Positions 1 to 64,000 of a DNA stretch of 64,000 nt are shown here, one piece after another. This stretch comes from Sedimentisphaerales bacterium (GTDB lineage: Bacteria > Planctomycetota > Phycisphaerae > Sedimentisphaerales > SM23-30), in contig CAXXFK010000028.1 in NCBI GenBank assembly GCA_963663965.2, positions 256,001-320,000 of the forward strand, written 5' to 3'. The notes under the pieces were generated by a model that saw only the letters and a list, made by a program, of their open reading frames with translations, did no database searches and was not told the DNA's origin. Numbering within the stretch: the first letter of the stretch is position 1; each line of letters starts with the position of its first letter. Position numbers and translations under genes: made by a program.

Positions 1-2
1 GC

Positions 3-362
3 TGGCTGAAGCGGTTTGGTCTGACCTATTATGGCTGCTGTGAACCGCTCGATAAAAAAATGGACCTTATGCGTAAAATTCCGAATCTCCGAAAGATCTC
101 GACCAGTCCCTGGTGCGATCTGGATCGGATGATCGGTGAGATCGGCAGCGATTATGTGATCAGCCGCAAGCCCAATCCGGCGATTCTGGCTGAAACCAGC
201 TGGGATCCGGACAGGGCCCGGGCGGATATCCGGGAAGTCCTTGATCGGGCAGAGGGCAATTGCCATATTGAATTTATCATGAAAGATATCTCAACGGTAC
301 GGTATGATCCCAAACGGCTTTGGGATTGGGCCCGGATCGCGATGGAAGAAGTCACCCAATAA
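3..362 (+). CDS. Uroporphyrinogen decarboxylase/methyltransferase-like TIM-barrel protein, C-terminal part (5' truncated by window edge)
   Basis: The frame is open from the window start: WLKRFGLTYYGCCEPLDKK...RKISTSPW...SRKPNP...EFIMKDIST, typical of this URO-D-like family. Confidence 0.6.
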   Translation, partial: WLKRFGLTYYGCCEPLDKKMDLMRKIPNLRKISTSPWCDLDRMIGEIGSDYVISRKPNPAILAETSWDPDRARADIREVLDRAEGNCHIEFIMKDISTVRYDPKRLWDWARIAMEEVTQ

Positions 363-380
363 TAAACGGAGATACAGACC

Positions 381-2576
381 TTGGATTTATCAGTGCTTGC
401 CGCAGGTGAAATCAATATTGACAGGCTTGATATCATTGTCATCGTTATCTATTTCGTTGGCATTGTCGGGATCGGTCTCTGGGCCGGTAGAAAACGAAAA
501 GGCCATATTGACAGTGATGATTACTTCCGGGCCGGTGGTACGCTGACCTGGCCCATGATCGGACTGGCGTTGTTTTCGACCAATATTTCAACCATCCACA
601 TGGTGGGGTTTGCCGGGGAAGGGTATCGAACCGGTCTTACCTATGGGAATTTTGAGTGGATGGCGCCGTTTCTACTGATTGTCCTGGCGCTGTTTTTCGC
701 GCCGTTTTATCTGAAGTCCCGCATTGCCACACTGCCCGATTTTCTGGAAAAGCGCTATTGCAGCACCTGCCGGAACTGGCTGGCCGGATTGAGTATCGTT
801 TCGGCGGTATTTATTCATATCGGCTTTACGTTGTATACTGGCGCCCTGGTCATCAAGTCCCTGTTTGGTATACCGATTATGGCCAGTATTGTTTCCGCTG
901 CGGTCCTGACGGGCATTTATACCGTATTTGGCGGGCTTCTGGCGGTTGTGGTGACCGGCGCCTTGCAGACGATTATCCTGCTGGCCGGCTCCATTATTTT
1001 GACCATCATCGCCTATGTCAAGATTGGCGGATGGGATGGGCTTGCCCAGTTTGTCGAGCCGGCCAAGCTGACCATTCTGCGAGCGCCGGGTGATCCGGCC
1101 AACCTGCCGTGGTATTCCGTATTCCTGGGTTATCCGGTGATAGGCCTGTGGTACTGGTGCGCCGACCAGACGATCGTTCAGCGTGTGCTCGGCGCCAGAG
1201 ATGAAAACCATGCGCGTACCGGGCCGCTGTTTGCCGGATTCCTGAAAGTCCTGCCGGTTTTTATTTTCTTTCTCCCGGGACTCATCTACCTGGCGATGGT
1301 GAATCGTGGAGATTTTGCGCCACTGGCCAGTCCGGATGATTGTTTTTCACTGGCCATCCAGAACCTGCTTCCCGCCGGCGCCACCGGATTGATGGCCGCG
1401 GCGTTGTTGGCGGCTTTGATGAGTACAGTTTCCGGCGCGTTGAATTCCATTGCCACTCTGGTCAGTTACGATCTTTACAAACAGTGGAAACCGGCGGCTT
1501 CCGATAAAAAACTGGTTCTCGTCGGCCAGATCGCGACAGTCGTCTGTATGGTCGTGGCGATTATCTGGTCCAAGTATATTGGCCAGTTTGAAAGTGTCTA
1601 TAAAGGGTGTGTCGATTTGATCTGTTATATCGCTCCTCCCATTACGACCGTATTTCTTTTTGGCGTATTCTGGAAGCGGGCTTCCAATCAGGCGGCGATC
1701 TGGACAATGGCCATCGGATCACTGATGGGACTAGGGGTATTTGTTGTAGATTGGAACGACTATTTCAATTGGTCCATGCCGGGTTTGCTGGCAGGATTTT
1801 ATCTGTTCTGTGTCTGTTCCGCTATCATGTTTGTGATAACATTGATTTGTCCGCACTCACATACGAAAGAAAGTATCAAGCTGGTATGGGAAAATCCCAT
1901 GGCCGCCCTGAAGGACAAAGGCTGGCCGGGCCTGGCTAACTATAAGGTTCTGTCATTGGTCCTGTTCGTGACGATGGTCATCTGCTATATCAGTATTCTA
2001 CGCGCCAGGCCGTTACCGGCGGTTGAGACGAATGCGACACAGCCCGGATTGCAGTGTACGGTCTATGACAGTGATGCCCGGAATCTGTACGGCCTGATCT
2101 TTAATTCCGAAAAGTCGACGAAAATGGTCAAAACGGAAGTAGTCCAGACTCCGGTCAGTTTGCAGGGTCTGGGTGATCACTGTATCGTGGAATACAAAGG
2201 GTACTGGAATGTGCCTGAGGATGGATTTTATCAATTAAAAGTCACTTCAGCTCAGAAAATGGATATCCGGCTGAATCAGGTGACATTGTCCCTGTTTGAT
2301 ACGACTGCCGGGCCGGACCAGGACAAACCGTGGGTGCGTACCTACACCGGGCAGGTTCACCTCGGCAAGGGCAAACATGTTTTTGCTGTCTATCATTATG
2401 CCTCTGTGCCCTGGACCGCATTTAAACTTAAAGATGCCCTGGGGCATGACAATGAAGATGAACTCATTCGTTATGAGCAATGGCGGAAAGAGCCTGAAAC
2501 ATTCAAGCTGGAATATATCCGGCCGGGCCGGAACGAGACAATGGCGTTTACAAGTGACGTATTGTCGTACGATTGA
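381..2576 (+). CDS. Sodium:solute symporter (SSS family) with C-terminal PA14-like extracytoplasmic domain
   Basis: SSS motifs DYFRAG, ALFSTNIS, WYWCADQTIVQR and AALMSTVSGALNS, with many TM helices. The soluble tail has YKGYWNVPEDGFYQL and VHLGKGKH, resembling PA14. Confidence 0.9.
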   Translation: MDLSVLAAGEINIDRLDIIVIVIYFVGIVGIGLWAGRKRKGHIDSDDYFRAGGTLTWPMIGLALFSTNISTIHMVGFAGEGYRTGLTYGNFEWMAPFLLIVLALFFAPFYLKSRIATLPDFLEKRYCSTCRNWLAGLSIVSAVFIHIGFTLYTGALVIKSLFGIPIMASIVSAAVLTGIYTVFGGLLAVVVTGALQTIILLAGSIILTIIAYVKIGGWDGLAQFVEPAKLTILRAPGDPANLPWYSVFLGYPVIGLWYWCADQTIVQRVLGARDENHARTGPLFAGFLKVLPVFIFFLPGLIYLAMVNRGDFAPLASPDDCFSLAIQNLLPAGATGLMAAALLAALMSTVSGALNSIATLVSYDLYKQWKPAASDKKLVLVGQIATVVCMVVAIIWSKYIGQFESVYKGCVDLICYIAPPITTVFLFGVFWKRASNQAAIWTMAIGSLMGLGVFVVDWNDYFNWSMPGLLAGFYLFCVCSAIMFVITLICPHSHTKESIKLVWENPMAALKDKGWPGLANYKVLSLVLFVTMVICYISILRARPLPAVETNATQPGLQCTVYDSDARNLYGLIFNSEKSTKMVKTEVVQTPVSLQGLGDHCIVEYKGYWNVPEDGFYQLKVTSAQKMDIRLNQVTLSLFDTTAGPDQDKPWVRTYTGQVHLGKGKHVFAVYHYASVPWTAFKLKDALGHDNEDELIRYEQWRKEPETFKLEYIRPGRNETMAFTSDVLSYD

Positions 2577-2609
2577 TGGCAAGTGATATTGAACATTCAA
2601 GGAGTTGGC

Positions 2610-3017
2610 ATGTTTAAAAAGGTGATGGCTGCTTTAATATTGGGAATGATTCTCGCCAGTCATGGTTGTACGCGAAACGTCCGGCGGTATGGAAGTGTCA
2701 TTGGTATCAAAGAAGAAGCCCTGCCCAGGTACCAGAAACTGCACGCCAATCCCTGGCCGGAAGTCAAGGCCAGGCTGAAAGAGGCCAATATCCGGAATTA
2801 TTCAATATATCTGACACAATTTCCAGATGGCCGGTATTACCTGTTCAGCTACTTTGAATATGCCGGAGATGACTTTAAGGCTGATATGGAAAGAATGGGT
2901 CATGATCCGAAGGTCAAAGAATGGTGGCAGGAAACAGATCCCTGCCAGCTGCCGCTGGCCAATCGCGCTGAGAATGAATGGTGGAAAGGTATGGAAGAGG
3001 TGTTCCACCTGGATTAG
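2610..3017 (+). CDS. rhaM: L-rhamnose mutarotase family protein with N-terminal signal/lipoprotein peptide
   Basis: Motifs YQKLHANPWPEV, NIRNYSIY, LFSYFEY and MEEVFHLD. ATG at 2610 follows a GGAG RBS. Confidence 0.8.
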   Translation: MFKKVMAALILGMILASHGCTRNVRRYGSVIGIKEEALPRYQKLHANPWPEVKARLKEANIRNYSIYLTQFPDGRYYLFSYFEYAGDDFKADMERMGHDPKVKEWWQETDPCQLPLANRAENEWWKGMEEVFHLD

Positions 3018-3031
3018 TCTCTTCCGAGTGA

Positions 3032-3269
3032 AATCTTGCGCAAGGTGGCAAAGAAATTTCGGCAGCAAGGTGGATGCCACTGTGACACTGTTTGGCTCCG
3101 GCACTGCCGGATCAGGCATCACGATGGATAAAATTGAAACTGGCGTGAAATCATGATGACGTCAACGCATGTGGACTTTTTTTGAAAATAACCTGATTGC
3201 CAGTCATGACGCCGCTGAGATGATTGTCAGGGGCCACTGTTGTTGCGAAAGAGCATCTGATGCGAGATT
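3032..3269. repeat. Degenerate long nested palindrome (MITE-like)
   Basis: Nested complementary segments AATCTTGCG/TGCGAGATT and TTTCGGCAGCAAGGTGG/CCACTGTTGTTGCGAAA. Contains GCAAGG and GACGCCGC motifs like the other palindromic elements. Confidence 0.4.
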
Positions 3270-3441
3270 GTCCCCGTGAAATCAATTGTCAATATATTCG
3301 TGTTTGAGCATAAATCTGTGACATATATAAGTTAGCAAAAGGTATCCAGGAAGCAGGAAAATGAGCGGCCTGTTCCTGAAATCCGTCGAATCCAAAGGTT
3401 GGATTCGAGAAACACAACCGGGCAGGCTCTATAAAGGAAAA

Positions 3442-4902
3442 ATGAAGATGACTACTGTTCTCTGTCGAGTAGGTGTTCAGGCTGGACTGTTGCTGGCCTG
3501 TTTGTGTAGCCTGGCATGTCATGTGACCGCCTCCTCCTGGCCTTATGAGGATGAAACCAAAGAGCAGCGGGACGCACGCATGGCCTGGTGGCGGGAGGCC
3601 CGTTTTGGTATGTTTATCAATATAGGTCTTTATTCCGTTCCCGCCGGTACTTATCAAGGTCATCAGGTTGGCAGTCTGGGCGAATGGATTATGAATTTCG
3701 GCAAAATCCCCGTCGCTGAATATAAACAGTATGCCAAAGAATTCAATCCCGTGAAGTATGATCCGGACGAATGGATCCGGCTGGCGAAAGAAGCCGGTAT
3801 GAAATACATCGTTTTTGATGTCAAACACCATGACGGTTTTGCTCTGTTCGATTCCAAAGCCTCCGACTGGGATGTCGTTGATGCGACCCCTTATGGCAAA
3901 GACATGCTCAAGCCTATGGCTGAGGCCTGTCGCAAATATGGTATCAAGTTGGGCCTGTATTATTCGCAGGCCCAGGACTGGTGTCATCCTGGTGGTTCCG
4001 CCTGGCGCCGGCCGGCCAAAAGTGGTTGGGATAATCCGGATGCGGAAAAAATCGATGCCTACACAGCCGAACACGGCGGCCACTGGGATCCGGCCCAGCT
4101 AGGCGACATGGATGAATACATCAAAACTATCGCGGCGCCCCAGATCAGGGAAATCCTGACGAATTACGGTTCTGTCGCTATTCTCTGGTGGGATACCCCG
4201 ATCGATATGACCACCGAACGGGCCGATATGCTGCAGCCGCTGATCAACCTGCAGCCGGGGATTATTACCAATAACCGCCTGGGCGGCGGCTATCGTGGCG
4301 ATACCGAAACGCCCGAACAGCACATCCCCGCTACCGGCTATGTTGACCGGGACTGGGAAACCTGTATGACCATGAACGGTACCTGGGGATACAAGAGTTT
4401 CGACCATAACTGGAAATCGACCGAAAAGCTGCTAACCAACCTGGTCGATATCGCCAGCAAAGGCGGCAATTACCTGCTCAATATCGGTCCGACCGCCGAA
4501 GGAGTCATTCCCCAGCCCAGCATCGACCGGCTCCGGGAGATCGGTCAATGGATGGCGGTCAACAGTGAATCGATTTATGGCACCAGCGCCAGCCCGTTTG
4601 AAAAATTGACCTGGGGTCGCTGTACCAAAAAAGCCTACATCAACGGGGCGAATCTCTATTTGCACGTATTTGAGCGGCCGGATGAAGGCAAACTTTTTTT
4701 GCCCGGCTTGAAAAATGACATTATTCAGGCCTATCTTCTGGCTACCGGTCAGAATCTGGATACGATTTCGGATCCACAGGGTGTAACCGTAACCTTACCA
4801 CAGGAACTTCCCGATCCGATCGATAGCGTGGTTGTTCTCAAGGTTGCCGGCCCACTTAATGTGGAAAAAGCCCAGCGGGAAGAGGAAAATCAAAGCAAAT
4901 GA
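3442..4902 (+). CDS. Secreted GH29 alpha-L-fucosidase family glycosidase
   Basis: Motifs WWREARFGMF, KHHDGF, LWWD (nucleophile), WETCMTMNGTWGY and GGNYLLNIGP. Signal peptide after ATG 3442 with an AAGGA RBS. Confidence 0.9.
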   Translation: MKMTTVLCRVGVQAGLLLACLCSLACHVTASSWPYEDETKEQRDARMAWWREARFGMFINIGLYSVPAGTYQGHQVGSLGEWIMNFGKIPVAEYKQYAKEFNPVKYDPDEWIRLAKEAGMKYIVFDVKHHDGFALFDSKASDWDVVDATPYGKDMLKPMAEACRKYGIKLGLYYSQAQDWCHPGGSAWRRPAKSGWDNPDAEKIDAYTAEHGGHWDPAQLGDMDEYIKTIAAPQIREILTNYGSVAILWWDTPIDMTTERADMLQPLINLQPGIITNNRLGGGYRGDTETPEQHIPATGYVDRDWETCMTMNGTWGYKSFDHNWKSTEKLLTNLVDIASKGGNYLLNIGPTAEGVIPQPSIDRLREIGQWMAVNSESIYGTSASPFEKLTWGRCTKKAYINGANLYLHVFERPDEGKLFLPGLKNDIIQAYLLATGQNLDTISDPQGVTVTLPQELPDPIDSVVVLKVAGPLNVEKAQREEENQSK

Positions 4903-5087
4903 TATAAGATTCGTACTGATAGCGTATAATAAAATAAAAAACGGTTGGACCTGGTGAGTATGAAGCTCTTTACATTTCTGTAGAGAGCTTCATTTGAATT
5001 TTTATCGGGCGGATTATTCTCGTAGCTCCTTCATTAATTCAAGGCATCTCGTCGCTGCAATTTTTTCGTTGGAATAAAGAAGCCGGC

Positions 5088-5116
5088 TTGACAATCGGTT
5101 AAGAATCGAATAGAAA
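5088..5116 (+). promoter_or_regulatory. Putative sigma70 promoter (possibly leaderless transcript)
   Basis: TTGACA-17 nt-TAGAAA, ending 7 nt before ATG 5124, with no clear RBS. Confidence 0.45.
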
Positions 5117-5123
5117 GTTTAAT

Positions 5124-5963
5124 ATGAACCATAAACTTTTTGCAATAAATATTAATCGGATGCTTCTGATAGTCTGTCTGGCACTCGCGGCCTTGTTGAT
5201 GTCCTGCCATTCCTGCCCTCAGGTTTCAAGCAAGTTGGAATCTTTTACATTTGTTCAAATCTGTGATACCCAACTTGGTTTTTCTGATTATCAAAAGGAC
5301 TTGGCATCTTTTCGCCGGGCGGTAGCCCGGATTAATGAACTGAATCCGGATTTTGTGGTGATCTGCGGTGATCTGGTGAATACCGCCGATGATCGGTCGT
5401 TTTCGGATTTTAAAGAGATCAAAGAGTCTTTCAAAATGCCCTGCTATTGTGTGCCCGGCAATCACGATATCGGCAACCAGCCTGCGGCTGAATCGTTACA
5501 CTATTACCGTCGGATGATCGGGAAAGATTATTATGAAGTGGAACATAAAGGAGCGACGTTTCTATTTGTCAATACCCAATTATGGAAAGAAAATCTGCCG
5601 AACGAATCAGAGCAACAGGATGTCTGGCTGAAGGAGCGACTGCAAAAGGCGGCCGGAAAAGGGCGGCCGGTGTTTATGGTCGGGCATTACCCGCTATTCT
5701 GCCGGCAAGCCGATGAGGCGGATGAATACATGAATTTACCCATGGAAAAACGCCGGGAACTGCTGACACTTTATGAGCAATTTCATGTGGTCGCGGTCCT
5801 GCATGGCCACACCCACAAGCTGACTTTGAACCAGTATAAGAATATTCAGATGGTGGGGGCTGAAACCACCAGTCGGAACTTTGATGAGAATCCCCTGGGA
5901 TTTCGATTGTGGCAGGTAGACAAAAAGTTACCGCCCAGGCATGAATTTGTGCCTCTGGACTGA
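5124..5963 (+). CDS. Calcineurin-like metallophosphoesterase (probable lipoprotein)
   Basis: Motifs DTQ, GDLV, PGNHD, GHYP and HGHTH. Confidence 0.85.
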   Translation: MNHKLFAININRMLLIVCLALAALLMSCHSCPQVSSKLESFTFVQICDTQLGFSDYQKDLASFRRAVARINELNPDFVVICGDLVNTADDRSFSDFKEIKESFKMPCYCVPGNHDIGNQPAAESLHYYRRMIGKDYYEVEHKGATFLFVNTQLWKENLPNESEQQDVWLKERLQKAAGKGRPVFMVGHYPLFCRQADEADEYMNLPMEKRRELLTLYEQFHVVAVLHGHTHKLTLNQYKNIQMVGAETTSRNFDENPLGFRLWQVDKKLPPRHEFVPLD

Positions 5964-6143
5964 AGAACGCTCTCCTGTTTATCAGGGTTATTATTTCTGA
6001 TCTCTATCAACCAGAAAACAATTTCATATTGTTTTCCTGGTAATTCCCCGTTAGAATTGGGGTGGCATACCGATGGATATGATATAAGCTATTGATATTG
6101 AATGATTAAGGGGTGGGGGAATGTGTTGCATGGAATGGTGACA

Positions 6144-6326
6144 AAGAGCCCCTGACAAAATGAGTTTTCTACTACGACCGGCTGCAAAAGTGGTCCGCGG
6201 CGTTCTCGGGACCAAACATCCTCGACAACCCATAGCAGGGTTGCCTGCGGGTGTTTGACCCCTGCGGCCTTGCTGACAACTTTTTCGCCCGGTCTCGCTA
6301 CAAAAATCATTTTGTCAGGCACTCTA
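6144..6326. mobile_element. ~183-bp palindromic MITE-like element
   Basis: Terminal inverted repeats AGAGcccCTGACAAAATGAgTTTT / AAAAaTCATTTTGTCAGgcaCTCT with nested inner arms. Central core is ATCCTCGACA-hairpin-TGCCTGCGG. Confidence 0.75.
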
Positions 6327-6349
6327 AAGCATTTTACAGGAGATATTCA

Positions 6350-7735
6350 ATGGAATTTTTTCCACGCGTCTCGAAGTTGTCGGTACTGTTAATATGGGTT
6401 GCGGTTTCTTTCAGTTATGATAAACAGGTTTCTGCGGCAGAAGAACCAACTCTGAAAGCGCCGGCCATCGTAAAAGATCTGTATCTGCCGGCCAATGTGG
6501 ATCGGGTACCGGAAGGAAATGACTTTGACGACAATGACAGCGAGTACAGTTTTAAACGGATGGTTCAGGGCGATAATCTGGCGCTGTTCTGGAGCCGGGA
6601 ATATGGCGATGATCCGATGGCCAATCCGGAGATAAAAAAGCGTTTTAATCCCCAGGAATCGCTTCGGGAATGCGAACGGTTTTATGACTATTATGTCAAT
6701 GACCTGAAAATGGTGCTCAAAGGGCAATCGCTGGCCGACCGATACAAGATGCTGGTCATTGTGTTTGGCGGCAATGAAGGAACGGCCTACGGCGGCGGCG
6801 CCGAAGAGAAGATCGGAGTGTTATGGACCCCTGCCGTCCGGATCAATCGAAAACCCTATGGCGCGCTGGCGCATGAGATGGCCCATAGTTTCCAGTATAT
6901 TTCCCGCATCGACAGCGGGCGGGGACCTCACGGCCCGATTGCGGAAATGTCCGCCCAATACCTGCTCTGGCAGGTCTATCCGGAATGGATGACCTTTGAA
7001 AACTATCACCTGGTCGATTTCATGAAACAGACCCATTACGCGTTTCTGCATCCGATCAATATGTATCATTCTCCCTATGTGCTGGAATACTGGTCGAACA
7101 AGCATGGCAAAGAGTTTTATGGCAAATTGGGCCGGGAGACCCTGCCGGGTGAAGATCCGGTGATGACCTATCAGCGTTTGAACAAGTTGCCCCAGGAGCA
7201 GTTCAATGATGAAATGTTCGATGCCTGCCGCCGGTTCATTACCTGGGATATGAAACGGGTTGAGAAGGTGGCAAGGCGCTATGCCAACCAGCATCAGTGC
7301 ACGTTGGAAGCGATCGAAGGGGGCTGGTACCGGATTCCGCCGGATAAATGTCCCCAGAATTACGGGTACAATGGAATCAAACTCAAGGTTCCTGCCGCGG
7401 GTACCGAGGTGGTTTTAAACTTTAAAGGGATCGCCGGCACGGAAGGCTACAGCCAGACGAAGCTTGACAAAGCGGGCTGGCGCTATGGATTACTGGCCTC
7501 GCTGCAAGATGGTAAACGGATATATGGAGAGATGGGCAAGGATCCGGAAGGCACATTGACCTTTATAGTGCCGGATAATACCGACCATCTCTGGCTGGTC
7601 GTTATGGGTGCGCCCTCCGAACACTGGCCGATCGCCATGCGACGGCGTGCCAGGACCGAGGCCAGTCCGGAGGAACAATGGCCCTATCAGATACAATTAA
7701 TCGGAACCAGTCTGGATGATTCAGTAATCAAATGA
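6350..7735 (+). CDS. Secreted HExxH-containing protein (DUF6055-like putative metallopeptidase)
   Basis: Signal peptide and AHEMAHSFQ with a downstream E in AEMSAQY. ATG 6350 has an AGGAG RBS; the longer upstream ORF start lies inside the MITE. Confidence 0.65.
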   Translation: MEFFPRVSKLSVLLIWVAVSFSYDKQVSAAEEPTLKAPAIVKDLYLPANVDRVPEGNDFDDNDSEYSFKRMVQGDNLALFWSREYGDDPMANPEIKKRFNPQESLRECERFYDYYVNDLKMVLKGQSLADRYKMLVIVFGGNEGTAYGGGAEEKIGVLWTPAVRINRKPYGALAHEMAHSFQYISRIDSGRGPHGPIAEMSAQYLLWQVYPEWMTFENYHLVDFMKQTHYAFLHPINMYHSPYVLEYWSNKHGKEFYGKLGRETLPGEDPVMTYQRLNKLPQEQFNDEMFDACRRFITWDMKRVEKVARRYANQHQCTLEAIEGGWYRIPPDKCPQNYGYNGIKLKVPAAGTEVVLNFKGIAGTEGYSQTKLDKAGWRYGLLASLQDGKRIYGEMGKDPEGTLTFIVPDNTDHLWLVVMGAPSEHWPIAMRRRARTEASPEEQWPYQIQLIGTSLDDSVIK

Positions 7736-7831
7736 ACCGTAGGCGATGCGGTGTTTAGTGAAGCAGGAAAGTAGAATGTCTCTTTTCTTCCCAACACAAT
7801 CAATTCGATCAATTGAAAGATTCGATTTATT

Positions 7832-8170
7832 ATGAAAAGATTGACATTTCTTAGAAATGGTATAGTAGCCAAAGATGAATTGCATTATTGTATAAGAATA
7901 AACTTAAAAGGACAAGTTTATGGCGATATTACTCATGTGCCAGGCTTTTCGGGCGGGAGAATTATCGATACTTATCCCCAATTGAATGAAGATGTTGTCG
8001 GAAAGATTTTTGATGTGCCGTCAAGTCTTAAAAGAAAAAGAACAGATGAAGATTTTTCGATTGACACAAAAAAAGATTTGATTGTCATATGCTTTGATGC
8101 AGATACGCAAAAAGAACTGTATTGTTTTACAACCAAGGACATAAGCGATAATCCGGAAGGATATATATAA
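7832..8170 (+). CDS. Hypothetical protein (AT-rich orphan)
   Basis: 112-aa ORF in an AT-rich patch with no recognisable motif. Confidence 0.4.
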   Translation: MKRLTFLRNGIVAKDELHYCIRINLKGQVYGDITHVPGFSGGRIIDTYPQLNEDVVGKIFDVPSSLKRKRTDEDFSIDTKKDLIVICFDADTQKELYCFTTKDISDNPEGYI

Positions 8171-8256
8171 AATATATTAATAGTCTGTTGTCTGACGTTG
8201 TAGCATTTTACTATGCAGAATAATATGTCTTTTTCCAATAAGGAGTAACTTATCAG

Positions 8257-9594
8257 ATGGGTAATACAATCAGAGCAATGCTGTGTATGTCATTTGTGGT
8301 TTTAACGATTTCACCATTGCCGGCTCAGTTTTCTCAACAGGACCGGGAGCGAATTAACCGTTTGACCGGTGAAGATCACAAGCTGATGATGAAAACGCTG
8401 GGTATCACATCCATCCGGCGGGGCCCATCGGGAAATCCTAATGCACCGGATGCGGCTATTGCTGATGAAGCTAAAGTGCAGCCCTATTTCCTGCCCGATC
8501 CGCTGGTGTTTAACGATGGCTCGAGAGTCACCCGTCTGGATCAATGGCCGGCGCGACGCGCTGAGATTGCCGAATGCTTTGACCGTGAAATCTACGGCCG
8601 GTTGCCGGAGACTATCCCGGTAGTAAACTGGAAAGTCGTCAGTGTGGAAGAGACCACCGATGGCGAGTTTCCGGTTAAAATCAAGCAACTGGAGGGCGTC
8701 GTCGATAATTCCTCCCGGCCTGAAATCGAGGTCGTCATTCGATTGACGCTCGGTACGCCTGCCAATACCGAAAAGGCAGTCCCGGTAATCATGGAATTCG
8801 GTTTTGATTTTGGCGGGCGGTTTAACAGGCCCCAACAGGGCGGTAATACGCTGACCTGGAAACAACAGCTGCTGAAAGAAGGGTGGGGCTATGCCATTTT
8901 GAATCCAGTAAGTTTTCAGGCTGACAATGGCGCCGGCTTAAGAGCGGGGATCATAGGCCTGGCAAATAAGGGTGAGCCCCGCAAGCCGGATGACTGGGGT
9001 TGTTTGCGCGCCTGGGGTTGGGGAGCCAATCAGGCGATCGATTATTTCGAGACGGATCAGGATGTGGATGCCCGGCGGATAGGGATTGAGGGCCTTTCGC
9101 GTTATGGCAAAGCCGCCATTGTCGCGATGGCTTATGAGCCGAGAATTGCCATTGGTTTTATCGGGTCATCTGGTGCGGGCGGGGCCAAGCTACTGCACCG
9201 GGTTTTCGGTGAGCAGGTGGAAAATCTGGCCGGTTCGGGCGAATATCACTGGTTCGCCGGGAATTTTATCCGATATGCCGGCCCGTTAACGCAGGAAGAC
9301 CTGCCGGTGGATGCCCATCATCTGGTCGCCCTCTGCGCGCCGCGGCCGGTTTTCATCAGCAGCGGATCCGCTTCGGTAGAGGGCCAGTGGGTTGACGCCA
9401 AAGGCATGTTTCTGGGCGGCGCGATGGCCGGGCCGGTTTATGAACTGATGGGTAAAAAAAGTATGCGAACCATGCTGTTTCCGCCTCAGGAGACCCTGAT
9501 TGATGGCGATATTGCCTTCCGGCAGCATGAAGGCGGCCATACCACCGGCCCCAATTGGCCCTTTTTCATCGAATTTGCCAAACGCTATTTCTAA
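8257..9594 (+). CDS. CE15-type glucuronoyl/acetylxylan esterase-like alpha/beta hydrolase, secreted
   Basis: LPDPL, RAWGWGA, nucleophile motif GLSRYGKA, LPVDAHHLVALCAPRP and HEGGH. AAGGAG RBS. Confidence 0.85.
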   Translation: MGNTIRAMLCMSFVVLTISPLPAQFSQQDRERINRLTGEDHKLMMKTLGITSIRRGPSGNPNAPDAAIADEAKVQPYFLPDPLVFNDGSRVTRLDQWPARRAEIAECFDREIYGRLPETIPVVNWKVVSVEETTDGEFPVKIKQLEGVVDNSSRPEIEVVIRLTLGTPANTEKAVPVIMEFGFDFGGRFNRPQQGGNTLTWKQQLLKEGWGYAILNPVSFQADNGAGLRAGIIGLANKGEPRKPDDWGCLRAWGWGANQAIDYFETDQDVDARRIGIEGLSRYGKAAIVAMAYEPRIAIGFIGSSGAGGAKLLHRVFGEQVENLAGSGEYHWFAGNFIRYAGPLTQEDLPVDAHHLVALCAPRPVFISSGSASVEGQWVDAKGMFLGGAMAGPVYELMGKKSMRTMLFPPQETLIDGDIAFRQHEGGHTTGPNWPFFIEFAKRYF

Positions 9595-9833
9595 AGCGGC
9601 TGATATCATCTTCAGGTAGAATCCGTATAAACCATTGTTAATACTGAGATTATATGAAAAGCCAGCCATCAGCTTCCAGGGTTGGTCGATTCATTTAATC
9701 CAGTGAGGCATTGTCACGGATAAAGGGGTGTTGTTCGTAACTTGTGTTTTTAATTTCGGTTATGGAAAATCCGGGGATCGTAGCGGATGGAAAATCGCTT
9801 ATCCCGGCTCATTTAATATTTTATCAGATTTAG

Positions 9834-9861
9834 CGCAACGTTTTTGTAAAATTCACGTTGA
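9834..9861 (+). promoter_or_regulatory. Putative ECF-type autoregulatory promoter
   Basis: CGCAAC-16 nt-CGTTGA directly upstream of the ECF sigma gene, matching the generic AAC/CGT ECF pattern. Confidence 0.4.
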
Positions 9862-9898
9862 TATGGTTGATGACAGTCATAATCAGGACAAAGCTGAA

Positions 9899-10471
9899 AT
9901 GAAACGTATCAATTTGGCAATTAGCGAAACGGACCTGACCAACCTGATTTATCAGGCGGGTCATGATAGCGCGGCCTTTGCCGAGCTATACCGTTTGCAT
10001 TATGAAATGGTATTTCGCTATTGTTCTCGCAGGTTGTACAACCGCCATACCGCGGAAGATGTCACCTCCACGGTATTCTTTAAAGCGATGCGAAAGATTC
10101 ATTCTTTTAAAGGAAATCCAAATGATTTTCGCAACTGGCTGTATCGTATTGCGACCAATGCCATTAATGATTATCTGAGAACCGCCCAAAAGCGATCCGA
10201 CGCTATTCATTCCGTGGTTCAGGAATACGGCAGCAGCCATGAATCCTCCGATCAATCGGATGATGACTTTGAAGCAGTGAATCGGATCATCAAACAGGCC
10301 GTCTTGCGACTGAGCCCCAAATACCAGACTGTCATCACCTTGCGTTATTTTGAAAAAATGAAATTAACCGAAATTGCCGGGATATTAGCAAGTAAACCAG
10401 CTACGATTCGAGGCCGGCTTTCACGCGCGTTAGATGCTTTGCGAAAAGAGTTGAAAGCTGTGCCGCGATGA
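9899..10471 (+). CDS. ECF RNA polymerase sigma factor
   Basis: Region 2 AEDVTSTVFFKA...FRNWLYRIATN and region 4 VITLRYFEKMKLTEIAGIL...TIRGRLSRA. Start could be 9863 or 9899. Confidence 0.9.
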   Translation: MKRINLAISETDLTNLIYQAGHDSAAFAELYRLHYEMVFRYCSRRLYNRHTAEDVTSTVFFKAMRKIHSFKGNPNDFRNWLYRIATNAINDYLRTAQKRSDAIHSVVQEYGSSHESSDQSDDDFEAVNRIIKQAVLRLSPKYQTVITLRYFEKMKLTEIAGILASKPATIRGRLSRALDALRKELKAVPR

Positions 10472-10489
10472 GAACCGTGAGAGATTAAG

Positions 10490-11755
10490 ATGAAGGACTT
10501 AGATCACAATTTAGAGCAAATTTTAGAACGGGTCACGTTCGATGATTCTCCGGACCAGCAACATCAATACCTGCTCGAACAGAAACTTCTTCTTAATTAC
10601 CCATCGGTTCAGGCCCGGCATCATGCTAAATGGAGACTGATCATGAATAATAAGATAGTAAAATTAGCGACTGCTGCGGTAGTGTTGATCGGTGTATTTG
10701 CCGGTTTCAAAATGTTTAAGGGCACCGGCGGTGTCAGCTGGGCCCAGGTTCGTCAACAGGTAGCGGCCGTCAAGGCGGTTTTGTATCGGGCCACCATAAC
10801 CGGAATGGAACGGGGCCAGCCGTTCGAAGCGCGTCTGGAAGCCATTCAGACCGACGAGTTTGGAACACGTATGGATCTGTACATGGAAGATCAACTGGTC
10901 AACCGGTCATTTTCGCTGGTCCGGGAACAATCTCATATTTCACTGTACCCGGCTCAAAAAAGGTATATCGAAGTTGAGCTGACCGATAAAATTAAACAGC
11001 AGAATGGCGATCCCAAACTTATGGTGGAGGCGTTCTTGAAAGGCAGCTACCGGAAACTGGGCCGTAGTGAGATTGACGGTGTCGCGGTCGAAGGAATTGA
11101 AACACATGATATTTCACCCACGGCAGGATTTCCGGGTGGACCGGAAATTTTAGGGGCAGTGGAAGATGAATTTCCCGGTGAAGTTGTCGGCTGTTTATGG
11201 GTCGATGTCACCACCGGCTGGCCGGTTAAAGTCACACTCGACCTGACCGATCCGAGCGGTCAGGATCGGGCCACGATTGAGATCGGCGCGTTTCAATGGA
11301 ATGCCGTAGTGGATGGCAGCGAGTTTGCATCGGTGATTCCGGATGGATATCAATTGATGTACACATTAAAAGCCGGGCGTCTGGAGAGTGGCGAACAACT
11401 GGCCGAAGGGCTGGCTTATTTCGCTCAACTGACCGGCGGCCGATATCCTGACCAGTTGACAATTGGGGGCATTATTGGAGAAATCGGCAAGATTTACCAG
11501 GAGCGAAAGGGGGATGCCTCGTTCCGCGTCGATGACGGCCAGATTGTCAACCTGAAGTATGGCGCCCAGTACACCGAAAAACTGAAAGCTCAGGGCAAAC
11601 AACCGGTGTATTACGGTCAGACCGTCCAGGCCGGCGACAGCAATAAAGTATTGCTTCGCTGGAAGCTGGATGGCGGCAACTACCGGGTGATCTTCGGTGA
11701 TTTGAGGATCGAAGATATCGATGCCGCTCGTCTTGAAGCGTTGGAAACCCAATAA
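10490..11755 (+). CDS. Putative anti-sigma factor (single TM, LolA-like periplasmic domain)
   Basis: Immediately follows the ECF sigma. Short cytoplasmic N-terminus, TM segment, then LGRSEIDG...LWVDVTTGWPVKV. Confidence 0.65.
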   Translation: MKDLDHNLEQILERVTFDDSPDQQHQYLLEQKLLLNYPSVQARHHAKWRLIMNNKIVKLATAAVVLIGVFAGFKMFKGTGGVSWAQVRQQVAAVKAVLYRATITGMERGQPFEARLEAIQTDEFGTRMDLYMEDQLVNRSFSLVREQSHISLYPAQKRYIEVELTDKIKQQNGDPKLMVEAFLKGSYRKLGRSEIDGVAVEGIETHDISPTAGFPGGPEILGAVEDEFPGEVVGCLWVDVTTGWPVKVTLDLTDPSGQDRATIEIGAFQWNAVVDGSEFASVIPDGYQLMYTLKAGRLESGEQLAEGLAYFAQLTGGRYPDQLTIGGIIGEIGKIYQERKGDASFRVDDGQIVNLKYGAQYTEKLKAQGKQPVYYGQTVQAGDSNKVLLRWKLDGGNYRVIFGDLRIEDIDAARLEALETQ

Positions 11756-11788
11756 TACCTGTATAGAGTTTATCAACTCATGACTGAC

Positions 11789-11828
11789 AGGGGCGGTTCT
11801 GCTTGGAGAACCGCCCTTGGGTTTATTT
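11789..11828 (+). terminator. Rho-independent terminator
   Basis: GGGCGGTTCT/AGAACCGCCC stem followed by T-rich sequence. Confidence 0.6.
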
Positions 11829-11967
11829 AGTCTGAAAACGTAGCTATACCAAATATTTTTTGTTTCGACGAACAAAGACTGGAGGAAGTAACCCTGTCAT
11901 GATTATAAGTTCGCGCAAAAAAGGTATTTATCTCAATTACCCCCCCTTTCCCACTTGTTTTTTTTCT

Positions 11968-11997
11968 TTGACTCTGCGACAGACAATTTGGTATCAT
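11968..11997 (+). promoter_or_regulatory. Putative sigma70 promoter with extended -10
   Basis: TTGACT-18 nt-TATCAT with a TGn extension, upstream of the 1391-aa gene. Confidence 0.4.
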
Positions 11998-12019
11998 ATT
12001 AATATCTTATCAAAAGTTA

Positions 12020-12051
12020 GGGTGCCTCTAAAAATTGTTTTAGAGTCGCCC
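12020..12051. repeat. Short palindrome resembling fused MITE termini
   Basis: GGGTGCCTCTAAAA-attg-TTTTAGAGTCGCCC, similar to the ends of the 59678 element. Confidence 0.45.
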
Positions 12052-12168
12052 GTTATAATTTCCCCTTTTCTTTGGATGAGTAAGAGGATCATTAAATAAA
12101 CGGAAAAAAGCCGCTTCTGAGCAATCCGAAGCATAAGGCCGTAACAAATTGGTTCCAAAGAGGGTATC

Positions 12169-15100
12169 ATGAAAATGTATTTGGAAAGATGTGTCCTGGC
12201 CTGCCTTGTTACACTGCTGATTGCATCAACCAGTTCAGCGATATTACAGGTCGATTCTTTTGATATATCCCGAGATTATCTAACCGAAGGCGTTGCCGGA
12301 ACGATCTGGGATGGGTTTATCGGATTGGATCCCGGCCAGACGGTTACTGAGTTGAACGCATCACAAACGGCAAGTGGTCGATTATATTTGGCTTCGGTGA
12401 GTTCCCGCTGGGAACCGCCCTGGAATCCACTGGGGCCGTTTTTGTATAAAACTGTCGAAGGAGATTTTACTGCGACGATCAGAGTTATCAATACCTCTTC
12501 GTCAACCTGGAACAGCGCCGGACTCATGGCGCGCGCGGCCGCTGATAGCGCCGGCGGCGCCGGTGAAGATTTCGAATCGATGGAATATTTCTCTGCCATT
12601 AACCAGAATATGGCCAGAACCATCGATAATGGCAGTGAAAGAGAATTCGGATTCACCGGATCGCTGTCACCTTATCTGCGCCTGCGCCGGGTCGGCAACG
12701 ATTTTTACCATGAATACAGCACCGATGGGATAACCTGGGCGACAGTCAGCGGTTCACCGATTACCCGGACGGATCTGGATGGCCTGGCCCTGCAGGTGGG
12801 TATTCATCACGCCACCTACAGCAGCAATCCGGGTTATTGTCAGTTTGATGATTTTTCGCTTGAGATGACTGGCGATGTTTATGAAGCGCAACTGATCGCG
12901 CCGATTGATGGCGCCGAAGGGATTGCCTCGGATGTTATGTTAGAGTGGATTCCCGGCGTGTCGGTTTCGGCCACCGGCGGACACGATCTTTACCTGGGAC
13001 AGGATTTTTCAGCGGTTGAATCGGCATCGAGAACCAGTCATCCCGATGTGACTTATATCAATCTGGATAGTAATAGTTATCATCTGAGCGGGCTTATCCC
13101 GGGAACGACATACTATTGGCGGATCGATGAAGTGAATGGGCCGGATAGCTGGAAAGGAACGGTCTGGAGTTTCACTGTCCAGGGAACCTGCGCTACGGTT
13201 CCCGTTCCCGCCGATGGCGCAACCGATATTGATATGATGACACCGCTGGGCTGGAAAATCGGGCTGGAAGCCGACCGGCATGATCTGTTTTTCGCCGACA
13301 GTTATGAAGCCGTTGCCAATGCCAGGCGGTATCCGGGCGATTTAGACTCTGACGGAAGGGTAGATGGGATCGATCTGACTGGAATGATGATCCAGTGGCT
13401 CGGCGGCGTTTGTAACGGACCGGGTTGTGGCAATATCCATCTGGATACTCAAGTCAACCTGCTGGATTATTCTGTGCTGGCCGGAAACTGGCAGATGGCC
13501 TCCAGTCCGGTATATCGCGGCAGTCAATTTGCTTTGGCTAATACCTACGCACCCGGTTTATTGAATCCGGCAACGACGTATTACTGGCGGGTGGATGAAT
13601 ATGACTACGACGGACTGGGACTCAGTCCGGGTAAGATCTGGAGCTTTAAAACGGCCACCGGTGGTCCACTGGAATTTGGCAGTGATCAATTTGATCTGAC
13701 GTTTGATTTGTCAAAGGGTGGTTTCACCCGCGTGCAACGGTCCGGTGACAGTTTCGCGACCAATTTTGTCAGCGAGCCAGGATGGCTGCTGGGTGATATC
13801 GAAATGACATACCGGCTGGATTCCGGCGCCTGGCGGAATGCGGCTACCGCGACTTCAGAGGATAACCGGTCAATCTCCGTCAGCCGGGAAGACGAAGTTA
13901 CCATAATTGATATGGCTTATCCCACGCCCTCGGTTCAGACTGGCGGTATCAAAGATTTTGCTGTGAACCAGCAGTGGCGATTGAATGGCGACCATTTGCG
14001 ATTGGATGTAACGATAACCAATACTACCGACAGCCGGCTTGAACTGGGCGATCTGGCCTTTATGCTGCCGTTTAACACCAATTATAGCGGGCTGGACACC
14101 GATACCATCCAGACCAAACGGGTGATCCGTCATGGTTATTTTTCCGGGCATGGTTCCCATTGCTACTGGACCCGGGTGAACGGTCAGCCGGACTACCTGG
14201 TGATGACCACGCCGGGCGGCGATACCCGCTTTGAATACTGGGATAATATTGCGGACAGTGACGCAAATTTCAGAGCATATGTCTATTCCGGCGTCGCCGG
14301 ACCGGCGACACCGGGCAACTGGCGTCAGGACCACACGACCAGAATTCTGGCCCCGGATGAGTCGATTAAACTCAGTTTGAATTTTTCCTGGGCCGATACG
14401 CTGCCCGGGGTCAGGGATCGTCTCTATGAAGATGGCGATATCGATATCGAGTGTGTGCCCGGTATGACCATCCCACAGGATCTTCATGCCGTGGTCAAGT
14501 TGCGTACGAAACAAACCATTGATTCACTTTCGGCGGAGTATCCATCGGAGACGACCATCGAATACCTTGGCGAAACGGCTTCGGACACGCATCTCTATCA
14601 GATTGGTTTTGACCATCTGGGTGAAAATATCATTACCGTCAGACACAACGGCACGGAACAGACCATTCTGGAATTTTTCTGTACCGAACCGCTGGAAACC
14701 CTGTACAAGAAACGCGCCTCGCATATGACGACCTTTGAACAGGTTGTCAATACGGCGGTATGGTATGACGGTCTGTTTGGCGAATGGGACTTGCGAAACG
14801 GTGTCTTGCGTACCCCGGATAATACCGATGGCATGGATCTGCCCTGGTGGATGTATGTGATCTGCTGCGATGATCCGGGCAACGCCCATGCCCCGTTCCT
14901 GGCCGGTAAGAACGTCAGGTTCCCGGTCCAGGCGGAAATTGACGCGTTGGAATATCACATTGAACATTATATCTGGGGCGGCCTGCAATATACCGATACT
15001 GAGCTTTCTCCCTATGGCATTCTGGGTGTGCCCAACTGGCAATACAACCGTGAGAACGACCCGGCCCATTACTGGCGCGTGTTCGATTATCCGCATATTG

Positions 15101-16344
15101 CCATGCTGTACTATCACATGTATGAGATCGCGAAATATTACCCGGATATGGTGCATTATCTGGATAAAGAGGGCTATCTGGACCGGGCATACCGGACGGC
15201 GTTGAAATATTTTCAGGTCGCCGACGGCTGGGGCTATATCGTGGGTACCTATAATGAAGTGACCTATGTCAACCTGATCGAATCGTTGCGCCAGGAAGGC
15301 CGGTATGCCCAGGCCGACTCCCTTGAAAAAGAATGGGATGCCAAGGTTAAATATTTCATTTTTGACAAGGACTATCCCTACGGTTCCGAATTCGCGATGG
15401 ATTCGACCGCGTTTGAAAGCACCCATGCCCTGGCGAAATGGGCCCTCGAAAACGAACTGCAGCCGGACACGGAACACCCGGTGATCGACCCGGCCAGGAT
15501 CGAGGAATTCATGCATAACCAGTTGAAAGCGAACCTGGCGGTGCGGGGTTGCATCGAACCGGCATACTATACTTATGGCAGCGATTACCGCATCTGGGGC
15601 CAGACCCGTTACACCCTGAGTTATATGTCGCAGATGGGCGGCTGGGCCGTGCTGGATTACGCGCTGAACCAGACCGATTCACCCTTCGATTATATCCGGC
15701 TGGGTTACGGTTCTTATCTGAGTTCATGGGCGCTGATGAATACGGCTCCGGCGGGCGATAACCCATACTGGTATCCATCGTCGTCCAATGACGGTGCGAT
15801 TGGCTGGGCCTTCAAGCCGGAAAAGAACGGCCCGATCTGGTTGCAGGGACGCAATCTCGATCGCGGGATCTGGTACTATAATGGCGAGATCGACCTGGGC
15901 TTGTGCGGCGCGTTACGGATGGCAAAATCGATTGTGGCCCAGGATCCGGTTTTCGGACTGGTTGGCTTTGGCTGTGATGTTCAGCATAATGGCACAAGCT
16001 ATGAAGTTGTCCTGAAAGATGGCTTGCGCGAATGGCTGGTCATGCATAATCTGGGTTTGGAACTGCGATTGAACCGCGATTCGTTTGCCGCCGGCCGGCC
16101 CGTGCAAATCGATCAAAGTCAAGGCGCTATCGGCTTCACTCTCGAAAACGAATGGCCCGATTCGCATACGACCCTATTCAATATCCGCGGACTGTCAGCC
16201 GGGACTTATCGCATTAAAGTGAACAATACTGAACAATCTACCCTGATAGTGGCCAATCCTGATGATACTATTGCCATTAACCTCGATATCGGTACTGACG
16301 CGACTTATGATGTATGGGTATCGAAAACTGAAGGTGAATATTGA
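12169..16344 (+). CDS. Large secreted multidomain protein: ConA-like domain, YYWRIDE repeats, dockerin-like EF-hand, C-terminal DUF5695-like putative glycoside hydrolase
   Basis: Signal peptide, two TYYWR(I/V)DE...WSF repeats, GDLDSDGRVDGIDL, and WRVFDYPH, YPYGSEFAMDSTAFES and YTLSYMSQMGGW motifs. Confidence 0.7.
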   Translation: MKMYLERCVLACLVTLLIASTSSAILQVDSFDISRDYLTEGVAGTIWDGFIGLDPGQTVTELNASQTASGRLYLASVSSRWEPPWNPLGPFLYKTVEGDFTATIRVINTSSSTWNSAGLMARAAADSAGGAGEDFESMEYFSAINQNMARTIDNGSEREFGFTGSLSPYLRLRRVGNDFYHEYSTDGITWATVSGSPITRTDLDGLALQVGIHHATYSSNPGYCQFDDFSLEMTGDVYEAQLIAPIDGAEGIASDVMLEWIPGVSVSATGGHDLYLGQDFSAVESASRTSHPDVTYINLDSNSYHLSGLIPGTTYYWRIDEVNGPDSWKGTVWSFTVQGTCATVPVPADGATDIDMMTPLGWKIGLEADRHDLFFADSYEAVANARRYPGDLDSDGRVDGIDLTGMMIQWLGGVCNGPGCGNIHLDTQVNLLDYSVLAGNWQMASSPVYRGSQFALANTYAPGLLNPATTYYWRVDEYDYDGLGLSPGKIWSFKTATGGPLEFGSDQFDLTFDLSKGGFTRVQRSGDSFATNFVSEPGWLLGDIEMTYRLDSGAWRNAATATSEDNRSISVSREDEVTIIDMAYPTPSVQTGGIKDFAVNQQWRLNGDHLRLDVTITNTTDSRLELGDLAFMLPFNTNYSGLDTDTIQTKRVIRHGYFSGHGSHCYWTRVNGQPDYLVMTTPGGDTRFEYWDNIADSDANFRAYVYSGVAGPATPGNWRQDHTTRILAPDESIKLSLNFSWADTLPGVRDRLYEDGDIDIECVPGMTIPQDLHAVVKLRTKQTIDSLSAEYPSETTIEYLGETASDTHLYQIGFDHLGENIITVRHNGTEQTILEFFCTEPLETLYKKRASHMTTFEQVVNTAVWYDGLFGEWDLRNGVLRTPDNTDGMDLPWWMYVICCDDPGNAHAPFLAGKNVRFPVQAEIDALEYHIEHYIWGGLQYTDTELSPYGILGVPNWQYNRENDPAHYWRVFDYPHIAMLYYHMYEIAKYYPDMVHYLDKEGYLDRAYRTALKYFQVADGWGYIVGTYNEVTYVNLIESLRQEGRYAQADSLEKEWDAKVKYFIFDKDYPYGSEFAMDSTAFESTHALAKWALENELQPDTEHPVIDPARIEEFMHNQLKANLAVRGCIEPAYYTYGSDYRIWGQTRYTLSYMSQMGGWAVLDYALNQTDSPFDYIRLGYGSYLSSWALMNTAPAGDNPYWYPSSSNDGAIGWAFKPEKNGPIWLQGRNLDRGIWYYNGEIDLGLCGALRMAKSIVAQDPVFGLVGFGCDVQHNGTSYEVVLKDGLREWLVMHNLGLELRLNRDSFAAGRPVQIDQSQGAIGFTLENEWPDSHTTLFNIRGLSAGTYRIKVNNTEQSTLIVANPDDTIAINLDIGTDATYDVWVSKTEGEY

Positions 16345-16353
16345 AATAAAGTA

Positions 16354-17496
16354 TTATTGATTTTGTTCTTGCGGTAAGTGAGCGATGAGCGATTGACAGA
16401 AAGCAACATATTGCGAGTATAAGTTGTGTTGATCCGTGGGTAGATAGTGATTGAAAATCAGCTTGCCAACCCTTGCGTTCCAGTCGCGCGTTGGTGCGGG
16501 GCCTAATTGTCTTGCCTGTTCACGATCGGATTCACTCAAAGGCCAGTCACCATTGTGGGCGTCATAAATTATGCGGCGCAGGTTTTGATAATACTGAAAA
16601 TAATTATATTCACGCAGGAACCGGATCAATGCGTAGACCTGGGCATAATAAGTGTCAACCTGATTGCCGTTCGTTGTGTCATGACCGGAATCGCTCAAAA
16701 CACGCCCGGCGTCGAGCGCCAATAGTTGGTCAATACTAAAGAGCTGGTTCGTATTGACCGCATCACGCAGGGCATACAACCGCCCGGCGTTGGCGGCCGG
16801 TACAAATCGTACACCGCCGTTTTGCCATTGAAAAGCCTCGAATGAGGTGGCCAGTCCTTCATCCAGCCAGGCGGGCAGTCGATAAGTTAGATACCGGTCA
16901 CTGAACTGATGCCAGCCTTCATGCGCGAGAATAGAAAAACTGCTCTGGCGTGACAATTGCCAGGCGACGCAGGCGCCCTTGGTATAATAGGCCCCGGCCC
17001 GTATTTTTAAATAAGTATCCGCGTAAGGGCTCGTATGCTGCCGGGTAAAGGTCTCCCATTCTTCCCGGGTATTAAATAGATAAACCGTCAGGTGGCCGGC
17101 TGGTGCGAGTCTGGCCGGTTCTGTCAACTCGGTATAGGCACGCCAGCAAGACTCCAGAAAAACGGGGACCCGTTTGAGAATGAGCGGATCAGTCAGGGTA
17201 GTGTGAATCCGATAATGGCTGGTGATAATTGTCAGGCCGTCCGGAAAATCTTCCGGACAATTTTCCGGCCCATTCCAGTTGCTGATATTTTTTACCACGG
17301 GTTGTTTTTGCAACAGAGAAATACGCCGGTCTGAAGGTTGTACGGTTGGTTGTGAGGCGCCTTGATGGATACACCCCATCATTCCCGATACCAGTAAAAT
17401 AAAGACTATGACAGCCGCCCATTTCATGCTTATACAGGGTGTATTAAAACCGATTTGCTTACGGCATGGGCGGTATAATGTTTGCCGGGTCATCAC
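16354..17496 (-). CDS. DUF1570-like lipoprotein, putative zinc peptidase
   Basis: Lipobox-like MMGC, AHEGWHQ and PAWLDEGLA. Confidence 0.7.
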   Translation of the reverse strand: MMTRQTLYRPCRKQIGFNTPCISMKWAAVIVFILLVSGMMGCIHQGASQPTVQPSDRRISLLQKQPVVKNISNWNGPENCPEDFPDGLTIITSHYRIHTTLTDPLILKRVPVFLESCWRAYTELTEPARLAPAGHLTVYLFNTREEWETFTRQHTSPYADTYLKIRAGAYYTKGACVAWQLSRQSSFSILAHEGWHQFSDRYLTYRLPAWLDEGLATSFEAFQWQNGGVRFVPAANAGRLYALRDAVNTNQLFSIDQLLALDAGRVLSDSGHDTTNGNQVDTYYAQVYALIRFLREYNYFQYYQNLRRIIYDAHNGDWPLSESDREQARQLGPAPTRDWNARVGKLIFNHYLPTDQHNLYSQYVAFCQSLIAHLPQEQNQ

Positions 17497-18624
17497 TCAG
17501 GCCGTTACCGCCAGCATACGCGCCAGTGCCGTAAGAGCGTCCACTTTATCCGTATCCGGAACAATAATCTGATTGACCAGAACTGATTCATCCCCACTCT
17601 TTTCAAATTCCAATATACAATCCAGAATCCGTGCCAGATGTGGCAGGCCGATCCGCGCCATCGAAAAACACATGCTGTTATCCGGGCTGATCGATCGGAC
17701 CCTGACCCCTTTGGGCGCCATACGCTCGGCCAGCCGGTTAACCAGTTTGATCTCGGTCCCCACGCACCAGGAACTGCCCGGATCGGCCGCTTCAATCGTT
17801 CGGATAATCTGGTCGGTGCTGCCCAACTGGTCGGCCAGATTGCAGACCTCAAATTGACTTTCCGGATGAACGATCACTTTGACATCCGGATCATCCCGGC
17901 GGGCCTGCTCGATCTGTTCCACGGTGAATTTCATGTGAACATGGCAGTGCCCCTTCCAGAGAATCATCCGGCAGGTATCCAGCGCTTCAGTTGGCAGTCC
18001 GCCGCCGGGCGCTTGAGGATCCCAAACCGGCATCTGTTCGAGGCCGACTCCCATGCGACAGGCCGTATTGCGAGCCAGGTGCTGATCGGGCAGGAACAGA
18101 ATAATGGCATCCGGATTTTCAGCCCAGATAGATTCAAAAACCTTACGGCAGTTGCTGGAAGTACAGCACATACCACCATGGCGACCGCAGAACGCCTTGA
18201 TCGCGGCAGTGCTATTAACATAGCATACCGGCACTATCTGTTCGAATCGCGCCATATGATGTTTTAGCCAGGCATGACAGCGTTCAACCTGCAGGATATC
18301 GGCCATATCGGCCATCGGGCAGCCGGCCTGCATTTCGGGCAGATAGACCCGCTGGCGATTATCCGAAAGGATATCCGCCGATTCCGCCATGAAATGAACA
18401 CCGCAGAATACAATATGATTGGCCTGTTTCTGCTGGGCGGCCAGCTGGCTCAAGCGCAGGCTGTCACCGGTAAAATCGACCTGTTCGATGATTTCATCGG
18501 ATTGATAATGATGGCCGAGTATGCACAACTTGTTACCAAGCACCTGCCGGGCTTGTTCGATTTTTTGGGAGAGAGTATCCGAGGTTAAGGATAGATATGA
18601 TTCAAGTGAAAACGGTTGGGTCAT
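17497..18624 (-). CDS. nadA: Quinolinate synthase
   Basis: GHHYQ, GDSLRL, FCGVHFMAESA, AGCPMADMA, YVNSTA, CTSSN, PDQHL, CHVH and VHPE. Confidence 0.95.
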   Translation of the reverse strand: MTQPFSLESYLSLTSDTLSQKIEQARQVLGNKLCILGHHYQSDEIIEQVDFTGDSLRLSQLAAQQKQANHIVFCGVHFMAESADILSDNRQRVYLPEMQAGCPMADMADILQVERCHAWLKHHMARFEQIVPVCYVNSTAAIKAFCGRHGGMCCTSSNCRKVFESIWAENPDAIILFLPDQHLARNTACRMGVGLEQMPVWDPQAPGGGLPTEALDTCRMILWKGHCHVHMKFTVEQIEQARRDDPDVKVIVHPESQFEVCNLADQLGSTDQIIRTIEAADPGSSWCVGTEIKLVNRLAERMAPKGVRVRSISPDNSMCFSMARIGLPHLARILDCILEFEKSGDESVLVNQIIVPDTDKVDALTALARMLAVTA

Positions 18625-18638
18625 CCCGTTGGTCCCTG

Positions 18639-19188
18639 TTAAGATATATCCGAAATGGAATTTTGATTATAAAATTGTTGTCTTTTTTCCAGCATCACCT
18701 GAAGTTCGTCGGCCGTGACCCAGATCAGGGTAAAATCCAGTTTGATAACGGCATGGCGTTCCGGCAGGATCCATTGACGGCACAACGGTGTGAATGCCAG
18801 AATAGTATCGCCGGGGGAGTCGTCAAGGACCATGGTCGGATCATAATCGATAAGCTGGTCCGGCAGGTTACGGGAACCGGCGACCAGTTCGAGAAACTCA
18901 TTCAAGTTGGGCAGACGTCTATTATCCTGATGAAATTCCTGAAGTTGTTTGCCAATCTCAGTCATTTTATTTTCAAACTGCTGATGAACCATGGAGTCAT
19001 GCAGGAAAAAGACCAGGACAATAAATAATACAAAAAAAACCACCCAGGCGAATAAGCCGCATGACCAGTGATTTTCGATACCGGGTATGGCGAGTCCGTT
19101 CAATATTATCCGCTACCTGATGCAGACGTTCCTTCTGCTGTAGTTTTTCCTGCTCTTCTCTGAAAATTGTACTATCGCTGGAATCCAT
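18639..19188 (-). CDS. Hypothetical membrane protein, split by a frameshift near 19055
   Basis: ATG 19188 has a GAGG RBS and reads MDSSDS...RKSLVMRL. It continues in another frame as AWVVFFVLF...; removing one base joins them. Confidence 0.55.
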
Positions 19189-19286
19189 AATTACTACCTC
19201 ATAACGCAATTACCGGACTGATATTACATCAATATTACACTTAAATTATAGCAGATGTGCAAAGCGGATTCAAACTAAAAAATAGT

Positions 19287-19999
19287 TTATAATATATCGC
19301 CCCATGCGACATTGTGCAGGCTTGTGTAAAATTGTTTGATTTTTATTTTTTTGTTTTCAGATAGGCGTGAATCAATCTGTACCCGGCCATCCTTGACGAA
19401 CAGAGATCTGTTGGCATATAGCCGGATAGCCTCGGGATAGGCGATGCATTCCTGCTCGAAAACTCGTGCGGCCAGACTGTCAGGCGTATCATCCGGCAGC
19501 ACCGGGCATTTCCGTTGCAGAATAATCGGGCCGGAATCGTACTCGTTATTGACAAAATGGACCGTACAGCCGCTTTCAGGGCGGCCCGCGGCGACTACCG
19601 CCTCATGCACATGATGGCCCCACATGCCCTGTCCGCCAAAGTCCGGCAGCAGCGCGGGGTGGATATTCATGACCTTGCCTTCCAGTTTCAACGGGGATCT
19701 GCCAGAGACACAACCAGCCGCATTGCACCACCAGATCCACCCGGTCGGCTAGCAGCGCCTTACTAATAGCGGCGCTGAACGCTTCCAGGGTATTGAAATC
19801 TTTTTTGCGGATGATGTGCGGCTCCAACCCCAGTTCCCGGGCCCGGTCATTGCCGGCAATCTCCCGGCGGCTGCTGATCACGCTGACGATCCGGGCGTTC
19901 AAGCGACCGGCGTCAATCTCTTGCTGGATGTTGACCATGGTGCGGCCGCCACCGGAAAGTAAAACGCCTAAACGCAGGGGAGGGGCGGGTTTCTGTCAT
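19287..19999 (-). CDS. purN: Phosphoribosylglycinamide formyltransferase, two apparent +1 frameshifts
   Basis: LRLGVLLSGGGRT, NIHPALLP-FGG-GM-G-HVH, SGCTVHFV and YDSGPII. The frame breaks at C-runs near 19980 and 19693-19696. ATG overlaps the upstream stop (ATGA). Confidence 0.9.
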
Positions 20000-20466
20000 G
20001 GCGTGGCTCCCTGACCAATCAATGCGACGATCTTTTCCAGTTCGGTCGCGTCGGTCTGGTCAAAATGGTTCAGTTCAGTACTGTCGATATCCAAAACGGC
20101 CCAGACCTCGCCGGTGGGGTTCTTGCAGGGCACAACAATTTCGGAATTGGACCGGCTGTCACAGGCGATATGCCCCGGAAACTCATGGACATTGGGCACA
20201 ACCATCGTCTGACGCTGATTCACCCCGGCCCAGCAGACGCCGGTATCTTTTTTTAGGCTCTGACAGGCCAGCGGCCCTTGATAGGGCCCGACCAGCAGCT
20301 GGCCGTCGATGTGCCGGTAAAACCCCGTCCAGAAAAACCCCGGCATTTTATGATGCAGCAAAGCGGCAATCGTCGCCATATGCGAAATCGGATCGCTTAC
20401 TTTCGCGAGCAGTTCCTGTAACTGGGCATAAATTCGCTCGTAACGCTGGGCTTTTTTGTCAGTCAT
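19996..20466 (-). CDS. msrC: GAF-domain protein, free methionine-R-sulfoxide reductase family
   Basis: WTGFY, VGPYQGPLAC, GVC, VHEFPGHIACD, SEIVVP and VLDIDS. Confidence 0.8.
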   Translation of the reverse strand: MTDKKAQRYERIYAQLQELLAKVSDPISHMATIAALLHHKMPGFFWTGFYRHIDGQLLVGPYQGPLACQSLKKDTGVCWAGVNQRQTMVVPNVHEFPGHIACDSRSNSEIVVPCKNPTGEVWAVLDIDSTELNHFDQTDATELEKIVALIGQGATP

Positions 20467-20761
20467 ATTGTCGGAATCTTTTTGTATAACTTTCTGGGGA
20501 ACGATGAGTATGCGAAATGGCTAAGATGATTATAGTATCCTGTTCTGTGGTGTAGAGAATAGCATGAGGAAATCCTTTAATCAAACATCTACGGGTATTT
20601 TTACCAAGCAAGATATAACCACGTGGGAAGATTTTGATTCTCCTGATAGCGCTGTCTACCTCATCAAGGAACCGATCACCTAGACCGGTAAGCTCTTCTT
20701 CGTAATACTGGTAGGCTTCTTCAAGTTCCTGTATTGCAGGAGCCAGATATCTGACATTCAT
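20459..20761 (-). CDS. Type II toxin, RelE/ParE family
   Basis: AIQELEEAYQYYEE..GLGDRFLDEV...RRCLIKGFPHAILY...ILAISH. Confidence 0.85.
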   Translation of the reverse strand: MNVRYLAPAIQELEEAYQYYEEELTGLGDRFLDEVDSAIRRIKIFPRGYILLGKNTRRCLIKGFPHAILYTTEQDTIIILAISHTHRSPESYTKRFRQYD

Positions 20762-20973
20762 TTTCTAAGCCTTTTCATGACTTCATCATGGTCTGTTGCT
20801 TGTAATTCGCCATTTAAATAGGCGGAATATCTGGCTTCAGATTCATTAATCCATTCAGTTTCAATTTGCGGATCGATGGCATCTAATGTCGACAATATAG
20901 CCTCAATCAGTATAAGTTTTTCTGCCGGCTTAAGCGCTGCGGCTTTCTCGGTTAGTTGTTCTAATGTTTCCAT
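20758..20973 (-). CDS. Addiction-module antitoxin (TIGR02574-like)
   Basis: 71 aa with ALKPAEKLILIEAIL...IETEWINESEARY, overlapping the toxin start. Confidence 0.8.
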   Translation of the reverse strand: METLEQLTEKAAALKPAEKLILIEAILSTLDAIDPQIETEWINESEARYSAYLNGELQATDHDEVMKRLRK

Positions 20974-23900
20974 TAAATCACCTTAGTAACGATTAGTTTC
21001 ATCTTCTTGTCGCCAAATTCCACTTCAACGCCATTATCACCAGAAATCGTCTCAGCTGTAATCGCGTCGCACAGGGTTTCGCTGCAGATATACGACCGGT
21101 ATTCATCTATGGTTGCGATCAGTTCGGGGTCATCGCTCTGGAAGATAACCGTAATCCGGTTCTGGATTTCCAGGCCGGTGTCTTTGCGGGTCTGCTGAAT
21201 ATGACGGACCATGTCGCGGGCATAGCCTTCACGGCGGAGCGCGTCGGTAATTTCGACATCCAGGATCAGGGTCGGATTCCCCGCCGCCACTACGAGATTG
21301 TCCGGGCATTTGGTATCAACCTGCAAATCCTCCGGCGCCAGTTCCCAGCGGTTGCCATCCGATTCCAGAACAACCATTTGGCCGTTATTGACCTGGGCGA
21401 CGATAGTACTGGCATCCGCCTTGCCCAGTGCCGCGCCGATCAGTTTCATATCTTTACCAAATTTAGGCCCCATGGTCTTGAAATTCGGTTTGATTACATA
21501 ACTGACCAGACCATCGGCCGCGCCGGCAAAGGCCAGTTCCTTGATATTCAATTCATCCAGGATGTGATCCTGGTATTTTCGGGTGGTCTCAGCCTCTTTA
21601 TCCCCGGCGATCACGGTCAATTTCGCCAGCGGCTGACGGACACGGATCTGCTGGGCCTCACGCACGCTCAGCGTTCGGCTGACGACATCGGCCACCATAT
21701 CCATTTCCTCGGCCAGCGCTTCGTTCATCAGCGCGTCATCCACCTGCGGATAATCGCAATGGTGTACACTCTCCGGCGCGTCCGGCTGATAGGAGCGAAC
21801 CAGATTCTGATACATGTCCTCGCAGATAAACGGCGTGATCGGAGCCAGTACTTTGCTCAGGTCCACCAGAACTCGATACAGCGTTTGATAGGCCGCCAGC
21901 TTGTCGGTATCGGACGCGTTTTTCGGCCGCCAGAACCGCCGCCGGTTGCGCCGTACATACCAGTTGCTCAGCCGCTCGATAAAATCATCAGCGCACTGAA
22001 TCACCCCGGCGACGTTAATATCGCTCATGCTCTCATTGGCCGTCTTGATCAAAACCTGCAATTTGCTCAACAGCCAACGGTCAATATCCTGCAAATCGTC
22101 ATAGGCGACCTGTTTGCCCATCGGATCGAATCCATCCAGCCGGGCGTAATTCACAAAGAAACTGTACACATTCCACCAGGTACCAAACACGCGCCGTTTC
22201 AGCTGGTCGCCGATGGTATAGCCAAAGTTCAGGTTGTTGGTGGGATTCTGGGCGCAATAGGCCCAGCGCATGATATCCGCGCCCATCTTTTCGACCGCTT
22301 CATCGAACCAGATGGCATTGCCCCACGATTTGTGCATTTCGCGCCCTTTTTCATCCCGCACCAGGGCGTGCCCCAGCAATGTCTTAAAGGGCGGGATATT
22401 CTCCATCATGGTACTCATCGCCAGCAGGGCGTAGAACCAGTTGCGGAACTGCCCCGGGAAACATTCCAGTACCAGATCGGCCGGAATCCATTTGGCCCAG
22501 TAGTCCCGGTCGCTGTTGTAGTGGGTCGTGGAATAGGGCACAATACCCGCGTCCAGCCACGGATTGCCCACATCCGGAATCCGTTTGGCCTGCTGTCCGC
22601 ATTCCGGACATTCGATCCGGATATGATCCACCCACGGACGGTGGGGCGAGTTACCGTCAAATTGTTCCCAGCCTTCGACGCATCGCTCCTGCAGTTCTTC
22701 CCGGCTGCCGATCACATCGAACCAGCCGCATTCGCATTCAAAAATCGGCAGGGCCAGCCCCCAGAACCGCTTCTTGCTGATCATCCAGTCGCCCATGTTC
22801 TCCAGCCAGTTGAGCTCCTGCTCGCGGCCCCAGCCCGGAATCCAGCGGATCTGCTTGACCACTTCCTTGATCTCATCGCGCCAGTCCATATTGATATACC
22901 ATTCATCCACCGTGCGGAACAGCAGCGGCGTATGGCAGCGCCAGCAGTGGGGGTACTCGTGTACATATTTTTCTTTCTTGTAGTAGAATCCGCGTTCCCG
23001 CAGATACTGAACCACTTCCTCATCCACATCCTTGGCGAATTTTCCGGTCAGGAATCCGAATCCGCTGAAATAGGTCCCGGTATCGTCGATCGGCACCAGG
23101 GTCGGCAGCTTCAGTTCCTTGCCCAGGTCAAAGTCTTCCTTACCGCAGCCGGGCGCGATATGAACGATACCAACCCCTTCTTCAGCGGAGATATCTTTCC
23201 ACGGGATCACCCGGTGGGTATAGCCCGCCTCGGCAAAGGTCTGGTCCACCACCGGCAGATCGTCAAACGGCCCTTCATATTCCCAGCCTACCAGTTCGGA
23301 ACCGGCCAGCGTGGCCTCCACCTCGAACTTGCCTTTTTCCTTTAAGATGGTAGTCAAAGTCTCGGCTAGATAATACACCTCTTCACCCTGACGAACCCGC
23401 GCGTATTTCAGCTCCGGATTCACCGCCGCCGCCACATTGGCCGCCAGCGTCCAGGGCGTGGTGGTCCACACCAGCAGGTATTCGCCCGGCTTGTTTTTTA
23501 ACGGCAGCTTGACAAAGACCGCCATATCTTCCACGGTCTTATACCCTTCGCGCCGTTCCTGTTCGGAGATACCCGTCTCACAGCGCGGACACCAGGGCAT
23601 GGCATCCAGCCCTTTATAGATCAATCCGCGCTCATGACATTTCTTCAGAAACGACCAGATGGTATAGTTGTTTTCATCGCTGATGGTATAGTAACTGTTG
23701 TTCCAGTCCATCCAGTATCCCAGCCGGATCGACTGTTCGGTCTGGATTTTGGAAAACTTATCCACCCGCGCCTTGCAGGTGTTGATAAAGTCTTCCAGCC
23801 CGGCCCGCTGGATGTCGGCCTTGGTCTTGTAGCCCATCTCCTTTTCTACTTCCACCTCAACCCACAGCCCCTGGCAGTCAAAACCGTTCTGATAACGCAG

Positions 23901-24140
23901 TTCATGGCCCAGCATGGCATGATAACGCTGGTAGCAGTCCTTGAGCGTACGGCCCCAGGCATGATGAACGCCCATCGGATTATTAGCCGTGATTGGGCCG
24001 TCCAAAAATGACCATTTCGGCTTACCGGCGTTCTTTTCACGCAATTTATCGAATGAATTATTCGCTTTCCACCAGTCCAGCACCTGGTGTTCCAGTTCGG
24101 TATGATTACAGGATGAAGGGACCTGCTTGAACATCAACAA
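20973..24140 (-). CDS. ileS: Isoleucyl-tRNA synthetase, type 2 (IleRS2)
   Basis: DGPITAN, GFDCQGL, WTTTPWTL, GIVHIAP, DWMISKKRFWG and LSNWYVRRNRRRFW, with a long IleRS2-type C-terminus (EGYARDMVRHIQ). Confidence 0.95.
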   Translation of the reverse strand: MLMFKQVPSSCNHTELEHQVLDWWKANNSFDKLREKNAGKPKWSFLDGPITANNPMGVHHAWGRTLKDCYQRYHAMLGHELRYQNGFDCQGLWVEVEVEKEMGYKTKADIQRAGLEDFINTCKARVDKFSKIQTEQSIRLGYWMDWNNSYYTISDENNYTIWSFLKKCHERGLIYKGLDAMPWCPRCETGISEQERREGYKTVEDMAVFVKLPLKNKPGEYLLVWTTTPWTLAANVAAAVNPELKYARVRQGEEVYYLAETLTTILKEKGKFEVEATLAGSELVGWEYEGPFDDLPVVDQTFAEAGYTHRVIPWKDISAEEGVGIVHIAPGCGKEDFDLGKELKLPTLVPIDDTGTYFSGFGFLTGKFAKDVDEEVVQYLRERGFYYKKEKYVHEYPHCWRCHTPLLFRTVDEWYINMDWRDEIKEVVKQIRWIPGWGREQELNWLENMGDWMISKKRFWGLALPIFECECGWFDVIGSREELQERCVEGWEQFDGNSPHRPWVDHIRIECPECGQQAKRIPDVGNPWLDAGIVPYSTTHYNSDRDYWAKWIPADLVLECFPGQFRNWFYALLAMSTMMENIPPFKTLLGHALVRDEKGREMHKSWGNAIWFDEAVEKMGADIMRWAYCAQNPTNNLNFGYTIGDQLKRRVFGTWWNVYSFFVNYARLDGFDPMGKQVAYDDLQDIDRWLLSKLQVLIKTANESMSDINVAGVIQCADDFIERLSNWYVRRNRRRFWRPKNASDTDKLAAYQTLYRVLVDLSKVLAPITPFICEDMYQNLVRSYQPDAPESVHHCDYPQVDDALMNEALAEEMDMVADVVSRTLSVREAQQIRVRQPLAKLTVIAGDKEAETTRKYQDHILDELNIKELAFAGAADGLVSYVIKPNFKTMGPKFGKDMKLIGAALGKADASTIVAQVNNGQMVVLESDGNRWELAPEDLQVDTKCPDNLVVAAGNPTLILDVEITDALRREGYARDMVRHIQQTRKDTGLEIQNRITVIFQSDDPELIATIDEYRSYICSETLCDAITAETISGDNGVEVEFGDKKMKLIVTKVI

Positions 24141-24322
24141 TCTCCTAAGTCTATTTAAAATAAAAAGATAAAAATGTTTGCCAAAAGCATGGCGCTTACG
24201 GCATAATACGGCTTTCAGGCCGAATTCAATTAATAGCCCATCATTATGACCAGAATGACCATAAATTTCAAGTAAATGAAGGCTAAATCATTTGTTGGTA
24301 TTAAATTATGGTGTAAGGCTTA

Positions 24323-25126
24323 TTGAGGATATCAATGGATATGAGCGAAGCTGAAAACAAAACAGGGATGGAGCAAGACAGTACTTCAATGCCAAACAAA
24401 CCGGAGAAAGTGCCTCTGATTTATACGCTCTATATAAAATCCTTAGCCGCCTGCTATTTAGGGTTTTTGATAATATTTTTTCTGCCATTTTTGACAGGCA
24501 TTAAGATACTCGAGCCTGTACTTTCACATATTGCTGTTGCGATTTTCTTTCTCTGGATCAGTATCTCTTTGTTCCATTTTGTTTTTTTTCTGCTGACTTT
24601 CTTGGCAAAATCGGTAAAGAATCAGAAGATTAAATTTTGGATGCGACTCCTTTCATTTTTTTATCTATTTATTATTCTCTCGATAATAATCCCTGCGCTC
24701 AAACCTGCACGCCAGTCGACACATACAAACTTTTGCCAGAGTAAACTCAGCCAAATTCACAAGGCGTTGTCAGAGTATTCCAAAGATCATGATGGTTGCT
24801 TACCCACGACAAATAAATTCTATTCTGACATAACCGCCAACGATCTTGAAGAGAGCTTTTTTCGCTGCACCCGGGTGGCTGATGATATTCCATTACCCCA
24901 TTATGCGTTAAATCAATATATCTCAGGCAAACGGCTTAAGGATCTTCCGCCCGATATCGTGTTATGTTACGAATGTATTCCTATTTCGGATCTCTCCCAT
25001 AACCAGTTTGACTTGATCGACCAAAGACGACATTACAGCGGTAGCAATATCCTGTTTGCCAATGGTAAGGTTGAGCTTGTCGAACCGGATGAAATTGAAA
25101 AATTAGTTTGGGAAATACCGGAATAA
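24323..25126 (+). CDS. Membrane protein with pseudopilin-like/H-X9-DG-type C-terminal domain (paralog 1)
   Basis: Three TM helices, then PALKPARQ...CQSKLSQI...YSKDHDG.LP...YALN...RRHYSGSNILFANGKVE. Confidence 0.7.
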   Translation: MRISMDMSEAENKTGMEQDSTSMPNKPEKVPLIYTLYIKSLAACYLGFLIIFFLPFLTGIKILEPVLSHIAVAIFFLWISISLFHFVFFLLTFLAKSVKNQKIKFWMRLLSFFYLFIILSIIIPALKPARQSTHTNFCQSKLSQIHKALSEYSKDHDGCLPTTNKFYSDITANDLEESFFRCTRVADDIPLPHYALNQYISGKRLKDLPPDIVLCYECIPISDLSHNQFDLIDQRRHYSGSNILFANGKVELVEPDEIEKLVWEIPE

Positions 25127-25205
25127 TAGCTTTTGTGAATATACTGATATGTGATATCTGGTTGCTAATTGATTCAGTTAAGGTTTATGGAAAAAGGTTA
25201 ATGCT

Positions 25206-26021
25206 ATGGGCCGTCATGATATGAATAACAAGGCGAACGTAGGCACAATGGATACAGTAAAGGAAGCCGACTCGCATCCCAGGACGTTCTTCCACGCTCT
25301 TTATGCTTGGTCATTTTTTATTGCCTTGTGTCTGCTGATTCTTTATTTAATACTGATACCCGTTTCAAGCCGGCTTATCAAACCTGCTAAAGTTTTAGAT
25401 CAGGCCACCAGAATCTATCATACGATTGAAAAGGTCGTATTTTTTGTTTGCCTGCTTAGTATTTTTATCCATTTTATATCGATTCCATTGGCTTATCTGA
25501 CCAGGTCGTTTGGCAACAGAAAAATGCGAAGCTGGTCTTGGTTTACTTCTCTGGTATTTGTATTTCTGGCCATCGATATTATTGTTCCGGCCAGGGATTA
25601 TGGGCGTGTTTTTCCTGAAATTAACGATTGTCAATTTAATCTACAACTTATTGACAAAGCTTTAATTCAATATGCCGACGACCATAAGGGGTGCATTCCG
25701 GCCAGTAATGAATTTTATAAGGCACTTTGCCCGGAATATCTCGAATCTCACTGCTTTCAGTGCCCCTCCGTTTCGAGTGATTTGACATTGCCTCATTATG
25801 CTTTGAATCAAAATGTTTCCGACCTGAAACTCAATGAACTTCCCTGTGATATCGTGTTATGCTATGAGCTGGATCCAGTGCCTTTTCACCCCCATAACCA
25901 GTTTGACTTAATCGACCAAAGACGACATTGCAGCGGCAGCAATATCCTGTTTGCCAATGGAAAGATTGAACTTATCGAACCGGATATGATCGAAAAATTG
26001 CGCTGGCAGTTGCCTGAATAA
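25206..26021 (+). CDS. Membrane protein with pseudopilin-like/H-X9-DG-type C-terminal domain (paralog 2)
   Basis: Same architecture: CQFNLQLI...YADDHKG.IP...RRHCSGSNILFANGKIE. Confidence 0.7.
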   Translation: MGRHDMNNKANVGTMDTVKEADSHPRTFFHALYAWSFFIALCLLILYLILIPVSSRLIKPAKVLDQATRIYHTIEKVVFFVCLLSIFIHFISIPLAYLTRSFGNRKMRSWSWFTSLVFVFLAIDIIVPARDYGRVFPEINDCQFNLQLIDKALIQYADDHKGCIPASNEFYKALCPEYLESHCFQCPSVSSDLTLPHYALNQNVSDLKLNELPCDIVLCYELDPVPFHPHNQFDLIDQRRHCSGSNILFANGKIELIEPDMIEKLRWQLPE

Positions 26022-26174
26022 TGGATTTTGCCAGTCTAATAGGTATATGATAGATTAGCTGATAAGCGGATTCCTGTGTGGTTTATTGGAGAAAAGACGA
26101 TACTGAAGCTGATGGCGACAGTCTTAATATGGCAAGCCTGCATGTTGAGAAAACATAAGGATATTGGAGTCATA

Positions 26175-26537
26175 ATGGATGAAAATCAAAACAATGAGGA
26201 TTTTGAACAGTCAGACCTGTCCGATTCGGTTGAAATGGAACCCCAGACAGGTGGGTATAAATGGATAGGAATTACCGGTCTGGTCCTGTTGGTTGGAATT
26301 TTATTGATCTTTTTAGTCCAGGCCATTCGAGCGGATATGCTTTCCAGCTATCTGGGCTTAACGATTATCGGCGCTCTGACCGGATTATTTTTCCTGGCAA
26401 TATATTATATTACTATTTATCCGCTGCTTTGTTGGGTCGGTCTCATTAGAAGACGTAATGTTCACTATGGGTTTTGGTTTATTTATATTTTTCTTTATTT
26501 AATTCTGATTTCTCAGTTAATGCCAAATGTGAATTAA
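26175..26537 (+). CDS. Hypothetical membrane protein
   Basis: ATG after a GGAG RBS (MDENQNNE...), three hydrophobic segments. Confidence 0.55.
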   Translation: MDENQNNEDFEQSDLSDSVEMEPQTGGYKWIGITGLVLLVGILLIFLVQAIRADMLSSYLGLTIIGALTGLFFLAIYYITIYPLLCWVGLIRRRNVHYGFWFIYIFLYLILISQLMPNVN

Positions 26538-26653
26538 GATTGTATTATAGAGATCCTTTCAATCTTCAGAGATTCTCAGAAAATAAACAATGGCAAATTC
26601 CAGACTGAAGCGTCGATATATGTTCGACGGTTCTATTCAGTTGCATTAGTGGC

Positions 26654-27661
26654 CTAGCCATTCCTGGTATTGATAAGATTGACCACCATTTTGACGATCA
26701 TGTCTTTTTCCTGCGGTTTGCTTTCAGCTACCATCAATATCAACGCGACCAGGGTATTATCGGCCAGGCGTCGGTCACCGTTCGTACGATACAAATAGCG
26801 ATTTTTGTCCAGAAACCACAAGAACATAAACGCCGCAATGCGTTTGTTGCCGTCGATAAATGGATGGTTACGAACCAGGAAATAGAGCAAATGGGCCGCT
26901 TTTTCTTCAATGCTGGGATAGAGTTCCCGGCCATCGAAGGTCTGGAATATCGATTTCAGCGAGCCCTGGAAACTATCGTCTTTTTCCCGCCCGAACAGAT
27001 CACCGGCCTGATATTCCGCCCGTAACTGTTCAATGGCTGCTAAGGCTTCGCGATATTCAAGCGGGCATGCGGTTTGTTCACTGACCCCGGTAATCGTCAA
27101 ACGCTGATAATCATACGCGTCAATCAAATCCAGGCCATAGGAATAATCGCGAATGATCCGGACCAGGTCGCCGATTTCGCCCGGAAGCAGGCTGGGGGTA
27201 TTGACTATCCGTTCCAGCAGATCAACCGCTCCCTGCAATTCTCGTAATTTCTCCTGCGTTTCCCGCAAGCGATTCTGGTTGAGAGTATATCCCTCCACCA
27301 GGTGCTGACGCAGAACATTGGTCGCCCAGATACGAAATTGGGTGCCGCGAATCGAATTTACACGGTAACCTACTGATATGATGGCATCAAGGTTGAAATA
27401 TTCAACCTGATAGGTTTTTCCATCTGCGGCAGTTGTTGCATTTTTTGCAACAACTGAAGAACGATTTAGTTCGCCAGCACGGAAAATATTTCTTAAGTGT
27501 CTGGAAATAACGGATTTATCCCTTTGAAAAAGCTCGGTGATCTGATTGAGAGTCAGCCAGACCGTATCCTGCCGGAGTCTGACTTCCAACCCGGGCCGGC
27601 CATCTTCAGCCTGATAAATAATAATATCGGTTGTGGTTGCCATGGTATAGTATTCTAACAT
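26654..27661 (-). CDS. RhuM-family virulence protein fused to Fic/Doc domain
   Basis: N-terminal TVWLT..QI.ELF...YFNLDAIISVGYRVNS.RGTQFRIWA and Fic motif HPFIDGNKR. Confidence 0.9.
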   Translation of the reverse strand: MLEYYTMATTTDIIIYQAEDGRPGLEVRLRQDTVWLTLNQITELFQRDKSVISRHLRNIFRAGELNRSSVVAKNATTAADGKTYQVEYFNLDAIISVGYRVNSIRGTQFRIWATNVLRQHLVEGYTLNQNRLRETQEKLRELQGAVDLLERIVNTPSLLPGEIGDLVRIIRDYSYGLDLIDAYDYQRLTITGVSEQTACPLEYREALAAIEQLRAEYQAGDLFGREKDDSFQGSLKSIFQTFDGRELYPSIEEKAAHLLYFLVRNHPFIDGNKRIAAFMFLWFLDKNRYLYRTNGDRRLADNTLVALILMVAESKPQEKDMIVKMVVNLINTRNG

Positions 27662-27724
27662 GGAGATAACGTGTAATCAATCCTACAATCATACCGGGAG
27701 AGCGCATGATGATGCCGGGAGCGA

Positions 27725-27763
27725 ATAAAAAGAATCAGACCGGACGATACCATCCGGTCTGTT
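27725..27763 (-). terminator. Rho-independent terminator after slipin gene
   Basis: Minus strand CAGACCGGA-tggtatcg-TCCGGTCTG followed by ATTCTTTTT. Confidence 0.7.
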
Positions 27764-27765
27764 CC

Positions 27766-28869
27766 TTAGAGCAGATTGACCACACGGTCAGTCAGACCCT
27801 TTTCACCCAGTACCACGTTCAATTTGGTATTGGCGGCGATCTTTTCCAGCGCTTCCAGCTCACGCATCCGCATCAACACCGGGTTGTTTTCCAGCATCTT
27901 GGCGGTGTTCATCTGCGACCGCATGGCGGCCGTTTCCTCACGTCGCGTGATCAGGTTGGCTTCGGCGGCTTTCTTCGCCTCGGTCACCTTGTTAAGCAGG
28001 TTCTTCATCTCGCCGGGCAAAATGATATCGCGTACCCCCAGCGAGGTGATCCGCATACCCAGTTCCCCGGCGCGATCCTGCAGTTGGTCGGTCAATTCAC
28101 CGGCCAGTGCGTTTTTGTCCGCCAGCAGGCTGTCCAGGTCGCGGCTGCCCACCATCTCGCGCAGCGCCATCTGGGCCGCGCGATACAGCGACTGTTTGCT
28201 GTCTTCCGCGCCGGCCACATAACGGACCGGGTCGGTAACAACATAGTTTACCAGCGCGTTCAAACGCAGCGTCACCTTGTCGGCGGTCATGATGTCCTGG
28301 CCGCTGATTTCGAGGGTCTGTTCGCCGGTGTTTACCTGGAAGATACGTACCTTCCGGGTATTCTTCCAGAAGAGATAACATCCCGCGTTCAGCGTGTCGG
28401 CGTATTGGCCGTCCAGGTACAGAACGCCGCGATGATCTTCATTGATTTCATATTCGCCCAGGAAGTCACGCGCTCCCGGCGACTTCAGCAAAACACTTAA
28501 GTCGCTGCGGTTCACGCGCACCTCGTTGGCGTTGACAATCTCAACGCGCACCTGTCGCTGGGTGGTCCACAGCGCGTACAGACCGCCGGCCACAATCCGG
28601 TCGAATCGGCCGTCAATCCAGATCAGCGCCCGTTCGTGGTCCTGTAAGTCCAGTACCCGGATCTGGTTGTCCAGCAGGCCGGACTTCACCAACAGGTCCA
28701 GGTCCTTGTGTTTCAGCCACGGATCGCGCATGTCCACCACATCCACTCGAACACGGTCGAGCAGGTCGAACAGCCAGTATTTGCCCCTGGTCAGGACCGA
28801 TACCAGTTCGCCATCAACGAACTTCAGTCCCGCCTGATAGCTGCGAATGTGAATTCGGGTTAGTGCCAT
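27766..28869 (-). CDS. SPFH/band-7 protein, slipin family (N-terminal repeats)
   Basis: Three repeats of ERAL/GL...DG...L..G.Y..W, then SGQDIMTADKVTLRLN, GVRDIILPGEMK and NLITRREETAAMRSQMNTAKMLENNP. AAAGGA RBS. Confidence 0.9.
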   Translation of the reverse strand: MALTRIHIRSYQAGLKFVDGELVSVLTRGKYWLFDLLDRVRVDVVDMRDPWLKHKDLDLLVKSGLLDNQIRVLDLQDHERALIWIDGRFDRIVAGGLYALWTTQRQVRVEIVNANEVRVNRSDLSVLLKSPGARDFLGEYEINEDHRGVLYLDGQYADTLNAGCYLFWKNTRKVRIFQVNTGEQTLEISGQDIMTADKVTLRLNALVNYVVTDPVRYVAGAEDSKQSLYRAAQMALREMVGSRDLDSLLADKNALAGELTDQLQDRAGELGMRITSLGVRDIILPGEMKNLLNKVTEAKKAAEANLITRREETAAMRSQMNTAKMLENNPVLMRMRELEALEKIAANTKLNVVLGEKGLTDRVVNLL

Positions 28870-29024
28870 AGTCTGGTCCTTTCAATAGAGGTTAACAATT
28901 CAAAACAAAAAGCTCATGAGCGTTACAATTTCATTTTATTTCAATTAACAGGATAGTCATGGGGCACGCCGTTGTTTTAGCGACATCCAGGAGAGTCAGT
29001 CAGAATCTATACTCTCCAGAGACA

Positions 29025-29285
29025 GAACAATTCCACTGCCACAACACCTTAAGCGGGGAACGCTTAAGCCGATACTGTTACGGCGGTCGATCCTGTCGCC
29101 TGGCCGCGGTTTACACGCTTTTTCCCCCGCGTGCAAACCGCCGGCCATTGGACAGTCCGATCCATCGCGGTTGTATCGGCGTTATCCGCCTTCCGCAAGG
29201 CTTTCGGTCCTGCCGCCGGCTGTCTTTGTCGCGGCGGAAGAATTTTCGCCACAACGCCGACAGCCGGCCGACAGTAAAATTGTCC
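29025..29285 (-). ncRNA. Candidate ~260-nt multibranched structured RNA (may extend 28990-29320)
   Basis: 16-bp closing helix GGACAAUUUUACUGUC/GGCAGUGGAAUUGUUC with four G-U pairs that form only on the minus strand. It encloses GCCGGCUGUC/GACAGCCGGC, GCCUU/AAGGC, GCCGAUAC/GUAUCGGC, GCGGUUUGCACGC/GCGUGUAAACCGC and CUUAAGCG/CGCUUAAG. Confidence 0.7.
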
Positions 29286-29323
29286 TTCTCCTTCGAGTTC
29301 AAGGAGGCCCTTGACAGGGCCGG

Positions 29324-29397
29324 TGGGTGGGGATACAGGAGTCGAACCTGCGGCATCCAGTTTCAAGCTGGCGCTCTACCAGTTGAGCTAATCCCAG
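29324..29397 (-). ncRNA. tRNA-like RNA, 4-bp anticodon stem, loop CUUGAAA (nominal anticodon UGA), encoded CCA
   Basis: CTGGGAT TA GCTC AACTGGTA GAGC G CCAG CTTGAAA CTGG ATGCC GCAGG TTCGACT CCTGT ATCCCCA C CCA. Pairs 1:72 and 2:71 are mismatched. Confidence 0.8.
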
Positions 29398-29425
29398 GGA
29401 GTTGGCACAACGGGCCAACCGGGTG

Positions 29426-29495
29426 TTATCGATACGGGATTCGAACCCGTGTTTGCAGTAACGAACTGCCGCTCTACCTGCTGAGCTAATCAAAA
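29426..29495 (-). ncRNA. tRNA-like RNA, shortened anticodon arm, loop UUCGUUA (nominal anticodon CGU)
   Basis: TTTTGAT TA GCTC AGCAGGTA GAGC G GCAG TTCGTTA CTGC AAAC ACGGG TTCGAAT CCCGT ATCGATA A. No encoded CCA. Confidence 0.8.
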
Positions 29496-29624
29496 CCAAC
29501 CCTTTGGTGTCCACCATCGTTAGAATCCGTCGCACGGAACATGGCAGACGAAACGGACGATCCGTCATCGCCATGCCGCCGGCCCGGCAGACAATATCCT
29601 GTTTATTTGTCAAATAGCTTATCA

Positions 29625-29696
29625 TAGCTCCGACAGGATTCGAACCTGTACCTTGCGGATTATGAGTCCGCCGCTCTGCCCTTGAGCTACGGAGCG
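29625..29696 (-). tRNA. tRNA with CAU anticodon (Met or Ile2), no encoded CCA
   Basis: CGCTCCG TA GCTC AAGGGCA GAGC G GCGGA CTCATAA TCCGC AAGGT ACAGG TTCGAAT CCTGT CGGAGCT A. Full cloverleaf with a C1:U72 mismatch. Confidence 0.85.
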
Positions 29697-29702
29697 GTAG
29701 TG

Positions 29703-29726
29703 ACGGGGCGGATCGCTCCGCCCCGT
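29703..29726 (-). other. GC-rich hairpin without U-tract (processing/stabilising stem) between ORF and tRNA
   Basis: ACGGGGCGGA-gcga-TCCGCCCCGT lies 6 nt upstream of the tRNA 5' end. Confidence 0.6.
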
Positions 29727-29731
29727 GGTGA

Positions 29732-30553
29732 TCAATCCAGAAACGCCACGTTTTCGGTCATTACTTCCCGGTTGCTTAAGACCCGGTGCCACGAGTCTAA
29801 CACAACCGTCTTATGATCCGAATGACGAATGGTTCCTTTTACCAGTACCTCCGGATTACGTCGCATCACGCGCCAGCGGTGATTTCTGGTTTCCGGAACG
29901 TTCATCATCAAATCGCGATATTCATCTTCACTGACCCCGTTAGGGCGCATCTGGCTGACATACACCGTCTCGCCGCCGGTACGCGTCAGATATTCCGCGA
30001 CATGCGGTTTACCGCCGCGCATCAGCGGTTCATTATGAAACACGGTCAATGCGTTGACGCGTACATCCTCAACCGGCACAAAGAACCATTCACCCTGACG
30101 GATAAAACCATCGTTGTGCCGTTTCTGCCAGTTCTTATGGCGAACCTTGCGCGCGTGCTGCGCGTCAATCACGCCGGCCGGCTTCAGCGATTCCTTCGCC
30201 TGCCAGACATTGGTGCAGCGCGAGTTGACTCCCGCCACAAACCAGTGGCGTTCGTCGTGGCCGCACAGAAATTTCTGCCAAGTGGTAGAAGTTTTGGCGC
30301 TGGCTCCAATATCGCGGCTATCCACCAGCAACACCAGGTGCCGGTCCTGCCGGTCCGTATGCAGAACCGTCAGTTTCAGGTCAGGCACGGCATAGCGGAA
30401 TTCAAATAGCTCGCCTTTGCGGTCCTGGCCGATATCGATCGCGTAGCGCCCGAATCGGCGGTATCGGGCCGGGCGTTCGCTCTGGTCGTCAAACCGGATA
30501 CGCGCGCCCATCCGTTCAAACTGGTTAACAATCGGTAAAGTATCCATAATCAA
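29732..30553 (-). CDS. Uncharacterised His/Arg-rich protein
   Basis: 273 aa with GAGGA RBS. Motifs FLCGHDERHWFVAG, RQGEWFFVP, GGKPH and KGTIRHSDHKTVVL..WHRV. Confidence 0.8.
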   Translation of the reverse strand: MIMDTLPIVNQFERMGARIRFDDQSERPARYRRFGRYAIDIGQDRKGELFEFRYAVPDLKLTVLHTDRQDRHLVLLVDSRDIGASAKTSTTWQKFLCGHDERHWFVAGVNSRCTNVWQAKESLKPAGVIDAQHARKVRHKNWQKRHNDGFIRQGEWFFVPVEDVRVNALTVFHNEPLMRGGKPHVAEYLTRTGGETVYVSQMRPNGVSEDEYRDLMMNVPETRNHRWRVMRRNPEVLVKGTIRHSDHKTVVLDSWHRVLSNREVMTENVAFLD

Positions 30554-30560
30554 TCTATCC

Positions 30561-30842
30561 TCAATGTTTGGGTTTCATCATTCTCGGAGGCATCGCCTGC
30601 TGCACCCAGTCGGTCGTCACCGTCACGCCCTGCGTTTCGGTCACTTCCAGGTCCAGGGGCCGCACCAGAATAATGTCGCAGTAGATGCCCAGGTAATTTT
30701 CCCTGATATACATTAAATAACGGCTTTCTGGCCGGCAGTAGAACGGAGCCGCGTTCATCTCATGAAAGTAGATACGCGTATAAACCGTCTCTGCCTGGTC
30801 CAGCTTTAATTGCTTGTTCATCATCATTTCCTTGTCAGTCAT
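30561..30842 (-). CDS. Hypothetical protein
   Basis: Roughly 86-93 aa ORF with an AAGGA RBS. Its stop lies in the RBS of the next gene. Confidence 0.55.
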   Translation of the reverse strand: MTDKEMMMNKQLKLDQAETVYTRIYFHEMNAAPFYCRPESRYLMYIRENYLGIYCDIILVRPLDLEVTETQGVTVTTDWVQQAMPPRMMKPKH

Positions 30843-31020
30843 TCATGTCGGGTCCTCGTTTGGAAGTTTTATTACGGTCTGTTCAACACGCAGCGATTAC
30901 GAATAAAATAGCCTGATCATAACAACACCTCGCTTCGGAGTTTTCTGCGCAGAGAATCCCCGCGCTCATTAGAAACAATTTCTTAAAGTCTATTTGGTTA
31001 CTCGAACTTCGGCGCCAACG

Positions 31021-31057
31021 AAAAAAGCCTTTCAGGATCGGCTCCTGAAAGGCTTTT
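31021..31057 (-). terminator. Attenuator terminator in the 5' leader of the tRNA-like/slipin operon
   Basis: Minus strand AAAAGCCTTTCAGGA-gccga-TCCTGAAAGGCTTTTTT. Confidence 0.85.
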
Positions 31058-31088
31058 AGATGATTTGAGAATTATCTAAACGGTCCTT

Positions 31089-31226
31089 CTATGGAGCGCC
31101 TCCCCGGCAGTTGATGCCGTAGTCGCCATTGAATATCATTGCCTCTGTTTGCGGCCGGCTGGATAACGTGCCGGTACAGAGAACGATATGGCGAATTTCA
31201 AATTGTCTTGGTTTTAAACGAATCAC
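31089..31226 (-). CDS. Putative leader peptide MIRLKPRQ...YGINCRGGAP (45 aa)
   Basis: GTG 5 nt after GAGG, between the promoter and the terminator. The stop-codon region GCTCCATAGAAGG is complementary to the terminator 5' arm CCTTTCAGGAGC. Confidence 0.6.
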   Translation of the reverse strand: MIRLKPRQFEIRHIVLCTGTLSSRPQTEAMIFNGDYGINCRGGAP

Positions 31227-31285
31227 ATTGGCCTCGCAATGATGCTGGGGGTTAAAGTTTTTAAAAGAACCTTTACGATACCTCA

Positions 31286-31314
31286 ACTATATCGTCACAA
31301 ACAAAACCTGTCAA
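31286..31314 (-). promoter_or_regulatory. sigma70 promoter of the tRNA-like/slipin operon
   Basis: TTGACA-17 nt-TATAGT on the minus strand. Confidence 0.75.
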
Positions 31315-31797
31315 TAGCAAAAAACAAAAAAAGAAAAATTATTTTCACTTTACGCATTATATCGAAAATAAATATATCGTGTCCACAGGTCCACAATAGT
31401 TATTGATAGAGATATAGCGCTACGGAATCCGATCAGGAGTATCATTCCGCTGTTACAACATGCCTGACAATATGGAAGAAGCGATTCTATCAATACCCCT
31501 CTTTTTATACTGCATTGGGATAAGTGTGTTAGTTTAAACCGGCCGACCGCAGGCTCCTTACGGTCCTTGAGGTATGACAATTATTTCAAATTCATGGCGG
31601 CCGGATGACATTTCTGTTTATTTATGATTAGCTTCCAACTCAAGCGAGAGCGTAAACACAATAAAAAGTGCTAGCCAATTCCTTGCTGCAAATAAAGTTA
31701 GAAGGACCCAGCCATATCTTTCGTCTGCTGGCATGAATTTTGTATTAGTAACTGGTAATGAACGATAACTGATCCATCAATATTCTGGAGACTCGAT

Positions 31798-32109
31798 ATG
31801 CCCGTTTCATACCGGCCCCTGGGCATGATTGCCGAAATGATCGAACAAATGGACCTGAAAGTAACCCATGCCTGGGAAGACCTCGTATTCATTTCTCATA
31901 ATGCCTTCCTGTTGAAAATGGGAGACCGGGGCGAACTGGTTTACCTCTATTTCAACCAGGAATCCGATCCCGGCCGGCGCGATGAGATTGCCGATCAACT
32001 CACCGCACTGGCCGCTGATCGGGGCCTGCAAGTGTTCAATAGCGGCGCCTACCTGATGAAGCCGCGCGACGATGAACAGATCGATATCCATTTCCACGAA
32101 TCCAGTTAG
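31798..32109 (+). CDS. Hypothetical protein
   Basis: 103 aa with GGAG RBS. Reads VTHAWEDLVFISHNAFLL...LYFN with coding-like codon usage. Confidence 0.65.
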   Translation: MPVSYRPLGMIAEMIEQMDLKVTHAWEDLVFISHNAFLLKMGDRGELVYLYFNQESDPGRRDEIADQLTALAADRGLQVFNSGAYLMKPRDDEQIDIHFHESS

Positions 32110-32290
32110 GGGCCGTCAATAAATAAATGCTGCAATTTGTCGCTCAGATTGTCGTCAGATTCAGTCGCGCCGATTGAACGAAACCGCAGGCATAGCGATG
32201 CTATGTCGAGGATTTCGCGATTGAGAAGCGGCTGAAGATGGCGGCAAGATGGAACGAGAATTGTAGTAGTTATTTATTTACGGTCCCTTA
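32107..32290. mobile_element. ~184-bp palindromic MITE-like element
   Basis: Termini TAGGGGCCGTCAATAAATAA / TTATTTATTTACGGTCCCTTA with nested arms. Core is CCGCAGGCA-TAGC-gat-GCTA-TGTCGAGGAT. The left end overlaps the upstream TAG stop. Confidence 0.75.
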
Positions 32291-32304
32291 AACCAGACTG
32301 CCTC

Positions 32305-32577
32305 ATGACCGAATTAACTCTCAATCAACTCATGGCTTACCTGACATCCCGGCGTATGGCCTCACTGGGCAATATCGCCTCCCATTTCGACCGTCCGGTT
32401 ACGGACCTGATTCCGCTGGTCCAGACACTCCAGGAACATCAGCGTTTGCGCGCCGCATCGTCGCGCTGCCAGAGCGATTGCAGCCAATGCGCCAGTTGCG
32501 GCCCGGAATCAGCGCCGGCTGTCCTGTCCGACCGGACAATTCTCATATCGTTAGAATCCAGCACTACTTGCGGCTAG
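32305..32577 (+). CDS. FeoC-like winged-helix protein with Cys cluster
   Basis: LNQLMAYL..RRMASL..IASHF...C-x3-C-x2-C-x2-C. Confidence 0.6.
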   Translation: MTELTLNQLMAYLTSRRMASLGNIASHFDRPVTDLIPLVQTLQEHQRLRAASSRCQSDCSQCASCGPESAPAVLSDRTILISLESSTTCG

Positions 32578-32783
32578 TAAGACTCATCCGGCAGCAACAG
32601 ACTGGGGGCATATCCAGGTAACCAGTGCCCATTTGGTCAGCCCTTATTATTTTTCATTGATCATCCCCATCTTTGCGGGTATCATATCCGGTCCTGATTT
32701 TATCCGGCTTCCAGAAAGTCTAAGGAATCCGGTTTTCCCAATGACCCGATATCGCCTCCGGCGACCAGATTCAGAGGATACCC

Positions 32784-34166
32784 ATGCTATCGATCGAAAA
32801 AATCGGCGGAACATCCATGACCCGTTTTCAGGATGTCCTGCGGAATATTGTTCTGCCCAAAAACGGCCAGGATCCCTACAACCGTATTTTTGTGGTCTCC
32901 GCTTACGGCGGCGTGACCAACTGGCTGCTGGAAAATAAAAAGACCAAGGCCCCCGGAGTTTACACCGATTTTATTGCAACCAACAATGCCAACAAACAAC
33001 TCGGCCAGCTGGAAAAGCGACTCCTGGAACTGAACAAAGAATTTGTGCCGATCGGGCTGAACCTGGCCCAGGCCGATGAGTTTATCGTTAAACGCATCCG
33101 CCAGGTCAAACGCTACCTGCACAACATCGCCGAAATTGTCGCCTCCGGCTATGTCGACAAGGCCGCCATCTATCTGCAGGCCCGCGAGATTCTCGCTTCC
33201 ATTGGCGAGTCGCATTCCGCCTTCAATTCGGCCAATATCGCCGCCCATCACGGCCTCAATACCACCTGTGTCGACCTGAGCGGTCTGCACGATCCCGAAT
33301 ACCTTACCATCGACCAGCGCATCGAAAAGGCCTTCGCCCATATCGACTGCTCAAAAACCATCCCCTTTGTGACCGGCTACACCAAGGGCACCGAAGGCAT
33401 CATGCGCCAATTCGACCGCGGCTACACCGAAGTCACCTTCGCCAAAATCGCCGCCCACCTCAAGGCCGATGAGGCAATTATCCATAAGGAATACCATTTC
33501 TGTTCGGCCGATCCCGGTATTGTCGGCGAACAGAACGCCCACCCCGTCTGTTATACCAACTACGATATCGCCGATCAGCTGGCCGATATCTGGATGGAGG
33601 CCGTGCATCCATCGGTATCCAAGATCCTCGAACAGGCCGGTATCAACCTGCGCGTCAAAAATGCCTTCGATCCCGAACACCCCGGCACTCTCATCTCCCG
33701 CACTTACAAAAGCGAATCGCCCCGCATCGAGATGATCTCCGGCGCCGATAATGTCCAGGTTATCGAAATTCACGACCCCCGCATGGTGGGCGCCGTCGGC
33801 TTCGACAAGGCCATTATGGATATCTTCGCCCGGCACAAGGTCAACTATATCCTCAAAGCCACCAACGCCAACAGTATCTCGGTCGTCGTGCGTAAATCCA
33901 GCGACCTTAGCCTGGTTAACGAATTGAAGGATAGCTTTTTCGAAGTTTCCCTGCAGGATGCCGCTATTGTCTGCGTACTGGGCACCAATATCTCCGGCTC
34001 GGGCATCCTGGCCCGCGCCGCGACCGCGCTGGCCCGTGAGCATATCAATATCAAATGTCTCTCGCTGTCCCTGCGCCAGGTCAATATCCAGTTTGTCATC
34101 GATCCGGAAAACTACCAGACCGCCATCAGGGCGCTCAATACCGAATTCTTCCCGCCGGCCGGTTAG
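32784..34166 (+). CDS. ask: Aspartate kinase, ectoine-associated (Ask_Ect) type
   Basis: EKIGGTSM, RIFVVSAYGGVTN.LLE.KK, FDRGYTEVTF, AIIHKEYH..SADP and YDIADQLA, with C-terminal ACT domains. Confidence 0.85.
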   Translation: MLSIEKIGGTSMTRFQDVLRNIVLPKNGQDPYNRIFVVSAYGGVTNWLLENKKTKAPGVYTDFIATNNANKQLGQLEKRLLELNKEFVPIGLNLAQADEFIVKRIRQVKRYLHNIAEIVASGYVDKAAIYLQAREILASIGESHSAFNSANIAAHHGLNTTCVDLSGLHDPEYLTIDQRIEKAFAHIDCSKTIPFVTGYTKGTEGIMRQFDRGYTEVTFAKIAAHLKADEAIIHKEYHFCSADPGIVGEQNAHPVCYTNYDIADQLADIWMEAVHPSVSKILEQAGINLRVKNAFDPEHPGTLISRTYKSESPRIEMISGADNVQVIEIHDPRMVGAVGFDKAIMDIFARHKVNYILKATNANSISVVVRKSSDLSLVNELKDSFFEVSLQDAAIVCVLGTNISGSGILARAATALAREHINIKCLSLSLRQVNIQFVIDPENYQTAIRALNTEFFPPAG

Positions 34167-34274
34167 CCCCGGTGGGTTGACGCCTGCATGCGTCCTATCC
34201 GCCGGATCAAACCATCCATGGATGGAATTGTGTATAGATATTATAGTACTGATTACCAGTAAATAGGTTCGAGC

Positions 34275-34706
34275 GTGTACTGGAAATATCTCTTATATAT
34301 CCTGCAGCATAAATGGTATGTCTGGCATGAATGCCTTAAGTCCCGCCAGTTTATCCACGGCCTGACTCATGACCTGTCTAAATTCCTCCCCTCTGAATTT
34401 TTCCCTTACGCCCGTTACTTTTACGGGCCATTCCCGCCCGGACCGGAACAAACCCGCGCGTTTCAACACGCCTGCACTCTCCATAAACGGCGCAACAAAC
34501 ACCACTGGGACTATTGGCTCACCGCCGAAGGCCAACCCGAACCCATGCCCGAAAAGTACCTCCGCCAAATGCTCGCCGACTGGCGCGCCATGAGCCGAAA
34601 ATTCGGCGGCTCGGTCCACGATACCTGGCTCAATAAAAAAGACACCATGACCCTGCACCCCCAGACGAGGGCAATGATTGAAGCCTTATTGAATGAGTCA
34701 TCATGA
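34275..34706 (+). CDS. DUF5662-like HD-superfamily protein
   Basis: HKWYV, HDLSKF, HKRRNKHHWDYW and MP...MLADW. Confidence 0.7.
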   Translation: MYWKYLLYILQHKWYVWHECLKSRQFIHGLTHDLSKFLPSEFFPYARYFYGPFPPGPEQTRAFQHACTLHKRRNKHHWDYWLTAEGQPEPMPEKYLRQMLADWRAMSRKFGGSVHDTWLNKKDTMTLHPQTRAMIEALLNESS

Positions 34707-34734
34707 ACGATTTGATGTTTGATATTAGATTGAA

Positions 34735-36276
34735 CTACGAAACCCACTCAAACCAATAAAACACATACGTTCTGAAAAGTGTCCGGTAAACCACCATGCG
34801 GTAACCTAAACCGCCCAGTATCCCAAACTGATAATCAAAATGCAGATGTCTGGCCTTGCCGCTCTCATCCATCATACACTTATCCGAGAATCCCAGGACC
34901 AGATATTTCGAAAAATCCCAGTATTGATCTTTGCTATCCAGGCTTTCATAGGGTATCAGATCCAGTTCTTCATAGACGCGGTTATCAACGGGAATGTCAT
35001 TATGATAACACAGCTTTATGTACCGGTTGAAAGCCATCGAATCATAAAATGGCCGATATCCCTTATTCAGAATCAATACCGGCTGATCGTCGATCAGTGA
35101 CCTGACCGAATACGCAACCGCCTGTTCCAGATCCCGGGTTCTGACCGGCAAAGGCGCCAACAACAGGATCAGCGCTCCGATGGTAACCGGTCGATAAAAC
35201 CGCTTTTTCTGCCTGAATGACCAGATCAGAAGACCAATTATAATGATAATGCCGAGTGCCAGCAGGACCGGAGTTCCCCAGGATTTCAACGAGTTACCGG
35301 ATTGTACATAACAGTGTATCCCAACCTCCGGATTATTTCTCATAATTGCCGGTAAATGATCGGTATAAGCGGCATCTTTAAGCGGATTGCCATACAAAAC
35401 CAGCACATCCAACTGTTTCAGGTGGGTTAAAGCCGAAATATCCTCAATCCGATTTCCGGCCAGTGACAGTTTCGTTAATCCAGTCAGCCCGGCCAGGGCC
35501 GAGATATCGGTTATTTCATTGTTATCCAGAAACAACCGCTTTAACTGGTTTAGATGGGCCAGGGGAGAGATGTCCTGGATCGCATTATAGCAAACTTCCA
35601 GTCTCTCAAGATTATCCAGATGGGTCAGCGGCGTCAGGTCCAGTTCCCGTTTTTCATGATGAGTAATGACCAGTTCTTCCAGTTGGCCCAGTGTGGAAAG
35701 AAAAGACAAGTCGTTAAGATCGCAGTTACAAATTTCAAGACAGGTTAGATTTTTCAGTTCAGCAATAGGAGCAAAATCGATATCCGGACTATTATTCAAG
35801 GTCAGTTGTCTGAGGTTGGGTAGTTTTTTCAGCGCTGATATATCCCGGATAGAATCCGTTTTTAATACCAGGTGTTTCAGCGTAGGCAATCCTGACAAGT
35901 CCGGCAGGATTTCCACTCGATTAGGCTCTGGTTTTTTTAAGATCATACCATAATCATAACCGTGAAATTCCAGTTTTCGCAGTTTAGCCAGTCGGGTCAA
36001 CGGCGTATAATTCAGCTTACGGACAGGCAGCGAAAGCTCCTCCAGGTTAATCGCCAGTTCGATTCCCGATAAATCCCTGACCGAATCATCCAGCCACAAA
36101 TCAGTTAAGCCAAGCAGGTCAGCCCGGGTAGGATTTTTAGTATTCAGATGCTGCCCGATAACGTATTTCAGCGATTCATCCGCAAACTGCGCCGGCTCCT
36201 CGGCAACTACAACCACGCAAGCCATGAGCCATACGCTTAGACAGTAATAGTTCAACAGATTCCTCATACAGTCCAA
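34735..36276 (-). CDS. Internalin-like leucine-rich-repeat membrane protein
   Basis: Repeated LxxLxLxxNxIxDISxL units, signal peptide and two TM segments. Confidence 0.85.
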   Translation of the reverse strand: MDCMRNLLNYYCLSVWLMACVVVVAEEPAQFADESLKYVIGQHLNTKNPTRADLLGLTDLWLDDSVRDLSGIELAINLEELSLPVRKLNYTPLTRLAKLRKLEFHGYDYGMILKKPEPNRVEILPDLSGLPTLKHLVLKTDSIRDISALKKLPNLRQLTLNNSPDIDFAPIAELKNLTCLEICNCDLNDLSFLSTLGQLEELVITHHEKRELDLTPLTHLDNLERLEVCYNAIQDISPLAHLNQLKRLFLDNNEITDISALAGLTGLTKLSLAGNRIEDISALTHLKQLDVLVLYGNPLKDAAYTDHLPAIMRNNPEVGIHCYVQSGNSLKSWGTPVLLALGIIIIIGLLIWSFRQKKRFYRPVTIGALILLLAPLPVRTRDLEQAVAYSVRSLIDDQPVLILNKGYRPFYDSMAFNRYIKLCYHNDIPVDNRVYEELDLIPYESLDSKDQYWDFSKYLVLGFSDKCMMDESGKARHLHFDYQFGILGGLGYRMVVYRTLFRTYVFYWFEWVS

Positions 36277-36442
36277 TTATACCGGCCAGTCCATTTTCAA
36301 AGTGAAAAATAATTACAGGAAAATCGAGTGTTTTCTTCACGATGGCTTTATCATTGACACCCGATCCCAATCGTGATAATTTCGAGCAATAACCAAATGT
36401 CAGTTTGTCGCTAATACCCGATATTCAGGAAGAAAAAAAGCC

Positions 36443-37861
36443 ATGTCCCGAACCTTCATCTTATCTATTGTAGTTCTCCTGCTGTTAAACACACTTGGAT
36501 TCTCCCGCCAGAATCGCGTCTCCATCAGCCCGCCCCCGGCCGATTTGAAAATCGATCCTTTTTATACGAAATATCTCGATTGCGATGGCATTACGATAAC
36601 CGGATCGGATCAAGTGGATGACCGGGCATTTTATCGTCTGCGTGATCTGCTCGACCACATCCTGGCCCACCGGCCGGATGTCAAAGCGGCCATGGCCCAA
36701 AAGGGATTCCGCTGCATGATCATCGCCGAAGAAGAACAGGTCACCGACCTGCCCGAATATGCCCATATGGAGCCCAAAGACTACTGGAACCAGCGAGCGC
36801 GAGGCTTCGGCGGGCGCACCACCAGTTGCGGCGAAGAAAACCTGCTCAACCTCCCCGGCGACCGTTATACCGGCGAGAGTATCTTCATTCATGAACTGGC
36901 CCACAGTATCCATTCACAAGGTTTACGAACCTGTGAGCCCGGTTTTCAGAACCGGCTCGATACTCTCTACCGACAGGCTATGGACAAAGGGCTTTATAAA
37001 GATGATTACGCCGCCACCAACGCCTCGGAATACTGGGCCGAGTCGGTCCAGGCCTTTTTCGATTGCGACCGGGAAAACGATCACGTTCATAACCATGTCA
37101 ATACCCGTGAAGAACTGATCGCCTATGATCCCGATATGGCTGCCTTGCTGACGGAGATGTTTCGAACCACCCCGGCCGACGATTGGCGCTATCGGCCATA
37201 CAGCCACAAACTGAAAGTCGAAGCAACCCCGGTAACCTATAATCCCGATGGCAAACTACCCCGCTATGTCTGGTATCTGGGCTTGCCCATCTACGCCACT
37301 GCCAAAGTCCCTGATGCCATACTGCTCAAAGCCGCCGAAACCATCCAGGAAATCTTCCAACACCGTTACGATCTCCTGAAGGATTTGAGAAATTCCGGCC
37401 AGATTATTGTAATTTACGATTCGGATACGCCCGTCAGCAGTTCGGATCATACCCGACTGTATATTCCACTGTCCACCCAATTCCCGGCCGGATACGATCA
37501 GGCCCGATTAGTCAGCAGTATCATAAGAACCACGTATCAGAATGCTATAACCTCAATCAAAAATTCAGACCAACCCACGCCTGCCGCATCCAGACCCCGC
37601 AGCAACCGCTGGCGCCTGGACAACCGGTTCGATCAGAAAGTCCAGTCGCTCTATCAGGCAGCCATGGCTAAAGACCTCTGGCAATCCACCCCGGCCGCCC
37701 AGAATCATATCGAATACCTTGCCCAGGCCGCCGTCCCATTCTTCCACGCCGGCACCATCACCACCGGCGATCAAAAAATAGCCACCCGCGACCAACTCAC
37801 CCGCTACGATCCCGCACTGGCCCAACTGCTTACCGAGCTTTTCCTGCCGGTACAACAGTAA
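36443..37861 (+). CDS. Secreted zinc metallopeptidase-like protein with duplicated domain
   Basis: HELAHSIH...YAATNASEYWAE in the N-terminal copy. The C-terminal copy is homologous but lacks HExxH. Confidence 0.7.
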   Translation: MSRTFILSIVVLLLLNTLGFSRQNRVSISPPPADLKIDPFYTKYLDCDGITITGSDQVDDRAFYRLRDLLDHILAHRPDVKAAMAQKGFRCMIIAEEEQVTDLPEYAHMEPKDYWNQRARGFGGRTTSCGEENLLNLPGDRYTGESIFIHELAHSIHSQGLRTCEPGFQNRLDTLYRQAMDKGLYKDDYAATNASEYWAESVQAFFDCDRENDHVHNHVNTREELIAYDPDMAALLTEMFRTTPADDWRYRPYSHKLKVEATPVTYNPDGKLPRYVWYLGLPIYATAKVPDAILLKAAETIQEIFQHRYDLLKDLRNSGQIIVIYDSDTPVSSSDHTRLYIPLSTQFPAGYDQARLVSSIIRTTYQNAITSIKNSDQPTPAASRPRSNRWRLDNRFDQKVQSLYQAAMAKDLWQSTPAAQNHIEYLAQAAVPFFHAGTITTGDQKIATRDQLTRYDPALAQLLTELFLPVQQ

Positions 37862-37898
37862 ACAGATATATCTGAATAGTGTTAAGCCATTACCTTAT

Positions 37899-40148
37899 TT
37901 AAGAACCCAAATCTACATTGCGGGACAATATCTGCCCGGCGTTGGTAACAGTCAGGGGAACAATCTTGTCCGGATAGCCGCTCATCATAAAACGCAGCGA
38001 CCAGTTGCCCGGCGGTACGTCCATAATCGCGTACCAGCCGCTGCCGTCGGTCACTACCGCTGAATCGGGCAGGCCGTCGATTGCGACCCAGGCATGATCC
38101 AATGGGCTACCGGCGGCGGTTACATTGCCTTCGACAATACTGGTCGTCGGGTGTGCCTTCCAGGCGTGGACCGGCGGATCAACCCACTGGGGATAAACCT
38201 GGGCCTTCAATTGGCTATAAAACTCGCTGCGCGTCTCGCCGGATACACTCCCGTTGACTTCGCTGCCCCAATCGTAGATATTCAAACCGGCGGCGCCCTG
38301 AGACCGGGCGTATAACAGTTGATCCAGACCGTCCTGAATATCGGTCTGCAGATAAGCCCCGGTGGAAATAATGCTGCCGCGTTTATAGTCGTTGGCCAGC
38401 GATAAATTACACCAGCCGGCAAACTGCCCGGGATGCAGGGCTTCAACTTTGTAACCCATCAAAGCGTTATAATCGATGATACCCAGTTGCAGCCAGCCGA
38501 TCCAGTCCTGGAACACCCCGGCATAAGGTGAAGAACTGTAATAATTGGTGTAGCCGCTGCCCCAGGCGGTAGAATCAACTGTGACCACCACCGACGGTTT
38601 TAGTTTCAGCGATTTGACATAGATTTTCTTGACCTGCTGGGTCACGCATTCCCGGCGCCAGTCGCAGAAATCGGGATCGCCGGTCGCGGGTGTTCCGGAC
38701 TTGCCGTAATACTGGTTGAAGCGGCGGATGCTCTCGGCATTATACCCCCAGGTATTGCCCGGATAACGGATATAGTCCAGGTTGACCCCGTCAATGTCAT
38801 ATTGACTCAGACAGTCCAACATCACCGCCACATTGTGATCCACCGCGCCGGGATGCCCCGGATCGAGCCACAGGTTGGTGCCGTCATACGGATTACTATC
38901 CTTGTCCAGCATGGTATATTCGGGATGGCGGGATAACACATGCCCGGAGTTCAGGGTGCCGCTCTTGGCGATCCGCTGGGCGACAAACCAGGCATGAACT
39001 TCGATATATTTCTGACCGCCGCTGGTATCGTGGGCAATCTGCAGCAGGTAACCCAGCGGATCAAAGGAAGACCCGCCCGAGATATTCGTGGCTCGCGGCT
39101 CCAGGTTGGAATGGTAATAGGCATCGCCGACTTTGCGGACTTCGACAATAACCGCGTTGATATTGTTTGACCGGCAGGTGGTGATTAACTCCTGACACTG
39201 GGAGGCGTTCAAAATGCTGGCATTCCAGGTGTCGGCCCAGATGCAGCGGTATTCGCCCTTTGGTCCGATCCGCCAGTTCCTGCTGAGAATATAGAAATCG
39301 TTCAGGGTTACCCCGTTGATCCCGTCCAGATCCGCGTTGGAGGGATCCGAAAGCTGTGGACCGGCCAACATCCCAATCTCTTCAGCGCTTAACGCCCGAC
39401 TGTAAATCCGGACATCGTCAATCAACCCGGAGAAACAACTATAGTCACCGAGTGACTTACCGATACCGATTTGCATAGCGCCGATGCAATACTGTAAGTT
39501 GCCGATATTGGAGCTGTCCGCGGCCACCTCCACGCCATCGACATACAAACGCCGGCGAGCGCCGTCCCAGCTAAAGCCGACATGATGCCATTGTCCGTCA
39601 GTTACCACTACCGTTGAGGTCAGGGGCGTTCCGTTGTTGTTCAGGCGGGTCATCAGCCGGCCATACGATGGATCGATTTGCAGCCATTCCCGCCCGGTCC
39701 CGCCGCCCACGGCGTCAAGCTGGGTGATGATGACTTCATTGGCGCCGCCTCCCTTGATCCAGGCGAAGACACTGAACTTACTGTACCACGGATTCAGGAG
39801 GTAATCGAAACCGATATAGTCGTTAACACCGTCCAACTCCAGCGCACCGCCGATTTTGCCGTTGCCCGGCTGCCAGCTGCCGCCGGTTAATACTCCATTT
39901 TGCCCCAATCCGGATGCATCGGTCACGACACTGCCCGATTCAGCATCCAGCGGATACCACAGGATCAGATCCGCCAATGAAATATCCTGACTGGTCAGCC
40001 ATTGGCTGGAAAAAACCGACAGGTCCGGTAAATTAACCTGGTTGTCGCCGTTCAGGTCTCCAATAATGTTGCCTGCCGGCAACAATGCTACGGGTAATGA
40101 CAAGAGTATTATGAACCATAACAGGGAATCGCGGTGATATCGAATCAT
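37899..40148 (-). CDS. Secreted LamG + GHL10 (DUF187-like) glycoside hydrolase with dockerin-like motifs
   Basis: GDLNGDNQVNLPDL, LamG WHHV...FSGLIDDVRIYSRALS, VRKVGDAYY, DPGHP, YDIDGVNLDYIRYP and QDW. C-terminal carboxypeptidase-regulatory-like domain. Confidence 0.8.
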   Translation of the reverse strand: MIRYHRDSLLWFIILLSLPVALLPAGNIIGDLNGDNQVNLPDLSVFSSQWLTSQDISLADLILWYPLDAESGSVVTDASGLGQNGVLTGGSWQPGNGKIGGALELDGVNDYIGFDYLLNPWYSKFSVFAWIKGGGANEVIITQLDAVGGGTGREWLQIDPSYGRLMTRLNNNGTPLTSTVVVTDGQWHHVGFSWDGARRRLYVDGVEVAADSSNIGNLQYCIGAMQIGIGKSLGDYSCFSGLIDDVRIYSRALSAEEIGMLAGPQLSDPSNADLDGINGVTLNDFYILSRNWRIGPKGEYRCIWADTWNASILNASQCQELITTCRSNNINAVIVEVRKVGDAYYHSNLEPRATNISGGSSFDPLGYLLQIAHDTSGGQKYIEVHAWFVAQRIAKSGTLNSGHVLSRHPEYTMLDKDSNPYDGTNLWLDPGHPGAVDHNVAVMLDCLSQYDIDGVNLDYIRYPGNTWGYNAESIRRFNQYYGKSGTPATGDPDFCDWRRECVTQQVKKIYVKSLKLKPSVVVTVDSTAWGSGYTNYYSSSPYAGVFQDWIGWLQLGIIDYNALMGYKVEALHPGQFAGWCNLSLANDYKRGSIISTGAYLQTDIQDGLDQLLYARSQGAAGLNIYDWGSEVNGSVSGETRSEFYSQLKAQVYPQWVDPPVHAWKAHPTTSIVEGNVTAAGSPLDHAWVAIDGLPDSAVVTDGSGWYAIMDVPPGNWSLRFMMSGYPDKIVPLTVTNAGQILSRNVDLGS

Positions 40149-40413
40149 ACTGGATCAGGTCTCTTTCCCCCGATTGCTAAAACGGGCGCTAAAAAAAAGG
40201 ATGGTTACGCTCCATCCCATTTATTCATACAAACTTACATACCATATCATTCATCTCGCGGCAATTTTCACTTCCTGATATCGCCATCCGGTAAGAAAGA
40301 CTCAGATTGGAAAACTATCAGCAGGGCGTCAAGGTAGGATTAGACTGCCGGAAGGGAAACAGGCCGGGAGAGGATGCCCTCTGCCCGGCCCAGAAATCTT
40401 GTGCGATATTGTG

Positions 40414-41079
40414 TTATGAACGACGGCGCCTGAGCAGACCCAGACCGCCCAAAGTGAATAGCGATATTGTCGCCGGTTCCGGTACGGCTTCGAACAAGAC
40501 ACCGTGCGAACGCTGAGAAACATAAGTCGGGCTGTCAGCTCGCTGGACGATGGTATAAGTCAGTCCGGCGGTCAATGGAATTTCTGAAGCTATTTTCAGC
40601 CAGCCATTATTGCCGCCGGGGGTACCGGTGCCTCCGGTGTTCATATCGACACTCGTCAATACGACCGGAGCGCCATCATTGGTAACCGTGATCGTACTCA
40701 GGGATGATACACCTGTTGATGCCGGCCAGGTAATATAGACATTATATTTACCGGAACCACCGCCGGGCAATCCGGATGCCAGATTACCATTGCCTAAATC
40801 AGTTCCGACTGCAATGGCAATATTATCGATATCCACACCGGGAGTATATGAATAGGTATATTCATCATAAGTAGCCCCATTACCGCCAAACGCACTTTTA
40901 CTGGCAGTAACGCCATAAGCAGAACTGGGAGTACTTGACCAGCTGACAGCAGTACCATCGCCGGTAAAGGCAAAATGATCGCTGGCCAGCCCGTCAGAAT
41001 AAGCCTCAATCATAAATGCTGCCTGCAGGCTGCCGCTCAGCAACAGAATCGGCATGATAATAGTACTCAGCACTTTCAA
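40414..41079 (-). CDS. PEP-CTERM protein
   Basis: Signal peptide and C-terminal VPEPATISLFTLGGLGLLRRRRS. Confidence 0.9.
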   Translation of the reverse strand: MKVLSTIIMPILLLSGSLQAAFMIEAYSDGLASDHFAFTGDGTAVSWSSTPSSAYGVTASKSAFGGNGATYDEYTYSYTPGVDIDNIAIAVGTDLGNGNLASGLPGGGSGKYNVYITWPASTGVSSLSTITVTNDGAPVVLTSVDMNTGGTGTPGGNNGWLKIASEIPLTAGLTYTIVQRADSPTYVSQRSHGVLFEAVPEPATISLFTLGGLGLLRRRRS

Positions 41080-41124
41080 GATAATAGTCCTTAAAATGAA
41101 ATTTGTACTAATATTAAGCTGATG

Positions 41125-41802
41125 CTATGAACGTCGCCGCCGGAGCAGGCCCAGCCCGCCCATGGCAAACAGCGCCATCGTCGCCGGTTCCGGGACAGCT
41201 TCCCACATGACACCATGAGAACGCTGGGATACATAAGTAGGAGCCGTGGTATCCGCTGTCTGAACGACAGTATAAGTTATTCCGGCGGTTAATGAAACTT
41301 CCGAAGCGATCTTTAACCAGGCATTATTACCACCGGGAGTTCCTGAGCCACCGGTATTTGTATTGTACTCCACAACGACCGGGGCGCCATCGCTGCTGAC
41401 GGTGATAATACTGTTTGCTGTCACATTGGTAGAAGTCGGCCAGGTAATATAAACATTATAAAGCCCGGTACCGCTACCTGTAAGACCGCTGGCCAGATCG
41501 CCGTTGCCCAGATCCAGGCCGGCCGCAATGGTTACATTGTCAAGGTCAACGCCCGGGGTGAATGAATAGGTGTATTCATCGGTCGTTGCCCCATTACCGC
41601 CAAAGGCGCTCCGGCCTGCCGTCGTTCCATAAGCGCCACTGACCGCCGTGGAAAAACTGGCTGCTGTTCCATCACCGGTAAAAGCAAAGTTACTCTTGGC
41701 CAGGCCATCTGCTTCCACCATAAAGGCTGCCTGCACAACGCAGGTCAGGGCCAGAACGGTCATGACCGTCACATACCATCCAAAATGTCTCTTATTCATC
41801 AC
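41125..41802 (-). CDS. PEP-CTERM protein (paralog)
   Basis: VPEPATMALFAMGGLGLLRRRRS, highly similar to the adjacent gene. Confidence 0.9.
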   Translation of the reverse strand: MMNKRHFGWYVTVMTVLALTCVVQAAFMVEADGLAKSNFAFTGDGTAASFSTAVSGAYGTTAGRSAFGGNGATTDEYTYSFTPGVDLDNVTIAAGLDLGNGDLASGLTGSGTGLYNVYITWPTSTNVTANSIITVSSDGAPVVVEYNTNTGGSGTPGGNNAWLKIASEVSLTAGITYTVVQTADTTAPTYVSQRSHGVMWEAVPEPATMALFAMGGLGLLRRRRS

Positions 41803-41882
41803 AGGTCCTCCACTAAAGGATTCATAAAACTAAAAACTGATCACAAAACCGGTCCACACATTGGACCGGTTGACAACTTCAA

Positions 41883-43412
41883 TTAAAAGTTAACGCAACC
41901 CTCTACGTAGGGTTGGGAACAATCCAGCCAGCCGGCTGCAAAGATGGCAAAATCACCCAAGTCTACTGAACAATCCTCGTTGAAATCATACGGTGAATAG
42001 CCCCAGACGCCGCATTCATTGTCGGCTACATCCACAATGACATCAGCCACTGCGACCCCAAGATATTCTGCCGCGGTGGTACTGATGCTGTGATGGATGG
42101 TGGAGGTGTGGTTGTTCTCGAAGCGGATGTCATCATCTACCGCGGTCACATAGACTTTCTGTGGAATGTACCAGTTCGCGGCAGTGAAGGTAATCTGAGC
42201 GGTCGCCGCCGGGGTGCCCGTTTCAGAAGCGCTGACCACTGTTTGCCCATCGGTTGTAATCATAATGTCAACATTGGCCGTGGGCGGAAATAACAATTTC
42301 ATCTCATAATAATCCATGGTGGAACCCTGCTCGTCAACCATGGTTGCATCGTTATGTTCGTTGATCTGAACGCCCGGCGCCTCGTTATCGATGATATCCA
42401 CGGTAATATAACAGAGCATCCCGCCGTTTAACACCGACAGCGGAGCATCGTTGGGATCGGCCAGATCGGTGGTCTGCCATAAAATAACCTGGTGGTCGGA
42501 CTCCACATCCTGGTCGTCGTAAGCTTTGACGACGACGGTTTTCTCCTGGGTCCAGTTTTCCGGCGTAAAGATCACGGTTGTCGTGTTCAGTGAGTCGTTC
42601 AGCCATACCTGATTCGGTTCTGAAGCGGTTACTGTATAAATGACGTCTCCCGGAGGAGCGCTGTCCATAACCAGGGTATAACTCTGGCCGACATTGCCTT
42701 CAATGACTGTCATTTCGCTGACGCTTGCCGACAACGGAAACGGAGTGTCCGCCACTTTCTCCCACAAGATGCCTTGAGCCCGTATTTTGGCGTAACCCGT
42801 CCCGGTCCCATTGGCCACCTCGGTCACGGTATAGGTGTTTCCGGCAGTAAGCGGGACATTCGATGCCAGTAATAACCATTGGTTATTGCCGATCTTGTTG
42901 CCGGGGTTCGGATTGCCGAAACCATTTACGTTCATATTGACGAAGGGAAGATAAATATCCTCATCGTCGTTGGCAATGGTAATATTAACGCCGCCGGTGT
43001 TGGTTGAATCGGACCATGGCCAGGTAATATAGACATTAAATAGTCCGGAACTGCATCCGGTCATGTTGGTCGACAGATCGCCATTGCCTAGGTTAACCCC
43101 CACGCCCGGCATGAAATTATCAATATCATATCCCGGTGTATAGGTAAATACAAAGGTGTCGCCCGCCACGGTATCAAACATACTTTTGGCGGCAGTTGTT
43201 CCTACAGCCGTACTGCGCGAACTTTCATAGGGACCTGCGGAACCGGTAAAATGATCATTCGCCAGTCCGCTGGAGTGAGCCTCAATGATATACGCCGCTT
43301 GTACATTACTGGCGCAGATCAATACCGCTGTTACAATCAACATTAATGTTACCCTGCATGCTTTCATCTTGCCTGCCTCCATAATTGAGAGGTCAACAGT
43401 ATATACCCACAC
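41883..43412 (-). CDS. Secreted protein: same N-terminal domain as the PEP-CTERM pair, two Calx-beta-like repeats, dockerin-like C-terminus
   Basis: YTPG...NLGNGDL...NVYITWP, FTPENW/FTAANW...A.DD repeats and DFNEDCSVDLGDF. Confidence 0.75.
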   Translation of the reverse strand: MWVYTVDLSIMEAGKMKACRVTLMLIVTAVLICASNVQAAYIIEAHSSGLANDHFTGSAGPYESSRSTAVGTTAAKSMFDTVAGDTFVFTYTPGYDIDNFMPGVGVNLGNGDLSTNMTGCSSGLFNVYITWPWSDSTNTGGVNITIANDDEDIYLPFVNMNVNGFGNPNPGNKIGNNQWLLLASNVPLTAGNTYTVTEVANGTGTGYAKIRAQGILWEKVADTPFPLSASVSEMTVIEGNVGQSYTLVMDSAPPGDVIYTVTASEPNQVWLNDSLNTTTVIFTPENWTQEKTVVVKAYDDQDVESDHQVILWQTTDLADPNDAPLSVLNGGMLCYITVDIIDNEAPGVQINEHNDATMVDEQGSTMDYYEMKLLFPPTANVDIMITTDGQTVVSASETGTPAATAQITFTAANWYIPQKVYVTAVDDDIRFENNHTSTIHHSISTTAAEYLGVAVADVIVDVADNECGVWGYSPYDFNEDCSVDLGDFAIFAAGWLDCSQPYVEGCVNF

Positions 43413-43892
43413 GCATCCTCTGTAGACAATATATACCTGTGTCAGAAACCAGAAGATACGAACATTAGACTATTTGTAACAAACCTCTATAAAATTGATT
43501 AGTTATAGCATAAACTAAATCCCTCAATTTGTCAATATAAAATAGTATTATGTTTTTCTTCAAGCCGGTAACGATGAATCGCCTTGCAATCAAACAAGTT
43601 ATGATCTTTTAAAATCGTATGATGCTTAATGAGTGACTGGTTACTTCCATGCACCCTAATCTCTTGTATTATCTCCTCATGGCCATCTGTACCGTTTTGC
43701 GTCGCACAATAAGCGGGATGTGTTGCATGGTTCTCTATCTTAGCTATATTCTCTAAATTGATAATTATTATGAATAAGGCTAACAATAATTTAATTGGAC
43801 ATGTTATCATTTTGTTGTATTCATTTATTGTATATTCTGAAAAGTAACCGTTTTAAGTCGTTTTTATAATAGTGTTCATTGCCAGGATAAAA

Positions 43893-44424
43893 ATGATGAA
43901 AAAGCTGGTTTTCCTGTCGTTGGTGTTGGTCGTTCTGACGGCTCCTGTTTTTGCCAATACGACTACGATTGAAGTGTATGCCTATAACCACTGGACCCAG
44001 TCACCCCTGTCAACGGGTCTTTTTAACTGTCGGTGATCGGTTGACTATTACCGCTGCACAAGATGATCTCTGGAGTGCGGGCGACAGTTCAGTGGATAAC
44101 CGGATTTCCAATGCTAATGGCCTTGATAATTTCCCGCTCTACACCTACGGAGGTTTCAGTGCGGAATATGGCTCACTGGTTGGCTGTATCGGTACCGGAA
44201 ATTACTTCAAAGTAGGTACCAGTTATGATGCCTGTGTATCGGATACCGGTGAACTGCAGCTGATGTACTGGGATTCCAATTTCGAAGACAACAGCGGATT
44301 GGTCTCAGCAATCACCACCAATATCAATATTTGTCCCAATCCTCCGTCTGTTCCCGCACCGGCCGCCCTGATTCTGGGGTCACTGGGTACCGGCCTGGTT
44401 GGCTGGATCTGTCGCAAAGCTTAA
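43893..44424 (+). CDS. PEP-CTERM-variant (PAP) protein with LecA/PA-IL-like domain, frameshift near 44020
   Basis: Signal peptide MMKKLVFLSLVLVVLTAPVFA in one frame. GDRLTITA...GSLVGCIG...GELQL..WD...DNSG...VPAPAALILGSLGTGLVGWI in the next. The break is at a T-run. Confidence 0.7.
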
Positions 44425-44461
44425 ACGCTCAACCGCGATTTGATTTTTTAATTTTCCAAAC

Positions 44462-44493
44462 AAAGCCGCCTGACCCTCAGGGCGGTTTTTTTT
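44462..44493 (+). terminator. Rho-independent terminator
   Basis: GCCGCCTGA/TCAGGGCGGT stem followed by a T run. Confidence 0.75.
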
Positions 44494-44757
44494 ATTGCAT
44501 TTATGCAAATTTGGGCAGCCCAGATGCCGGCCAGCTGCCAATTAGTCGGAATTATACCAAACAAACCCATTAGGGTGTAATTGACTGACAACAGAAATTG
44601 GCTTTTGCTCCACCCACTCCAAACCTCAATTTCACTTTCTATCTAACATTGGATAAAAAGCTAACCCATTTGTTTCAGCAAACTTATATCTAATGCGAAA
44701 GGAAGCCAATTTATCCGGTAACTGATCGCTTTCGCCTGGCTGAGGCTCTTTCTTTTC

Positions 44758-44786
44758 TTGACAGATTGATGCAATGAGATTAGCAT
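44758..44786 (+). promoter_or_regulatory. Putative sigma70 promoter
   Basis: TTGACA-17 nt-TAGCAT upstream of the DUF1080 gene. Confidence 0.45.
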
Positions 44787-44913
44787 TAATGGAGTTAATC
44801 AATGTGTTGGCTTTCCTGTGAGGTTAATAAATCCAAAAACTGATTAATAAAATAGCGTAATTCGTTTCACTGAATTTTAAGTTATATAAGGCAATTAATT
44901 GAAGGAGCCTGTT

Positions 44914-45813
44914 ATGAAATTTAGGTATATTCTCTTAACTGTTTGTATGGCATTAAGTTGCCTTTGTCTGGTTTCTTGTGATGACGATAATGAAATGGAG
45001 GGCGATAATCAACCGACAGTTGCTCAAAACGAAACGAATGAACAGGTTGTCGCACCCGCGCCGCAAACTGAAGCCAAACCCGAACCGGCTCCCGAACCAT
45101 GCTGTGATTTGTGCGAAGCAACCGGCGGATTGCTCTGCCGCAAGAATCTGGCCGTTTTGAACCAGGAAGCGTTGGATAAGCAGCTCAAGGATGGCGCCCT
45201 GACCAAAGTCAGTTTATTTGACGGCCAGACACTCGATGGCTGGACCAAACAGGATGGCAAGCCCATCGAAAAAGGCTGGGTAGTCGAAGATGGCACCATT
45301 TATCGCAATGATTCCGGTGGCAGCCTCCATACCGCCAAAGAATATACCAATTTCATTTTTGATATCGAATGGAAGATTTCGCCCAAAGGCAATTCCGGTA
45401 TCAAATATCGTTTTACCAAATACGGCAATAGCTGGAACGGGCCGGAATACCAGGTGCTCGATGATGCCGGCCATCCCGACGCCAAATTGGGTGACGGCAA
45501 GCGTAAGGTAGCCTGTCTCTATGATATCCTGGCTGCCGATACTTCCGGGGTTTATAAAGAACCCGGCGAATGGAACCAGACCCGAATTGTGGCTTACGGC
45601 CCGATTGTTCAGCATTGGCTCAATGGGAAAATGGTTTTGCAATATAATACAGATACCCAGGAATTTAAAGACGCCGTCCAGGCCAGCAAATTCAAAGATT
45701 ACCCCAATTATGCTGCCATTCAGACCGGCCGGATCCATTTGCAAGACCATAACGACCCCGTTTGGTACCGGAATATCAGTATGATTGAACTACCTGCTGG
45801 CGAACAACAATAA
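44914..45813 (+). CDS. DUF1080 / 3-keto-disaccharide hydrolase family lipoprotein
   Basis: Lipobox LVSC, SLFDGQTLDGW, GNSGIKY, GPEYQVLDD, PGEWN and LQDHNDPVWYRNI. AAGGAG RBS. Confidence 0.85.
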   Translation: MKFRYILLTVCMALSCLCLVSCDDDNEMEGDNQPTVAQNETNEQVVAPAPQTEAKPEPAPEPCCDLCEATGGLLCRKNLAVLNQEALDKQLKDGALTKVSLFDGQTLDGWTKQDGKPIEKGWVVEDGTIYRNDSGGSLHTAKEYTNFIFDIEWKISPKGNSGIKYRFTKYGNSWNGPEYQVLDDAGHPDAKLGDGKRKVACLYDILAADTSGVYKEPGEWNQTRIVAYGPIVQHWLNGKMVLQYNTDTQEFKDAVQASKFKDYPNYAAIQTGRIHLQDHNDPVWYRNISMIELPAGEQQ

Positions 45814-45846
45814 GCCACCCCTGTTTTCTGACGATAATCAGAAAGC

Positions 45847-46371
45847 ATGGAGAGTAATATAGCGCCAAATCCTTATAATATCACCGAATGGAATAACCAG
45901 TATTCCAGAACGGTCCTGATTGCGGACATGAAAATCAGCCGCAATCCCCGTGAAAGTCTGATAACCTATGGATTGGGTTCTTGCGTGGCGGTTATGCTGT
46001 ACGATCCCATCCGTAGGGTTGGGGGGATGTTACATTATTTGTTGCCGGTTGCCGATGATAAGGGTCTGAAAGCCAACCCGATGCGCTATGGTGATTCTGG
46101 GATTATCGGACTGTATCGATCCGTGATACGTGCCGGGGGGGAACATTGCCGACTGATTGTCAAAGCAGTGGGTGGCTCTACGATTAACCAGCCTGACAAT
46201 GAAAAAAGCATCGGTCGGCAGAATTGTGTGATCTATTACGAAATGCTGAAGGAATTAAGATTAAATTCAGGATTGAACGATCTGGGTGGCTTTTGCAGTC
46301 GTACCGCGATATTAAAGATTGAAGATGGCCAGGTCTTGGTTCGCAGCAAAGGGGTCCTGTCAACTTTATAA
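45847..46371 (+). CDS. cheD: Chemoreceptor glutamine deamidase
   Basis: TYGLGSCVAV, GGMLHYLLP, KAVGG, IGRQN and DLGG..SRT. Confidence 0.85.
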   Translation: MESNIAPNPYNITEWNNQYSRTVLIADMKISRNPRESLITYGLGSCVAVMLYDPIRRVGGMLHYLLPVADDKGLKANPMRYGDSGIIGLYRSVIRAGGEHCRLIVKAVGGSTINQPDNEKSIGRQNCVIYYEMLKELRLNSGLNDLGGFCSRTAILKIEDGQVLVRSKGVLSTL

Positions 46372-46383
46372 TCAGACCCCTGA

Positions 46384-47448
46384 TTATAAAATCAGCATGG
46401 CGTCGCCATAGCTGAAAAATCGATATTTTTCCTTGATGGCTATTTGGTATGCTTCTTTGATAAAGTCAAGACCGGCAAAAGCGCTCACCAGCGCCAGTAA
46501 AGTCGAGCGGGGCAGATGAAAGTTGGTGATCAGAACATCCGTTGCCTTGAATTCATATCCCGGTTTGATAAAGATATCCGTTTCGCCCTGACCGGCGTTG
46601 ATTGAACCGCTCTGGGCGATGGATTCCAGCGTCCGAACGCTGGTAGTCCCCACCGGAACAATCCGCCCTTTAATATTCCGGGTTTGATTGATAATCCCGG
46701 CATTACGCTGGTTCAGTGCATACCATTCCGAATGCATGATATGTTCGTTAAGATTATCTACGGTAACCGGTCGAAATGTGCCCACACCGACATGCAGGGT
46801 TACTTCTGCCCGTTGAATGCCTAGTTGCTCCAGTCTGGTTAACAGTTCGGGAGTAAAATGTAATCCGGCGGTTGGCGCCGCGACCGATCCGGCGACACTG
46901 GCATAGACCGTCTGGTAACGGTATCGGTCATTTTCGTCAGTTATAAGATCCCGTTCCCGGTGAATATAAGGGGGCAGGGGGGTCATGCCGTAACGGTTAA
47001 GCAGATCCAGATGGTGCATGGGATGAACCGGACTGATCAGCCAGTGCCCGTCACCCAGTCGCTCAATGGCTTTGATCTCGATAGTGGGTGTTCCTTTGCT
47101 CTGCTCGATAAAAGCCGGTTCTAATAGCAGAACTTCTCCAGGTTTGACCTTGCCGGCGCCTTTAAGCAGGGTTACCCAGTTCCTTTGTTCATCCAGATGT
47201 AAAAACAGCCCTTCCAGTTTACCGCCTGTTTGACGTTTCATGAAAAATCGGGCTGGAATAACCTGAGTATTGTTTAAGACCAGGCAGTCATTAGGACATA
47301 AATAGGCTTCGATGTCTCGAAAATGACGGTGTTCAATTTGACCCTTGTTTCGATGTAAAACCATCAGCCGTGAACTACTACGATCAACCGTCGCCTGCTG
47401 AGCGATCAATTCTTCCGGTAAGTAAAAATCCAGTTCATCAGTTCTCAT
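46384..47448 (-). CDS. queA: S-adenosylmethionine:tRNA ribosyltransferase-isomerase
   Basis: LPEELIAQ, PLPPYI, YQTVYA, AAPTAGLHF, VGTTSVRTLE, TNFHLPRSTL and YRFFSYGDAM. Confidence 0.97.
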   Translation of the reverse strand: MRTDELDFYLPEELIAQQATVDRSSSRLMVLHRNKGQIEHRHFRDIEAYLCPNDCLVLNNTQVIPARFFMKRQTGGKLEGLFLHLDEQRNWVTLLKGAGKVKPGEVLLLEPAFIEQSKGTPTIEIKAIERLGDGHWLISPVHPMHHLDLLNRYGMTPLPPYIHRERDLITDENDRYRYQTVYASVAGSVAAPTAGLHFTPELLTRLEQLGIQRAEVTLHVGVGTFRPVTVDNLNEHIMHSEWYALNQRNAGIINQTRNIKGRIVPVGTTSVRTLESIAQSGSINAGQGETDIFIKPGYEFKATDVLITNFHLPRSTLLALVSAFAGLDFIKEAYQIAIKEKYRFFSYGDAMLIL

Positions 47449-47698
47449 ATCCGGAGGTTATCAGACCAGAGGTTACGAGCAAAGAATTTTCTGAAAAAAA
47501 AATTCAATTCTCCGTTTCAGTTTAAAGCCGTTTAAATAAGTTTTTGCGGTTTTGCCGGTTATTCAGGTTATTAGGCTCGATAAAGTTTTAAGTTTTAATA
47601 GTCGAAAGAAAATGTGTAACGGGGATAGTGGGAAACGCGAAACCCGGCCTTAAAATTGAAACATGTGTAGATAACCCACTAGATAAACGAGTATTATA

Positions 47699-47896
47699 AT
47701 GGCGATCCGCATAGATTATGAGCAATTGGTTCAAAGCATTCAGTCGATGTCTCGAGAAGATGTGACCAGCGAAATTCTCCGTTTCAATGGCCGGTTCCGT
47801 CTGGACTTCACCGAGGAATATCTTAATCAGATATCCGTCGATCGATTACGCCATATTCTGCTGGCAGCCAAGATGCAACATTATCATATTAATTGA
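47699..47896 (+). CDS. Small hypothetical protein
   Basis: 65-aa ORF (FRLDFTEEYL...DRLRHILLAA) followed by a terminator. Confidence 0.55.
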   Translation: MAIRIDYEQLVQSIQSMSREDVTSEILRFNGRFRLDFTEEYLNQISVDRLRHILLAAKMQHYHIN

Positions 47897-47946
47897 AGCT
47901 GAAGTTGATCTGCTGCCAGGTATATTTTATTAACATTATCGGATGT

Positions 47947-47991
47947 AAAACAGCCCCGTAAGTTTGGTGACTGACGGGGCTGTATTTTTTG
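47947..47991. terminator. Bidirectional terminator
   Basis: ACAGCCCCGT/ACGGGGCTGT stem with A and T runs, between convergent genes. Confidence 0.7.
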
Positions 47992-48001
47992 CGATTTTTT
48001 T

Positions 48002-50347
48002 TCAGGGTAATGAAATGGTCATCGGCCAGCCTTCGAATTGTTCATCCGCTTTTGACTGGGTGGGATCACTGCCATATCGCCAGGCTTCCATCGTTATTGT
48101 CCGTTTGTTTTTGTCACATCGTAATATACCCCATCCGGAAGTCTTCTGAATACCCAACTCTTCCAGAGACTGGGTTTTTTCAGGCTTGGGGGGATTGCCG
48201 ACAGCCAATACGGTCATTAGATTTCCGAATCCATCATGATAGCGTCCGGTATTGGGACGGTTATCGATCCGATCACCTTCCCGTTGATGGGGTGTTTCTT
48301 CTGGTCGCCACCAGCGCGGATAACCAGTACAACCTGCAGGTATGCAAAAACTGTATACGGAGTCTTCCCAATTCTTAATACCCTGTTGAATGATGGTAGT
48401 AATGTGTTGGTCTCCGGCAAAAACAAAGGCTTTCCCTTTCAGTGCTGCCAGAAATCGGTTCCGGCCATCCTGGGGCCAGCCATTTGAATCCATATCGGCA
48501 AAAAGATAACCATTATAACCTCCGTGGTGAGTGGCGGCATTGCAGGGGATGGTCTGGCTGACAACGATTTTCATTGCTTCCGGCTCTCGATGGTTAATCC
48601 AGTCCTGGATAAACTCAAGCTGGCGGGGACCATACAACCAGGCTTTAGGATCATTACATCCCTGGGCATCAACGGGATTGTCGATATGGTCGGGCCGGGG
48701 ACCGTTATGTTTAAAGTCGATCGTCATAGGGCCTGCTTTAAATTTACGGTCTTCCAGAATCGCAAAACTAATGCCTCCGTAGAATAAATCGGTATAATAA
48801 ACTGATATTCCCTGTTCAACCGGAGTAGAATCATAAGGATCGGGCAGATGAGCCGTCTGGCTGCGCTGAATAGCGTTTAACCAGCGGGCGGGTTGGACGT
48901 AACCACCGAGATTGCCCACGGTTTGGGAGTTGCCGTAGCCACTACGGCTATTCCACTCTGTTAAGGAAATTCTACGGCCATTCTGGCCCCAGACATTACC
49001 CTGATAGACATCATGGTCATCAGGCATGACTATCGATGGGCAAGTTGCTGTTTGATCTCGGCAGGCCCACATCAACAGGCTGACTTTACGAAGATAATTG
49101 GTGAACATAAGATCCATGTCCCCTTCACGCATGATACCGAAACCACCACTGTCTTCATAAAACTGATCACCCAGAAAAACTAACAGATCAGGATTTTGCT
49201 TGCGCAGGTTATTAAAAATACCTGGATATGGAAACATATAATCGGTAAAGCAAACTAATCCGGCTATAATCAGAGGATTTTTATCAACGGGATTTTTTCG
49301 AATGACCCCGGCATAGTAGTAGTCAGTTTTCCGGCCAACCCGGTCGATTTGCTGCCAGTGCAGGCGATATACCTGATCGCGCGAGTCATTCCAATCGGTA
49401 ATGCGGAACAATGCTGTGTATGAATCACAATCAATGAACTGGCGGTCAATTTCATCCCAGGTGGTGCCTTTTTTAATTTGCAGGCCAACCGTCTGGCTGT
49501 CATCGGGACCAATGGGCGGCATCTGGGCCGTCATCTTCATAATATTGCGGTTAACGGTATAATTGCTCCATAAAATCGGTCCAAATACATGATCTGGAGA
49601 TTTTGATAAACGCGACCCCGATATTTGCCATTGATCGAAAAATAGTAAGCCATCACGATTTACGGATTGGCGTGGAAATTCACAAAATAATCCGATATTG
49701 CCTGCCAGATTGGCGGCCGGGATCGGTTTACTGACGACTTCAGATTGGTGGGTACCATAAGTGACAGTCAATTTGAGAGTTGTCATCTGTGTATTGGTCT
49801 GATTGATGAATTCGCATTTTAACTGAATGGGAAGGCCGGATTGAACAGCCTTTAAAATCTCAGGATTGATGGCGGATTCCTTGTCGTCGATATAGGCGGT
49901 TCCATCAGTCTTTAAGCCTGCGAAAATACCTTTATTGGAAATCAATCGACTCTGATAACCATCCAGTGGATCATCGATTTGAATGGCCAGTTTAAATCCA
50001 GCCGATCCTTTGACCGGGACTATTTCAGGAGTAAACCTGAGAATAATTGAAGTTTCCAGTGTACCGGCCTGGTCGGATACCTGACAGAGCAGATTTTGGA
50101 TATTCAAACCGGGTGACGGTTCCATACAGGCCAGTTTGCCATCAATAATGGACCAGCGTTCCCAGGGATTGGCCCAGCAATCCGATCCAATCCAGATGCG
50201 ATCAGGCATTGAATTCCAGGATGAGTGAAATTCTTTCGCCTGGCATGGATGAAATAGGCCATAAATCGACTGAATCATCATCGTAGTAAGCATCACATTG
50301 AATAATTTGTTGAAAAGGTTCATGGTAACTCCAGCTATGAATTTCAT
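48002..50347 (-). CDS. PhoD-like alkaline phosphatase family protein
   Basis: PDLLVFLGDQFYE, PDDHDVYQGN, EDRKFK, DMDSNGWP and AGDQH. Confidence 0.85.
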   Translation of the reverse strand: MKFIAGVTMNLFNKLFNVMLTTMMIQSIYGLFHPCQAKEFHSSWNSMPDRIWIGSDCWANPWERWSIIDGKLACMEPSPGLNIQNLLCQVSDQAGTLETSIILRFTPEIVPVKGSAGFKLAIQIDDPLDGYQSRLISNKGIFAGLKTDGTAYIDDKESAINPEILKAVQSGLPIQLKCEFINQTNTQMTTLKLTVTYGTHQSEVVSKPIPAANLAGNIGLFCEFPRQSVNRDGLLFFDQWQISGSRLSKSPDHVFGPILWSNYTVNRNIMKMTAQMPPIGPDDSQTVGLQIKKGTTWDEIDRQFIDCDSYTALFRITDWNDSRDQVYRLHWQQIDRVGRKTDYYYAGVIRKNPVDKNPLIIAGLVCFTDYMFPYPGIFNNLRKQNPDLLVFLGDQFYEDSGGFGIMREGDMDLMFTNYLRKVSLLMWACRDQTATCPSIVMPDDHDVYQGNVWGQNGRRISLTEWNSRSGYGNSQTVGNLGGYVQPARWLNAIQRSQTAHLPDPYDSTPVEQGISVYYTDLFYGGISFAILEDRKFKAGPMTIDFKHNGPRPDHIDNPVDAQGCNDPKAWLYGPRQLEFIQDWINHREPEAMKIVVSQTIPCNAATHHGGYNGYLFADMDSNGWPQDGRNRFLAALKGKAFVFAGDQHITTIIQQGIKNWEDSVYSFCIPAGCTGYPRWWRPEETPHQREGDRIDNRPNTGRYHDGFGNLMTVLAVGNPPKPEKTQSLEELGIQKTSGWGILRCDKNKRTITMEAWRYGSDPTQSKADEQFEGWPMTISLP

Positions 50348-50867
50348 TAAAATAAGTTAAAATTCAACCAAATCAGTATACTATGGTATTTGAACTCATT
50401 GTCCATATTTTTTATTGCGCCAAAATTTAAAAAAATAGATTTTACGTCGTTTTGGAAATTTTCTGTGGAAAACGATAAATTGGGGTGAGTAATAATTAAA
50501 TAGACAAACGATCGAACCCGGCAGGAGCAGGGAAGTATCTTTGCGGTCGCCGGCCGAGAAGTTATTGGTTTCATTCTATCGGATGAGCTTTCCTTCGGAA
50601 GGTCTGTCTTGGATTCGAAACGCGTTCACTTGAAAAGCCTTTTTGTTGATCTCTTTATATTTTACATGATTATGAAGAGGTGAAGGGTATTTTTGAGTCG
50701 GGAAGAAAAGATGTTTGTTAATTTAAACACCCAGGGAAATGACTTTATCTGCGAGGGATCAGCCCGGCTTGCCGCAATCAGTAAAAATGTTGACGGTGAA
50801 GTTGCTTGTTCCCTTCCGGCAATTTTGCCCAGATACCAGTGAAGGGAGTTTCAAGGAGTGCGTAAGT

Positions 50868-51623
50868 ATGAAAAAGTTACTTTTGTTTGTAATGGTGCTG
50901 GCTATCTGTATGCCAGCGATGTGTGGAGTTTCTCGAGTGCAACTCGGTTGGCAGGAAAGCCCCTACGGGCCATTCCAGACCGGTTCTGGGGGTGAATTCT
51001 CTTTCCGGGTTCTCAGCGGCTGGGATCCATTATATCTTTACGATTCCAAGGCTACTGTTTTAGATCCTTCAAACAACGTCTATTTTCAGACTTTTTGTCT
51101 GGAAACGGACGAAAAGGTAAGTGGTAATACCCAATATGACGCAACAATATCATGGTATGCTGAACTGGGTGGAAAAGAAACTGACAGTGGCGATCCGTTA
51201 TCAAAAGGCGTTGCGTATCTCTACCATGAATTCCAGAAAGGCACTTTGACAGGATACATTTACGACAAAACCAATTTAACGGGTCGTAAAAGTACTGCGG
51301 GTGCATTGCAAGAAGCGATTTGGAATCTTGAAGGTGAAGGAAGCTATACTGTTGCCAGTTGGATTCAGAATGATCTGCTGATGGAATTCGGCTTAAGTGG
51401 CGAAACCTGGAATACGGTAGCATTTCAGGATAGAATTCGGTCTGACAACTATGTAAACGGTGTTAGAGCCTATGATGTGGCTGTCATGAATGTCTGGGGG
51501 GTCGATGGAGTCGGCAACGTTTACCAACAGGATATGGTAGTATGTATTCCGGCGCCAGGCGCCTTGGTTCTTTCGGCTCTGGGAACTAGTTTAGTTGGTT
51601 GGATTCGCCGCCGACATGTGTAG
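50868..51623 (+). CDS. PEP-CTERM-variant (PAP) protein
   Basis: ATG after AAGGAG, signal peptide, GGEF...FQTFCLE...ALQEAIW.LE and C-terminal IPAPGALVLSALGTSLVGWIRRR. Confidence 0.85.
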   Translation: MKKLLLFVMVLAICMPAMCGVSRVQLGWQESPYGPFQTGSGGEFSFRVLSGWDPLYLYDSKATVLDPSNNVYFQTFCLETDEKVSGNTQYDATISWYAELGGKETDSGDPLSKGVAYLYHEFQKGTLTGYIYDKTNLTGRKSTAGALQEAIWNLEGEGSYTVASWIQNDLLMEFGLSGETWNTVAFQDRIRSDNYVNGVRAYDVAVMNVWGVDGVGNVYQQDMVVCIPAPGALVLSALGTSLVGWIRRRHV

Positions 51624-51727
51624 TTGTTAATTCTTGAAGAATCATGAGATAAAAGGAAACGAGAAGAAAGTGTATCATAGACCCATCTAGGGCAGGGGAG
51701 ATATTGTTGGCAGGAAATGAGAAGCAG

Positions 51728-51768
51728 GCGTACACCAGCGTTTGTGTGAGTGGTGTACGCTTTTTTTA
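51728..51768 (+). terminator. Rho-independent terminator
   Basis: GCGTACACCA/TGGTGTACGC followed by T7. Confidence 0.7.
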
Positions 51769-52278
51769 TATATTTAAAATGTTACTATTTTAAATATCAA
51801 TTTAATTCACAGGCTTATTCTGTTGATTAAAAAATTTTAATTAAAACAGGTTGGATACTATGATTTTAAGAACCATTTAGTGTATTTAAGAGCGATACAA
51901 AATATTAGTTTTTTTAACCTGTAATTCATAAATAATTATCTTTTGGCATGTTAGGTGGCGGCATATTGTTGGTTTGGTTTTTGGAAAAATCTTTACACGA
52001 AAGTCCGATTTTGTTATAGTTGTATATTGACAATTCTTGTTGAAAAATGAAGTGCATCCTGATTGATTCAGCTTTGGGATAGATGCTATTCAAAATGGTA
52101 GGTTAGAGCGGAAGGAGTCGTTCAAACCGGGAATCATGGCCTGTTGCCCTGATATCGAATTGGTATTTCAGGGATTTTAAGGCTTGGGTGAAGGAGTGTT
52201 AAAATTTTTAGTTTTCAGTATAGGTATTTTTTTTGAAGTAAAGAACTGCGATTCAAGTAAATCATTCGGAGGCAGAAA

Positions 52279-54562
52279 ATGAGAAATAATAGTGTTACAG
52301 CCATTTTATTGGTGATGGCGGGTATTGCTTGGGGAGGAGCTTTTGGGGGAGGTAGTGGGACCCAGAAAGATCCCTGGCAAATTGGGTCAGCGCTCGAACT
52401 TAATGAAATAGGTGCTGATCCCCAGTTGTGGGATCGTCATTTTATTTTAATGGCTGATCTGGATCTGTCGGAATTGGATGGCTGTGATGGACGTCCGGGG
52501 TTCAATACCATAGGCATATACGTAGATGAATATTCGCGTGATAATCATCCATTTACGGGATCATTTAACGGTAACGGTCATATCATTACAGGACTTACTA
52601 TCCATGATGCTGACAAGAATTATGTTGGCCTATTTAATGCCGTAGATGGTGACGCATATCTAAAAGATATTTGTTTGACTGAAGTGGACATTCAAAGTGA
52701 AACAGCCCAGGGAACCGGGGGCTTGGCGGGTATTTTTCTTCGTGGCTGGATTATGAATTGTACTGTAAAAGGGGGTGTCGTTACTGTCAGGCAAGGACAT
52801 GCGGGTGGATTGGTTGGTCAATTGTTAAATTTTAACAAGCTCTTTCGATGTTGTTCAGAAATCACAGTCATATCCGAGCAGGGCTATGCCGGCGGACTGG
52901 TCGGACTGGTTAATCGGGGCAGTTTGCAGGAATGCTACGCCAGGGGGAGGGTGCTTGGCAATTCCGTTGCAGGAGGATTGGCGGGCCAGGGACGTTGGTT
53001 GTTTGTCAAGGATAGCTATAGCCAGTGTGATATAAGCGGGATTATTTGTGGTGGATTGGTTGGCCAGACGATTGAAGTGGGTAATGTATTGGAAAATACC
53101 TATGCTGCCGGATTATTGTCGGGTGAGAATGTTGGTGGTTTGATTGGATCATGCGAATACACGATGGTATGCGATAGTTATTGGGATCAGGATATTTGCG
53201 GTACAATCCTGAGCGATGGTGGGGGGGTGCCGAAATCCCAGTCAGCGATGCGAAATGTGAACACTTTTTATGGATGGGGTTGCGATGCCAAATGGCGTCT
53301 GAACAATGGGGCCGAATATCCTGCTCTGGCCTGGCAAAACGCAATGGGCAGTATTATTCGTAAACCCGAGCAGCCCTATGGAGGGGGAAGTGGAGAAAGC
53401 TACGATCCTTATTTGATTTGCACCCCGGCGCAACTGAATGCGATTGGTTTGTACGAAACAGACTGGAACAAATGTTTCAAACTGATGGCGGATCTTGATC
53501 TGGCCGGAATGGAATTTAATGTGATTGGTCATTTGAACCGGGCATATAACGGTTGTTTCGATGGAAATGGCTATACCATTTATAATCTGACCATCAAGGC
53601 GGCCAGGCGTTCTTGCTGTGGGCTTCTGGGAAATGTTACGAATAATTTGATGATCAGCAATTTAACTTTGGATCATCCCAGGATAGAAAATGGAGACAAA
53701 CAGGTTGGGGCTTTGATTGGTAAACTAAGCGCTGGTGGTCCAACGATACGTAATTGTCATGCGATACACGCTTTTGTGGCCGGTCAGGATTATTGTGGAG
53801 GATTAATAGGGAATGTTATTGACGGCGTAGCGGTGACACTTGAGCGTTGTAGTGTGACAGGGAGAATTCAGGGAAATAATTTTGTGTGGTGGCGTTACGG
53901 GTCATTTCGCAAATGGCACCATTTCTCAATGCAGTTCTTCTGGTACAGTGATCTCAACAGGCCGCTTTGCCGGTGGATTGGCGGGTCAGATTGGCTATCC
54001 TGCACAAGTTGTCGATTGTTATTCCCGAACGGCGGTTTCAGCGGTCAGTTGTGCTGGCGGCCTGATTGGCTATTGCTGGGATTTACATTATCCCGTAGAG
54101 CTGAATCGCTGTTATGCCGCCGAAGCGGTAGCTGGTGAAATTGAAATGGGAGGCCTTGTCGGTAAGATGCATCGTCCCGCCACTGTTCATGATTGTTATT
54201 GGGATATTGATTCGACCGGGCAGGAAACCAGTGCGGCCGGAACGGGTGTTGAAAATCAGTTAATGCATCAAAGTCAGAATTATCAAGGTTGGGATTTTTC
54301 CAGTTCTGAAGCGAATATCTGGACCATCTATGAAGGGAAGGGTTTGCCCAGATTCCGTTGGCAGGTAATTAAAGGTGACCTGGTCTGGCCGGAAGGGATC
54401 GATAAGAATGACTTGGGACAGATTGTCGCATCCTGGTTATATCACCAGGGGCTTTATGAACAAAACAAGTCAGCTAGTGATTATTCCAATCCGGATCTGG
54501 ATGATTCTCAAGTGATTGATTTAAATGACTTTAAATGTCTAAGTGAGGTTTGGGGCCGATAA
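52279..54562 (+). CDS. GLUG-motif secreted protein with dockerin-like C-terminus, frameshift near 53885
   Basis: Two GGSG..DP.I modules, F(T/N)G.F(N/D)GNG..I and many GGLVG repeats that continue across the frame break. Confidence 0.8.
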
Positions 54563-54791
54563 AACGGGCCGAATTAAAAAAAGTAAGTTTTGATCGCCTA
54601 TAGTAGTCAGGCGCATATCATTCCTGTTTTGACTGTTATGCAACGATTTGTGCGATTTTGCAACGGTCTCCATGTGTCATATGCAACGTGGTGAATCGGG
54701 TTTGATGCTATTCACTTTTTTAATTTGACTGCTATGATTCTATATAGGATAGTGTTAGTGGAATTTTGAAAACGAATGAGATTATATCCTG

Positions 54792-56259
54792 ATGCGTCAA
54801 ACTCGTGTTGTCACACTGATTGTTCTGATCCTTACCGTCTGCTGTTGGGCGGATCGGGTTTATTTACGCAATGGACGCATGTTGGAAGGGGAGGTTTCTG
54901 TCACTGGAAACCAGGTTGTCGTAAAAATCGAAGGGGGTCAGATTGGATTACGGGAATCTGATATTGAACGAATAGAACGGGCTTTACTCCCCCAGGATGC
55001 GTTTCCTGGCAAGCTCAAGGAATCATTAGCCGATTCCAGGAAATGCCTGGAACTGGCCAGATGGGCCTGGCAGAATAACTTGGTAAAGGAATATGGGATT
55101 GCTTTAAGGGCCGCCCTGTTGGCGGATCAGAATAATGCCCAGGTAAGAAAATTGCTGCAGGAGTACCGGCTGTATTATGCCAGACTGGAGGTAAATCAGG
55201 GTGCGGCAGACCAGTTACTGGCTGATCTGGGGCCTGGTTTTAAAATTTATCGGACCGAACATTACCGGATCGGCTATAATTGTTCGGATGAGTTCGTTCA
55301 AACCGCAGGTGAAAAGTTGGAACGGTTATATGAGCAATTTATGCGTTTTTTTTTCCAGCAGGGGCTTTGAACCAGCAGTTTTAACCGATCGTCTGGAAGT
55401 TGTTCTGTTTAATACCCGGGTTGATTATCAGAATCATGTCCGGCGAATCCTTCCTGAGATGTCGAATGCGGCGGGCTTTTATTATAGTGGGACCAATCGA
55501 AGTTATTTCTATGATTCGATAGCTTCTGACAATCAAATTATCCGGGATAATATCAAGCAGTTGCAGGATGCCCGTCAGCATTTGAACAAAATGCGTGAGC
55601 AGATTCAATCCCAATCAGGCGCTGAAAACGAATATGTATTTAATGATGAAACGGGTCAGCGTAAACTGGATCAAAGCGGGGCTTTGACCTATCTGGATGA
55701 GCGTGCTCGTAAAATCGAACTGGAATATCAACGTATGCGTTCTTTTTATTATGAGCAAAATGCCGCGATAACAATTCATGAAGGCACCCATCAACTGGCC
55801 TGGCAATGTGGGATCCATAGTCGTTATTTTCGAAATCCGAAATGGCTGGTGGAGGGCCTGGCTGTTTATTTCGAGGCGCCCGAAGAAGGACAATGGCGGC
55901 AACCCGGCATGGTCCATTTGCGCAAGCTTAAGAGTTTTGTTGAAAGCGACCGTCAGGCCGGCCGAATTGGATTGGCTCAACTGATTGTTCGCGATGAATT
56001 ATTTAATCCATCGGGTAATCCGTTGGCTGAAGATGCATATGCGACAGGCTGGGCTTTGTTTTATTATCTGGCCCAGAAAAAACATGAACGGCTCTTCGAT
56101 TATATTTATGAATTGTCCATGAAAATGGAGTCGCCCGATTATAACTATTCCAATGCGGAGCGGTTGGCGGATTTTGAGCGTTATTTTGGCTCGATAGACG
56201 CCTTTGAACGTTCGTGGCGGGCTGATATGGCCCGTCTCTATCAGACTATTTCTCATTAA
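54792..56259 (+). CDS. DUF1570-like secreted protein, frameshift at T9 run 55346-55354
   Basis: ADRVYLRNGR.LEG N-terminus, HEGTHQL and PKWLVEGLAVYFE. Removing one T gives MRFFSSRGF. Confidence 0.8.
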
Positions 56260-56274
56260 TGGAATGGTTGAAAT

Positions 56275-57075
56275 CTAAGTTCCCCACTGGAGAGGATCCA
56301 GGTGATAATACGTTTTCAATTCCTCATAGAGTTCCGGGTGTTTGTTCTGTAATTGTTCGGGTTTTTCGAAGAATGTTTCTGAGGCTACCGCAAAAAATTC
56401 AGCCGGATTCGTAGCGCCATATTTGTCCAGAATAGATCGGCGGCCGGCTTGGGCCGAGTATCGTAGTCGGTCATATTCATGGCCCAGCACCCGGGCCCAG
56501 TGACGATAGCGTGTTCGGTTGGCGAGAATAGGCGCTCCATCTGCAGCGCCGTCTTCCTGATCTAATTGATGGGCAAATTCATGCAACACGACATTTTTCC
56601 CATCATTATGAATAACCGCACCATGATGTACACTATCCCAGGCCAGGACCACCGGTCCATTTTGCCAGGATTCACCCAGCCGGGCGCTATGACCGCCTGA
56701 TTCATCCGTTCCAACATAGGTATGTGGATACACCAATATCGTTTTAAGTTTGGGATAAAGGGTGGTTGGGCGGTTGAGTAATAATAAACAGGCCTGAGCC
56801 GCTATGGCGATTTTAATCTCCGGCGTTATGGCCTGGCCTCCACAGCCTTCAAATTGTTTTTCAGCCAAAAAGGCGATCACTAATCCCTGTAATTCCCTTT
56901 GCAGATAGCTTGGCAATTTGTCGTATAAGGGGATACTTTCACGCAGGATATTGAGTTGGTCCGGAGGTAGAGCTTGTTGAAGTAATTGGGCGCGGTGTTT
57001 GAAATGTCGAATCCGTTTCAGCCAGAATACCAACAGGACTCCTGAAACACACAGAACAAAAATCAGGTAAGGCAT
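56275..57075 (-). CDS. MtfA-like zinc peptidase (M90)
   Basis: FLAEKQFEGC, IAAQACL, GESW..GPVVLAW, HEFAHQLD and YGATNPAEFFAVASETFFE. Confidence 0.9.
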   Translation of the reverse strand: MPYLIFVLCVSGVLLVFWLKRIRHFKHRAQLLQQALPPDQLNILRESIPLYDKLPSYLQRELQGLVIAFLAEKQFEGCGGQAITPEIKIAIAAQACLLLLNRPTTLYPKLKTILVYPHTYVGTDESGGHSARLGESWQNGPVVLAWDSVHHGAVIHNDGKNVVLHEFAHQLDQEDGAADGAPILANRTRYRHWARVLGHEYDRLRYSAQAGRRSILDKYGATNPAEFFAVASETFFEKPEQLQNKHPELYEELKTYYHLDPLQWGT

Positions 57076-57159
57076 GATACGCTCCAGATTCGGTTTCGTT
57101 GCGAGAATGCCGGTTATTGTATTGGAAAGGGTGTGATTTGTCAGGAGAATTCCGACCCG

Positions 57160-57831
57160 TTAGAACATGTAATTGGAAAGTTCTTGTTCCTGATCCTCGG
57201 TAAAATTGATGAATTTCAGGCCATTGCCAGGTAATTTCATTTTTTCACCCCAAGGTATTTCCCAGATGATTTCTGCTTCAATCGGCTGTTTGGTCTGGAG
57301 TTCATTGAACACGGCGTATATGTTTTGGCCAACTGGATATGGATCAAATAAAAAACAGTAACAGCCGCCGCGGGATAAGTTTATGGTTGTTGATCTGGAC
57401 GGTTTATCCGATAGATCGCACTGGGTATGAATCAACAGATTTAAATGACGGTCAAAGCGGCGGTTCGAACGTAAGGTACGATGTTTGGCATTCTTGCAGA
57501 TATCTTTTACAAAGTAATCCAGGGAATCTTCACCACTTTCGTTATGGACCATTAGAATTGTACGAATGATTTGATTGTGCGAATCCCATTTTACTTGAGC
57601 GGTAGGATAGATCTCCATAAACTCCAGCAATCGTTTCTGATCTTCCTGGTCGCCGGCTTTAAGCTTTGTCAGGACATCTACAACCAGGCCATGATGTGGA
57701 CTGAGACGAAGTATTTCTTCCAGTTCTCGAATAGTTGAACAGATATCGCATTCACCACCGGCAAGGTGGATTGCTCGGCTTATTTCGTCTCGATATGATT
57801 CGTTGGCAGTAAGTATGGCAATTCTGGACAT
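57160..57831 (-). CDS. PilZ-domain protein
   Basis: RSNRR...NLSRGG in the C-terminal domain. Confidence 0.75.
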   Translation of the reverse strand: MSRIAILTANESYRDEISRAIHLAGGECDICSTIRELEEILRLSPHHGLVVDVLTKLKAGDQEDQKRLLEFMEIYPTAQVKWDSHNQIIRTILMVHNESGEDSLDYFVKDICKNAKHRTLRSNRRFDRHLNLLIHTQCDLSDKPSRSTTINLSRGGCYCFLFDPYPVGQNIYAVFNELQTKQPIEAEIIWEIPWGEKMKLPGNGLKFINFTEDQEQELSNYMF

Positions 57832-58032
57832 TTTTGTACCTGTATACGTAATAATATTAAATATATCGTGTTTAATCGAGTAAAAGTTTAGATATCAAGC
57901 GTAGTTTTGGTAAAATATATGAAGTAAGTCTTTAGTATATAGTATTTTATATAGTTCAAGCCCGAATATTAGGTTTAATAGATTTTCTGTTTGTTTTTTA
58001 ATTTGATTTAAAGATAGACGGATGGTTCTGGA

Positions 58033-58911
58033 TTGTGTAAGCTATTTAATTGTAATACGTTAAATGTTATATTTCGGATTTGTTTCGTGTTGATCGATGC
58101 CCATAATCATATTCAGGATCAAGTCTTCGATTCAGATCGAACTGCAGTACTGGCATTGGCTTTAGAGAACGGGGTCGGTGTTTTTCTATGTAATGCCACT
58201 TGTGAAGATGACTGGGATCTGGTTTTAGATTTATATGATAAATTACCTCAAAGAATTATACCGTGCCTGGGAATCCACCCCTGGTATGTTGATCGTATTA
58301 CTACCGGTTGGGTGGATAAATTAGAAAATATTCTGGAACGATCCGGGGCTTTGATTGGGGAGATCGGCTTAGATCGCTGGCGGCCGCAGCGTGATGAGCA
58401 ATTACAGGAAGAAGTTTTTATCAAGCAGATGGTTCTGGCCAATCGGTTAAACCGTCCGGTGATAATCCATTGCCTGAAGGCATGGGGATGGTTGATAAAT
58501 GTATTGGAACAGATGCAAATAAGGGAATTGCCTCCGGCCATGGTCATTCATGCCTGTAGCGCTTCGGTTGAAGTGATGCTCTGGCTGGCTGCCAAAGGGG
58601 CTTATTTTTCTTTTGCCGGTAATATACTTGAACCACGCAAAGAACGTATGCGGCAAACCTTGCTGGCTGTTCCCCGAGATCGACTTTTACTGGAAACGGA
58701 TGCTCCCGATATCGTACCGCCAGAAACAGCTCGGCCATTCGGACAAATAAGAACAGATGGAAAATATAGAAATGAACCGGCGAACCTGGCGGCAATCTAT
58801 CGAGGAGTCAGTGGTATTTTGAATATGGCTGAAAACGAATTGGAAGAGATGATCGAAAGCAACTTTAAACGGCTGATCGACGATACGGTCTTCAAATGCA
58901 TATATGAATAA
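58033..58911 (+). CDS. tatD: TatD family hydrolase
   Basis: IDAHNH, GIHPW, IGEIGLD, LLETDAP and NEPANL. The true start is probably near 58087. Confidence 0.9.
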   Translation: MCKLFNCNTLNVIFRICFVLIDAHNHIQDQVFDSDRTAVLALALENGVGVFLCNATCEDDWDLVLDLYDKLPQRIIPCLGIHPWYVDRITTGWVDKLENILERSGALIGEIGLDRWRPQRDEQLQEEVFIKQMVLANRLNRPVIIHCLKAWGWLINVLEQMQIRELPPAMVIHACSASVEVMLWLAAKGAYFSFAGNILEPRKERMRQTLLAVPRDRLLLETDAPDIVPPETARPFGQIRTDGKYRNEPANLAAIYRGVSGILNMAENELEEMIESNFKRLIDDTVFKCIYE

Positions 58912-59680
58912 CAAGCGTTTTAAACGGATTGAAAGCCTGTTTGGCCCGGAAGGCATGGAGCGATTAAATCAGGCAAAGGTTGTTCTCGTTGGTTTGGGGG
59001 CGGTCGGGGGACATGCCGCTGAGGCTTTGGCGCGATCTGGAATTGGTCATTTAAGACTGGTGGATTTTGATCTGGTTCGTCCCACCAATATGAATCGACA
59101 ACTGCTGGCCCTGGAATCGACTCTGGAACGGCCGAAAGTCGAGGTGGCGCGAGATCGTATTCTGGATATTAATCCAGATTGCCGTGTTGAAATTTTCCAG
59201 AGTTTTGTTCATGTCGAGACGATGGATTTGGTTTTACATGGCAATCCTGATGTTATTGTTGACGCGATCGATTCGGTCAAACCCAAAGTGGAACTGCTTT
59301 GTGCGGCCCGGCAACGGGGCATAACGATCTTTTCCAGTATGGGGGCGGCTCTGCGGCGTGATCCGGCTTGTGTGCGAACAGGCCCTCTTTATGAAGTCGT
59401 GAATTGCCCATTGGCGCGAACGATTCGCAAGAAAATCCGTCAGCGCAGCGTGTGTCCCGATATGAATTGCGTCTATTCAATTGAAAAACTGAATAAATTG
59501 CCGGTTACCGCTATTACGGACCCGCTCCCGGATGATTTTGATCACATACGACGCGGACGCATCAGAAAAACGCTGGGTAGTTTGCCGACCTTGACTGGAA
59601 TATTTGGTCTGACGTTGGCCAATATGACGATTATGTACCTTATCGATCGTAATTGCGATTCAAATGAATCTAATGATTAA
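58904..59680 (+). CDS. tcdA: tRNA threonylcarbamoyladenosine dehydratase (ThiF family)
   Basis: GLGAVG, EALARSGIG, TNMNRQ, DAID, SSMGAA and CPLAR. Confidence 0.85.
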   Translation: MNNKRFKRIESLFGPEGMERLNQAKVVLVGLGAVGGHAAEALARSGIGHLRLVDFDLVRPTNMNRQLLALESTLERPKVEVARDRILDINPDCRVEIFQSFVHVETMDLVLHGNPDVIVDAIDSVKPKVELLCAARQRGITIFSSMGAALRRDPACVRTGPLYEVVNCPLARTIRKKIRQRSVCPDMNCVYSIEKLNKLPVTAITDPLPDDFDHIRRGRIRKTLGSLPTLTGIFGLTLANMTIMYLIDRNCDSNESND

Positions 59681-59841
59681 GGGTACCGCTGAAAATTGCT
59701 TTAGAGGCGAAAGCAAGGATGGTTTTTCTCTGGCAAGGAACAAAGAACCGGGTATTAATTATATTCACGGTTTTTTGTGATGTAGCACAGAGGAAAATCA
59801 GACCACTTGCAGCCCTGAATGAATTTTTGAGGTTCCCGTAA
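59678..59841. mobile_element. ~164-bp palindromic MITE-like element
   Basis: Ends GGGTACCgctgAAAATT / AATTTTtgaGGTTCCC and inner arms GGTTTTTCTCTG/CAGAGGAAAATC and AAAGAACCG/CGGTTTTTT. GCAAGG...GATGTAGC internal loop. Starts at the tcdA TAA stop. Confidence 0.6.
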
Positions 59842-60018
59842 TGGGTGAATTGGAATTAATCTGCAGATTTAATTGATGACCACAGGATTGAGCCATGAGT
59901 CAACCGGTTCCCTGAAGCCTTCACTCAAGAGTTGGAGAGTCAGAAACGTGTGTTTGATTTCAAATGGAATACCGTGGCGCAATGAAAGGCGATTTGTTTT
60001 TTTTATGTGGAATGGACA

Positions 60019-60047
60019 CAAAAAAACCGGTCTCAAAAACCGGTTCT
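60019..60047 (-). terminator. Terminator after dksA
   Basis: Minus strand AACCGGT/ACCGGTT stem followed by a T run. Confidence 0.6.
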
Positions 60048-60072
60048 GAGAATCAGTTGATTAATCCATTTT

Positions 60073-60591
60073 CTATTCTTCGTCTTTAATCATCATCGGG
60101 GCAGGTGAGGTTTTTTTGGCTTTGCTTTTGGCCAGTTCCAGTTTCCGGGCATATTCGATGCAATAGCGAGCATAAGGTTTGGCTTCAAGACGTTCGCGGC
60201 CGATTACCTTGCCCGTGCCTTCGCAGATCCCGTATTCACCCTTGTTTATTTTGCTGAGGGAATAATCAATTTCTGCCAGAATTTTGCGTTCACCATCAAT
60301 GAGGCTTAATGTAAATTCCTGTTCATAATTATCCGTACCAATATCCGCCATGTGAACAGGCATATTAGAAAGTTCGCCAGATCCATCCAAAGCATCGGTA
60401 CTCATGCGTCCCATATCACCTAATAAATCACGACGGAGTTCCAATAATCGATCACGATAATATTCGATCTCTTTGGCGGTTAATGGTTTCTCTTCAACAG
60501 TGGTTTCTGTCTTTTTCCGGCGGGCTCGCGCTTCGGCGCGGGTGGTTTTGGCGGGCTTGCTGTTTGGGGTTGATTTCGTCTTTTCACTCAT
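60073..60591 (-). CDS. dksA: DksA/TraR family transcription factor
   Basis: HMADIGTD coiled-coil tip and YGICEGTGKVI...RLEAKPYARYC. Confidence 0.85.
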   Translation of the reverse strand: MSEKTKSTPNSKPAKTTRAEARARRKKTETTVEEKPLTAKEIEYYRDRLLELRRDLLGDMGRMSTDALDGSGELSNMPVHMADIGTDNYEQEFTLSLIDGERKILAEIDYSLSKINKGEYGICEGTGKVIGRERLEAKPYARYCIEYARKLELAKSKAKKTSPAPMMIKDEE

Positions 60592-60669
60592 TATTATAAA
60601 TCCATTCTTTGTAATTAGTTATGCTCAATTCTCCAAATTCGGTCACATCGTCCCTGATAATGTCGCAGA

Positions 60670-60698
60670 AGTATAAAATCCACTTTGTTAAAGGTCAA
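60670..60698 (-). promoter_or_regulatory. Putative sigma70 promoter of dksA
   Basis: TTGACC-17 nt-TATACT. Confidence 0.5.
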
Positions 60699-60953
60699 GT
60701 AAAAACTCTAAAATTAGCCATTTTACCAAATTCCTCAATCGGTTATTTATGGCTTTCAGTTTACTTGATTTTAGAACGAAACTTCTTTATTCTAGTTCGC
60801 TCAATTTTGTATTTTCTCTGCAAGGTTTAATGAAAATTGATTAATTTCATTGAAACACTAATTTAATAGTCATAAAATGTTTGCGTTTCAATGTATGGCT
60901 TTGTATAAAGTCAGAGAGAATTTCGATAACCTGATGTATTTTGGTAAGTTACA

Positions 60954-62205
60954 TTGAGTACTGATATATCTGTTTACAACTATGATAATGGAATCAGGCT
61001 GGTCTGTGAACCCATGGATGATGTCGCGTCGGCGGCGATTGTTTTTGCAATTCCTTGCGGGGTTTCCAGAGATCCTCAATTGAAAAATGGCCTTTCCGGC
61101 GTATTAAGTGAACTTATCTTCCGCGGAGCGGGACCTTATGATAACCAGGCTCTCAATGACCAGTTTGATATGCTGGGAATACACCGAAACAGTTCTGCCA
61201 ACACCATGTTTTTGAATATTTCCGGATCTATGGTTAGCGATAAATTGCCTCAAGCCATCGAGCTTTTTAGTCAGGTAATTCAAAATCCTCTATTGCCTGA
61301 CGATCAGGTGGAATTTTGTAAGTCGTTATCAATCCAGAGCATAGATTCAATTGATGACGATCCTCGCCAAAAAATTTCCATATTGGCGCGCAGCCAATTC
61401 TTAAATTATCCCTATAATCAGTCTCATTACGGTCAAAAAGCGGATATTGCATCTCTAAGCCATCAGGAAATCTATAACCATTACAAACGTTTTTTTGCAC
61501 CTTCTGAAACAATTATCGCTGTTGCCGGGAATATTGATCCTGATCAGGTTTATAATCTGATTAACCAATTCTTTGGCAACTGGAGTGCCCAGTTGCTGCC
61601 CGAATTGTCGGCGCCCCAGGCTTTCAGTCGGGTGTATCATGAAGAAAATGATGGCAATCAGGTTCATATAGCCGTTTTGTATCCTTCGATTCACACCAGT
61701 CACCCGGATTTTTACAAGGCCCTGCTTTCTGTCTCAGTCCTTTCTGGCGGAATGGGAAGTCGCTTATTCACTGAAGTTCGGGAAAAACGCGGGTTATGTT
61801 ACGCGGTTGGCGCCAATCATATGGTTATCGATAAGTTGGGTGCCGTCTTCTGTTATGCCGGCAGCAGTCCGGCGAACGCACAACAGGCGCTGGATGTCAT
61901 CATGCATGAATTAAGTATGCTGGCTCAAGGAGTGACCGAGGAAGAGCTCCAGCGCGCCAGAATTGGTTTGCGGGCTTCGTTGGTAATGCAAGGGGAATCC
62001 AACGTCTTCCCGGGCTTCGGGATGTGCCGGTGATCTCTATCATCTCAACCGGGTACGAACCCTGGAAGAGATCGAGCAGGCAATTATGGCCGTGACGATT
62101 GATGAAATTAATCAATTTGTCGAGAGTACGCCTCCCGCCGATTTCACAATGGTTACGATAGGTCCGAATAAACTTAATACGGATTGTTATATTGAGAAAG
62201 CTTGA
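60954..62205 (+). CDS. M16 (pitrilysin) family peptidase, non-catalytic-type subunit, frameshift near 62001
   Basis: FRGAG and LSGGMGSRLFTEVREKRGLCY. HxxEH is absent (GVLSE). Removing one A extends the frame ES-TSSRA...TIGP to the stop at 62205. Confidence 0.8.
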
Positions 62206-62494
62206 TTAGAAACCTGGAAAATCTCCGGGAATCAGGTTTTTCAGATAGTGGTTTTCCTAAAAAAACTGGATTTTATTGGTCGTTTGCCGGGATTATCGCC
62301 GATACTATTAACCGCCCGTGTTCGGTTTTTAAACTGAACTGGGTAGGTTTACATACATAATTAAACCCCGGGGACAGGGGTATTCGTTTGCAGGCCGGGA
62401 CAGCGCTTTCCCAAAGTAACCAGATGGATTGTTGATTTATCTGCTTATCTGTTTATCTGTTCGTTACATCTATAATAAAGACTGAGATTTCATC

Positions 62495-63679
62495 ATGTTA
62501 TTCAATGCCGATCATACGACTTCCCCCCAGAAATTCAGTATCCCCGTGATTGCTCTGGTGGTGCTGGTATTGACTGGAATATTTTCGTTTACAGTTTCCA
62601 TGGCTCAGACACGTATTGATGGCCCGTTGGCAAATGAAAGCGATAGTCAGCCGGAAATAGTTGCTCAGAGCCCGATCGTTTCCGAAATCCCTGTCCAGTC
62701 AAAAGGGAATGGAATGGATGAAAATTGGCTACATCAGGAAATGCTCCGGGTGGCAAGCCAGGTTTATGATCAGTCATTAGGAAGTTTAAAGATTACCTTG
62801 GCGATCATGATCGGGATTATCGGCGGGGGTATGATTGTCACCATGTTTTACCTGGGGTATGTGGATCAGCAACGAAAACAACGCCATGAATATTTATTGG
62901 CCAATGCCGAGCAGCTGGCCCGCCAGATTCAGGCATCCGCTCATGATTTACGCAGGGTCTATCAGGAAGCCAGAGAATGGGAAAGGGATCTTTCAGAGAA
63001 GATGCGTGAACGTTATGAAATTCATCATCGTAAAAATAAACAATTACTTGAAGAACTGGAACAGGCTCAAGGTGAATTGCAGGCCATGGAGCAGGAGATC
63101 ATGCGTTTGTCACAAACGCCGATCAAACGCCCGGATTATGAGCGTACCGTGTCTTCCATGATGAATCAGTCACCGACGGAAAGGGTTTCCAGAAAAGAGG
63201 TGAAAATACGAGAAATTGCAGGCATACCCGTCACATTTGTTCAGCGGCCATCATCAGATCAAACAATTCCGGCTACTGAGCCGGATGAGCGTTTTCAGGA
63301 GATTTCTAAACCAACTGTTGCCGAAACAGAATCACTGTTTCCGCATTCCCAACCCAAATCAGCATTGCACGAACAACGCCGGCAAATCATCGATAAAATT
63401 CATCAGACATTTGAACGGGAACTTGAGAAAAATCCCGATAATCCCTCGACCTATCTCAATTGGGGCAACGCCTGTTTGAAGGTTGCCAACAAACTGAAGG
63501 GGGAAGAGCGGAGCCGGATGTTGGAAATTGCTCGAGAAAAATGGATGATGGCGGAACGGTGTCACGCTGGAACGGCCAAGCGGCAGTTATCTGTATTGAA
63601 TGCGATAACCGGACTGGAACAGCAATCTCAGGAATGGGCTTATATGAACCATCAGGATGTCGTGAAACAAACTACCTGA
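62495..63679 (+). CDS. Membrane-anchored coiled-coil protein with TPR-like C-terminus
   Basis: Two TM segments, heptad-rich middle and TYLNWGNACL. Confidence 0.6.
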   Translation: MLFNADHTTSPQKFSIPVIALVVLVLTGIFSFTVSMAQTRIDGPLANESDSQPEIVAQSPIVSEIPVQSKGNGMDENWLHQEMLRVASQVYDQSLGSLKITLAIMIGIIGGGMIVTMFYLGYVDQQRKQRHEYLLANAEQLARQIQASAHDLRRVYQEAREWERDLSEKMRERYEIHHRKNKQLLEELEQAQGELQAMEQEIMRLSQTPIKRPDYERTVSSMMNQSPTERVSRKEVKIREIAGIPVTFVQRPSSDQTIPATEPDERFQEISKPTVAETESLFPHSQPKSALHEQRRQIIDKIHQTFERELEKNPDNPSTYLNWGNACLKVANKLKGEERSRMLEIAREKWMMAERCHAGTAKRQLSVLNAITGLEQQSQEWAYMNHQDVVKQTT

Positions 63680-63701
63680 GTATGGGATTATTGGAAGAGC
63701 G

Positions 63702-64000
63702 TCAGGCTGGCTCATCGCGTTCTTCGATGGTGGCCTTTTCTTTTTCCTCGTCTATAAAGGCCAGCAATTTGTCATGTTTGAGATGCTCAACAAGACGTTC
63801 CCGGGCTTGATCTTTTACTGCCTCAAAGGGTATCGGTTGCGATTCTTTTCTATCCAGTACTTTGGCGATATGCAATCCAAAGCGCGTTTGGAACACATTG
63901 CTGATTCCGCCGGCCGGTAACGAAAAAACCATCGCTTCAAATTCTTCAACCATCTCTCCGCGCGCAAAATAACCCAGGTCTCCACCATTTTGCGGGCAAT
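63702..64000 (-). CDS. Parvulin-type peptidyl-prolyl isomerase, C-terminal part (truncated by window edge)
   Basis: NGGDLGYFARGEMVEEFE..VF...ISNVFQTRFGLHI. Confidence 0.85.
   Translation of the reverse strand, partial: CPQNGGDLGYFARGEMVEEFEAMVFSLPAGGISNVFQTRFGLHIAKVLDRKESQPIPFEAVKDQARERLVEHLKHDKLLAFIDEEKEKATIEERDEPA

Follow-up and report, generated by a model that had tools for sequence, protein, structure and literature searches.

The locus considered here, at positions 27,725 to 31,314 of a 64,000-nucleotide window (the whole stretch of DNA analysed) from a Sedimentisphaerales bacterium (GCA_963663965.2 CAXXFK010000028.1:256001-320000), raises the question of why a slipin gene stands in one string with a protein of an uncharacterised family, three tRNA-shaped genes, a large folded RNA and a leader resembling an attenuator. 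The reading that we favour, with moderate confidence, is that of an operon for the upkeep of translation RNAs, in which opening of the attenuator would allow expression of a 271-aa protein and a soluble slipin together with a folded RNA and three RNAs of tRNA shape, one an extra tRNA and two of them mimics. The unit of tRNA mimic, folded RNA and slipin has already been predicted in part, as the b7a-tRNA/Band-7 pair, which the accessible portion of a later report credits to Burroughs and Aravind 2016 (bioRxiv 10.1101/312249). What is new here is the presence of the 271-aa protein in a probable slipin RNA operon and the tie of that protein to tRNA arrays.

Organisation of the locus

All elements of the unit lie on the minus strand, between a near-consensus sigma-70-like promoter (TTGACA-17-TATAGT, 11/12 matches; 31286..31314) and a closing terminator-like hairpin of 11 pairs with a T-run (27736..27761), and the co-oriented gene string is likely a single operon. 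The initial annotation had proposed such a unit with a promoter and a terminator at its ends, running through a leader peptide with attenuator, a 93-aa ORF, a 273-aa His-rich ORF, a hairpin, tRNA(CAU), a structured spacer, two aberrant tRNA-like RNAs, a ~260-nt structured RNA and slipin. Each of these was located except the structure of the spacer (29496..29624), for which the folding z-score was -0.78 and 41/200 shuffles folded equally well. The hairpin is a GC-rich stem of 10 bp, lacking a T-run, between the 271-aa gene and tRNA(CAU) (29703..29726). The 93-aa frame is open as described (30561..30842), but this candidate ORF is an orphan, for which neither 5.8 billion proteins nor the loci retrieved yielded a relative. 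The AT-rich stretch 5' of slipin holds a weak promoter-like site (9/12; 28933..28960), a possible internal start.

A conserved leader ORF and terminator

The leader ORF (31089..31226) has two candidate starts, GTG 31226, preceded by GAGG at a distance of 5 nt and giving 45 aa, and ATG 31139, giving 16 aa, and finishes with the residues CRGGAP and the stop codon TAG (31089..31091). An intrinsic terminator lies at about 31021..31057, formed by a hairpin of 13-15 bp (stem AAAGCCTTTCAGG / CCTGAAAGGCTTT) and T6, which the terminator-finding rule applied to the window did not list. The arrangement of leader ORF, GAAG box at the stop codon and terminator is common to nine loci, where it heads such operons; the count is that of a strict pattern, and only these nine of all loci examined match it. 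Leader ORFs of similar kind finish at the same GAAG box in the eight other loci, Pro-stop is the leader end in 5/9, and the terminator helix is 97.4% paired over the nine loci, with compensatory changes in five pairs. In G009, a relative from the same family, the order is leader-attenuator, truncated 271-aa homologue, tRNAs and a slipin-like gene.

The last codons, the stop codon and the GAAGG box (31080..31110) constitute the predicted 5' half of an antiterminator, which a terminating ribosome would cover. In 7/9 loci the terminator 5' arm is predicted to pair best, among upstream segments, with the one comprising the stop codon and GAAG box. The exceptions are the window and locus L122, where the best partner differs from the GAAG box; in the window it falls within the last codons of the leader, 10-20 nt upstream of the stop.

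Recurrence of this arrangement in nine loci would fit a ribosome-sensing attenuator. Ribosome-dependent transcription attenuators, such as those of amino-acid operons and antibiotic-sensing leader ORFs, combine a leader peptide with alternative hairpins. The window leader resembles them in its short ORF and terminator and in a predicted pairing between the terminator 5' arm and a segment upstream of it, but differs in the overlap of the predicted competing segment with the stop codon, by which the leader would sense the arrival or termination of ribosomes in general and not a particular amino acid. The translation-stress control suggested at the outset is plausible given this conserved arrangement and a report on an Anabaena slipin operon (discussed below), and the locus as a whole would be a translation-stress or RNA-damage module.

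The 271-aa protein and its association with tRNA arrays

The gene upstream of the tRNA-shaped elements (29732..30547) encodes a member of a large uncharacterised family. The 273-aa His-rich frame first described begins at TTG 30553; the frame is present, and ATG 30547, which matches the start in relatives, is the more likely beginning, giving 271 aa, of which 13 are His (13/271). The family comprises 5423 relatives, none of them with a Pfam domain. Clustering at 50% identity gives 2728 groups for an E-value threshold of 1e-3, 1530 for 1e-10 and 642 for 1e-30. Polar motifs are invariant across the family, and the window copy is intact, with all invariant residues kept. Searches with the protein gave no match in Pfam, NCBIfam, PADLOC or PHROGs, the best PDB sequence profile had an E-value of 0.49, Foldseek gave nothing at E 0.001, and the best VIA scores were Z 3.6 (rmsd 3.6 over 78 aligned) with the whole model and Z 3.0 with the C-terminal half.

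Among bacterial loci of the family, tRNAs were present in 30/80, with at least five in 18/80 and a maximum of 42 in 10.8 kb; 273 of the 276 tRNAs share the gene's orientation, and their density is 1 per 2.6 kb, compared with 51 in 7.24 Mb in the window's genome. Loci on viral contigs, many of which are 100-530 kb long (jumbo-phage-sized), contain tRNAs in 50/80 cases and at least five in 36/80, with 443/452 co-oriented. The bacterial relatives also adjoin TROVE (14/80), RtcB (12/80), HNH (11/80), slipin (7/80) and RlaP (6/80) genes. With a Pfam check, a tRNA or RNA-repair neighbour was present in 38/80 loci, and the examined flanks of the other 42/80 held neither a tRNA nor a repair gene.

These loci support the assignment of the unit, made in the initial annotation, to the RtcB/Ro60/Band-7 RNA-repair neighbourhood. 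That annotation had placed the protein there instead of RtcB or TROVE; since its relatives co-occur with both, as well as with RlaP and HNH, the protein accompanies repair enzymes and is not a replacement for them. The search of the genome for rtcB and TROVE that had been advised located rtcB on contig C15, outside the locus, and gave no match to TROVE in this 94.6% complete genome. The gene order recurs for the trio of tRNA mimic, folded RNA and slipin. The 271-aa protein shares a locus with the slipin subfamily in only 7/80 and 1/20 contexts; because shared loci are so few, the pairing of the two proteins in the window may be incidental.

The tRNA arrays also bear on a second reading, in which the locus is mobile counter-defence cargo, left over from a long tRNA array that moves horizontally and stems from a phage or another element. 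Such cargo would shield tRNAs from anticodon nucleases or supply substitutes for those cleaved, with the 271-aa protein as an anti-nuclease or array-maintenance factor and not as a host enzyme of stress repair. The patchy distribution of the protein (in 1/60 genomes of relatives, and truncated there), the frequency of its family within tRNA arrays of large viral contigs and the HNH genes in the loci noted above are consistent with this, as are the supernumerary nature of all three tRNA-shaped genes, which differ from the housekeeping ones, and an adjoining RhuM-Fic gene that matches the candidate defence family PDC-S23. Phage tRNAs have moreover been interpreted, in the available parts of two reports, as stand-ins for tRNAs of the host that have been cleaved (PMC7824862; PMC12803027). 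We nevertheless consider a mobile origin of this kind unlikely, as 50,697 phage and 72,556 plasmid records gave no match and the predicted attenuator implies host-type regulation through translation state; it also overlaps with the upkeep of translation RNAs proposed here and does not exclude it.

tRNA mimics, a structured RNA and slipin as a recurring unit

The tRNA(CAU) gene (29625..29696; Rfam, 66.2 bits) has a full cloverleaf (model positions 1-71), no encoded CCA and a C1:U72 mismatch, as read from the alignment. The genome encodes four other CAU tRNAs, to which it is identical at 47-55 of about 80 positions. The first tRNA-like element (29425..29495; 49 bits) has a shortened anticodon loop, and the second (29324..29397; 43.5 bits, covering model positions 3-68 only) is slipin-proximal and of the b7a-tRNA kind; called as Ser(tga), it is 74 nt long versus 86 nt for the housekeeping tRNA-Ser(tga). 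In both, the anticodon loop and the acceptor stem are aberrant. The 51 tRNAs of the genome make a complete set, in which the three co-oriented, supernumerary genes of the window duplicate anticodons already present and are unlike the housekeeping ones. A 252-nt metatranscriptome contig matches window positions 29290-29540 with no other letters and one inserted base, a weak hint of expression; the contig may derive from DNA, and contigs do not reveal ends.

The structured RNA (29009..29305) measures ~300 nt, slightly more than first estimated, and comprises eight helices closed by a long-range helix. Its minimum free energy is -158.7 kcal/mol (z -10.2; 0/200 shuffles as good). Among relatives, the 54 pairs of the eight helices include 35 with compensatory changes, 90.4% of cells are paired, compared with 33-47% when partners are slid, and the covariation score is 0.471 versus about 0.1, a value reached by 0/500 shuffles. 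An Rfam search matched no family.

Slipin (27766..28869) contains an SPFH/Band_7 domain (PF01145, 105.7 bits against a cut-off of 23.6, 3.7e-30) at residues 141-312, after a 140-residue N-terminal extension. An N-terminal membrane anchor is typical of stomatin and HflK/C. The window protein scores far under the cut-offs of the HflK/HflC NCBIfam models and has no hydrophobic segment, its highest 19-residue Kyte-Doolittle mean being 0.87; it is thus probably soluble, and the membrane-tethered ribonucleoprotein envisaged earlier is unlikely.

The slipin subfamily is carried by 62/401 genomes of the phylum, with 50 genera represented, and in 27/29 further loci a co-oriented tRNA or tRNA-like gene stands upstream, often ~450 nt away. 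The conserved RNA fills this gap elsewhere too, and the recurrence of tRNA mimic, folded RNA and slipin as a unit makes the large RNA a regular slipin partner rather than the extra component it had been taken for. In the wider slipin contexts, 5/20 are arrays of 16-34 tRNAs and 2/20 have rtcB adjacent.

The ~300-nt RNA and the mimics might instead act solely in cis, as a slipin mRNA leader that senses, for example, a metabolite or tRNA that is damaged or uncharged, and not be partners of the slipin protein. The constant position of the RNA directly 5' of slipin on the same strand, only 60-140 nt from its start codon, would suit such a role. This is distinctly improbable, given that RNase P and RNase Z normally excise tRNA-shaped elements and their cuts would detach the upstream part of the leader, that within arrays the folded RNA stands after up to 26 true tRNAs, and that light inspection of its 3' end revealed no terminator or sequestering of a ribosome-binding site. 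That the locus is decaying junk, a broken tRNA array with pseudogene mimics and unrelated neighbour genes, as the aberrant tRNA-like elements, the orphan 93-aa ORF and the truncated 271-aa homologue of G009 might suggest, is disfavoured and very hard to reconcile with a mimic/RNA/slipin order maintained in 27/29 loci and 50 genera, compensatory changes in 35 pairs of the RNA, an intact 271-aa ORF with every invariant residue and an RNA-library contig that spans the mimics.

Proposed function of the probable operon

In the favoured reading, an operon for the upkeep of translation RNAs, a ribosome at the leader stop codon would cover the upstream partner of the terminator 5' arm, the terminator would form and the operon would be off. 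With ribosomes stalled earlier or scarce, the upstream partner would pair with the terminator arm and transcription would read through. The long transcript would then be cut at the tRNA-shaped elements, and one or both mimics, the folded RNA and slipin may assemble into a soluble particle, much as Y RNA serves Ro60, while the 271-aa protein is predicted to bind or act on tRNA or RNA ends. The operon would in this way help to keep or restore working translation RNAs.

A stronger version, in which the 271-aa proteins are a new-fold, RNA-acting family dedicated to the long tRNA arrays of both bacteria and jumbo phages, slipin and its RNAs form a cage like that of Ro60 and Y RNA, and the attenuator responds to ribosomes globally, is tentative and, taken as a whole, rather doubtful. 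If true, the cage of slipin, mimic and RNA would be a previously unseen ribonucleoprotein and the attenuator would gauge global ribosome performance.

Relationship to known systems

As in the b7a-tRNA/Band-7/RtcB association, the SPFH gene of the window has a tRNA-like RNA directly upstream on the same strand and relatives adjoin RtcB or Ro60, although the window locus has no adjacent rtcB. Relative to the accessible part of the b7a-tRNA description, the window places a covarying RNA of ~300 nt between the mimic and slipin and adds a second mimic, a true-looking tRNA, a predicted leader attenuator and the 271-aa protein (bioRxiv 10.1101/312249).

The locus also resembles those of Ro60 (Rsr) with Y RNA or YrlA, in which a tRNA-like module and a second structured RNA stand beside the gene of an RNA-binding ring or cage protein in RNA-repair neighbourhoods. 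Ro60-Y RNA serves as a working analogy for an RNA that tethers a protein to tRNA-binding factors, but the window protein is an SPFH protein, the genome gave no TROVE match, and the Rfam YrlA model scores 31.1 bits in the window against a gathering score of 69. Jumbo phages are described, in the available text of one report, as carrying tRNAs, RtcB, RlaP and TROVE for protection when their translation is attacked (PMC7824862).

Long tRNA array units have been defined, in the part of the source available, by at least 20 tRNA genes at a density of at least two per kb (PMC4758250). The window, with three tRNA-shaped genes in 373 nt, falls short of this number, whereas loci of its relatives reach 30-42, and it resembles a long tRNA array of the kind associated with the 271-aa family, in reduced form. 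The array of PCC 7120 consists of supernumerary, co-oriented, horizontally spread tRNAs linked to HNH and rtcB, according to the accessible parts of two reports (PMC8421152; PMC10272220), and relatives of both window proteins likewise sit within long tRNA arrays, though the window itself has only three tRNA-shaped genes. Translation inhibitors induce such arrays, as stated in the available text of the first report (PMC8421152). The corresponding text of the second assigns to the TrcR regulon a slipin operon, HNH, rtcB and the array, and records that alr0739-alr0740, an operon of a hypothetical protein and slipin, is up 71- and 42-fold in an Anabaena trcR mutant, as rtcB and the array also rise (PMC10272220). 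This operon, co-regulated with the array under translation stress, may be comparable to that of the window. Control differs between the two, with a predicted attenuator in the window and the RHH repressor TrcR in PCC 7120.

Organisation of the unit

The minus strand carries a single string of elements, which opens at a promoter-like site (TTGACA-17-TATAGT, 11/12, 31314..31286) and closes at a hairpin followed by a T-run (27761..27736). Both signals were located by consensus scan at the borders proposed in the initial annotation, and the unit described there is real and well drawn. Between the promoter and the first ORF lies a hairpin of 13-15 bp followed by six T (about 31057..31021, minus strand), the terminator of the leader considered below. 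Two ORFs precede the tRNA-shaped genes on the same strand: one of 93 aa (30842..30561), for which no relatives were found, and one of 273 aa (30553..29732), whose true start is more likely the ATG at 30547, giving a protein of 271 aa, because the starts of its relatives agree with this position. The 271-aa gene is separated from the first tRNA by a 10-bp GC hairpin. In the interval from the leader terminator to the 93-aa ORF, a mini-ORF of seven codons (MIRLFYS; 30897-30920, minus strand) has a GAGGTG at suitable spacing; it may act as a second translated sensor or have arisen by chance.

The three tRNA-shaped genes were identified on the minus strand by both ARAGORN and Rfam. They comprise a tRNA(CAU) (29696..29625, 66.2 bits); tRNA-like 1 (29495..29425, 49 bits), in which the anticodon loop is shortened; and tRNA-like 2, 'Ser(tga)' (29397..29324, 43.5 bits), which matches only model positions 3-68. 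These genes are extras in a genome that has 51 tRNAs, amounting to a full set, and a tmRNA, and in which all three anticodons are duplicated elsewhere. The tRNA(CAU) is the fifth gene with this anticodon, having 47-55 of about 80 positions in common with the other four, and the 'Ser(tga)' mimic, at 74 nt, is shorter than the genuine tRNA-Ser(tga) of 86 nt. The stretch between the tRNA(CAU) and the first mimic, initially annotated as a structured spacer, has a fold that is not unusual (z -0.78). An identity of both mimics as YrlA (Y-RNA-like) RNA was rejected at 31.1 bits (E 5.6e-4), against a gathering score of 69; this sub-threshold match (29347-29472, minus strand) combines the first mimic's T arm with the second mimic's D arm.

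Traces of the unit were found in sequencing runs. In one metatranscriptome run, the library of which may contain DNA, a 252-nt contig is identical to window positions 29290-29540 bar one inserted base; it takes in the two mimics and the start of the folded RNA that follows, its ends and strand not being visible. The remainder of the 3.6-kb stretch is represented in the same run only by contigs less than 90% alike, from other organisms, and the whole stretch is present in two DNA-type runs from one sample, from which it may derive.

The 271-aa protein family

The 271-aa protein belongs to a very large family, with 5423 relatives among 5727 candidates (E 1e-3), none of which has a Pfam domain or an informative name. 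A profile search matched 2728 clusters at 50% identity with E 1e-3, 1530 with E 1e-10 and 642 with E 1e-30, nearly all being 250-300 aa long. The family has numerous invariant polar residues, which fall in the runs Cys-Gly-His-Asp-Glu-Arg, Arg-Gln-Gly-Glu-Trp-Phe-Phe and His-x-Asp-His-x-Thr and in a C-terminal Phe-Leu-Asp. Only three longer or fused forms were found, in which esterase or WD40 parts are joined to the protein, and these were uninformative. Scanning genome contigs with the single 271-aa sequence gave no relative, whereas scanning with the alignment did.

The protein was unmatched in Pfam, NCBIfam, PADLOC, PHROGs and a PDB sequence profile, had no match in phage and plasmid record collections, and matched only hypothetical-protein clusters in Atlas, some with phage members. 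A literature search, which was keyword-based and not searchable by sequence, revealed no description of the family. The AlphaFold model has two domains, mostly beta, with a pLDDT of 93.4; Foldseek returned nothing at E 0.001 for either the whole model or its C-terminal half, and the best VIA match to the whole model had a Z of 3.6. For the C-terminal half alone (pLDDT 86.2, VIA best Z 3.0), Sm/LSm-type chains or complexes holding them made up more than half of the 38 VIA rows; these scores are too weak to claim an Sm-like fold, which is kept as a lead only.

What is new in the window is this family, which is tied to the tRNA arrays of bacteria and giant phages. Among 80 bacterial loci encoding a relative, 30 contain tRNAs and 18 contain five or more, with a maximum of 42 in 10.8 kb, and almost every tRNA (273/276) is co-oriented with the 271-aa gene. 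Neighbours confirmed by Pfam include TROVE (14 loci), RtcB (12), HNH (11), slipin (7), RlaP (6) and AAA ATPase (3), so that the 271-aa protein accompanies RtcB and TROVE instead of standing in their place, as had been supposed. In total, a tRNA or RNA-repair-type neighbour is present at 38 of the 80 loci and absent from 42. A relative is encoded by 105 stretches in IMG/VR, of which 80 were kept; tRNAs occur in 50 of these and five or more in 36, again mostly co-oriented (443/452), and many of the viral contigs with a relative are 100-530 kb long. Among the kin of the window the family is patchy, being found in one of 60 relatives as a truncated copy.

A shorter form of the family (loci L176-L214) corresponds to query residues of about 95-270 and starts near the Cys-Gly-His-Asp-Glu-Arg motif; its hosts are large viral contigs, and several copies lie inside arrays of 17-23 tRNA genes. 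Five bacterial loci (L015, L025, L030, L048 and L058), which are arrays of planctomycete genomes and of one gammaproteobacterial genome, have the order 271-aa gene, 38-56 nt, tRNA-His, HNH gene and tRNA-Trp, a micro-synteny conserved across phyla.

The mimic, folded RNA and slipin

Downstream of the mimics is a 367-aa protein with a Band_7 domain at residues 141-312 (PF01145, 3.7e-30), a slipin whose subfamily occurs in 62 genomes, including that of the window, among 401 sampled from the phylum. This slipin recurs as a unit together with the tRNA mimic and the folded RNA. An Rfam tRNA match lies upstream of the slipin on the same strand (1.5-kb flank) in 27 of the 29 additional slipin loci, and the gap between the tRNA element and the slipin start is 423-488 nt in nine of the 29, in three loci found via the 271-aa protein and in the window. 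This gap does not hide a missed protein gene, because two low-GC loci (L091 and L092, 52% G+C) contain no stop-free stretch of more than 64 codons within it.

The aligned gaps have conserved blocks in common and give an RNAalifold consensus of eight helices and 54 pairs, 35 of them with compensatory changes, based on 11 of 18 aligned sequences chosen for consistent MAFFT placement (L057, L093, L096, L098, L101, L105 and L112 being dropped). Pairing is maintained in 90.4% of cells and falls to 33-47% with slid partners; covariation scores 0.471, compared with about 0.1 in controls, and the observed values were reached by none of 500 shuffles. The copy in the window folds at -158.7 kcal/mol (z -10.2) with an architecture matching the consensus. 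Against Rfam this RNA of about 300 nt gave no match, with E allowed up to 10 for the copy in the window and up to 1 for the copies at four other loci, and the same type of keyword-based literature search, likewise not searchable by sequence, revealed no description of a slipin-leader RNA.

The RNA, initially considered an extra component of the locus, is thus the regular partner of the slipin, recurring in slipin loci. The slipin itself had been proposed to act as a membrane tether; a membrane anchor was rejected, and the protein is probably soluble, because it has no hydrophobic segment (highest 19-residue mean 0.87).

The mimic-RNA-slipin unit belongs with long tRNA arrays. Among 20 slipin loci with wider flanks, five contain arrays of 16-34 co-oriented tRNAs in which the aberrant tRNA-like, the RNA and the slipin are embedded, and RtcB, HNH and the 271-aa protein lie near the slipin in two, two and one of the 20, respectively. 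The unit in the window corresponds to the 'b7a-tRNA plus Band-7' pair predicted for RtcB-type repair systems, as cited in bioRxiv 10.1101/312249.

A conserved leader and proposed attenuator

At three slipin loci, the sequence immediately preceding the tRNAs weakly matches the terminator region of the window, and a strict pattern search of all the collected loci found nine distinct leaders of the same build. Each consists of an ORF of about 44-66 codons, the stop of which is -3 to +7 nt from a GAAG(G) box, followed by a spacer of about 35 nt and then a terminator. The base of the terminator stem, GCCUU/AAGGC, is invariant in all nine, and the helix is 97.4% paired, with both sides changed in five pairs. 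Pro is the final residue in five of the nine leader peptides, often within Gly-Gly-x-Pro. In seven leaders the best upstream partner of the 5' arm of the terminator is the region of the last codon, stop and GAAG box (-13 to -21 kcal/mol), and in the leader of the window it is a segment of the last codons, 10-20 nt before the stop. A ribosome positioned at the leader stop would mask this antiterminator half, so that transcription would end, and failing ribosomes would leave it free, possibly allowing read-through.

Some of these leaders precede arrays of 23-34 tRNAs and others precede lone mimic-slipin pairs, and that of the window precedes the string described above. In G009, the genome of a relative, the order is leader-attenuator, truncated 271-aa homologue, tRNA-Leu, tRNA-Tyr and slipin-like gene, without the 93-aa ORF. 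The homologue (L084, about 1495-1869 of the oriented copy) ends after 129 residues and retains the N-terminal domain alone.

Relation to known systems

A response to attack on the translation apparatus has been read into long tRNA arrays, RtcB/Ro60 repair operons and the tRNA sets carried by phages alike. The initial interpretation of the unit, as a translation-stress or anti-ribotoxin module, is probably correct in kind and is mistaken in three details, namely the large RNA, the 271-aa protein and the membrane tether of the slipin. In Anabaena, long tRNA arrays are silent and induced by translation inhibitors, with HNH and rtcB linked and co-regulated, according to PMC8421152. PMC10272220 reports that the TrcR repressor binds the promoter of alr0739-alr0740, a pair annotated as a hypothetical protein and a slipin, and that these genes are up 71- and 42-fold in a trcR mutant, in which rtcB, the array and its HNH gene rise as well. 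Jumbo phages carry tRNAs, RtcB, RlaP and TROVE, interpreted as translation defence in PMC7824862, and RlaP adds nucleotides to damaged RNA ends, as stated in a preprint (10.64898/2025.12.29.696909).

Three objects of the unit could each explain how damaged translation RNAs are sensed and mended in cells and phages. These are the 271-aa family, very large and with a confident model lacking a recognisable fold, which keeps tRNA-array and RNA-repair company in bacteria and giant phages; the covarying RNA of about 300 nt, absent from Rfam, which always has a tRNA mimic on one side and a soluble SPFH protein on the other; and the conserved leader, a possible readout of global ribosome performance. 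For SPFH proteins, the slipin-RNA pair would in addition mean a role away from membranes.

Flanking genes

Directly downstream of the terminator of the unit is the gene for a 335-aa protein with RhuM and Fic/Doc domains (26654-27661, minus strand), which matches PDC-S23 (1.5e-133), a candidate defence family. The gene has a promoter-like site of its own (27680..27652). Upstream of the unit, on the other strand, is a 90-aa FeoC-like protein (32305-32577, plus strand; PF09012, 5.7e-07), which is apparently unrelated to it. Two paralogous ORFs in tandem, encoding 267 and 271 aa (24323-25126 and 25206-26021, plus strand), have no match in Pfam; their C-terminal half is common to both, their N-terminal parts are hydrophobic, and the 3-kb stretch around them has a low G+C content of 0.39-0.42.

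Follow-up and report, generated by a model that had tools for sequence, protein, structure and literature searches.

Two tRNA-like genes with shortened anticodon arms upstream of a slipin gene: probable non-decoding elbow mimics at the head of a structured leader RNA

Introduction

What purpose could be served by two tRNA-like genes that keep the D and T arms of a tRNA and yet share an anticodon arm two nucleotides too short? The question is raised by a 64,000-nt stretch of DNA from a Sedimentisphaerales bacterium (GenBank assembly GCA_963663965.2; hereafter the window), in which two such genes lie in tandem on the minus strand, upstream of a gene encoding a Band-7/SPFH protein. A preliminary description of the locus, made from the sequence alone, had proposed that the pair are mimics of the tRNA elbow, that their common defect reflects selection rather than decay, and that they might belong with the Y RNAs or with the band-7-associated tRNAs, non-standard decoding being a further option. 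The band-7-associated kind of tRNA, termed b7a-tRNA, was predicted by Burroughs and Aravind in 2016, according to a passage in bioRxiv 10.1101/312249 (Wang et al. 2018) that presents the prediction as having had no validation; in the literature searched, the term b7a-tRNA occurs in this preprint only. The pairing of b7a-tRNA and Band-7 gene is a ten-year-old prediction that lacks experimental support, is found across phyla and is absent from Rfam. As a stand-alone module in a sequenced organism, to whose own DNA runs X1 and X2 seem to belong, the locus in the window would make this prediction easy to test.

The tRNA-like pair

Along the minus strand, the distal gene (copy 1, 29425-29495) is followed by the proximal one (copy 2, 29324-29397). 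ARAGORN, from which the preliminary description expected pseudo or undetermined calls, returned typed ones, i.e., tRNA-Ser(tga) for copy 2 and tRNA-Thr(cgt) for copy 1, both on the minus strand. In line with these calls, the Rfam tRNA model (RF00005, gathering score 29) gives copy 2 43.5 bits and copy 1 49.0 bits, and a covariance model built on 47 tRNA-like sequences (R1, match threshold E <= 1e-15) gives 70.3 and 61.7 bits, respectively; copy 2 is further identified by its position and copy 1 by its minimum free energy (MFE) fold. The D arm (TAGCTCA..GGTAGAGC, in canonical form as RNA UAGCUCA..GGUAGAGC) and the T arm (GGTTCGA.TCC, as RNA GGUUCGA.UCC) are whole in both copies. The anticodon arm measures 15 nt instead of the usual 17 in each: in copy 2 it reads CCAG-CTTGAAA-CTGG, a 4-bp stem with the 'UGA' loop CUUGAAA, and in copy 1 GCAG-TTCGTTA-CTGC, with the 'CGU' loop UUCGUUA and an alternative drawing of 5 bp and a 5-nt loop. 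Five pairs form in the acceptor of copy 2, its top two positions being mismatched, and the acceptor of copy 1 contains the mismatch U2.U71 and the wobble U4.G69. Behind each copy come a C-rich tail (CACCC) and then a hairpin. After copy 1, the CACCC tail precedes GTTGGC-CCGTTGT-GCCAAC (29401-29419, minus strand; sequence reading and centroid fold), and after copy 2 a CACCCACC tail precedes GGCCCT-GTCA-AGGGCC (29306-29321, minus strand; sequence reading, MFE and centroid folds). The anatomy reported in the preliminary description (intact D and T arms, 15-nt anticodon arms, frayed acceptor tops and 3' hairpins) is in this respect entirely borne out, on the minus strand.

The two copies are 73% identical, whereas their identity to homologues in other phyla reaches up to 82%, so that neither is closer to its twin than to distant family members. 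As had been claimed, several of the differences between the copies are compensatory: pairs 27-43 (C-G vs G-C), 51-63 (A-U vs G-C), 3-70 (G-C vs U-A) and 4-69 (G-C vs U.G) differ and pairing is kept at all four. The MFE fold of copy 1 is a cloverleaf (z = -2.15); that of copy 2 is not (z = -0.40), its cloverleaf lying at -20.3 kcal/mol vs -20.7 kcal/mol for the MFE structure. The MFE of the whole 261-nt mimic region has a z of -0.41, which is uninformative.

By the standard of canonical tRNA-Ser(UGA) and tRNA-Thr(CGU), the pair falls short in the 17-nt anticodon arm, the 7-bp acceptor stem and the long variable arm of tRNA-Ser. Such canonical genes are present on other contigs of the same genome, where ARAGORN finds 51 tRNA genes in total: a tRNA-Ser(UGA) of 86 nt with a long variable arm and a tRNA-Thr(CGU) of 75 nt. 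With a variable region of 5 nt, the UGA copy is, as the preliminary description remarked, without the long arm of a real tRNA-Ser.

The sequence of the pair recurs in an RNA library. Run X3, a metatranscriptome produced in another study, contains a 252-nt contig that aligns to 29290-29540, spanning both copies and the start of the leader domain described below; no base is substituted, and a single G is inserted after 29328. Because this independent contig has the same sequence, the 15-nt arms are real and an assembly error is excluded. The contig has a depth of 3.1 and gives neither strand nor RNA ends, and DNA carry-over is possible; it is a first, weak sign of the mimic pair in an RNA library. 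Across 27766-29760, no run X3 contig was found beyond 29290-29540, a gap that carries no evidential weight.

A third tRNA-like gene, with a CAU loop, lies further upstream at 29625-29696 on the minus strand and had escaped the preliminary description. ARAGORN calls it tRNA-Met(cat), and it scores 66.2 bits with the Rfam tRNA model and 69.0 bits with R1. Its anticodon arm has the normal 17 nt, its acceptor stem comprises 6 bp, and C1 and U72 are mismatched; four other CAT tRNAs are found elsewhere in the genome. The gene could be another of the b7a type, what is left of a tRNA array, or a genuine spare tRNA. A consensus scan places a terminator-like hairpin between this gene and the pair (29556-29572, minus strand).

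Homologous genes upstream of other slipin genes

The gene downstream of the pair encodes a slipin (see below), and its relatives were collected with one genome per species; 574 of 580 candidate stretches proved to be confirmed relatives, of which 80 loci were kept. ARAGORN finds 461 tRNA genes over these 80 loci and the window. In most loci, a same-strand tRNA-like gene lies some 400-600 nt before the slipin start, with an 'anticodon' that varies by locus. With R1, a same-strand upstream homologue was detected in 70 of the 75 orthologous slipin loci that have more than 700 nt of upstream DNA, in 64 of those 70 within 760 nt. The gap between mimic and start codon is conserved in length, with a median distance of -454 nt over 71 loci; in the window, the proximal copy spans -528 to -455 on the same strand and thus stops 455 nt short of the slipin gene. 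R1 does not separate b7a-tRNAs from ordinary tRNAs, since tRNAs of the same genome score up to 72.7 bits, vs 70.3 and 61.7 for the two copies. R1 was therefore dropped as a family discriminator, and membership in the family rests on position and on the features of the loop and acceptor.

The cloverleaf of the family is well supported by covariation. When 47 sequences are aligned with MAFFT, pairing holds in 96.5% of cells and 14 of 19 pairs have changed on both sides, values reached by none of 500 shuffles; slid controls pair in 29-44%. All five pairs of the anticodon stem covary in this alignment, and no variation is seen in the D stem or in the G-G/C-C core of the T stem. The D and T loops are nearly invariant across phyla, and the window copies match the invariant columns.

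The anticodon loop behaves differently. The 60 seven-nucleotide loops carry 29 different triplets, 17 of them beginning with A (A34), and keep U33 in 43 of 60 cases, vs 50 of the 51 ARAGORN-called tRNAs of the window genome; loops of 6 or 8 nt occur in 11 of 71 homologues. The anticodon is by these measures not conserved. At the acceptor end, at least 6 of 7 pairs form in only 21 of 71 homologues. An NCCA-like end is found in 16 of 71, so some family members could still be charged. Taken together, the covariation and the freedom of loop and acceptor in the 71 homologues indicate that the elbow and the stems are selected, and that loop and acceptor are not used as they would be in decoding. As judged from the alignments, the mimics keep the elbow (D and T arms) and a paired anticodon stem, with loop and acceptor end free. 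An elbow-preserving mimic, as first proposed, fits this pattern of near-invariant D and T arms and an unconstrained loop.

The 15-nt arm itself is not part of this pattern. Of the 71 syntenic homologues, 60 have arms of 17 nt, 8 have arms of 16 nt and 3 have arms of 18 nt, and none has 15 nt. Likewise, in a covariance-model alignment of 96 rows, comprising the tRNA-like sequences of the window and the 80 related loci, arms of 15 nt occur in 2 rows, which are the window copies, 16 nt in 9, 17 nt in 82 and 18 nt in 3. The three genomes of the same family that carry the slipin gene have homologues with arms of normal length, and no close relative able to date the 15-nt arm was found in the genome collections examined, where the best slipin match is 60-63% identical. 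The short arms are thus best read as a tolerated change private to this genome, the extreme of a relaxed region rather than a family trait. This divides the earlier claim of selection rather than decay: the helices are indeed kept by paired changes, and decay is unlikely, but the short arm as the selected, defining feature finds no counterpart among the 71 homologues. Homologues with 17-nt arms had been named in advance as a sign of assembly error or recent decay, and they do predominate. The run X3 contig disposes of the former, and the latter is made improbable by the paired changes that maintain every helix of the two copies.

A soluble slipin with a vault-like architecture

The slipin gene (27766-28869, minus strand) encodes a soluble SPFH/Band_7 protein of 367 aa (Pfam Band_7, E = 3.7e-30), in which no membrane helix is predicted. 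Among 8000 scored candidates, 4598 homologues were found at E <= 0.001, mostly in Planctomycetota, and the best non-self match is 60-62% identical. The reading frame is intact and keeps every invariant residue of a 16-sequence alignment. The gene is patchily distributed, being present in 3 of 60 related genomes, i.e., in 3 of 24 of the same family and in 0 of 36 from other families of the order. Viral contigs account for 3 slipin loci only, so slipin is not a typical phage gene.

The AF2 model (pLDDT 81.3) comprises three five-stranded beta repeats (residues 1-180), an SPFH core and a long helix. Structure comparison ranks stomatin and HflK/C first, aligned over residues ~113-353 (Foldseek E = 2.6e-15; Z up to 18.4, reached with the SPFH domain of stomatin). 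The sole solved chains whose alignment stretches from residue ~5 to ~330-357 are those of the major vault protein (MVP; Z = 10-12). The vault, formed by MVP together with vault RNAs, shares with the predicted slipin the beta repeats, the SPFH-like shoulder and the long helix, and a small structured RNA partner is proposed. In contrast, slipin has 367 aa vs ~890 for MVP and lacks the TEP1 or PARP4 partners; moreover, the Z values are dominated by the SPFH part, and RNA binding by the shoulder or by slipin is putative. On the strength of the model, the resemblance is one of architecture and not of membership.

A folded leader RNA between the pair and the slipin gene

The small hairpin after copy 2 belongs to a much larger folded domain, which the preliminary description had missed. 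On the minus strand, 28940-29290 folds at -170.9 kcal/mol, vs -120.9 +/- 5.6 kcal/mol for 100 dinucleotide shuffles (z = -8.88), none of which folds as well. At 65 other loci the equivalent spacers give a median z of -4.0, 48 of them lying at -3 or below, in a rough estimate with 8 shuffles per locus. Thirty spacers align as a conserved multi-helix RNA with invariant blocks, in which 28 of 40 predicted pairs have changed on both sides, and the conserved leader domain extends towards the start codon.

Whether the window carries the same RNA was addressed by profile searches. A first profile, from 30 loci, gave no genome-wide match to the window and E = 0.073 within the spacer set. After two iterations using other loci only, the top genome-wide match was 29040-29303 on the minus strand (E = 0.0013), covering profile positions 40-308, and the runner-up in the 7.2-Mb genome had E = 3.7. 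In the window leader, 27 of 35 assessable consensus pairs are standard, a count that sliding the register nearly equals (up to 26 of 35). For the iterated local alignment, RNAalifold returned no structure, and blastn of the window spacer against 76 others gave no match. From profile and fold, the strongly folded domain at 29040-29303, in which a long stem encloses a 5' hairpin and a long arm, is most plausibly a diverged homologue of the conserved slipin leader RNA. This leader domain is absent from Rfam.

The unit accordingly reads, in order, copy 1, hairpin, copy 2, hairpin, a folded domain of ~260 nt, ~170 nt of remaining leader (28870-29039, minus strand) and the slipin reading frame. The remaining leader contains one sigma-70-like site (28933-28960; consensus scan only), vs 0.6 expected, and the sigma-54 promoter motif is not enriched in the spacers (3 of 77, vs 3.8 in shuffles). 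The locus in this way adds support to the notion of a far longer structured and conserved RNA that begins with the mimics.

Identity of the pair and comparison with known systems

Several lines of evidence identify 29324-29397 and 29425-29495 as band-7-associated tRNAs, an assignment made from sequence and synteny. A Band-7/SPFH gene adjoins them at 455 nt (Pfam E = 3.7e-30), they strongly resemble authentic tRNAs in their ARAGORN calls and Rfam scores (43.5 and 49.0 bits), and they are homologous to tRNA-like genes at the orthologous position of 70 of 75 loci, as detected with R1, which also scores ordinary tRNAs. RtcB, in contrast, is not in the neighbourhood. The band-7-associated option of the preliminary description is borne out by the Band_7 gene next on the same strand and by the homologues at those 70 loci. 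Like the b7a-tRNAs of the bioRxiv 10.1101/312249 passage, the window genes resemble tRNAs and lie directly upstream of a Band-7 gene, which RtcB, RtcA and RtcR adjoin in some loci. Unlike them, the window gene is tandem-duplicated, has 15-nt arms in both copies and is unlinked to RtcB, and the pair is followed by a folded domain of ~260 nt of which that passage makes no mention.

The second option, a Y RNA of the YrlA type, did not hold. The Rfam YrlA/Y RNA match scores 31.1 bits vs a threshold of 69 and, at 29347-29472, spans both genes, and a search for TROVE/Ro60 (PF05731) found no match in the window genome (G000, 94.6% complete). The likeness to YrlA and Ro60 (Rsr) is one of arrangement: as far as the relevant passages of PMC4201824 and bioRxiv 10.1101/312249 describe it, YrlA is also a tRNA-elbow mimic without a working anticodon, encoded beside a ring- or cage-forming protein and often beside RtcB. 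According to the same passages, however, YrlA has a Ro-binding stem in place of the anticodon arm, whereas b7a-tRNAs keep a paired anticodon stem.

Rtc genes and tRNA arrays

In the window genome, RtcB is encoded on a different contig (C15, the window being on C28), and RtcA and RtcR-CARF were not found. The link of the pair to RNA repair is therefore drawn by analogy with other loci. Among 81 sequences (80 loci and the window), RtcB lies within 4 kb in 8, including the nearest relative (L001), such that RtcB linkage is common but not universal for the b7a family in this set. RtcA clusters occur in 5 loci and RtcR ones in 7.

Long tRNA arrays are a further companion. In 16 of 80 loci, at least 10 same-strand tRNA genes lie directly upstream, in arrays of 10 to 27, and the b7a gene is the last member of the array; an HNH endonuclease gene is embedded in 10 loci. 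The window has no array, only the three tRNA-like genes, i.e., a single CAU gene in addition to the pair. The arrays recall the long tRNA arrays (L-arrays, or trn operon) of the translational-stress response. In Anabaena, a long tRNA array, its HNH gene and rtcB are described as co-induced by translational stress (main text of PMC8421152), and de-repression in a trcR mutant is reported for this array and its HNH gene as well as for rtcB and a slipin gene (PMC10272220 and PMC8421152). The slipin of the TrcR regulon is alr0740, which was 42-fold up in the mutant (results given in PMC10272220), so that array, HNH gene, rtcB and slipin share a regulator; the main text of the array study itself makes no mention of slipin or SPFH (PMC8421152). 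Most array tRNAs are decoders that become charged and whose anticodons are conserved, unlike the b7a genes with their free loop; for the Anabaena array, charging in vivo is reported for 23 of 26 (PMC8421152). By analogy, the association of the module with long arrays and HNH genes in Planctomycetota matches the Anabaena TrcR regulon and points to one translational-stress system.

Function of the pair and its rivals

The reading that we favour, with a probability of about 72%, is that the pair are tRNA-derived, non-decoding elbow mimics that head a structured slipin-leader RNA and act as an RNP scaffold or decoy in a stress response. The mimics would form the 5' modules of a longer structured RNA that precedes the gene of a soluble, cage-type SPFH protein and is produced together with the slipin mRNA or alongside it. 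The elbow could be what the slipin oligomer, the enzymes that handle tRNAs, or both recognise in the tRNA-shaped modules, and the resulting RNP might serve as a scaffold or decoy against damaged tRNAs and blocked translation, a role like that proposed for Ro60-YrlA next to RtcB. What the data themselves show is the sequence with its synteny and covariation, the freedom of the loop, the fold and homology of the leader and the occurrence in an RNA library; slipin binding, RNA processing and the part played in stress or repair are inferred. The tolerance for anticodon stems one base pair shorter implies that the distance from elbow to anticodon loop would be irrelevant for function, and these natural variants argue that the elbow is the part that counts.

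The pair is almost certainly non-decoding, as judged from its sequence and that of its homologues. To suppose that the two genes encode unusual working tRNAs, whether spare or stress-induced decoders that are charged despite a 4-bp stem or suppressors involved in recoding or frameshifting, is to take up the least credible of the explanations considered. It can appeal to the seven-nucleotide loops with U33 and a purine at 37 that both copies show if 4-bp stems are drawn, to the charging of most Anabaena array tRNAs and to the NCCA-like ends of 16 of 71 homologues. It has to contend with an anticodon that is not conserved at orthologous positions (29 triplets, of which 17 have A34; 11 of 71 loops measure 6 or 8 nt), with mismatched acceptor tops and with normal isoacceptors elsewhere in the genome. 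Seryl-tRNA synthetase needs the long variable arm of tRNA-Ser, which the UGA copy does not have. Non-standard decoding, an option of the preliminary description, is very unlikely. Hardly more credible is that the genes are decaying pseudo-tRNAs, functionless, drifting remnants of a former long array whose short arms are damage. Related loci do have 10 to 27 same-strand tRNA genes upstream, of which the window keeps three; the 15-nt arm occurs in none of the 71 homologues, the Rtc partners are missing from the locus and the MFE fold of copy 2 is not a cloverleaf. Against such drift stand the four helices that are intact in both copies, with four differences that keep pairing and helix breaks at the acceptor top only, as well as D and T loops that fit the invariant columns of the family. 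The slipin gene is intact, with its invariant residues kept, the downstream leader domain is retained, and the sequence is present in an RNA library.

The main rival, unlikely in our estimate but well ahead of the two just weighed, holds that the slipin mRNA leader includes both the tRNA-shaped modules and the folded domain, which act in cis only. Cleavage by RNase P or RNase Z, or a conformational switch, would then set the level or translation of the slipin mRNA, with the leader sensing tRNA-processing capacity or ribosome stalling and the released mimics being functionless. The fixed order and strand, the length-conserved gap (median -454 nt, 71 loci) and the conserved folded domain that reaches towards the start codon (z = -8.88 in the window) are all expected of such a leader. 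The near-invariance of D and T loops across phyla, in contrast, exceeds what a processing signal would need, the mimic is frequently duplicated (e.g., in the window and in L001), and a promoter-like site within the leader speaks weakly against it. Regulation in cis and the RNP scaffold or decoy that we favour are mutually compatible.

An extension of the favoured scaffold or decoy reading, which we regard as speculative and doubtful, is that the soluble slipin forms a vault-like cytoplasmic cage and that the dedicated RNA is the whole transcript of ~500 nt, through whose elbows the cage would catch, protect or present tRNAs and the enzymes of their repair when translation is under stress or nucleases attack. 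Such a unit would be physically joined in Planctomycetota to long arrays of 'spare' tRNAs, and the copies with 15-nt arms would amount to a natural experiment in which only the elbow is read, and not the distance from elbow to anticodon. If the shared stress system is real, soluble SPFH proteins would gain a role linked to RNA, unlike their usual role as membrane scaffolds.

Neighbouring genes

Directly upstream of the tRNA-like genes, 29732-30553 (minus strand) encodes a 273-aa protein of unknown function, identified by clustering, with no match in Pfam, NCBIfam or PADLOC. PADLOC likewise returned no defence-family match for the slipin. The Atlas neighbours of the 273-aa protein are unnamed clusters, some with phage members, and in two other loci (L027 and L058) a homologue of it precedes the slipin gene. 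The window also includes a low-GC stretch, and its neighbour genes look accessory-like. Downstream, a RhuM/Fic gene gave the only PADLOC match, to the defence candidate PDC-S23.

Long tRNA arrays upstream of slipin

Among the 80 related slipin loci from other genomes, 16 carry at least 10 same-strand tRNA genes (maximum 27) immediately upstream of slipin, the gene for a soluble SPFH/Band_7 protein. These long arrays, found in L004, L015, L072, L067, L035, L076 and others, occupy approximately positions 0-3500 in locus coordinates and lie on the same strand as slipin. Their gene order is recurrent, i.e., ...His, Trp, Gln, Arg, Arg, Arg, Cys, followed by the band-7-associated tRNA-like (b7a) gene, and the tRNA-Cys(gca), which has an odd D arm, is nearly always the penultimate gene. 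The paper on long arrays (PMC8421152) makes no mention, in its main text, of such a junction between a long tRNA array and the slipin/b7a module. An HNH endonuclease gene of ~198 aa is embedded within the array of L020 (2079-2675; Pfam HNH, E = 8e-15), and arrays with such an embedded gene occur in 9 further loci. It corresponds to the HNH gene described next to the long arrays of cyanobacteria (PMC8421152).

The window itself contains a third tRNA-like gene (29625-29696, minus strand) with a CAU loop, a C1·U72 mismatch and no encoded CCA, bringing the CAT tRNAs of this genome to five. The covariance model built from 47 b7a sequences gives it 69 bits, a score that ordinary tRNAs of this genome also reach, and CAT loops are likewise present in 4 homologues from other loci. 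The gene may belong to the b7a type, be left over from an array or encode a real spare tRNA.

Sequence variation in b7a genes and leader

In many loci (e.g., L005, L033, L040, L059 and L072), the b7a acceptor strand is followed by a recurrent 3' trailer, ACCGCAGGC or CACCA(A/C), which in some loci seems to lengthen or break the acceptor helix. The window copies (29425-29495 and 29324-29397, minus strand) carry CACCC at this position. The matching contig from X3, a metatranscriptome of another study, has a single additional G at window position 29328, corresponding to an additional C in the 3' strand of the acceptor stem of the proximal mimic (29324-29397); either strain variation or an error due to low depth could account for it. 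In the folded leader between b7a and slipin, L044 (3426-3920) has a tandem GTAGGCA repeat inserted 3' of the conserved domain.

Neighboring genes and DNA

A low-GC stretch (24001-26600; GC 0.40 vs ~0.50) situated between the genes for isoleucyl-tRNA synthetase and the Fic protein looks like acquired DNA, and its three plus-strand ORFs (267, 271 and 153 aa) have no Pfam or NCBIfam family match. Immediately downstream of slipin (27766-28869, minus strand), a RhuM-Fic/Doc fusion protein (26654-27661, minus strand) matches the PADLOC candidate defence family PDC-S23 (E = 1.5e-133). Encoded at 29732-30553 (minus strand) is a 273-aa protein without a family match; homologues lie upstream of slipin in L058 and L027, the latter copy being frameshifted, and its Atlas neighbors are unnamed clusters, part of them with phage members.
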